NCBI RefSeq assembly: GCF_019464535.1
Contig: NZ_CP080507.1
Location: forward strand, 3,030,001 to 3,062,000
Origin: Horticoccus luteus
GTDB lineage: Bacteria > Verrucomicrobiota > Verrucomicrobiia > Opitutales > Opitutaceae
Direction of reading: 5' to 3'
Length of the DNA: 32,000 nucleotides
A model generated the notes under the pieces. That model had not been told where the DNA came from. It did not search any database and saw only the letters and a program-made list of their open reading frames with translations. The translations under genes and the position numbers were made by a program. The first letter of the stretch is position 1; each line of letters starts with the position of its first letter. Shown here in pieces: positions 1 through 32,000 of the stretch.

Positions 1-575
1 GCCGCGTGATCGTCAAACGCGCCGGCCAGCTCGGCGTCGTCTGCATCGCCGATAAAATCCCCGCCGCCACGCACCCCGATTTCGCCGCCATTCAGGTGCT
101 CGGCACCATCCTCGGCGACGGCAAAAACAGCCGGCTCTACCGCGCGCTCACCGACAAAAACATCTCCACTGGCGTCAGCGTGTTTCCCTTCGCGAATCAC
201 GACCCCTCGCTGATGTTCACCTTCATCCCGCTCGCGCCCGGCGCCACCCACGAGCAGGCCGAAAAAATCGCCCTCGAGGAGATCGCCCGCCTCCGCACCG
301 ACGGCGTCACCGATGAAGAGGTGAAGACCGCCGCGGCGAAAATTCTCGCCGACGCCGCCTTCCAACGCGACGGCTCCTTCGCCATCGCCGGCAACCTCAA
401 CGAGTGCATCGCCGCCGGCGATTGGACGCTCTATTATTCCCTCGAAGACGCCACGCGCAAAGTCACCGCCGCCGATGTGAAACGCGTCGCCGACAAATAT
501 CTCAACGTCGATCAAAGCACGACCGGCTGGTTCATCCCGACCAGTTCCACCCCGGCCGCCGTCGCGAAGAAGTAA
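1..575 (+). CDS. M16 (insulinase/pitrilysin) family peptidase, C-terminal part; 5' end lies outside the window
   Basis: The frame is open from the window edge (codon phase of nt 3) to TAA at 573-575. C-ending codon bias matches the other real genes here. The translation (ILGDGKNSRLYRALTDK ... FQRDGSFAIAGNL) looks like a Peptidase_M16 C-terminal domain. A second M16 gene follows 13 nt downstream. Confidence 0.8.
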   Translation, partial: RVIVKRAGQLGVVCIADKIPAATHPDFAAIQVLGTILGDGKNSRLYRALTDKNISTGVSVFPFANHDPSLMFTFIPLAPGATHEQAEKIALEEIARLRTDGVTDEEVKTAAAKILADAAFQRDGSFAIAGNLNECIAAGDWTLYYSLEDATRKVTAADVKRVADKYLNVDQSTTGWFIPTSSTPAAVAKK

Positions 576-588
576 ACCTCAGCCGACC

Positions 589-1926
589 ATGAAAACACTC
601 CTTCTTCTCTGCCTCTCCGCCGCGCTTGTCTCCGTGCCCGCGGCCGTCGCCGCCGACAGCATCGCCAGCCGCGCCGTGCGCACCACGATCGATGGCATCG
701 ACGTCATCGCATATCCCACCGGCGTCAAAGACGTCGTCACCATCCGCGGCGCCCTCCCCGCCGGCGATGCGTTCGCCGATGACAACGTCGCCGTCGCCAC
801 GCTCACCGGCATGATGCTGGACAAGGGCACGACCTCCGCCGACAAATTCGCCATCGCGCAAAAACTCGAAAGCGTGGGCGCCACGATCTCGTTCGACGTC
901 GGCACCCAGATGGCCGAGGTCAACGCCAAGTGCCTCAAGAAAGACGCTGCGCTCGTCATCGGGCTCATCGCCGAGCAACTGCGCTCCCCGGCGTTTTCCC
1001 CTGAAGAGTTCGACAAAGTGAAGAAGCAGTTCGCCGGCGGTTTGAAGCGCCAGCTCGAAAGCACCGAGTTTCGCGCCGCCGACGCATTCACCCGCGCCGT
1101 CTATCCCCTCGGGCACCCCAACCGCCAGCCCGCGCCAGACGAACTCCTCGCCGCCGCCGCGAGCGCCAAACTCGATGACGTGAAGGCGTTTCACGCGAAA
1201 TACTACGGCCCCGCGCACATGACGCTCGTCATCGTGGGCGACCTCGACATCCCGCAACTCCAGCAGGACATCACGAAATCCTTCGCCGGCTGGACGGGCG
1301 GCGTCGACGTCATCCACCCCGCGAAGGCGAAGATGACCGATGCCGCGCGCGACCAAAACGTATTCATGGCCGACAAGACCAGCGTCACCGTGATCATGGG
1401 CGAATCGAGCGGCTTGCGTTACAGCGATCCCGACTATCAGGCATTGCGCGTGGGCACCGCGATCCTCGGCAGCGGTTTCACCGGTCGCTTGATGTCCACC
1501 GTTCGCGACAAGGAAGGTCTCACCTACGGCATCGGCTCCAATCTGGCGCACGACACGTTTAGCGATGGCGACTGGAAGATCAGCGCGACCTTCGCTCCGG
1601 CGCTCCTCGACCAAGGCCTCGCTTCCACGAAACGCCAGCTCGACCTTTGGTATGAGAACGGCGTCACGGATCAGGAACTCGCCCACCGCAAGACCGACCT
1701 CATCGGTTCGTTCAAGGTCGGCCTCGCCACCACCGACGGCATGGCGGCGAGCCTTCTCAACACGATTCATCGCGGCTACGACCTGAACTGGCTCGACGAA
1801 TATCCGAAGAAAATCGATTCGCTCACGACCGCGCAGGTCAACGGCGCCATCAAGAAATACGTGCGGCCCGATGAAGTCTATATCATCAAGGCTGGCACGA
1901 TCCCCGGCGCGACCGCTGCACCCTGA
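589..1926 (+). CDS. M16 family peptidase-like protein, secreted, apparently the non-catalytic partner subunit (445 aa)
   Basis: N-terminal signal peptide MKTLLLLCLSAALVSVPAAVAA. M16 architecture is seen throughout (GLTYGIGS..., paired N and C domains). The position that normally holds the HxxEH zinc motif reads ATLTGMMLDKGT, with no His or Glu. Confidence 0.85.
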   Translation: MKTLLLLCLSAALVSVPAAVAADSIASRAVRTTIDGIDVIAYPTGVKDVVTIRGALPAGDAFADDNVAVATLTGMMLDKGTTSADKFAIAQKLESVGATISFDVGTQMAEVNAKCLKKDAALVIGLIAEQLRSPAFSPEEFDKVKKQFAGGLKRQLESTEFRAADAFTRAVYPLGHPNRQPAPDELLAAAASAKLDDVKAFHAKYYGPAHMTLVIVGDLDIPQLQQDITKSFAGWTGGVDVIHPAKAKMTDAARDQNVFMADKTSVTVIMGESSGLRYSDPDYQALRVGTAILGSGFTGRLMSTVRDKEGLTYGIGSNLAHDTFSDGDWKISATFAPALLDQGLASTKRQLDLWYENGVTDQELAHRKTDLIGSFKVGLATTDGMAASLLNTIHRGYDLNWLDEYPKKIDSLTTAQVNGAIKKYVRPDEVYIIKAGTIPGATAAP

Positions 1927-1989
1927 CCGCCGCCCTGCGCGCCTCCGCGCCGGCTCCTCTGCGCTGCCGACGCAGTAACTTCACCTCAA

Positions 1990-2018
1990 CGCCCGCCGGT
2001 TTGGTGGGCGTTTTTTTT
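1990..2018 (+). terminator. Rho-independent terminator after the M16 gene pair
   Basis: CGCCCGCC (1990-1997) pairs with GGTGGGCG (2003-2010), including one G-U pair. The loop is GGTTT, and eight T follow at 2011-2018. It lies 64 nt past the TGA at 1924-1926. Confidence 0.75.
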
Positions 2019-2144
2019 GCGCTCGTTCCAGTTAAACACGCGCCCCTTTCGCAACGCCGGATGGCCGCGCGCTCGGCCCTATCGCCAGCGGATACAGAGC
2101 ATCGCTTTGCCCGCGCGCGTCTTTTGCGCCCCGTCTCCACCTCG

Positions 2145-3974
2145 CTATTTGCGCGGCGCCTCGGGCTCATCGCGCACTGGCAGCGTCACGGCAAAGCGAC
2201 TGCCTTGCCCAGGCGTGCTCGTCGCCCGCACGCTGCCGCCGTGGCGTTCCGCGATGCGCCGCACGATCGCGAGCCCGATCCCGGTCCCGTCATAGCGATT
2301 GTAACCATGCAACCGCTCGAACGGCGCAAAGATCCGCTCGGCATAACGCTCATCGAAGCCGATGCCGTTGTCCTCGACGATGAGGACGACCTTCCCCGGC
2401 GCGCATTCAGCCCGCACCTTGACCACCGACGGCACGTCCGGCCGCCGAAACTTCAGCGCGTTGCCCACCAAATTGGCCAGCAGCTGATGCAACTGCGTCG
2501 GATCGCCCATCACAACGGGCAACGCCTCCGCCTCGACTCGCCCGCCCGTCTCCTCCATCCGCACGGCGAGCTCCTCCAGCACGGTGCCCAGCGTCGCGTT
2601 CAGGTCCACCCGGGCGCGCTTCGGCGCGAGGGCCGAGGTTCGCGAATACGTGAAAATATCCCGCACCAGCGAACGCAGCCGCTCCACCGATGCCTCGATC
2701 CGCTCCACAAACGTCCGCCCCGCCGGATCCAGTTGTTCACTGTGCTCCGCCCGCAACAACGACGCGAACGAGCTGATCAACCGCAACGGCTCGTTCAAAT
2801 CGTGCGACGCAATACGCGCGAAATCATCCAGGTCCCGATTCGCCTCCGCGAGGGCCTTGGTGCGCTTCTGCACCCGCGCTTCCAGTGATTCGTTGAGCAA
2901 CCGCAGCTCCAGTTCGCGCGCCCTCAGCTTGTCGGCGCTCTGCCGCAACACGGTCGCCACCACATCCGTCTCCCGCATGCCCGTTTTCGCCGCGCCGAGC
3001 GGCTCCGTCCGCACCAGCGCCCCGGCGTCCGCCACCAGCGACTGCACGCCGCGCCACACGCCCCGGCTCACCCACCACGCCATCGCGACCGTGAGCGCGC
3101 CGAGCACCGCCGCAGCCCCCAGCACCCAAACCACCCACTCATGCGCCGACGCATATAAATCCGCCCGCGGCGCTCCGATGATCACGCTCCACGGCGTGTC
3201 GCGCGAACGACTAAACGCCGAGATCGTGGGGATTCCGTCGAGCGTCACCGTCTCGATCGAACCCTCTTCGCTCGCGTGCATGGCCGCCATCATGTCGGCG
3301 GACGCCTGGCGTCCGATATACTGCTCGCCACCGCGATTTCGCGCCACCACCCGCGCGTCGCCATCGACGATTGAGACCGTCCAACCGGGCCCGATATTCG
3401 GCCCCAAAAGTAATTTCGACAGCACCGCCGGTCGCATCGCGAGATTCAAGGTGTAACGCAATTCTCCCTCCCGCTGGATCGGAATCGCGACAAACACCAG
3501 CCACTCGCCCGTCGCCGGACCCTGGATCAAATTCGAAACATACGTCTGGCCCGCGAGCGCCGCCTGCCGAAAGGAATCGCGAAAATGGATCATCGGCAAC
3601 GGCGCCCCAAACGGCAGCGCCGTGTTGATGATCTGCTGCCGATCCGCGCCGATCAGCACCACCCACTCGTCGCGGCTCGTCGTCACCTGACGCGCCTGCT
3701 CGTAGAATCCGCGAAAGTCCCCACTCTCCAACTTCGCGGAAGTCGCCAGTCCCTTGAGCAACGCTTCCTTTTCCCGCAGCACGCCATCGACCACGAGTCG
3801 CCGCATCCGCGTGAGCAGCTCCGTCTGTCGCGTGAGGGCATCCCGTTCGCGGCGATAGGATTCTGCCAGCAGCGTCGCCGCTAGCAGCAACACCGGCAGA
3901 ATGACCGCGACCACCAGCAGTGCCAACCGGCCGCGTAACGAATGGAAAAGGAACTGGGAAAGTCGGTGAGCCAT
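2145..3974 (-). CDS. Sensor histidine kinase with periplasmic Cache-like domain (609 aa from ATG 3974)
   Basis: Two TM segments (LALLVVAVILPVLLLAATLL and WVVWVLGAAAVLGALTVAMAWWV) bracket about 270 aa containing a Cache-like TYVSNLIQGPATGEWLVFVAIPI motif. A coiled coil follows, then the HisKA H-box IASHDLNEPLR and the HATPase_c motifs DNGIGFD and GTGIGLAIVRRIAERHGG. I chose the start at MAHRLSQ (3974) rather than the track start at 4034, which would overlap the upstream gene. Confidence 0.9.
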   Translation of the reverse strand: MAHRLSQFLFHSLRGRLALLVVAVILPVLLLAATLLAESYRRERDALTRQTELLTRMRRLVVDGVLREKEALLKGLATSAKLESGDFRGFYEQARQVTTSRDEWVVLIGADRQQIINTALPFGAPLPMIHFRDSFRQAALAGQTYVSNLIQGPATGEWLVFVAIPIQREGELRYTLNLAMRPAVLSKLLLGPNIGPGWTVSIVDGDARVVARNRGGEQYIGRQASADMMAAMHASEEGSIETVTLDGIPTISAFSRSRDTPWSVIIGAPRADLYASAHEWVVWVLGAAAVLGALTVAMAWWVSRGVWRGVQSLVADAGALVRTEPLGAAKTGMRETDVVATVLRQSADKLRARELELRLLNESLEARVQKRTKALAEANRDLDDFARIASHDLNEPLRLISSFASLLRAEHSEQLDPAGRTFVERIEASVERLRSLVRDIFTYSRTSALAPKRARVDLNATLGTVLEELAVRMEETGGRVEAEALPVVMGDPTQLHQLLANLVGNALKFRRPDVPSVVKVRAECAPGKVVLIVEDNGIGFDERYAERIFAPFERLHGYNRYDGTGIGLAIVRRIAERHGGSVRATSTPGQGSRFAVTLPVRDEPEAPRK

Positions 3975-4003
3975 ACGGCACCGTCCGAAGGACGCGCGCG
4001 CGT

Positions 4004-5044
4004 TCAGGCTCCCGAAGGTTCTTCCTTTTGCCAAGCTTTTGCCGCGGGCGCACCTTCACCCAACGCGTCCCGCACCTGCGCCACGAGCGCATAGGAATGC
4101 AGCCGCGCCGCCTGTTCGTAAATCGCCGCCGTCACCATCAACTCATCCACTTTCGTCCGCGCAAGAAACGCCGCCAATCCCCGCCGCACCGTCGCCGGCG
4201 CGCCCACCACCGCCTCGCTGAACGCATGCTCTACGCCGGCCTTTTCCACCGCCGACCAATGCCCGTCCATGCTCGCCACCGGCGGCGGCAAAGGCCCTGG
4301 CTCCCCGCGCCGCAGTTTCACGAAACTCAATTTCTGCGACGTGAACAACCGCCCCGCCTCCTCGTCGGTATCCGCCGCGATTACCCCGATGCACGCCATC
4401 GCATACGGCGTCGGCCATTCCCGCGACGGCCGGTAGTCGCGCCGGTAGATCGCCAGCGCGTCCATCAACGCATCCGGCGCGAAGTGCGATGCAAACGCGA
4501 ACGGCCGCCCGAGCGCCGCCGCCAGTTGCGCACTGAACAGACTCGAGCCCAGCAGCCATACCGGCACGTCCTCGCCCGCCCCCGGCACCGCGCGCACGGC
4601 CTGCCCCGGCGACGCCGGTTGGAAATAATGCATGAGCTCCACGACATCGTCCGGAAATGTATCCGCCCCGCCCCGCGTGCGTCGCAGCGCCCGCGCCGTC
4701 ACCTGATCCGTGCCCGGCGCGCGCCCCAATCCCAGATCGATCCGGCCGGGAAACAACGCCGCGAGAGTGCCGAACTGCTCCGCGATTACGAGCGGGGCGT
4801 GGTTCGGCAGCATGATGCCGCCCGACCCCACGCGAATCCGCTTCGTGCCCTCCGCCACGTGCCCGATCGCCACCGCCGTCGCGGCACTCGCGATCCCTGG
4901 CATGTTGTGATGCTCCGCCATCCAAAACCGCCGGTAGCCCAGTCGCTCCGCGTGTTGCGCGAGCTCCCGGCTGCGGCGCAACGCATCTCCTGCCGTCCCA
5001 CCCTGCGGTATCGGCGATAAATCCAGCACAGAAAAAGGCACCAT
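4004..5044 (-). CDS. LLM-class (luciferase-like) flavin-dependent oxidoreductase, 346 aa
   Basis: [12 protein letters not shown]...[24 protein letters not shown]...[39 protein letters not shown] is the characteristic N-terminal signature of luciferase-family group-1 oxidoreductases. Confidence 0.9.
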
Positions 5045-5150
5045 GCCGTAACGTGCGTAGTCCGCCGGTTTTTTCCAGCGCGCCGGGCTTCCGCGTCGCG
5101 CTACCGGGCGTCACGTCCGACGCCCGGTTCCGTCCTGTCCTATGCGGCGC

Positions 5151-7280
5151 TCACTTTTTCGCGCCCGGTGCGTCAGCGGACTTTTTCGGCAACCCCACGT
5201 AGTTCAGAAACGCGTCCATCGAACGCGGCCGCCCGAGGAATTTCTCCACCGATTCGCCCACGTCGCGTGTATCGCCCACGCCATACACTTCCTTCCGCAG
5301 GCGCAGGCCTGTGTCCACATCGAGAAACCCATCCGCCGCCTGCTTGAACACGCTCGCCATGTCGATCGCCATCACCCGCGACCACAGGTAACCATAGTAA
5401 CCCGCATCATAGCCCACGAGGTGACCGAAATACGTCACAAACGACGTCCCTTCCGGCTGCGCCACAAACACCCGCGCCAGCACGTCGTTGCTCAATCCCA
5501 CCACGTCCACCTTCGCCGCCTGCGCCGGCGTCAACAGATGCAGCCGCAGATCGATCAGCCCAAACGAAAGCTGGCGGCGGTTGTAATACCCTTCCGTCGC
5601 CACGCGCGCCTTCGTCAGCGCCGCGATCGTCTCCGCAGGGATCTTCTTGCTCGGGTCGCGGTAATCGGCGGCGAACGTGTCGAGCACCGCCTTGTCCCAC
5701 GGCCAGTTCTCCAGCATCTGCGACGGCCCTTCCACAAAATCCTGCGGCACGCCAAACGAGGTCTGCGCCTGGAACCGCGCGCGACTGAGAATGCCATGCA
5801 TCACGTGTCCGAACTCGTGAAACAACGTGACCACTTCGTCGTGCGCCAGCAGCGAAGGCTTGTCGCCCGCCGGCGGCGGGAAGTTGCACACCAGCACTTC
5901 CACCGGCAGTTCATACTTCCCCTCCGCCCCCACCCGGCCCGGCGTCTGCGGGAAACACGCGAAGTGGTTGAATTTTCCCTCGCGCGGAAACATGTCCAAA
6001 TAAAATGACCCCATCGCCACGCCGGTCTTCGCGTCGCTCACCACGAAAAACTGCACGCCCGGCGTCCACAGATACGGCGCCTCCACCCGGGTAAACGTCA
6101 GCCCGAAGATCCGTTGATAAATGCGAAACATCCCCTCGAGCGTCGCCTGATACGGGAAGTAAACGCGCAACTGCTCCGCATCGACCGCGTAGCGCTCCTT
6201 CTTGAGCTGATTGAGATAATAGCGGATGTCCCACGCCTCCAGTTTCGCCGCCGGATCCTTCGTCTCGCTCACTTTCAACTGGCGCAACGTCTCCAGCTCC
6301 GCCGACCACTTCGGTTGCAGCGCCGTCACCAGATCCTCCTCGAACTTCAACGCCGCCGCTCCCGTCTTCGCCATGCGCGTCTCCGTGCGATAGTCCGCCC
6401 ATGACCCGTAGCCGAGCCGGTGCGCGATCTCCGCGCGCAACTGCACCAGCTTCGTCAACACCGGCGTGTTCGACTCCTTCGCCAGCGTCTCGCGCGCCAC
6501 CAGCGCCCGCCGCCGTGTTTCCGGATTCGTCGCATTTTCTTCCAACGCCAGCGCGTGAAAGGTGATGTTCAACATCGCGCGGAATTTTCCGTCCGCCTGC
6601 TTCACGCCCGGGCTCGCCAGAAAACTTTCCGGCACGCCCGCCAGCTCCTCCGCCGTGAAATCGATCGGCGCCCGCGCCTGGTTGATGTTCGTCGAAAACT
6701 GCTCCTCCGTCGCCGACAGTTCCTTGCGCAAACCTTCGACCGCTTTCTGCTCCTCCGCCGGCAACGCCAGACCCGCGCGCCGGTAATCGCGCAACGTGAA
6801 ATCCACCAGCCGCTGCTCCTGCGCATCGAGCTTCGTCCCGCGATCGGCGAACGCTTTCAACACCCGGTAAACATCCGCGCGATAATCCAGCGCGATCGCC
6901 CATTGCTGCAACGTCACCGACGCCGCCCGCGCCGCGTCGCGCGTCGCCACGTCCACGCTTGTCTCCGAAACGAAATCGTTCTGCCCCGCATACGCCGCCA
7001 CGTCGCCCGTGATCGCATCATACGCCGCGAACGTGCTCGCGAACGTCGCCGCGTCCGCCGGTTGCTGTGCCAGTTTCGCCAGCGCCGCATCGGCGCGCGC
7101 GATGGCCGCCTTCGTCATGCTTTGCACCTCCGCCGCGTTTCGCGCCCACGTCGGCAGCACGAGCGCCATGCCATCGCGCGTCGCCTGCGCCTGCAGGTCC
7201 TCCAGTTTCGTCGCCGCGGTCATCACCGCGCCGGCACCAATGAACCCAATTCCAAAGCCAATCCAACGGAGTATTTTCAT
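5151..7280 (-). CDS. M3 family metallopeptidase (oligopeptidase A / peptidyl-dipeptidase Dcp-like), exported, 709 aa
   Basis: HEFGHVMH zinc motif with a downstream FVEGPSQMLENW glutamate region. Length and layout fit M3A. The start was moved to MKILRWIGFGIGFIGAGAVMTAA (ATG at 7280), a signal/anchor sequence; the track start at 7487 would overlap the neighbouring gene. Confidence 0.9.
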   Translation of the reverse strand: MKILRWIGFGIGFIGAGAVMTAATKLEDLQAQATRDGMALVLPTWARNAAEVQSMTKAAIARADAALAKLAQQPADAATFASTFAAYDAITGDVAAYAGQNDFVSETSVDVATRDAARAASVTLQQWAIALDYRADVYRVLKAFADRGTKLDAQEQRLVDFTLRDYRRAGLALPAEEQKAVEGLRKELSATEEQFSTNINQARAPIDFTAEELAGVPESFLASPGVKQADGKFRAMLNITFHALALEENATNPETRRRALVARETLAKESNTPVLTKLVQLRAEIAHRLGYGSWADYRTETRMAKTGAAALKFEEDLVTALQPKWSAELETLRQLKVSETKDPAAKLEAWDIRYYLNQLKKERYAVDAEQLRVYFPYQATLEGMFRIYQRIFGLTFTRVEAPYLWTPGVQFFVVSDAKTGVAMGSFYLDMFPREGKFNHFACFPQTPGRVGAEGKYELPVEVLVCNFPPPAGDKPSLLAHDEVVTLFHEFGHVMHGILSRARFQAQTSFGVPQDFVEGPSQMLENWPWDKAVLDTFAADYRDPSKKIPAETIAALTKARVATEGYYNRRQLSFGLIDLRLHLLTPAQAAKVDVVGLSNDVLARVFVAQPEGTSFVTYFGHLVGYDAGYYGYLWSRVMAIDMASVFKQAADGFLDVDTGLRLRKEVYGVGDTRDVGESVEKFLGRPRSMDAFLNYVGLPKKSADAPGAKK

Positions 7281-7372
7281 GGGGAGGGAAAGCTGCGCGC
7301 GGCAAACCTGCCGGCGACTGCCCTCCGTTAGAACCACTGTGCGCGGCGCACGCAAACTCTTCCCATCACCCG

Positions 7373-7990
7373 CTAAAACCGCTTCGCCAACCCGACCATC
7401 GGCCCCAGCGCATTCAACCCAGGGTTTACCTTGTCCATCCCGCGGTTCGACACGTGTTGGAAATACAGCCCCAGCGAGACCACCCACGCTTCCTTCAGCC
7501 GGTAGCGCGCCCCCGCGTGCATCAACCAGTTCAGATTAAAATCCTGCCCCTGCCCGCCCGGCACCTCGTAGCCCTTGCTGTCCAGCCAGCCGACCCCGCC
7601 GCCCGCCGCGAAAAACGCCGCGCCACGCTCCGACGCGTTGCGCCATTCCAGTTCTCCTGCCGCCGCCACCCCGAGAAAAGAGTGCTCCGGCCCCCGCACG
7701 ATCGGCTCGATCAGCAGGCTGAAATGCGACCGCATCATCAACGTCCCGCCCCACAACGGCCGTTCCCCCACCGGCGGAATCTTCAGCGAAAAAATCTGCG
7801 GCAGCACCGTGTAACTCAACGGCGTCGCCCCGCCGCCCACACTCCACAACACGCCGGTCATCGCCTCGATTTCGTAACGCGGCGCCGTCTTCGTCTCCAC
7901 TGCGACTGCCGCGATTTCCGCGCGCGCCAACCCTGCGCTCATCACCATGAACGCCGCGCTCAACAACGTGCTGCGAAGACGAATTGCCAT
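7373..7990 (-). CDS. PagL-like acyloxyacyl hydrolase / lipid A 3-O-deacylase family outer-membrane protein (205 aa)
   Basis: Signal peptide MAIRLRSTLLSAAFMVMSAGLARA. Alternating beta-strand pattern, a QHVSNRG motif (the His-x-Ser-Asn of PagL catalytic sites) and a C-terminal aromatic residue (KRF) typical of beta-barrels. Confidence 0.7.
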   Translation of the reverse strand: MAIRLRSTLLSAAFMVMSAGLARAEIAAVAVETKTAPRYEIEAMTGVLWSVGGGATPLSYTVLPQIFSLKIPPVGERPLWGGTLMMRSHFSLLIEPIVRGPEHSFLGVAAAGELEWRNASERGAAFFAAGGGVGWLDSKGYEVPGGQGQDFNLNWLMHAGARYRLKEAWVVSLGLYFQHVSNRGMDKVNPGLNALGPMVGLAKRF

Positions 7991-8120
7991 TCGCCCACCC
8001 AATCCGCCGCCCGCCGCCGATTCGAACACATTCTCGCTTGCCCCCTTCTCGCCGGCCCGCCCGCCCTGCCTCCCGCCACCCGCCTCACGCGGTGCGCCTC
8101 AATCGTCCGCACGCCGCCCG

Positions 8121-8720
8121 CTACGTTGACGGAAACTCAATCACCTGCCCCGTCTCGTAACCTTCCACGCTTTGCTCGTAAAGTTCCGCCACGTCCCGCG
8201 CCGAACGCCCCGGCGCCGGATCCATTTTATACGCGATCAACGTCTCCGTCACCCACGGCGGACTCACCACGTTCACCCGGATTCCCCGCGGCAGTTCCAA
8301 CGCCGCCGCGCGCGCGAAGCCCTCGAGCCCCGCGTTCACCAGACTGATCGCCGCGCTGCCCGGCATCGGCGAGTGCGACAGCACGCCACTCGTCAGCGTA
8401 AACGACCCGCCGTCGTTCACGTGCTCCGCCCCGTAGCGCACCAGGTTCACCTGCCCCATCAATTTGTTCGCCAGCGAAAACTGCACATCCGCATCACTCA
8501 ACTCCGCCAGCGGCGCAAACTTCGCCGCGCCCGCCGCGCTGACGACCGCATCCACTGGGCCGACGTCTCGAAACAGCGCGCGAATCGAGTCCGGCTCTGC
8601 CAGATCGAACCGCCGCTCCGCCCTCTGCCGGCTCGCCCCGATCACTTCGTGGCGCATGCCAAGACTCTTGACCACTGCCCGACCGATGGTGCCCGTGGCA
8701 CCGATGACGAGGATACGCAT
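8121..8720 (-). CDS. Short (199 aa) SDR-fold NAD(P)-binding protein, atypical
   Basis: N-terminal Rossmann motif MRILVIGATGTIGRAVV and the SDR-like central segment NVVSPPWV. The canonical YxxxK is not visible. Confidence 0.8.
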   Translation of the reverse strand: MRILVIGATGTIGRAVVKSLGMRHEVIGASRQRAERRFDLAEPDSIRALFRDVGPVDAVVSAAGAAKFAPLAELSDADVQFSLANKLMGQVNLVRYGAEHVNDGGSFTLTSGVLSHSPMPGSAAISLVNAGLEGFARAAALELPRGIRVNVVSPPWVTETLIAYKMDPAPGRSARDVAELYEQSVEGYETGQVIEFPST

Positions 8721-8861
8721 GATGTTTTCGTGAATTGCTGACGACTGCGGTTAAACGAACCACAGCCTAATGCGTGCGCCGAAAAACGCCAGTCGACCGC
8801 TGCGCCCGACGTGCAGCAACACCGCGCTTTGACATCTCCCGCGTCCGTTCAACACTGGCGC

Positions 8862-10991
8862 ATGCCGATGCCGCCTGAGTCAGAAGAACAATGGACGCAT
8901 GAGGAGGTCGTCCTCGGTGCCCGCGCGGCGCTGCTCGACGAACTCGACCTCCGCGCATCGGCGCTCGGCGCCGCGTTTCTCGCCGCTCCCGTCGGCCCCC
9001 GTGTCCGCGCGGCCGGCGTGCGCGCCAGCCTCGCCCGCCTCGCCGCCGACCAAGTCGCCGCCGCCGGCCCCGGCATGCGTTTCGGCCAGTTCCTCGACGT
9101 CAGCGACGAACTCACCCTCCTCCTGCCGGCCCGCGCCGAAATCCGCGAAGATCTCGCCCTGCCCGTGCTCGCCAGCGTCGTATTGAAACTCATCCCCTTT
9201 CTTACCGACGTCGCCACGCGCGGCCCGGCCGCTGTCGCCGCCGACCTCGCTCAACGCCGCCATCCCGACACGCGCGAACTCGCCCACCGCCTCCGCGCCT
9301 CCCCGCCCACCTACGAAGGCTGGGCGCAGCTCCAGCAGCCCGACGTCGACCGCGCCTTCGCGACCACCCCTCCGCCTCTCGCCGACCGCAAGGAAATCTA
9401 CCACCGCCTCCGCCTCGCCTGCGCCCACGCCCTCGACCGCACGCTCCTCGCCGGCCTCGCGCAACGCAATCCGGGCTTCCTCGATTACCTGCAATGCTTC
9501 CCCGTCGCGCGCGGCCTGCGCCGCAACGTCGTCGCCTGGCTCGGCCCGACCAATTCAGGCAAAACGCACCGCGCCGTCCTCGCCCTCGCGGCCGCGGAGA
9601 GCGGCATGTATCTCGGCCCGCTCCGCCTCCTCGCCCTCGAACAACGCGACCGCCTCGTCGAACTCGGCACAGCGTGTTCGCTCATCACCGGCGAGGAACG
9701 CGACTTCGCCTCCCCCACCCACTCCGCGCGCACCGTCGAGATGACGGATTTCTCCCGCCCGTTCGCCGTCTGCGTCCTCGATGAAATGCAACTCGCCTTC
9801 GATCGCGACCGCGGCTGGGCCTGGGTCGCCGCGTATTGTGGCGTCGCCGCCGAGACGCTCATCGTCACCGGCCCCGACTCCGCCGAACCCGTCATCCGCC
9901 GCCTCGCTGAATTATGCGGCGACGCCGTCGAAGTGAACCATCTGGCCCGCCAAGGCACGCTCCAGAGCGAGGGCGTGCTGGACTGGCGGCATGTGCCGCC
10001 TCGCTCCGCCGTGATCGGCTTTTCGCGCGCCATGGTGCTCGAACTCAAGGCCATGTTCGAATCTCGCGGCCTGCGCGTCTCCGTCATCTACGGCGGCCTC
10101 TCGCCCGAAGTGCGCCGCAACGAAGCCCGCCGCTTTCGCGACCGCGAGTCCGACATCGTCTGCGCCACCGACGCCATCGGCCTCGGCCTCAACCTCCCGC
10201 TCGACCGCGTGATTTTCTACGAGACCGATAAATTCGACGGCGAAATCAACCGCCGCCTCGACCCCGCCGAGCTCCTCCAAATCGCCGGCCGCGCCGGTCG
10301 CGGACCCGGCTCGGAAGGCTGGGTCGCCGCCTTCTCCGCCCGCGACGCGCGCCGCGTCGAAGCCGCCCTCGCCGAACCCCAACGCACCCCGGCGCCCGAC
10401 CTGCTCCCCGCCGCGCCCACGCAAATGCACGTTCGCGCGATCGCTGACCACCTCGGGCTCGCCCGCCTCGGCCCCATCCTCGAATTCTTTCGCACGCGGC
10501 TCACGTTCCCCGGCGGCACGTTTTTCCCCGATGTGCAGGACGACGTTTTCGCTGCCGCCGAACTCGTTGATACCTACGCCCCCACGCTCCCCGTCGAGGA
10601 ACGCTACGCCCTCGCCTGCACGCCCATTGATCTCGACGACCACCTCTTCCGCAGCCTCTTCGCCGAATGGCTGGAACTCCTCGCGGCGGGCCGCACCGTG
10701 AATTTCCCCCGCCGCCTCGACAACGCCGGCGGCCTCGAAGCGCTGGAGGAAACACTGAAACTCGTCACCATCTACCGCTGGCTCGCGCTAAAATTCCCGC
10801 ACGCGTTCACCGACGGCGCGCACGTCGAGCAAATCCGCCGCGATGTCACCGAGCAGACGCAGGCCATCCTCCGTCGCAACTGGGGCAAACAAGGCCTCAC
10901 CCGCCGCGAATGCGTGCACTGTGGCCGGGCGCTCCTGCCCAGCGCTGTGTTTCGCACCTGTCGCGAATGCCACAGCCGCGGCTATGAATGA
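8862..10991 (+). CDS. SUV3-like superfamily-2 ATP-dependent helicase with unassigned N-terminal region and C-terminal zinc ribbon (709 aa)
   Basis: Walker A GPTNSGKTH (about 9543-9566), motif II DEMQ (9780-9791), TGEER, helicase-C motifs VCATDAIGLGLNLPLDRVIF and QIAGRAGR, and CxxC-X12-CxxC at 10911-10970. The start is uncertain: ATG at 8862 or 8868, and the track's alternative start at 8811. Confidence 0.85.
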   Translation: MPMPPESEEQWTHEEVVLGARAALLDELDLRASALGAAFLAAPVGPRVRAAGVRASLARLAADQVAAAGPGMRFGQFLDVSDELTLLLPARAEIREDLALPVLASVVLKLIPFLTDVATRGPAAVAADLAQRRHPDTRELAHRLRASPPTYEGWAQLQQPDVDRAFATTPPPLADRKEIYHRLRLACAHALDRTLLAGLAQRNPGFLDYLQCFPVARGLRRNVVAWLGPTNSGKTHRAVLALAAAESGMYLGPLRLLALEQRDRLVELGTACSLITGEERDFASPTHSARTVEMTDFSRPFAVCVLDEMQLAFDRDRGWAWVAAYCGVAAETLIVTGPDSAEPVIRRLAELCGDAVEVNHLARQGTLQSEGVLDWRHVPPRSAVIGFSRAMVLELKAMFESRGLRVSVIYGGLSPEVRRNEARRFRDRESDIVCATDAIGLGLNLPLDRVIFYETDKFDGEINRRLDPAELLQIAGRAGRGPGSEGWVAAFSARDARRVEAALAEPQRTPAPDLLPAAPTQMHVRAIADHLGLARLGPILEFFRTRLTFPGGTFFPDVQDDVFAAAELVDTYAPTLPVEERYALACTPIDLDDHLFRSLFAEWLELLAAGRTVNFPRRLDNAGGLEALEETLKLVTIYRWLALKFPHAFTDGAHVEQIRRDVTEQTQAILRRNWGKQGLTRRECVHCGRALLPSAVFRTCRECHSRGYE

Positions 10992-11070
10992 TTTCGCCCT
11001 GCGCATTTTCGCATCATTTTTGCAGAACCGACCGACCAACGCTGAGTCTGATTGGGTTCACCTGTTTGCC

Positions 11071-11484
11071 ATGAGTCTCGCTGCCTCCCCCCCGCAGGCG
11101 TCCGTCGCCGCTTCGCGGTTCTACCACATTCTCGTTGTCGACGACTTGCCCGAGCTATGTGAGCTCGCCGCCCGCACGCTCACTCGTGCCGGCCACCACC
11201 CCGTCTGTGTGCAGAGCGGCTCCGAAGCTCTGGCCTGCCTCGCTGCCGATCCGCACTTCGACATCATCATGACCGACCACCACATGCCGTTGATGACCGG
11301 GCTGGAACTCGTTGCGCGCCTCCACGAGCTGCACTTTCCCGGGCGGATCATTGCCACCACCGCTGATCCTGACCCCGCGCTTTTGAGCTCTTATTGTGCG
11401 CTGGGCGTGGACTCCTTCCTGCCTAAACCCGCGTCCGCCGAAGAGATTCAGGCCGCGATTTCCGCCTGCGCTCCGGCCGCCTGA
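11071..11484 (+). CDS. Single-domain response regulator (receiver only, about 137 aa)
   Basis: CheY-like motifs [15 protein letters not shown] (phospho-Asp) and FLPKP (conserved Lys), with no output domain. An alternative upstream ATG at 10984 overlaps the helicase stop (ATGAATGA), but that extension is rich in A/T-ending codons. Confidence 0.85.
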
Positions 11485-11513
11485 TTTTTCGCGGAAAAAA
11501 ACTGACAGCCCGC

Positions 11514-13720
<2,207 letters not shown>

Positions 13721-13724
<4 letters not shown>

Positions 13725-14254
13725 AGCCCCGCGGATCCTCCCCTATGATGCGCAACGACTGCGTGTTTTCCCGCGATCGCCGTTACCGCTACACCCTCAT
13801 CCACCGGTGGGATGAATTGCTCAACCCCGAGCGCGGCATCGCGTGGATCTGCCTCAACCCCAGCACCGCCGACGAAAACCAACTCGATCCCACCCTGCGC
13901 CGCATCCGCGCTTTTTCTGCTGCCTGGGGCTATGGATATTTCGTGATGCTCAACGCCTTCGCCTGGCGCGCCACGTTGCCCGCCGACATGAAACGCGTCG
14001 CCGATCCCGTCGGTCCCGACAACGACCGGTGGATCGCGCATTGGGCCGCGCGCGTCGATCGCGTCATGCTCGGCTGGGGCGAGCACGGCGCGCACCTCGG
14101 TCGCGATCGCGCTGTGCTGCGGTTGCTGAATCCCGCCAACACCTTCTGCCTCCAACGCAACGCCAGCACCCAACCCAAGCACCCGCTCTACGTTGCCCAA
14201 GCCACGCCACCCGCCCCCTTCGCTTTCCCAGCCCTCGAAGCGCCGCCGCAGTGA
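13721..14254 (+). CDS. DUF1643 domain protein (177 aa; start may be the ATGATG at 13745)
   Basis: [17 protein letters not shown] ... [20 protein letters not shown] ... [14 protein letters not shown] ... GWGEHG ... PKHPLYV matches my recollection of the DUF1643 (PF07799) consensus. The ATG at 13721 overlaps the kinase TGA (ATGA). Confidence 0.8.
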
Positions 14255-14389
14255 CCATCTCCCTGGCATGGGTCCGCACCCCGATCACTGATTGCCCCCG
14301 ACCATTTATCCCGTTGGGAATCTCCCCCTGACAAAACGACCGGCCTTCACCCGATGCCCCGCCCGCATCGCATTTGCTAAGATCAGCCC

Positions 14390-14824
14390 ATGATCCGCGT
14401 TCTAGCTCAAAGTCACGCCCCGGTGCTCGGCTTTCACGTCACCGGCCGCCTCAGCGCCGATGACTATCGCGCGTTCATGACCGCCGTGGAATCCGCCATC
14501 GCGGCCCACGGCCCCGTGCGCATTTTACTTTGGTTCGAAGCCTTTGGCGGCTGGGATCTCGCGGCGCGCTGGCACGACCTGCTCTTCACCTCGCGCCACT
14601 CCCAATCGGTGGAACGCTTCGCGCTCGTCGGCACATGGCATCAACGCTGGAGCGCGCAACTCAGCCGCCTTTTCACGAGCGCCGAAGTGCGCGCCTTTCC
14701 CGCCGACGAACTCGGCGACGCGTGGGCCTGGCTCCAGGAAAACCGCGGCGAAATCGCGTTTCCCCTCGCCGTCCCCGCGACCGCCAAATTCCCCTCGCTC
14801 GCGCTCTCCCCCTTCGCTGCGTAA
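14390..14824 (+). CDS. STAS/SpoIIAA-like (DUF3478-type) domain protein, 144 aa
   Basis: VLGFHVTGRLSADDYRAFMTAVESAIAAHGPVRILLWFEAFGGWDLAARW...VERFALVG is the typical SpoIIAA-like pattern. Confidence 0.7.
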   Translation: MIRVLAQSHAPVLGFHVTGRLSADDYRAFMTAVESAIAAHGPVRILLWFEAFGGWDLAARWHDLLFTSRHSQSVERFALVGTWHQRWSAQLSRLFTSAEVRAFPADELGDAWAWLQENRGEIAFPLAVPATAKFPSLALSPFAA

Positions 14825-14861
14825 ACCGTCAGCGTCCGCCCCGGTCGCGTGCGGTTGCAGC

Positions 14862-15590
14862 TCAGAGCGGATACGCGCCCGCTTTCCCGCCTCGCCGCGC
14901 GAGTTTTTCACACAACCCGTCCAACCGCGTCCGGTGCAACGCGCCATCGAGCACATCGTAGTGCTGGGGCACGATCAGTCGCGGATTGAGCCGCTGCGCT
15001 TTCTCCAACGACGCCGGAATCATCGCCGGCGCGGCATTCAAAATACGCGGCGGCAGGTGCACGTTGAAAAAGTAACTCGCGAACAAATCCCCGCTGAACA
15101 GCAGATCATGGCGCGCGCTGTAAAACCCGCAGTGCCCCAGCGTGTGCCCCGGCAAATGCACCACGCGCAATCCGCCCCACCACGGCAACTCGTCGCCGTC
15201 CGCCAATCCGACATCGATCCGCGCCGGCTGCCCCACGCGCAATATCCGCCGCCCCGCCCGTTCCAGTTTTCCACAACGCACCGCCGCACCCGTATACGGA
15301 AACGTGCCGTCGATGTGCGCCTGCTCCGCGGGATGCGCATAAATCCGCGCTCCGCTCCACCGCTTCGCCCACGCCAGGTTGCCCGCGTGATCAAGATGCC
15401 CGTGCGTCAGCAAAATCGCCTTCAAATCCCTCGGACCAAGCCCCAGCCGGTGCAGTTTCCAACGAATAAGCCACGGTTCTCCGACCAGTCCGGTATCGAG
15501 CAGCACCGCCTGGCCGCGCTCATCGACCAGCAGATGACACAGCCCCATCACGCCGCGAATCGGATGGATGCCCGGAGGCACGTTTCTCAT
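14862..15590 (-). CDS. MBL-fold metallo-hydrolase, 242 aa
   Basis: THGHLDHAGN (HxHxDH motif), with downstream HLPGHTLGH and a metal-ligand Asp in FSGDLF. Confidence 0.9.
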   Translation of the reverse strand: MRNVPPGIHPIRGVMGLCHLLVDERGQAVLLDTGLVGEPWLIRWKLHRLGLGPRDLKAILLTHGHLDHAGNLAWAKRWSGARIYAHPAEQAHIDGTFPYTGAAVRCGKLERAGRRILRVGQPARIDVGLADGDELPWWGGLRVVHLPGHTLGHCGFYSARHDLLFSGDLFASYFFNVHLPPRILNAAPAMIPASLEKAQRLNPRLIVPQHYDVLDGALHRTRLDGLCEKLARRGGKAGAYPL

Positions 15591-15675
15591 CGCACCGGGC
15601 TTCCTGCGACCACGCTTCTTTTCGGCGCATTGCGCGCGTGGGCATTCGCCGCGGCCGGTCTGCGGCTCGCGCCGT

Positions 15676-15936
15676 TCACGTCAAAAACAAACCCGCGCCC
15701 GCCACGCCGAGAATGAGCGTTCCCGCGATCGTCAACGTCGGCGCGAGCACGCGCCACGTCCGGATCCGCCGCGCCGCGCCGGCGGGCGACAACTTGCCAT
15801 CCTTCAACGCCTCCTCTGCATCCGAGCGTTTCCAGTGCTGATTCCACTGTAGCCAGATTCCCGCGAGCGTCGTCACCATTCCCAACACGCCGAGAATCTC
15901 GAAACGAAAAGGCATATTCAACGCTGAGAGCGGCAT
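15676..15936 (-). CDS. Small hypothetical membrane protein (86 aa, two predicted TM helices)
   Basis: An ORF fills the gap between two same-strand genes. It has two hydrophobic segments (ILGVLGMVTTLAGIWL and LAPTLTIAGTLILGVAGAGLFL). I recognise no family. Confidence 0.5.
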   Translation of the reverse strand: MPLSALNMPFRFEILGVLGMVTTLAGIWLQWNQHWKRSDAEEALKDGKLSPAGAARRIRTWRVLAPTLTIAGTLILGVAGAGLFLT

Positions 15937-15970
15937 GAAGCGGTTTACCTCTCAGAGATTTTTCCCGCCG

Positions 15971-17230
15971 TCAATGAACGAGACCTTTTGCCGCCACCCA
16001 GCGCAGCGTCCGCTCGGCCAGCCGGTCAAACGCCTGCACGCACGCCTCGAGATGCTCTTCCTTCGTGTCCTCGATCTTGTTGTGACTGATGCCGTGCAGA
16101 CTCTGCACAAACATCATCACCGTCGGCACCCCCGCCCCCGCCACCTCCGCCGCATCGTGCAACGGCCCCGACGGCAACCGGTGCGACTGCCCGCACGTCT
16201 CCCGGATCGCCTCGTCGCAAAACTCAATCAGCTCCGGATGAAACGGCCGCGGCTCGATCTGCCACAACCTCTCCCACGTCACCGTCACGTTGCCCTCCTG
16301 CGCAAACCGTTCGCTCGCCTCCTGCGCCTCGCGTAACATCCGCGCCAGCGCCGCCGCGTCGAGATGCCGTTGATCGAGCGTGAGGCGACACTCCTCCACC
16401 ACACTCGTCACGATGCCCGGCTTGGTGGAGCACGATCCGATCGTGCACACGCCCACGCCGCTGCGCTCCGCGATGCGATATATCTCCGGGCTCATCCGCG
16501 CCGCCGCGAGTAACGCATCCTTCCTCCGGTTCATCGGCGTCGATCCCGAGTGCGCCGCCTGCCCGCGAAACGTGATCGCGTGCCGCTCCACACCAAACGT
16601 CCCCAGCACCGCGCCCAGCGGCAGATCGAGATCGAGCAGCACCGGCCCCTGCTCCACGTGCAACTCGAGATACGCCGCCGCGTCTTTCAATTCCGCGCCG
16701 CTCGCCTTTGCGTTTTCCAAGTCAATCCCCACCGCGCGCAACGCCTCCGGCAGCGCCACGCCGTCACGATCCTTCAGTCCCCGCGCCTCTTCCATGTTCA
16801 ACGTCCCCGCACACGCCGACGAGCCGAACAAACTCTTCCCGAAACGCGCCCCTTCCTCATCCGCCCAGTCCACCAGCCGCACCGTCACCGGCGGACGCCC
16901 GGCATACTGCGCCACGATGCGCCGCAAAATCTCCAGCCCCGCCAGCACGTTGAGGCAACCATCGAGCCAGCCGCCATTCGGCACCGAATCCATGTGCCCC
17001 CCGATCAACAACGCCCGCGGCGATTCGCCCGGGAGCGTGCTCCACATATTTCCTGCCGCGTCCACGTGCGTCTGCAGTTGCGGGATCGCGTCCAGTTTCG
17101 CGCGCAACCACGCTCGCGTCGCCACCCACACCGGCGTGAACGCCACGCGCTGCGCGCCATTTTCGTCGCCCGTCAGTCGGCGCAACTCTTTCAATTCCTC
17201 AATCGTGCGGCGGGGATCGACAGCATTCAT
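15971..17230 (-). CDS. M20-family Zn-dependent amidase of the hydantoinase/carbamoylase group; likely N-carbamoyl-beta-alanine amidohydrolase (beta-ureidopropionase), 419 aa
   Basis: LLIGGHMDSVPNGGWLDG, WADEEGARFG and LELHVEQGPVL are signatures of AmaB / allantoate-amidohydrolase-type M20 enzymes. The gene is divergent from preT. The start was set at MNAVDPRR (ATG 17230) rather than the track start at 17380. Confidence 0.85.
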   Translation of the reverse strand: MNAVDPRRTIEELKELRRLTGDENGAQRVAFTPVWVATRAWLRAKLDAIPQLQTHVDAAGNMWSTLPGESPRALLIGGHMDSVPNGGWLDGCLNVLAGLEILRRIVAQYAGRPPVTVRLVDWADEEGARFGKSLFGSSACAGTLNMEEARGLKDRDGVALPEALRAVGIDLENAKASGAELKDAAAYLELHVEQGPVLLDLDLPLGAVLGTFGVERHAITFRGQAAHSGSTPMNRRKDALLAAARMSPEIYRIAERSGVGVCTIGSCSTKPGIVTSVVEECRLTLDQRHLDAAALARMLREAQEASERFAQEGNVTVTWERLWQIEPRPFHPELIEFCDEAIRETCGQSHRLPSGPLHDAAEVAGAGVPTVMMFVQSLHGISHNKIEDTKEEHLEACVQAFDRLAERTLRWVAAKGLVH

Positions 17231-17427
17231 CACAGAGACGTGGGGTTGAAAATTTCCCCTGTCTTCTCCGTCACACCGATCGCAACAACGGAAGGCAGGG
17301 CACTTTGCGGCTTGGAAACTAGCGCCCGCACCGCCACATTCAACTGGCAATCCGGCGCACCCCTCGCCGTCCGCCCTCATTTTTGCCCGCGCCCGATTCC
17401 GCGCCCGCGTCCCGCCGCCCTCTTTCC

Positions 17428-18885
17428 ATGGCTCTTCAACCGCTGCTCTCCTCCGACGCCCTCGCCGCCAACATGGCGGAGCTCAAACCGCCCTTCCGCC
17501 CCAGCGAGGCCCTCGTCGAGGCTCACCGCTGCCTCTTCTGCTTCGACGCCCCGTGCATCATGGCCTGCCCCACCGGCATCGACGTGCCGGCGTTCATCAA
17601 AAAAATCGCCGCCGGCCGCCCCGCCGACGCCGCGCGCACCATCCTCTCCGCCAACATTCTCGGCGCCTCCTGCGCCCGCGTCTGCCCCACCGAAGTCCTC
17701 TGTGAAGGCGCCTGCGTCCTCGACGACCGCGATGAACAACCCATCCAAATCGGACGCCTCCAGCGCTACGTGACCGACTTCGTCACCGAACGAAACATCT
17801 CCGTCCTCTCCGCCCCCGCGCAAAAATCCGGCCACGCCATCGCCGTCATCGGCGCCGGTCCCGCCGGCCTCGGCTGCGCCGCCGAACTTGCCCGCCTCGG
17901 CCATCGCGTGACCATTTTCGAGCAGAAACAACTGCCCGGCGGCCTCAACACCTACGGCATCGCCTATTACAAAATGACGCCCGACGTCAGCCTCGCCGAA
18001 GTCGACCTCGTGCGATCGCTCGGCGTCGAAATCCGCTGCGGTGTCACCGTCGGGCGCGATATCACCGTCGCCCAACTCGAAAAAGAGTTCGCCGCACTCT
18101 TCCTCGGCGTCGGCCTCGGCGCCGCGACGCGCCTCCGCATTCCCGGCGAAGACCTGCCCGAAGTCCTCGATGCCCTAGACTACATCGCGCAGATTCACAC
18201 GCAACGGCTCGACAAAATCCCCACCGGCCGTCGCGTCGCCGTCATCGGCGCCGGCAACACCGCCATCGACGCCGTCACCCAGTCGAAGCGCCTCGGCGCC
18301 GACCGCTCCTTCATCGTTTACCGCCGCGGCGAACCCGAAATGTCCGCCTACGATTTCGAATACGCACACGCCAAACACGACGGCGCGCATTTTCTTTTTC
18401 ACGCCGCACCCCTCGAAATCCTTGCGACTGATGGCCACGTCTCCGGCCTCCGTCTCGTCCGCACGCGCCTCGTCGGCGACCGCGCCGAGGCGATTCCCGG
18501 CACCGAATGGATCGAGCCCTGCGACCTCGTGCTCAAAGCCGTCGGCCAGCAAAAGCAAGCCGCCCTCCTGCGCTCGCTCTTCCCCACGCTCGCCCTCGAC
18601 GACCGCGGCGTCGTGCAACGCGATCCCCTCACCGGCGCGACCAATCTCCCCCACGTTTTCACCGGCGGCGATTGCGCCAACGGTGGACGCGAGGTCGTCA
18701 ACGCCGTTGGCGAAGGCAAGAAGGCCGCTCTCGGCATCCACGCTTTCCTTACGCGGGCCCTGGCGTCGCTTCCCGTGCAACCCTCCCGCCTCGGCGCAAA
18801 AGCCGGCGCCAGCGGCTCCGGTCTGGTTCATCCCATCCGCGCGCACGAACTGGAAGCCGCGCTCCCGTCCCCCGCCCGCGGCTGA
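17428..18885 (+). CDS. preT: NAD-dependent dihydropyrimidine dehydrogenase subunit PreT (GltD-like FAD/NAD oxidoreductase), 485 aa
   Basis: The N-terminal Fe-S cysteine clusters CLFCFDAPCIMACPTGIDV and CARVCPTEVLCEGAC, two dinucleotide folds (VIGAGPAGLGCAAEL and VIGAGNTAIDA), and position immediately upstream of preA. Start at MALQPLL (17428). Confidence 0.88.
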   Translation: MALQPLLSSDALAANMAELKPPFRPSEALVEAHRCLFCFDAPCIMACPTGIDVPAFIKKIAAGRPADAARTILSANILGASCARVCPTEVLCEGACVLDDRDEQPIQIGRLQRYVTDFVTERNISVLSAPAQKSGHAIAVIGAGPAGLGCAAELARLGHRVTIFEQKQLPGGLNTYGIAYYKMTPDVSLAEVDLVRSLGVEIRCGVTVGRDITVAQLEKEFAALFLGVGLGAATRLRIPGEDLPEVLDALDYIAQIHTQRLDKIPTGRRVAVIGAGNTAIDAVTQSKRLGADRSFIVYRRGEPEMSAYDFEYAHAKHDGAHFLFHAAPLEILATDGHVSGLRLVRTRLVGDRAEAIPGTEWIEPCDLVLKAVGQQKQAALLRSLFPTLALDDRGVVQRDPLTGATNLPHVFTGGDCANGGREVVNAVGEGKKAALGIHAFLTRALASLPVQPSRLGAKAGASGSGLVHPIRAHELEAALPSPARG

Positions 18886-18992
18886 GCGCTCGTCTGCACC
18901 GTCGCTCGCCAGCCCGCTCTCACCCGACCCGCCGCTGCGCCCGTCCCTCTCAATTTTCCTCTCCACGCTTCTTTCGTCCGACTTTCCGCTCC

Positions 18993-20309
18993 ATGGCCGA
19001 TCTCTCCACCAACCTCGCCGGCATCAAGTCTCCCAATCCCTTCTGGGTCGCGAGCGGTCCGCCCGCCAACACCGCTTACCAGGCCCACCGCGCCTTCGAA
19101 GCCGGCTGGGGCGGCGTGGTCTGGAAAACCATCGGCGATCCGATCGTCAACGTCGCCTCGCGCTACTCCGCGTTGAACTACGGCCGCGACCGCATGATCG
19201 GCCTTAACAACATCGAGCTCATCAGCGACCGCTCGCCTGAGACGAATTTCCGCGAAATCGCCGAGGTCAAAAAACGCTGGCCGCACCACGCCGTCATCGC
19301 GTCCCTCATGGTCGACACGCGCGAACGCTGGCACGAATTCGTCCGCCGCTCCACCGACGCCGGCGCCGACGGCATCGAGCTGAATTACGGCTGCCCGCAC
19401 GGCATGTGCGAACGCGGCATGGGTTCCGCCGTCGGCCAGCAACCCGCCGTCGCCGAAAAAATCACGAGCTGGGTCATGGAGGTCGCGACGATCCCCGTCA
19501 TCGTCAAACTCACGCCCAACATCACCGACATCACCGCCGCCGCCCGCGCCGCCAAACGCGCCGGCGCCAACGCGATCTCGCTCATCAACACGATCAACTC
19601 GATCACCAACGTGAACCTCGACACGTTCGTGCCCGAACCCACCGTCGCCGGCCTCAGTTCGCACGCCGGTTATTGCGGCCCCGCCGTGAAGCCCATCGCG
19701 CTCAATATGGTTCAGTCTTGCGCCGCCGACCCCGCCGTCGGCCTCCCGATCTCCGGCATCGGCGGCATCGCCAACTGGCGCGACGCCGCCGAGTTCCTCG
19801 CCCTCGGCTCGACCAGCCTGCAAGTCTGCACCGCGATCATGCACTACGGTTTCCGCATCGTCGAAGACATGAACGAAGGCCTCAGCGCCTACCTCGACAG
19901 CAAAGGCATGAAGTCGATCAACGAACTCATCGGCCGCGCCGTTCCCACCGTGCAAAAATGGGAAACCCTCGACCTCAACTGGCAGCGCGTCGCGCGCATC
20001 GACTACGAGAAATGTATCGGCTGCAACCTGTGCTACATCGCCTGCGAAGACGGCGCGCACCAATGCATCGATCTCCTCTCGCCCGACGAACTCAACATCG
20101 GCCTCGGCCCTGGACGCGTCCCGCACAAACCCGTCCCCAAAGTCCGCGAAGAAGACTGCGTCGGCTGCAACCTCTGCAGCCTCGTGTGCCCGGTGGACGA
20201 CTGCATCACGATGACGGAAATCCCCACCGGCCGCCCGCCGCTAAGCTGGAGTGACTATCAAACCCGCCTCGCCGCCGGCGAAATATCCCCCCTCCCGCCG
20301 CATCCGTGA
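18993..20309 (+). CDS. preA: NAD-dependent dihydropyrimidine dehydrogenase subunit PreA (DHOD-like TIM barrel plus 2x[4Fe-4S]), 438 aa
   Basis: NPFWVASGPP, ELNYGCPHGM and VKLTPNITDI match the DHPD/DHOD fold. C-terminal ferredoxin motifs CIGCNLCYIACEDG and CVGCNLCSLVCPVDDC. Start at MADLSTN (18993), in the frame of track ORF 18507-20309. Confidence 0.92.
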   Translation: MADLSTNLAGIKSPNPFWVASGPPANTAYQAHRAFEAGWGGVVWKTIGDPIVNVASRYSALNYGRDRMIGLNNIELISDRSPETNFREIAEVKKRWPHHAVIASLMVDTRERWHEFVRRSTDAGADGIELNYGCPHGMCERGMGSAVGQQPAVAEKITSWVMEVATIPVIVKLTPNITDITAAARAAKRAGANAISLINTINSITNVNLDTFVPEPTVAGLSSHAGYCGPAVKPIALNMVQSCAADPAVGLPISGIGGIANWRDAAEFLALGSTSLQVCTAIMHYGFRIVEDMNEGLSAYLDSKGMKSINELIGRAVPTVQKWETLDLNWQRVARIDYEKCIGCNLCYIACEDGAHQCIDLLSPDELNIGLGPGRVPHKPVPKVREEDCVGCNLCSLVCPVDDCITMTEIPTGRPPLSWSDYQTRLAAGEISPLPPHP

Positions 20310-20319
20310 TCACGTGGTG

Positions 20320-20359
20320 AAGCTCCAAAATCCAACATCCAAGCTCCATAGAAGCGCCA
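20320..20359. repeat. Left terminal inverted repeat of the cassette
   Basis: Contains AAGCTCCA at 20320 and 20341 and the variant AAGCGCCA at 20352, mirrored by TGGAGCTT at 20873, 20852 and 20841. Confidence 0.8.
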
Positions 20360-20421
20360 AGCTTCAACTGGAAACGAAGCGCCCACCCAACTACGCTGAG
20401 GCGAACGGCACGGATTGGTCC

Positions 20422-20796
20422 GTGGGCGAGGATTCACCTGCGACCGGAAGACATCCCTTTGATTTGGAAGAACGGACGGCTTGTTTCGGCGCAGCCATTA
20501 TTCGCTTCCTCAAAAAAGTTCCTCACGGACCCAACAACAACCGGTTGATCGACCAACTCGTAGGCTGCGGCACGAGCATAGGCGCCAACTATTGTGAGGC
20601 CAACGAAGGCGTTTCCAAAAAAGACTTCCGCAACATCATTGGCCGCTGCGTGAAAGAAGCGAAGGAAACGAAGTTTTTTCTTCGTATGATTGCCACCTCT
20701 GAACCCGCGCTCGCCGATCAAGCGCGCACGCTCTACCGCGAGGCGCAAGAACTGCACCTCATCTTCGCCAGCATCTATCGCAATACCAAGCCATGA
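20422..20796 (+). CDS. Four-helix-bundle protein (23S rRNA intervening-sequence protein / Avd-like family), about 124 aa
   Basis: FDLEERTACFGAAIIRFLKKVP...NRLIDQLVGCGTSIGANYCEANEGVSKKDFRNIIGRCVKEAKETKFFLRMI is the family signature (TSIGANY.EA...SKKDF...KE.KET). There is no ATG upstream in this frame. GTG at 20422 gives the family-typical length; alternative GTGs lie at 20314 and 20317, inside the left arm. Confidence 0.8.
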   Translation: MGEDSPATGRHPFDLEERTACFGAAIIRFLKKVPHGPNNNRLIDQLVGCGTSIGANYCEANEGVSKKDFRNIIGRCVKEAKETKFFLRMIATSEPALADQARTLYREAQELHLIFASIYRNTKP

Positions 20797-20840
20797 GCTT
20801 CATGGGCCGAATACTACGGCATCTTCCGAGCCTCGCAGCG

Positions 20841-20880
20841 TGGAGCTTCTCTGGAGCTTGGATGTTGGTGCCTGGAGCTT
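20841..20880. repeat. Right terminal inverted repeat of the cassette
   Basis: TGGAGCTTCTCTGGAGCTTGGATGTTGGTGCCTGGAGCTT is the reverse complement of the left arm at 34/40 positions. It ends 19 nt before the mmsA ATG. Confidence 0.8.
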
Positions 20881-20899
20881 TCCTCCCTCACAACCTTTC

Positions 20900-22399
20900 A
20901 TGACCACCCCGCTCACCCCCTGCCCGCACCTCATCGGCGGCGAATGGTCGACGCCCTCCGGCGCCACCACGCCCGTTTATAATCCCTCCACCGGCGAAGT
21001 CATCGCCGAGTGCCCCGTCGGCGGCGCCGCCGAAATCAACGCCGCCGTCGCCGCCGCCGCTGCAGCATTTCCCGCGTGGCGCGAAACCCCCGCCGTCGAT
21101 CGCGCGCGCATCTTTTTCCGCTTCCGCCACCTCATCGAGCAAAACCACGACCGCCTCTGCCTCAGCGTTTCCCGTGAGCACGGCAAAACACTTTCCGAAG
21201 CGCGCGGCGATGTTCACCGCGGGATGGAAAACGTCGAATACGCCTGCGGCATTCCCTCGCTCCTCTTCGGCGACACCCTCGAAAACCTCGCGCGCAACGT
21301 CGACTGCGAGACCATCGTCCAGCCCCTCGGCGTTTGCGCCGGCATCACCCCCTTCAACTTCCCCGCCATGGTGCCGCTCTGGATGTATCCGCTCGCCATC
21401 GCGTGCGGCAATACGTTCGTCCTCAAGCCCAGCGAAAAAGTCCCGCTCACCGTCATCCTTCTCGCGCAGTTGCTCGAACAAGCCGGCCTGCCCAAAGGCG
21501 TGTTGAACATCGTCCACGGCGGGCGCCCATGCGTCGACGCCCTGCTCACGCATCCGCAGGTGAAAGCCATTTCCTTCGTCGGCTCCACCCCGATCGCGAA
21601 ATACATTTACGAAACCGGCACGCGCCACGGCAAACGCGTCCAGGCCAACGGCGGCGCGAAAAACTACATCGTCGTCATGCCCGATGCCGACATCGCGAAG
21701 ACCGTCGAAGCGCTCTCCACCGCCGCCTTCGGTTGCGCCGGCGAGCGTTGCATGGCCGGCTCGACCGCCCTCCCCGTCGGCGCCGCCGCCGAGCGGCTCC
21801 TGCCCGATCTCATCGCCGCCGCCAACGCGATCAAAGTCGGCCGCACCGATCGGCCCGCCCCCGCCGCCCAACCCGACATGGGCCCCGTCATCACCGCCGC
21901 CCACCGCGACCGCGTCCTCAGCCTCGTCGCCGCCAGCGAATCCGAAGGCGCCAAAATCATCGCCGACGGCCGCCGCGCCAAAATCGCCGACGCCCCCGGC
22001 GGGTTCTATCTCGGCGCCACGGTGGTCGACGGCGTGCACCCTGACATGACCCTCGCCCGCGAGGAAGTCTTCGGTCCCGTCCTCAATGTCATGCGCATGG
22101 ACGACCTCGACGCCGCCATCGCGCAAGCCAACGCCTCCGCCTTCGGCAACGGCGCCGCCATCTTCACGAACAGCGGCCGCGCCGCCCGCGAGTTCAAGCA
22201 TCGCGTGAAAGCTGGCATGGTCGGCATCAACGTGGGCGTCCCGGCGACGATGGCCATGTTCCCCTTCACCGGCTGGGACGACTCCTTCTTCGGCGATCTC
22301 CACATTCAAGGGAAGGAAGCCGTGCAATTCTACACGCAGCAAAAAGTCGTCACGAGTCGCTGGTTCGGCGGCGACGTCGGCGACGTGTGGAAAAAATAG
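20900..22399 (+). CDS. mmsA: CoA-acylating methylmalonate/malonate-semialdehyde dehydrogenase, 499 aa
   Basis: Aldehyde dehydrogenase fold with FNFPAMVPLWMYPLAIACGNTFVLKPSE, the catalytic-Cys motif GCAGERCMAGS and the C-terminal GWDDSFFGDLHIQGKEAVQFYT typical of MmsA. Start at MTTPLTPCPHLIGGEW (20900). Confidence 0.92.
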   Translation: MTTPLTPCPHLIGGEWSTPSGATTPVYNPSTGEVIAECPVGGAAEINAAVAAAAAAFPAWRETPAVDRARIFFRFRHLIEQNHDRLCLSVSREHGKTLSEARGDVHRGMENVEYACGIPSLLFGDTLENLARNVDCETIVQPLGVCAGITPFNFPAMVPLWMYPLAIACGNTFVLKPSEKVPLTVILLAQLLEQAGLPKGVLNIVHGGRPCVDALLTHPQVKAISFVGSTPIAKYIYETGTRHGKRVQANGGAKNYIVVMPDADIAKTVEALSTAAFGCAGERCMAGSTALPVGAAAERLLPDLIAAANAIKVGRTDRPAPAAQPDMGPVITAAHRDRVLSLVAASESEGAKIIADGRRAKIADAPGGFYLGATVVDGVHPDMTLAREEVFGPVLNVMRMDDLDAAIAQANASAFGNGAAIFTNSGRAAREFKHRVKAGMVGINVGVPATMAMFPFTGWDDSFFGDLHIQGKEAVQFYTQQKVVTSRWFGGDVGDVWKK

Positions 22400-22527
22400 A
22401 AACTCCAACCTCCACCCTCCAAGCTCCAGAGAAACCTCAACCCTGAGACCTCCAAACCCATCCATGCCAACTTCGAGAATTGAACCCTGGAGCATCTCCG
22501 GAACCGGGATGTTGGACCTTCGAGCTT
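22400..22527. repeat. ORF-less miniature copy (128 bp) of the 20320-20880 element
   Basis: The left arm 22400-22439 matches 20320-20359 at 31/40 positions. The right arm 22488-22527 matches 20841-20880 at 31/40. Orientation is the same, with only 48 bp between the arms. The copy starts 1 nt after the mmsA TAG and ends 7 nt before the hydA ATG. Its own two arms are only about 26/40 complementary, so it is decayed. Confidence 0.7.
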
Positions 22528-22534
22528 TTTCCTC

Positions 22535-23917
22535 ATGAGCCTGCTGATTAAGAACGGCGAAATCATCACCGCCGACTCCCGCTACGTGGCCGATATCTAC
22601 TGCGAGGGCGAAACGATCACGCACATCGACCGCCACCTTTCCGCTCCCGCCGGCACCGAGGTGATCGACGCGCAGGGTAAATACGTCTTCCCCGGCTTCA
22701 TCGACCCGCACGTCCACATCCATCTGCCCTTCATGGGCACCCTCGCCAAAGATACGTATGAATCCGGCTCGCGCGCGGCCTTGGTCGGCGGCACCACCAC
22801 GCTCATCGAAATGTGCTGTCCCGCACGCCAGGACGACGCTCTGCAATCCTTCGAACAATGGATGAACAACGCCGTCGGTAAATCCGCCTGCGATTTCTCG
22901 TTCCACATGGGCGTCACGAAATTTGACGACGCCACCGCCGCGCAGCTTCGCGAAATCGTGCGCCGCGGCATCTCGTCGTTCAAAATCTTCCTCGCCTACA
23001 AAGGCGCCTTCGGCATCGACGACACCGAACTCTACCGCGCGCTCAAGCTCGCCAGAGAACTCGGCGTCGTTGTCACCGCGCACTGCGAAAACGAGACCCT
23101 CGTCGCCGAACGCTGCAAGGAACTGCTCGCCGCCGGCAAGACCGACCCCGGCCAGCATCACGAAAGCCGCCCGCCCGCCGTCGAGGCCGAGGGCGTGCAC
23201 CATTTGATGACGTTCGCCGAACTCACCGGCGCCGCCGTTTACATTGTCCACCTCTCCTGCCGCGAAGCGCTCGACGAGGCTATCGCCGCCCGCCAGCGCG
23301 GCGTGCGCGTCGGCATCGAAACGCTCATCCAATATCTCACGCTCGACAAATCCTACGCCGAACGCCCGGGCTTCGAAGGCGCGAAATACGTCATGTCGCC
23401 GCCCTTGCGCGACGTGCGCAACCAGGAGGTCCTCTGGCACGGCCTCCGCGACGGCCTCATCAACACCGTCGCCACCGACCACGCGCCCTTCGATTTCGCC
23501 GGCCAAAAACCGCTCGGCCGCGACGACTTCACCAAGATCCCCAACGGCATTCCATCGCTCGAGGAGCGCATCAACCTGCTCTACACGTACGGCGTGAAAC
23601 GCGGACGGATCGATCTGCACACCTTCGTCAACGTCGCCAGCACCGCCGTCGCGAAACAGTTCGACCTCTTTCCCCGCAAAGGCGCCATCCAGCCCGGCGC
23701 CGACGCCGACCTCGTCGTCTTCGACCCGAATTATCGCGGCAATATTTCCGTCGCGACGCAGCACATGGCCGTCGATTACAGCGCCTTCGAGGGCTGGCCG
23801 ATCGAAGGTCGCGCCAGCGTCGTCACCGTCCGTGGCCAGGTCGCCGCGCGCGACGGACAATTCACCGGCACCCTCGGCCGCGGGCGCTTCCTGCAACGGA
23901 AGCCCAGCCATTTTTAA
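22535..23917 (+). CDS. hydA: Dihydropyrimidinase (D-hydantoinase), 460 aa
   Basis: Cyclic amidohydrolase metal ligands: GFIDPHVHIHLPF, SFKIFLAYKG (carboxylated Lys), TAHCEN, YIVHLS and ATDHAPF. Confidence 0.93.
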   Translation: MSLLIKNGEIITADSRYVADIYCEGETITHIDRHLSAPAGTEVIDAQGKYVFPGFIDPHVHIHLPFMGTLAKDTYESGSRAALVGGTTTLIEMCCPARQDDALQSFEQWMNNAVGKSACDFSFHMGVTKFDDATAAQLREIVRRGISSFKIFLAYKGAFGIDDTELYRALKLARELGVVVTAHCENETLVAERCKELLAAGKTDPGQHHESRPPAVEAEGVHHLMTFAELTGAAVYIVHLSCREALDEAIAARQRGVRVGIETLIQYLTLDKSYAERPGFEGAKYVMSPPLRDVRNQEVLWHGLRDGLINTVATDHAPFDFAGQKPLGRDDFTKIPNGIPSLEERINLLYTYGVKRGRIDLHTFVNVASTAVAKQFDLFPRKGAIQPGADADLVVFDPNYRGNISVATQHMAVDYSAFEGWPIEGRASVVTVRGQVAARDGQFTGTLGRGRFLQRKPSHF

Positions 23918-24014
23918 CCCTTTCCCGAATCACATGCTTGGGTGCAAGCCACGCCGCCTCTGCCTTCGCTCCGTGCTTATGCAGTCCGTCCCGTGATTTC
24001 CGGACGCCGCTTTT

Positions 24015-25514
24015 ATGTCCACTGAATCCAGAACCAGCGGCACGCTTACCGATCCGTCCGCCGGATCATCCGTCTTAACCACCTCGCCGCTCTACAATGC
24101 CGATCTCGCGCCCGTGCCCGCCGAGCGTCGCACATGGACGCGCTGGCACATCGCCGCCCTCTGGGTCGGCATGGCCGTTTGCATCCCCACCTACACCATC
24201 GCCTCGGGACTCATCGCGAGCGGCCTGAATTGGTGGCAGGCGCTCCTCTGCGTGCTGCTCGGCAATCTCATCGTGCTGATTCCGATGACGCTCAACGCCC
24301 ACCCCGGCACCGCCTACGGCATCCCGTTTCCGGTGTTGTTGCGCGCGAGTTTCGGCACCCTCGGCGCCAACCTTCCCGCCCTCATGCGCGCGATCGTGGC
24401 CTGCGGCTGGTTTGGCATTCAAACCTGGGTCGGCGGCGCGGCGATTTATAGCACCGCCGCGATTATTTTCGGCTTCGATCCCGCGACCAAAATCGCCCTT
24501 CCGGTCCTCGGCCTCTCGCCCGGCGAGTTCTCCTGCTTCCTGCTGTTTTGGGCCATCAACGTTTACTTCATTGTCCGCGGCATGGAGTCCATCAAATGGC
24601 TGGAAACGTTCAGCGCGCCGTTTCTCCTCCTTGTTGGCGGCGCGTTGATGCTTTGGGCCTATCACGCCGCGCACGGTTTCGGCCCGATCTTTGCCCAACC
24701 CGACACGCTCTTCGCCGCCGGAAAATTCTGGCCCATCTTCGGCGGCGGCCTCACCGCGATGGTGGGCTTCTGGGCGACGCTCTCGCTCAACATTCCCGAC
24801 TTCTCCCGCTTCGCCCGCTCGCAACGCGACCAAATCGTCGGCCAGGCGCTCGGCCTGCCGACGACGATGACATTCTACTCGTTCATCGGCATCGTGGTCA
24901 CGAGCGCCACGCTCGTCATCTTTGGCAACGCGATCTGGGATCCCGTGGTCGTCATTGCGAAGTTCGGCAGCAAATCTCTCTCCGCCCTCGCGCTCCTCAC
25001 GCTCGCCGTCGCCACGCTCTCGACCAACATCGCGGCCAACGTCGTCTCCTCCGCCAACGATTTCTCCAACCTCGCTCCGCGGCGCATCAGTTTCAAACTC
25101 GGCGGCCTCCTCACCGCCATCATCGGCCTGGTCATGATGCCGTGGAAACTCATGGCGGATCCGACCGGCTACATCTTCACCTGGCTGATCGGCTATAGCG
25201 CGCTCCTCGGCCCCATCGCCGGCATCATGATCGCCGACTACTTCGTCGTCCGCCGCAAGCAGCTCGACGTCGCCGCGCTCTACGATCCGCACGGCGCCTA
25301 TCGCTTCACCCACGGCTTCAGCCTCGTCGCGCTGCTCGCGTTTCTCCTCGCCGTGCTGCCGTCACTGCCGGGCTTTCTCGTCGCCGTCGGCGCGGTCGCG
25401 CCAACGAGCGTCGCGCCGATATTCCTCAACCTCTATAACATCGCCTGGTTCGTCGGCTTCGCGCTCGCGTTCGCCGTTTACCTCGTCCTCCGCCCCCTCG
25501 CGCGCCGCGCCTGA
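24015..25514 (+). CDS. NCS1 family nucleobase:cation symporter (uracil/hydantoin/allantoin-type permease), 499 aa
   Basis: Twelve-TM-like hydrophobic profile. N-terminal NADLAPVPAERRTW and downstream NIPDFSRFARS motifs are typical of NCS1 transporters. Pathway context fits. Confidence 0.88.
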   Translation: MSTESRTSGTLTDPSAGSSVLTTSPLYNADLAPVPAERRTWTRWHIAALWVGMAVCIPTYTIASGLIASGLNWWQALLCVLLGNLIVLIPMTLNAHPGTAYGIPFPVLLRASFGTLGANLPALMRAIVACGWFGIQTWVGGAAIYSTAAIIFGFDPATKIALPVLGLSPGEFSCFLLFWAINVYFIVRGMESIKWLETFSAPFLLLVGGALMLWAYHAAHGFGPIFAQPDTLFAAGKFWPIFGGGLTAMVGFWATLSLNIPDFSRFARSQRDQIVGQALGLPTTMTFYSFIGIVVTSATLVIFGNAIWDPVVVIAKFGSKSLSALALLTLAVATLSTNIAANVVSSANDFSNLAPRRISFKLGGLLTAIIGLVMMPWKLMADPTGYIFTWLIGYSALLGPIAGIMIADYFVVRRKQLDVAALYDPHGAYRFTHGFSLVALLAFLLAVLPSLPGFLVAVGAVAPTSVAPIFLNLYNIAWFVGFALAFAVYLVLRPLARRA

Positions 25515-25576
25515 TGGCGTCTGCTCCACCCATTTCCACCTTTTCCGCCCGTCCTTAGAGTCGCTTCCATTCTCCC

Positions 25577-26920
25577 ATGAAAAACATCCCGCTGCCGCCT
25601 TGCGCCCACACCCCTGCGCCTTACACCGGCCCTTCCGCCGGCCAGGTCCTCGCGCAACGCCGCGAATTCCTCAACCCCGGCATCATCACTTACTACAAGC
25701 ACCCCATCATGATCGTGCAGGGGAAAATGCAGTGGCTCTGGGACGACGCCGGCAAACGCTACCTCGATGCTCTCGGCGGCATCGTCACCGTCAGCGTCGG
25801 CCACTGCCACCCCCATGTCGTCGCCGCCGCGCACCAGCAGAACGAACTGCTGCAACACGCCACCACGCTTTACCTGCATCCGAACATCGGCGAGTTCGCC
25901 GAGAAGCTCGCGTCCACGCTCCCCGGCGATCTCAAGGTCTGCTACTTCGTCAACTCCGGCTCCGAAGCCAACGACCTCGCCCTCCTCATGGCGCGGCTCT
26001 ACACCGGCAACTACGACGTGATCGCCCTGCGCAACGCCTACCACGGCGGCAACGCCGCGGGCATGGGTCTGACCGCAAACTCCAATTGGAAATTCAATGT
26101 CCCGCATAGCTTCGGCGTGCATCACGCCCAGACGCCCTATTCCTATCGCGGCGTCTTCGGCTACGACGATCCCGACGCCGGCCGCAAATACGCCGACGAC
26201 GTCAAACAGGTGATCGACTACGCCACGTCCGGCAAAATCGCCGCATTCATCGCCGAATCGATGCAAGGCGTCGGCGGCTTCGTCGAGTTTCCCGCCGGCT
26301 ATCTCCAGCACGCCTACGGCCACGCCCGCGCGGCGGGCGGCGTGTGCATCGCCGACGAAGTGCAAACCGGTTTCGGCCGCACTGGCACGAATTTCTGGGG
26401 CTTCCAAAATCACGGCGTCGTGCCCGACATCGTCACCATGGCAAAAGGCATCGGCAATGGCGCGCCCCTCGCCGCCGTCGTCACCACCCCGAAAATCGCC
26501 GCGATGCTCACGCAAAAGACGCATTTCAACACCTTTGGCGGCAACCCCGTCGTCTGCGCCATTGGCACCGCCGTCCTCGACGTCATCGCCCGTGAAAAGA
26601 CGCAGCAAAACTGCCTCGAACTCGGCCGCCACCTCCTCGCGGGACTGAACAAGCTCAAAGAGAAACACGCGCTCATTGGCGACGTGCGCGGCCAAGGCCT
26701 GATGGTCGGCCTCGAGTTCGTGAAAGATCGACAGACCAAAGAGCCCGCCAAAGAGGCGTGCCAGCAAGTCGTCGAGAACTGCCGCGAACTCGGCCTCCTC
26801 GTTGGCAAAGGCGGCTTGTGGGGCCAGACCATTCGCATGGCTCCGCCGATGAACATCACGAAAGCCGACGCCGACTTCATCCTCGCCGTGCTCGACGAAG
26901 CCATCGGCGCCGCCGCATAA
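25577..26920 (+). CDS. Class-III PLP aminotransferase, AGXT2-like (beta-alanine / 3-aminoisobutyrate : pyruvate type), 447 aa
   Basis: [25 protein letters not shown] and [12 protein letters not shown] (PLP lysine), with overall similarity to alanine-glyoxylate aminotransferase 2. Substrate is inferred from operon context. Confidence 0.85.
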
Positions 26921-26950
26921 AATCAGCGGCCGTGCGGTGCTTTCCACGAT

Positions 26951-26994
26951 CCGGCGCGTGTCGTCTCGCGCGCCGGAAAAAAAACCGGCCGCGC
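26951..26994. terminator. GC-rich palindrome cluster with an A8/T8 tract in the convergent gap; non-canonical terminator candidate
   Basis: CCGGCGCG (26951-26958) pairs with CGCGCCGG (26969-26976). Alternatively, GCGCGCCGG (26968-26976) pairs with CCGGCCGCGC (26985-94) across the A8 tract (26977-26984). Neither strand shows a textbook hairpin followed by a U-tract. Confidence 0.35.
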
Positions 26995-27003
26995 CGCCCC
27001 GCC

Positions 27004-30410
<3,407 letters not shown>

Positions 30411-30484
30411 GCCTTCGTCAGCGCCTCAGCGTTTCCTTGCTCCGACCCACCCGTCTTCGCGCTTCACCCGACCTCTTTCCCTGA

Positions 30485-32000
<1,516 letters not shown>

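Follow-up and report, generated by a model that had tools for sequence, protein, structure and literature searches.

Two intercistronic spacers of an operon for reductive pyrimidine catabolism (pyrimidine degradation) in Horticoccus luteus are occupied by related inverted-repeat elements: a full cassette between preA and mmsA, in which a gene for an S23p/Avd-like protein is enclosed by arms of heptad repeats, and a miniature without the gene between mmsA and hydA. The preA|mmsA cassette is an old, vertically inherited operon resident of Verrucomicrobiota and not a recent parasite. As an explanation for both elements we tentatively favor, at just short of an even chance, an IVS-type cassette (20314-20880) accompanied by a decayed miniature, with the arms as a putative stem cut by RNase III. 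All positions refer to the window, that is, the whole 32,000-nt stretch of DNA that was analyzed.

Table 1 Features of the two occupied spacers and of the operon around them
Feature	Positions	Strand	Remarks
preA (NAD-dependent dihydropyrimidine dehydrogenase subunit), upstream cistron	18993-20309	+	NF006183, 653 bits; Pfam DHO_dh and Fer4_21; stop TGA 20307-20309
Cassette ORF (S23p/Avd-like four-helix bundle, 159-160 aa)	20314-20796	+	Start most likely GTG 20314 or 20317; stop TGA 20794-20796
5′ arm of the large element	20320-20363	+	Heptads AAGCTCC, AAAATCC, AACATCC, AAGCTCC, center ATAGAA, further units; ORF codons 3-17
3′ arm of the large element	20837-20880	+	Non-coding reverse complement of the 5′ arm
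mmsA (CoA-acylating methylmalonate-semialdehyde dehydrogenase)	20900-22399	+	TIGR01722, 649 bits; start ATG 20900 (not 20901); stop TAG 22397-22399
Miniature, ORF-less	22400-22528		End at 22527 or 22528; 5′ arm ~22400-22441, 3′ arm ~22474-22528
hydA (dihydropyrimidinase), downstream cistron	22535-23917	+	TIGR02033, 544 bits; Pfam; start ATG 22535
NCS1 permease	24015-25514		Pfam; operon continuation after hydA
Class-III aminotransferase	25577-26920		Pfam; operon continuation after the permease

A heptad-armed cassette in the preA|mmsA spacer

An earlier note on this DNA had placed an element between preA and mmsA, beginning 11 nt after the preA stop. This element was confirmed: it spans 561 nt (20320-20880), with measured gaps of 10 nt between the preA stop and the 5′ arm and of 19 nt between the 3′ arm and the mmsA ATG. 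Its arms, 473 nt apart, constitute a 44-nt inverted repeat of 84% complementarity. The 5′ arm is composed of four heptads, an AGAGAA-like center and two to three more heptads, an arrangement shared by nearly all of the 80 loci surveyed below. Of the two arms, it is invariably the 5′ one that is A-rich in the transcript sense, and the order of the heptad units shuffles between orthologues, as slippage would give. The 3′ arm retains ~80% conservation among orthologues despite saturation of dS. The core motif TCCAAGCTCCA (at most one mismatch) occurs four times in the 32 kb, confined to the two elements, where 0.55 occurrences were expected and none of 100 shuffles reached four. The predicted arm duplex comprises 43 bp (−68.7 kcal/mol), with a 17-bp helix, one mismatch and a 6-bp helix, and the arms are paired in the minimum-free-energy fold of a 601-nt region (z = −5.3).

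The first ~15 codons of the cassette ORF are themselves the heptad repeats (AAGCTCC...AGAGAA), which recur in inverted form just before mmsA. The ORF most likely starts at one of two GTG codons 4-7 nt past the preA stop and includes the left arm in its coding region, such that ‘element’ and gene would begin together. Of 23 relatives, 22 have the boundary start codon in frame and 21 keep the frame open, even though the linkers are 34-86 codons long; moreover, the N-terminal extension of the protein has Y27, W35 and E39 as conserved residues. Given these in-frame boundary starts and the conserved extension, an internal start at GTG 20422, which would yield 124 aa, was dropped.

The encoded protein is a pentamer-family four-helix bundle (S23p/TIGR02436) and a structural relative of DGR Avd, with Pfam, NCBIfam, PDB and fold matches in concordance. 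The ORF scored 39 bits against PF05635 (cut-off 33.8) and 58 bits against TIGR02436 (cut-off 24), and the protein matched PDB entry 2RLD with E = 2.7e-10. Its AlphaFold model displays four helices, for which Foldseek returned target-normalised TM-scores of 0.86 to 2RLD, 0.82 to 2GSC and 0.65 to Avd (4DWL); a match to the Avd chain of the DGR ribonucleoprotein 8UBE was also obtained. Residues 1-45, whose codons lie in part within the left arm, make up a basic, disordered tail. Through this tail and the toroid, the protein probably binds nucleic acid, and it may act on the very arms that enclose its gene.

The cassette as part of the operon

The earlier claim that no coding sequence is disrupted stands, since the flanking preA, mmsA and hydA genes are intact: each of the three profile matches covers nearly the entire profile length (bit scores in Table 1). 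A consensus scan detected neither promoter nor terminator within or adjoining either element, with the proviso that verrucomicrobial promoters may deviate from consensus; the same scan of the plus strand for intrinsic terminators (short G+C-rich hairpin plus U-tract) found none at either element. The cassette gene is promoter-less. In conjunction with the co-orientation reported below and the stable arm duplex, the lack of promoter and terminator consensus renders it reasonable that the cassette is transcribed inside the polycistronic mRNA, as the earlier note had assumed, and that a long dsRNA stem is formed.

Shine-Dalgarno sequences are absent from all genes in the window, whose leaders are C/T-rich. 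Neither the cassette nor the window encodes a transposase, nuclease or reverse transcriptase, and no window ORF contains an RT domain. Rfam returned zero matches in the window at the gathering score or at E ≤ 1, and no rRNA is present.

Long residence in verrucomicrobial operons

A survey of the family covered 80 verrucomicrobial loci, in which nearly all copies are bracketed by heptad arms. The cassette ORF points in the same direction as the upstream gene in every case (75/75 loci) and as both neighbors in 69 of 72. The median gap that separates it from the stop of the upstream gene is ~2 nt, and that from the following ATG ~10 nt; upstream overlap is frequent, and independent gene calls place a 4-nt overlap between a cassette ORF and preT. 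Cassettes were found in at least eight distinct operon contexts, with ~45 occurrences in this pyrimidine operon, where they occupy varying spacers. The ORF evolves under a dN/dS of ~0.07, as compared to 0.13 for mmsA, and cassette-protein distances correlate with those of MmsA (Mantel r = 0.52, a value reached in 1 of 2000 permutations). Co-orientation, tight placement, purifying selection and co-divergence with MmsA thus identify an old operon resident. The suggestion of a selfish element that is tolerated by its host, also made in the earlier note, fits poorly with this low dN/dS and the co-divergence.

Between copies from a single MAG, protein identity amounts to 57-88%; recent transposition, of which this gives no sign, was rejected on this ground. 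With respect to target-site duplications, the best exact flank repeats had the same length as those of displaced-site controls; in the window, they amounted to 4 nt at the large element and none at the miniature.

Occupancy of the mmsA|hydA spacer varies by lineage, from full cassettes of two subfamilies through miniatures and unrelated hairpins to nothing at all, implying repeated insertion and loss. Empty orthologous spacers (loci L025 and L033) measure 23-30 nt. That the elements fill their spacers almost to the base, which had been taken to argue for a role at the RNA level, therefore drops out as an argument: insertion into a 23-30-nt spacer yields the same picture, and the left boundary is tight because the ORF’s own start codon forms it.

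A decayed miniature in the mmsA|hydA spacer

The second copy in the window, a miniature of ~128 nt (22400-22527), directly follows the mmsA stop, and its two arms share 79% and 73% identity with those of the large element. Cross-strand matches are as good as direct ones (82% and 75%); as a palindrome is identical when read from either strand, the arms do not disclose which way the miniature points. The proposal that both copies are co-oriented with the operon holds for the large element by virtue of its ORF and finds no support in the arms of the miniature. Alignment revealed the miniature to be orthologous to the intact one of locus L013. Orthologous miniatures fold strongly (z = −5 to −10); that of the window folds into a weak hairpin of −28 to −32 kcal/mol (z = −1.3 to −1.9), and its antisense fold is 19 kcal/mol more stable. 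It is an ORF-less derivative that decayed in this lineage and, as a weak hairpin, would be a poor RNase III substrate in this genome.

Arm pairing and the search for an RNA signature

Across elements, own arms matched each other at 37.0 of 48 positions, compared to 29.1 for arms taken from different elements (0 of 5000 permutations as high). Within the orthologous set only, own-arm complementarity (39.4) was barely higher than cross-element complementarity (38.4). Among miniatures at orthologous sites, 90.9% of cells were paired versus 86.9% upon shuffling, and eight pairs had changed on both sides, a value reached in 1 of 500 shuffles. The arms are conserved at the sequence level, which would also be expected of a role in DNA or protein recognition.

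A strand-specific RNA signature was not seen in the arms of 64 elements, which contain 88 G.U and 102 A.C mismatches, a comparison confounded by the coding constraint on the left arm. Nor was there a stability advantage of the sense strand, the sense fold being the more stable in 27 of 64 arm pairs and 7 of 23 miniatures. Selection for the sense-strand RNA is therefore unsupported by either the mismatch counts or the sense/antisense stabilities.

Comparison with known systems

The likeness to the IVS of 23S rRNA (Coxiella burnetii, Leptospira, others), to which the earlier note had pointed, was borne out. The ORFs belong to the same family (S23p/PF05635/TIGR02436) and are framed at both ends by inverted repeats able to form a long stem, in the case of the window miniature only weakly; the sizes agree (~430-760 nt there, 561 nt here), and short ORF-less versions exist in both. 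The Coxiella IVS features AGAAGA and GACAGAT heptamers and a 28-bp terminal stem, inside which RNase III cuts at the first heptamer (PMC4990558). Its AG-rich motif followed by 7-nt tandem repeats at the 5′ end has a counterpart here in AGAGAA flanked by AAGCTCC-type units. However, the IVS resides in helix 25 or 45 of 23S rRNA and the present cassette between preA and mmsA, where its ORF is translationally coupled to the upstream gene, reads through the arm and is inherited with the operon across the phylum. The Coxiella ORF is decaying and apparently untranslated, whereas the cassette protein is under strong purifying selection. Cleavage by RNase III, established for the Coxiella stem, is putative for that of the cassette.

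RNase III sites between cistrons are known from phage T7 early mRNAs and from E. coli rpsO-pnp and rnc-era; by comparison, a long, imperfectly paired dsRNA stem between cistrons could divide a polycistronic mRNA into segments of independent stability. The known sites are short local hairpins that enclose no gene, unlike the widely separated, heptad-built arms described here, one of which is coding. With DGR Avd, the cassette protein shares the pentamer-family four-helix bundle (see the TM-score to 4DWL above) and a basic, likely nucleic-acid-binding character; the window, in contrast, harbors no reverse transcriptase or TR/VR direct repeats, and the repeats here are inverted.

MITEs and REP/BIME elements resemble the present elements in being palindromic and intergenic, in having short ORF-less forms and in spacer occupancy that turns over between lineages. 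REP/BIME palindromes are G+C-rich, measure 20-40 nt, carry a GTAG/CGTC tag and go together with a RAYT. The arms here are 44-nt arrays of A/C-rich heptads in which no such tag is visible, and the window contains no transposase or RAYT and shows no target-site duplication. Besides its 7-nt-unit arms, the full form is set apart by a conserved non-transposase gene—the sole ORF of the cassette, specifying the 160-aa four-helix bundle where autonomous copies of a MITE/TIR transposon would encode a transposase—and by a strictly intra-operonic, co-oriented placement.

Heptamer repeats of intergenic location have been described in Xanthomonas (GGGAATC) and Nostoc/Anabaena (GGGGA(C/T)T; STRR) as simple repeats that form G-quadruplexes; those of Xanthomonas often occur as convergent inverted pairs, and one in Anabaena lies inside an operon, between pecE and pecF (PMC4692102). 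They share 7-nt tandem intergenic units with the cassette arms and may be of the same kind. Within the open-access literature, the papers found on heptamer repeats make no link to an enclosed ORF, the PF05635 family or IVS, and the full texts searched contain no account of extra-ribosomal IVS-like cassettes or of PF05635 genes with heptad arms. Xanthomonas and Nostoc/Anabaena also encode PF05635 proteins.

Discussion

By analogy to the ribosomal IVS, RNA processing at the arms is plausible. The cassette would be transcribed as part of the preT-preA-...-aminotransferase mRNA, and ribosomes that end preA would re-initiate at the cassette ORF. Were the ORF to go untranslated, the arms would pair into a stem of ~43 bp that encloses the ORF and buries its start codon. 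This stem would be a substrate of RNase III, as in 23S rRNA, and the cut would remove the cassette RNA and split preTA from mmsA-hydA-permease-aminotransferase. Ribosomes that translate through the left arm would melt the stem and so vie with its formation, a point absent from the earlier reading.

The arms might instead operate at the DNA level only, as terminal inverted repeats or as binding sites for the cassette’s own protein, in the service of mobility or maintenance of a spacer-colonising cassette; the RNA stem would then be a by-product, and co-orientation would follow from the need for host transcription and translational coupling. The similar frequencies of G.U and A.C mismatches and the sense fold without advantage would be expected on such terms, as would the conservation of both arms as sequence, the slippage-like shuffling of 7-nt units between orthologues, the differing or missing occupants of the mmsA|hydA spacer and the MITE-like appearance of the ORF-less miniatures. 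We nevertheless regard it as unlikely: no transposase, nuclease or reverse transcriptase accompanies the cassette in the window, target-site duplications are no commoner than in controls, the protein divergence of within-MAG copies does not indicate recent transposition, the preA|mmsA copy co-diverges with the operon, and the A-rich arm is always 5′ in the transcript sense. Quite improbable, in our view, is a role as REP-like intercistronic hairpins, which would protect the upstream mRNA from 3′-exonucleases or attenuate read-through and thereby set the cistron ratio without RNase III, the ORF being a passenger. Most relatives do hold hairpins of −50 to −84 kcal/mol (z = −5 to −10) in the same spacers, unrelated hairpin sequence families replace one another at the same spacer, and many miniatures end in a T-run. 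Yet the terminator scan was empty at both elements, the arms of the full cassette lie 473 nt apart around a translated ORF, the sense strand has no stability advantage, and the hairpin has decayed in this genome and is missing from the empty spacers of L025 and L033.

A translational device would have the right arm provide, or else hide, the ribosome-binding site of the following gene, with the left arm as anti-SD and translation of the ORF unmasking mmsA. Right arms of the AAGCTCC type do carry GGAG every 7 nt and end 4-19 nt ahead of the next ATG, and stop-start overlaps speak for coupling on the upstream side. However, the genes of the window are without any Shine-Dalgarno sequence and have C/T-rich leaders, the last GGAG is situated 22 nt before the mmsA ATG, and other arm types (CGTCATT, GGTCATT, TGATCAC) lack an SD-like motif; masking is thereby largely refuted for this genome, and we rate the device as very improbable.

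Returning to the IVS-type cassette with a putatively RNase III-cut stem, its implications extend to rRNA. To our knowledge, the origin of the 23S rRNA IVS and the function of the S23p ORF have been open questions since about 1990. Here, the design of an ORF plus heptad arms is found in messenger RNA, in a form that is translationally coupled, highly conserved and passed on together with a metabolic operon across the phylum, which argues that the protein is functional and that the IVS of rRNA may have branched off from a family of operon-dwelling cassettes. A broader generalization, which we put forward as rather doubtful, is that the rRNA IVS represents a special case of a larger undescribed class: promoter-less, coupled S23p/Avd-like cassettes with heptad inverted arms that colonise and very long persist in intercistronic spacers of operons, here throughout Verrucomicrobiota and possibly also as the heptamer inverted pairs of Xanthomonas and cyanobacteria, their arms being cut by RNase III or bound by their own protein and so setting mRNA segmentation and expression. 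A single operon with full, miniature and empty spacers in related species, together with a protein related to DGR Avd, offers a tractable system for asking what arms and protein do and whether bacteria cut polycistronic mRNAs by means of such cassettes. Even if the arms proved inert at the RNA level, the cassettes would still represent a previously undescribed and very orderly class of intra-operonic elements.

A cassette and its miniature in a pyrimidine-catabolism operon

Gene models and family profiles identified the plus-strand region as a reductive pyrimidine-catabolism operon. Between preA and mmsA, a 44-nt inverted repeat whose arms are 84% complementary encloses an ORF matching PF05635 and TIGR02436 (S23p), both above cut-offs. 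A second element, the 128-nt miniature between mmsA and hydA, resembles these two arms at its ends (79% and 73% identity). The core motif is confined to these two elements within the 32 kb, its count far exceeding chance, and the flanking genes are full length by family profiles. The elements described in the earlier note were thereby confirmed, with coordinates correct to within one base (mmsA ATG at 20900).

Upstream, the divergent amidase probably provides the beta-ureidopropionase step completing the reductive pyrimidine pathway, and promoters would be expected in the 197-nt region common to its gene and preT (17231-17427). The G+C-rich hairpin between the convergent aminotransferase and CT398-like genes (-42 kcal/mol, z = -2.7, A8/T8 run) is probably a bidirectional terminator at the operon end. 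A 1007-codon open frame antisense to mmsA and hydA (20888-23911, minus strand) was rejected as a gene, since it lacks family support and such shadow frames are expected in high-G+C coding DNA. No Shine-Dalgarno (SD) motif was found in the 30 nt upstream of any of the 24 predicted window genes; start codons follow tracts rich in C and T (CTTTCC or TTTTCCTC, for example), which suggests SD-independent initiation in the host.

Features of the window and of related loci (L numbers, handles from the genome scan)
Feature	Position or locus	Strand	Remark
Hydantoinase/carbamoylase-family amidase gene	15971-17230	-	divergent from preT, upstream of operon
preT	17428-18885	+	
preA	18993-20309	+	
Cassette ORF	GTG 20314 or 20317 to 20796	+	left arm = residues 3-17
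Left arm	20320-20363	+	inverted-repeat search
Right arm	20837-20880	+	inverted-repeat search
mmsA	20900-22399	+	
hydA (dihydropyrimidinase)	22535-23917	+	
NCS1 permease	24015-25514	+	
Class-III aminotransferase	25577-26920	+	
G+C-rich hairpin	26921-27003		
CT398-like coiled-coil gene	27004-27621	-	
Second-subfamily S23p ORF	L027:7892-8368, L061:1485-1948		mmsA|hydA spacer; DL.VWQ...FGL.SQMRRAAVSI.SNIAEG
Full cassette	L068, L076, L078, L014		mmsA|hydA spacer
Heptad miniature	11 loci		mmsA|hydA spacer
Unrelated hairpin	L016:7241-7380, L019:8031-8135, L028:7835-7930, L043:4397-4498, L049:1050-1157		mmsA|hydA spacer
Empty spacer	L025 (23 nt), L033 (30 nt)		mmsA|hydA spacer

The cassette gene begins at its own boundary

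More than 7,900 relatives came up in a protein search with the cassette ORF; the nearest share 80-86% identity and are typically called as 155-163 aa. In copies with AAGCTCC-type arms, an ATG or GTG stands immediately 5' of the first repeat unit (ATGAAGCTCCAAG...). Read from this codon, the four-helix-bundle domain is in frame in 22/23 copies, and the frame stays open in 21 of the 23, with a linker varying from 34 to 86 codons. Alignment of 31 proteins revealed an N-terminal extension, MKLQAPTSKLQR..., after which Y27, W35 and E39 are nearly invariant amid variable residues; this is conservation at the protein level. Many loci place this start within -4 to +4 nt of the upstream stop, the two overlapping as TAATG or ATGA, and independent gene calls include a 4-nt overlap with preT. 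Based on these in-frame starts, the conserved extension and the stop-start overlaps in relatives, we read the window ORF from the boundary GTG, with a coding left arm; judged from sequence, the element is a gene whose start most likely coincides with its left boundary. The predicted protein structure comprises a disordered tail of ~45 residues and four confident helices; 2RLD and 2GSC, both S23-family pentamers, match it best, followed by the DGR accessory protein Avd.

The heptad-arm design recurs across loci and subfamilies

The genome scan comprised 80 loci, almost all labelled Verrucomicrobiota; ~45 represent the same pyrimidine operon. Inverted arms bracket almost every cassette copy; in each arm, a conserved centre (AGAGAA or AAAGAA) stands between about four 7-nt units and 2-3 further ones. 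The unit is lineage-dependent: AAGCTCC, AAGCACC, AAACACC, AAACTTC, AAAGCTC, AATGACG, AATGACC or AAATCCG. Because the ORFs of a second, more canonical S23p subfamily have arms of other heptads (GTGATCA or GTGACGT), the design is common to distant PF05635 subfamilies. Gene calls by an ad hoc codon-usage method put the cassette ORF in the orientation of its upstream gene in 75/75 cases and of both neighbours in 69/72, at median gaps of ~2 nt upstream and ~10 nt downstream. Within the pyrimidine operon, cassettes occupy five different spacers; outside it, their contexts include PSCyt/DUF1553|DUF1501 gene pairs, DUF58|BatA, aldehyde dehydrogenase|EutN and several more.

Alignment of the region just 3' of the cassette ORF showed a three-arm layout in L005, L009, L023, L026, L032 and L035: a whole miniature (second left-type arm plus right arm) directly follows the ORF, so two left-type arms, the ORF's own and the local one, could compete for one right arm. 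Verrucomicrobial-type operons and cassettes also occur in MAGs labelled Acidoferrum, Bifidobacteriaceae, Binatia or Akkermansia muciniphila (L009, L023, L035, L038, L052, L057, L063, L073), bins that are probably contaminated or mislabelled.

An old resident and an exchangeable neighbour

Cassettes directly upstream of mmsA showed a dN/dS of ~0.07 with saturated dS (mmsA itself, 0.13). Cassette-protein and MmsA distances were correlated (Mantel r = 0.52; 1/2000 permutations as high), with similar mean divergence (0.21 vs 0.22). The copy between preA and mmsA has long been resident there; it is old and under selection. Cassette copies within one MAG share 57-88% protein identity, and no target-site duplication was detectable at the elements. 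Occupancy of the mmsA|hydA spacer varies between lineages, so cassettes come and go over long times; at this site, different palindromic elements replace one another. The non-heptad hairpins there, with z = -4 to -6, are of other, unrelated families: GTCATGCTGAGCGCAGCGAA... and the CCACAGA/CCACGGAT type.

The window miniature and that of L013, an Oleiharenicola locus, are orthologues, identical in site and length and alignable throughout. In L013 and most other genomes the orthologous spacer forms a very stable hairpin, with folding energies from -49 to -84 kcal/mol and z from -5 to -10. The window miniature, at no better than -28 to -32 kcal/mol (z from -1.3 to -1.9), is a decayed copy. Its proposed co-orientation with the operon could not be upheld, as comparing cross-matches with direct matches to the large-element arms shows the palindrome to be strand-symmetric and its orientation unreadable from the arms. 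In better-preserved orthologues the boundary ATG is still found on the sense side. Window positions 22400-22534 would be more stable as antisense RNA (-47 kcal/mol) than as sense RNA (-28), a difference of 19 kcal/mol; on the sense strand the mismatches are mainly A.C. Of 23 miniatures, 16 fold more stably as antisense and 7 as sense (p about 0.05).

Arm pairing is maintained and may serve RNA processing

The near-exact filling of both spacers had been taken as a sign of an RNA-level role. In itself it is no evidence for RNA processing, since insertion into a 23-30-nt spacer, with the ORF start as boundary, accounts for it. Masking of SD sequences by the arms was rejected because the window genes have no SD. 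A consensus scan found no terminator or promoter in either element, and no Rfam match was obtained in the window.

The argument for an RNA role draws on the 23S rRNA intervening sequence (IVS) of Coxiella, which is alike in design: AGAAGA, then GACAGAT heptamers precede the S23p start, and the 28-bp terminal stem is cut by RNase III at the first heptamer (PMC4990558). The window arms could form a 43-bp duplex (-68.7 kcal/mol; a 17-bp helix, one mismatch, a 6-bp helix), and the arms pair with each other in the predicted fold of the 601-nt region (z = -5.3). The non-coding 3' arm is ~80% conserved among genera with saturated synonymous sites. Family-wide, both arms co-vary (own-arm match 37.0 vs 29.1 of 48; 0/5000 permutations as high). 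Orthologous miniatures carry compensatory changes at variable unit positions, with eight pairs altered on both sides (1/500 shuffles as high) and a covariation score of 0.172 vs 0.108 (0/500).

Arm pairing is thus maintained, but its maintenance at the transcript level lacks support among these tests: arm mismatches show no excess of G.U (88) over A.C (102), a test confounded by the left arm's coding role, and sense RNA has no stability advantage, folding better in 27/64 arm pairs and 7/23 miniatures. Among orthologous cassettes, an element's own arms are scarcely more complementary than arms taken from different elements. The main rival readings have the arms act at the DNA level or in protein recognition, or as a REP-like hairpin. 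Ribosomes translating the left arm would also compete with the stem. Heptamer inverted pairs of Xanthomonas and Nostoc have been described with no tie to the S23p ORF family (PMC4692102), and full-text searches of the open-access literature yielded no account of such extra-ribosomal cassettes.

The object is an operon-resident, IVS-type S23p cassette with a decayed, ORF-less derivative. By analogy with Coxiella, its mechanism would most likely be RNase III cleavage with segmentation of the operon mRNA. We propose this whole explanation tentatively, at slightly under an even chance: an IVS-type cassette, living within a metabolic operon, whose arms may let RNase III divide the operon mRNA.

Follow-up and report, generated by a model that had tools for sequence, protein, structure and literature searches.

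A degenerate intercistronic palindrome of Horticoccus luteus belongs to a large repeat family in Verrucomicrobiota

What occupies the spacer between mmsA and hydA in Horticoccus luteus (Opitutaceae, Verrucomicrobiota), and how did it come to lie there? Both genes belong to an operon for reductive pyrimidine catabolism, read on the + strand of the 32-kb window (the whole stretch of H. luteus DNA analysed, 32,000 nucleotides). The operon comprises a preT-like gene (17383–18885), a preA-like gene ending at 20309, the aldehyde dehydrogenase gene mmsA (20900–22399; PF00171 Aldedh, E 1e-141), hydA (22535–23917), an NCS1 permease gene (24015–25514) and a class III aminotransferase gene (25577–26920). 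The product of hydA is 100% identical to the H. luteus dihydropyrimidinase (P0001). Two of its junctions hold inserts. A gene-bearing cassette (20320–20880) lies between preA and the mmsA ATG at 20900, and 1.5 kb further downstream the mmsA-hydA spacer (22400–22534) holds a miniature without an ORF (22400–22527). The initial annotation saw in the miniature a second copy of the element that forms the cassette, and explained the pair either as an autonomous element with a MITE-like derivative or as the outcome of cargo loss by deletion. We find that 22400–22527 genuinely belongs to a large family of palindromic repeats, as an old and degenerate copy, and that neither of these two origins accounts well for it.

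The miniature fits tightly between its neighbours. The mmsA stop codon TAG (22397–22399) abuts the first base of a C/A-rich left arm (AAACTCCAACCTCCACCCTCCAAGCTCCAGAGAAACCTCA, 22400–22439), in which the exact 16-mer family core TCCAAGCTCCAGAGAA occupies 22418–22433. A 48-nt loop without an ORF (22440–22487) separates this arm from a G/T-rich and more eroded right arm (TGGAGCATCTCCGGAACCGGGATGTTGGACCTTCGAGCTT, 22488–22527), and the ATG of hydA (22535–22537) follows 7 nt past the right arm. The ORFs that overlie the miniature, 22330–22569 on the − strand and the antisense 20888–23911 (−), are both read as spurious.

The arithmetic behind the initial annotation was reproduced throughout. The left arm matches 20320–20359 of the cassette at 31/40 positions, the right arm matches 20841–20880 at 31/40, and the two arms of the miniature are complementary to each other at 26/40 positions, against 34/40 in the cassette. 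Shifting the register by 1–3 nt leaves only 7–13 matches. The local alignment score of 38 per arm is well above chance: 2000 dinucleotide shuffles gave 15–16 ± 2.5 with a maximum of 31, and 918 real background tiles of the window reached at most 26. Allowing up to one mismatch, TCCAAGCTCCAGAGAA occurs three times in the window, where 0.09 occurrences are expected. A hidden Markov model (HMM) of the arm, trained on 44 elements that all came from other genomes, matches exactly four sites in the 32 kb, and hence two copies of the repeat. These are the cassette arms (20317–20367, 44.7 bits; 20882–20833, 43.1 bits) and the miniature arms (22398–22444, 29.5 bits, E 2e-8; 22529–22478, 15.5 bits, E 4.7e-4). 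Thus a second, ORF-less copy with the arms of the cassette is present, as claimed. The accompanying claim that both copies share one orientation does not hold up. The left arm of the miniature scores 31 against the left arm of the cassette and 31 against the reverse complement of its right arm, and the right arm scores 31 and 30 in the corresponding comparison. The orientation of the miniature is not readable, since a single consensus, once forward and once inverted, underlies the arms. Rfam yielded no match for the whole window at the gathering score, and for 20200–22700 at E ≤ 10 it returned only chance-level matches (E ≥ 1.2).

The cassette provides the reference copy. Its arms (20320–20363 and 20837–20880, inverted repeat I1) are 44 nt long and 84% complementary, and they pair with each other in the minimum-energy fold of the whole cassette (−215.8 kcal/mol, z −4.1). 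The loop carries a four-helix-bundle gene (20317–20796, + strand; PF05635, Pfam E 1e-9; TIGR02436, E 6.6e-16), whose product is annotated as “four helix bundle protein [Horticoccus luteus]” (P0121, 160 aa). The NCBI 160-aa model starts at a GTG at 20317, within the left arm, and the four-helix-bundle domain begins near 20440. PF05635 is named “23S rRNA intervening sequence protein” and TIGR02436 “four helix bundle protein”. The protein has more than 7,500 relatives at E < 1e-20, and its closest solved relative is PDB 2RLD (E 1.8e-10), deposited as an uncharacterized protein with five chains. Amino-acid identity with orthologues is 70–83% and identity at 4-fold sites 39–59%, which indicates that the gene is under purifying selection. 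Searches of Pfam, TIGR02436 and PDB gave no match to a transposase, recombinase or nuclease family, and PADLOC gave no match. An assignment of this protein family to the HEPN superfamily was considered and dropped, since S23, IVS and Avd are not mentioned in the HEPN paper.

The initial annotation anticipated further copies with a bimodal length distribution, and both were found. The family was collected by an exact 16-mer scan for TCCAAGCTCCAKAGAA with one genome per species, which returned at least 120 loci; among the matches listed, about 85 are Verrucomicrobiota loci with the periodic arm. Hosts among the matches listed include Opitutaceae, Chthoniobacterales, Limisphaerales, Methylacidimicrobium and many unclassified MAGs. 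A few MAGs among them are labelled Acidobacteriota. All Verrucomicrobiota loci listed carry the core in the same periodic, C/A-rich context, GAAGCTCCAAgcnCCAAnaTCCAAGCTCCAGAGAAnnnCCAAnnnCCAA. The arms are runs of CCAAGCT-like heptads around the TCCAAGCTCCAGAGAA core, in which the CCAA blocks are conserved and the positions between them are free. Pairing the arm HMM matches gave 76 elements among the loci listed. Fifty-eight of these are 111–149 nt long and have no ORF, 11 are 164–392 nt long without a remnant of the four-helix-bundle gene, and seven are 542–650 nt long. All seven long elements carry the four-helix-bundle gene (71–86% amino-acid identity), which is found in none of the other 69, so that among the loci listed the gene-bearing form makes up about one copy in ten with the same arms. 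The short elements have stems of about 50 bp around a variable, G+C-rich loop and often fold at −60 to −90 kcal/mol; most elements fall between −50 and −90 kcal/mol. Other genomes have up to eight arms in the few loci sampled, and solo arms, lacking a partner, also occur. Arms are more alike within genomes (76.8% identity) than between them (72.4%, p 1.5e-5), and such genome-shared arm variants imply a duplicative or homogenising process within genomes. Phage origin was considered and rejected, as the 17 IMG/VR contigs with the core look like host-type or solo arms. Neither Rfam, which has no family for the arm repeat, nor the literature searched, which describes neither the arm sequence nor Verrucomicrobia palindromic repeats nor TIGR02436, TIGR04256, PF05635 or PF13366 in such a context, contains this repeat. 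By these two measures, the family is a large, previously undescribed set of imperfect palindromes of about 135 bp in Verrucomicrobiota.

Position is the strongest regularity of the family, which sits at stop/start junctions. A stop codon of a long, GC3-supported ORF lies within −12 to +8 nt of the stem base in 43 of the 76 elements. Elements often start T(G/A)A-AGCTCC, which puts the stop codon in direct contact with the stem. Thirty-two of the 76 are flanked by a stop at one end and by a start at the opposite end, the starts lying mostly 1–16 nt past the element; in 20 of these 32 intercistronic elements the next start lies 1–10 nt past the element end. The last GGAG of the 3′ arm then lies about 6–12 nt before the ATG, as in CTTGGAGCTTTCCCCCATG. 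The genes around the elements are co-directional in 37 cases, convergent in 17 and divergent in six (6/60), counts that are approximate, as gene calls in the loci relied on a crude score of ORF length and GC3. Calling by ORF length alone had picked a 1007-aa antisense ORF across mmsA-hydA, and the GC3-based score was used instead. The miniature of the window shows the same geometry, from the TAG at 22397–22399 and an arm starting at 22400 to an arm end at 22527 and an ATG at 22535, with its terminal GGAG mutated to CGAG.

The initial annotation suspected that the miniature is old or decayed, and both proved to be the case. Its arm scores (29.5 and 15.5 bits) are the lowest of the whole element set, and an orthologue in an Oleiharenicola MAG (L029) dates it. 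This MAG has the same operon with both elements at the same two junctions: a cassette (3556–4118) after preA, and a miniature of 136 nt in the mmsA-hydA spacer, between an mmsA stop at 5609 and a hydA start at 5748. The flanks of the two miniatures align base for base, reading GTGTGGAAAAA(A/G)TAG, the element, and TTTCC(T/C)CATGAGCCT. Identity at 4-fold sites between H. luteus and L029 is 66% in mmsA and 57% in hydA, where composition alone predicts 62% and 59%. The left arms of the two miniatures are 81% identical, the right arms 71% and the loops 51% (11 of 2000 shuffles as good, p about 0.006). Since synonymous sites are saturated and the miniature is still recognisable, it predates the split between Horticoccus and Oleiharenicola. 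The presence of both elements in the same two spacers argues that they are ancient residents and not products of recent local transposition. The conservation of the arms between orthologues could reflect homogenisation to the family consensus rather than selection on the H. luteus copy.

The orthologous cassette also precedes mmsA in a third genome (L124). Among seven relatives with readable DNA, none has an empty mmsA-hydA spacer, and the occupants vary. L029 has a member of the same family as the miniature, L124 a CACAGAG-type hairpin, L128 a CACGAAA-type hairpin and L127 a CGCGAAT-type hairpin of 216 nt; L122 and L126 have another four-helix-bundle gene, flanked by inverted repeats of its own, and L123 has a Trypsin_2 gene. 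In L122 the roles are swapped, with a related TTCCAAG-variant miniature before mmsA and a gene-bearing cassette before hydA. Other junctions of the operon in relatives hold hairpins, PF13366 (PD-(D/E)XK) genes with their own repeat arms, or a nucleotidyltransferase/HepT pair. Altogether, the spacers of this operon in relatives hold at least four arm families and three kinds of cargo. Arm families other than that of the miniature include the CACAGAG, CGCGAAT/CACGGAT and GTGAC types, with PF13366 and PF05635 cargos. These varied occupants, in a spacer that was never empty, mark the operon junctions as persistent landing or retention sites for hairpin-bracketed inserts, whose occupants turn over.

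Considering position, age and family together, we tentatively favour the reading that the miniature is a transcribed intercistronic palindrome comparable to ERIC and Correia elements and to rRNA intervening sequences, whose stem closes the gap between stop and start and is either active or tolerated there. The miniature would be transcribed within the preT-preA-mmsA-hydA-permease-aminotransferase mRNA, and its arms would fold into a long stem with the 5′ base at the upstream stop and the 3′ base a few nucleotides before the next start. With its bases so placed, such a stem would bring stop and start together. In well-formed copies the terminal GGAG, 6–12 nt before the ATG, would be buried against the CTCC that follows the stop codon, and by way of the stem, the downstream gene's translation could become dependent on a ribosome that completes the upstream one. 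A double-stranded RNA of about 50 bp could also be an RNase III cleavage site that separates the cistrons. By either route, translational coupling or cleavage, the insertion may be tolerated, or even used, inside the operon. Any such activity of the H. luteus copy is probably weak, because only 26 of 40 arm positions pair and the GGAG has become CGAG.

Several results count against this preferred reading. The H. luteus copy folds poorly: its sense strand reaches −33.1 kcal/mol (z −1.8), with 12 of 200 shuffles equally good, and over the same span it reaches −30.1 kcal/mol compared with −52.4 kcal/mol for the Oleiharenicola orthologue. The better fold of its antisense strand (−48.8 against −30.1 kcal/mol for the sense strand) was discarded as a signal, as the same holds in all spacers of the window and is compositional. 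A search for compensatory changes, proposed in the initial annotation as an indicator of RNA-level selection, was essentially negative. In a 53-pair majority structure built from single-sequence folds of 45 elements, 80.6% of positions paired, against 79.4% when partners were shuffled among sequences. Pairing stems from the conserved CCAA/TTGG blocks, and mismatches at the free positions are about as frequent as expected by chance. RNAalifold on a MAFFT alignment of the 45 miniatures recovered only nine invariant pairs, owing to gaps in the loop. No wobble bias was found on the sense strand, taken as the direction of the adjoining gene (146 G·U against 163 A·C mismatches, p 0.36), and neither arm is better conserved relative to transcription. 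Pairing, wobble and arm asymmetry thus carry no RNA-level signature. Promoter-like or terminator-like consensus sites are likewise absent from the miniature, and a terminator or promoter role was rejected. The solo arms, which a hairpin role leaves unexplained, count against a purely hairpin function.

The explanation proposed at the outset takes the cassette as an autonomous mobile element and the miniature as its internal-deletion derivative, moved in trans by the cassette protein or by a host enzyme. The miniature has the small size, the terminal inverted repeats and the lack of coding capacity of a MITE, and the family has short and long forms with the same arms in a bimodal ratio of about eight short to one long. 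Genome-specific arm variants imply copying within genomes, and the different occupants of one spacer in relatives imply turnover. We nevertheless consider this origin unlikely. Target-site duplications at the copy boundaries, a check suggested in the initial annotation, were not detected: across 75 elements the best flanking direct repeat averaged 2.85 nt, against 2.71 ± 0.12 nt in a null of shuffled flank pairs, and at the miniature of the window the flanking repeat is 2 nt. The cargo is a four-helix-bundle protein that matches no transposase, recombinase or nuclease family, and miniature and cassette have been retained at orthologous positions across genera. The 69 shorter elements contain no remnant of the four-helix-bundle gene by tblastn at E ≤ 0.1. 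A lone match up to E = 1 (15 residues, E 0.72) is at chance level. The loop of the miniature is unrelated to the interior of the cassette, with local alignment scores of 14–16 against 16.3 ± 2.1 in shuffles. Loss of the cargo by deletion, the other origin that had been suggested, therefore leaves no trace in the shorter elements.

An alternative at the level of DNA is that the arms are putative protein-binding arrays of CCAAGCT heptads, which the pentameric four-helix-bundle protein or a nucleoid protein would bind on double-stranded or extruded DNA, the hairpin being a by-product of two inverted arrays. The strict repetition in heptads, in which conserved CCAA blocks alternate with free triplets, would suit such an array, as would the occurrence of solo arms, the symmetry of both strands and the lack of a G·U-over-A·C bias. 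Arm similarity is also no higher within one element (77.9%) than between elements of one genome (76.8%). The protein side of this alternative draws on the five chains of 2RLD and on a Xanthomonas homologue that forms a pentameric ring (PMC4990558). Against it stand the depletion of elements from divergent promoter regions and their exact stop-start placement. Such placement between stop and start, with few copies in divergent spacers, fits a transcript-level constraint better than a DNA-level one. In the loci sampled, hairpins also greatly outnumber four-helix-bundle genes of this subtype in most genomes. We regard the DNA-level alternative as improbable. Equally little credence is due to the view that an old insertion has left the miniature behind as a dead spacer filler without a present role: its arm scores are the lowest of the set, its arms pair at 26/40 positions, its sense fold has no significant advantage over shuffles (z −1.8) and its GGAG is lost, but the arms are still 71–81% identical to the orthologue though 4-fold sites are at the compositional floor, and no relative examined has an empty mmsA-hydA spacer.

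Among known systems, the intervening sequences (IVS) of 23S rRNA (Coxiella, Leptospira, Brucella and the Xanthomonas type; PMC4990558) are closest to the cassette, which likewise consists of a terminal inverted-repeat stem with a PF05635 ORF in the loop. In Coxiella, a 28-bp inverted-repeat stem, which RNase III cleaves, has the S23p ORF in its loop, and this ORF is adjoined by short tandem heptamers (PMC4990558). An enclosing stem is present in both elements of the window (44 nt and 84% complementary in the cassette, 26/40 in the miniature). The S23p ORF is present in the cassette and absent from the miniature, which is the same kind of stem without an ORF. The differences lie in location, arms and proportions. 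Intervening sequences sit in helix 25 or 45 of 23S rRNA, whereas the elements of the window lie between protein-coding genes of an operon, and no rRNA motif was found in any family locus collected. The 28-bp stem of Coxiella compares with heptad-array arms of 44–55 nt in the Verrucomicrobiota family, in which ORF-less copies outnumber ORF-bearing ones.

The miniature form resembles the intergenic palindromes of other bacteria, being a palindrome of about 100–150 bp (58 of 76 elements at 111–149 nt) in intergenic DNA downstream of or between genes. ERIC elements are likewise imperfect palindromes, of about 127 bp, in transcribed intergenic DNA, often within operons or just after genes; they have no known transposase, vary in copy number by lineage and are reported to alter mRNA decay (PMC10969869). 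They differ in that they show no sequence relationship and belong to another phylum, and in that the Verrucomicrobiota arms are periodic heptads and a gene-bearing version exists. Correia elements come with a duplicated TA target as well as promoter and IHF sites, whereas the Verrucomicrobiota family lacks target duplication (75 elements) and the miniature has no promoter-like site. What the Correia elements of Neisseria (nemis, CREE) share with the family is a length of 100–155 bp and inverted-repeat ends (PMC2649163; PMC10969869). They are co-transcribed with their neighbours, and their hairpins are bound or cut by RNase III (PMC2649163; PMC10969869). REP/BIME sequences and their RAYT genes share with the family an abundance of extragenic palindromes and, as a minority arrangement, a gene flanked by inverted repeats. 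REPs near stop codons can affect translation of the upstream gene. They differ in being 20–40 bp long, G+C-rich and GTAG/CGTC-tagged (PMC3733652), and the gene flanked in the cassette encodes a four-helix bundle and not an IS200/IS605-like tyrosine transposase.

Two observations are new relative to these systems. Hairpins that lack an ORF have their arms in common with IVS-like gene cassettes, and both are located at the junctions of operons instead of in rRNA. In addition, related genomes have several arm and cargo families, in parallel, in the same spacers. A broader proposal, which we consider possible but doubtful, is that the miniature and the cassette belong, as alternative states, to a general and so far undescribed class of “hairpin-bracketed guests” in the transcripts of bacteria. 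Such guests would have inverted arms of heptads or octads, would be empty or carry a TIGR02436 or PD-(D/E)XK PF13366 gene, and would sit at operon stop-to-start junctions, where the stem would hide the insertion from translation and RNA processing or make it useful to them. The intervening sequences of 23S rRNA would then be the rRNA-resident subset, and the four-helix-bundle and PF13366 families would be cargo. Counted in favour of this proposal are the arm families (at least four) and the three kinds of cargo in the spacers of relatives, together with the lack of an empty mmsA-hydA spacer.

For annotation, the arms create spurious ORFs with strings such as …LWSLELGAWSF… and over-extended gene starts, so that masking is advised. 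The two strings predicted in the initial annotation are indeed present in the window, the ORF 20690+ reading …LWSLDVGAWSF… and 22330− reading …LWSLEGGGWSF…. More broadly, the family is a large, phylum-wide addition to the few intergenic palindromes listed for bacteria (REP, ERIC, Correia, BOX and RUP); for Verrucomicrobiota, no repeat of this sort had been described in Rfam or in the literature searched. It ties a repeat family to the “23S rRNA intervening-sequence protein” family, as a stem-plus-gene module that occurs, with or without the gene, in mRNA operon junctions. It thereby offers a tractable system for addressing what intervening sequences are and why this protein is carried.

Small genes encoding PF13366 (PDDEXK_3) proteins occupy junctions of the same operon in related Opitutaceae, at positions 4519–5004 of locus L121 and at positions 2257–2697 and 6471–6779 of locus L123. 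Each is surrounded by inverted arms of its own type, built of short tandem units (AACCACGAAGACACAGAGGCACAAAG...; AACCACGGATTTCACCGATGGGCACGGAT...), and the left arm encodes the N-terminus of the protein. The mmsA-hydA spacer of a further relative, L124, holds an ORF-less hairpin (4411–4480; GCCACAGAGACTCAGAGGCACAGAG...CTCTGCGCCTCTGTGGC), the arms of which are similar to those around the PF13366 genes of L121 and L123. Empty and gene-bearing forms therefore exist in a second arm family as well.

The hydA-permease spacer of the window (23918–24014) has a weak fold of −22.6 kcal/mol, formed via GAATCAC...GTGATTT and similar to the CGCGAATCACGCGAAT-type hairpin that L124 carries between these two genes (5892–5965). 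This spacer may be another decayed repeat. In the Oleiharenicola operon (L029), the hydA-permease spacer carries a third arm, which contains the exact core (7233–7248) and has only a poor partner; the corresponding spacer of H. luteus lacks such an arm. At the preA-mmsA junction of another relative, L126, we observed a toxin-antitoxin pair (1862–2546) consisting of a nucleotidyltransferase (PF01909) and a HepT-like protein (PF01934), with no obvious inverted arms around it.

Extra and solitary arms were also detected. Within the cassette of L124, another arm copy, its third, scores lower (23 bits, left-arm strand) and lies at 2752–2799, with the four-helix-bundle gene on one side and the right arm on the other, which suggests nesting or arm duplication. 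Solo C/A-rich arms, with no detectable G/T-rich partner, occur on viral-classed contigs (L133, L135 and L139, IMGVR_UViG_3300020119_000128; L134; L144), with as many as three within 7.6 kb. Beyond its arm, L134 has a small hairpin rich in G+C, together with a GGAGG-ATG gene start. Well-formed elements are also found on contigs of MAGs labelled as Acidobacteriota (L052, L073, L091 (DATNEA), L062, L110, and L039), under the names Candidatus Angelobacter, Acidoferrum, Sulfotelmatobacter, and Acidiferrales. These copies could be mis-binned Verrucomicrobiota contigs or true spread outside the phylum.

At 20317–20440 of the window, the open frame of the four-helix-bundle gene reaches back to a GTG within the left arm, as in the 160-aa NCBI model, and this region shares a WS(V/L)GED motif with L029. 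In five of the seven gene-bearing cassettes, an ATG or GTG in the first bases of the arm (MKLQAPTSKLQRSSK...) is followed by an uninterrupted frame that crosses a variable linker of ~40 codons. Translation may include the cassette arm, which would then form an N-terminal extension. A 1007-aa antisense ORF (20888–23911, minus strand) runs across mmsA, the ORF-less miniature repeat and hydA. We rejected it as a gene and regard it as a high-G+C artefact, its GC3 being 0.65 versus 0.82–0.84 for the real genes; gene callers that rely on length could be misled by it.
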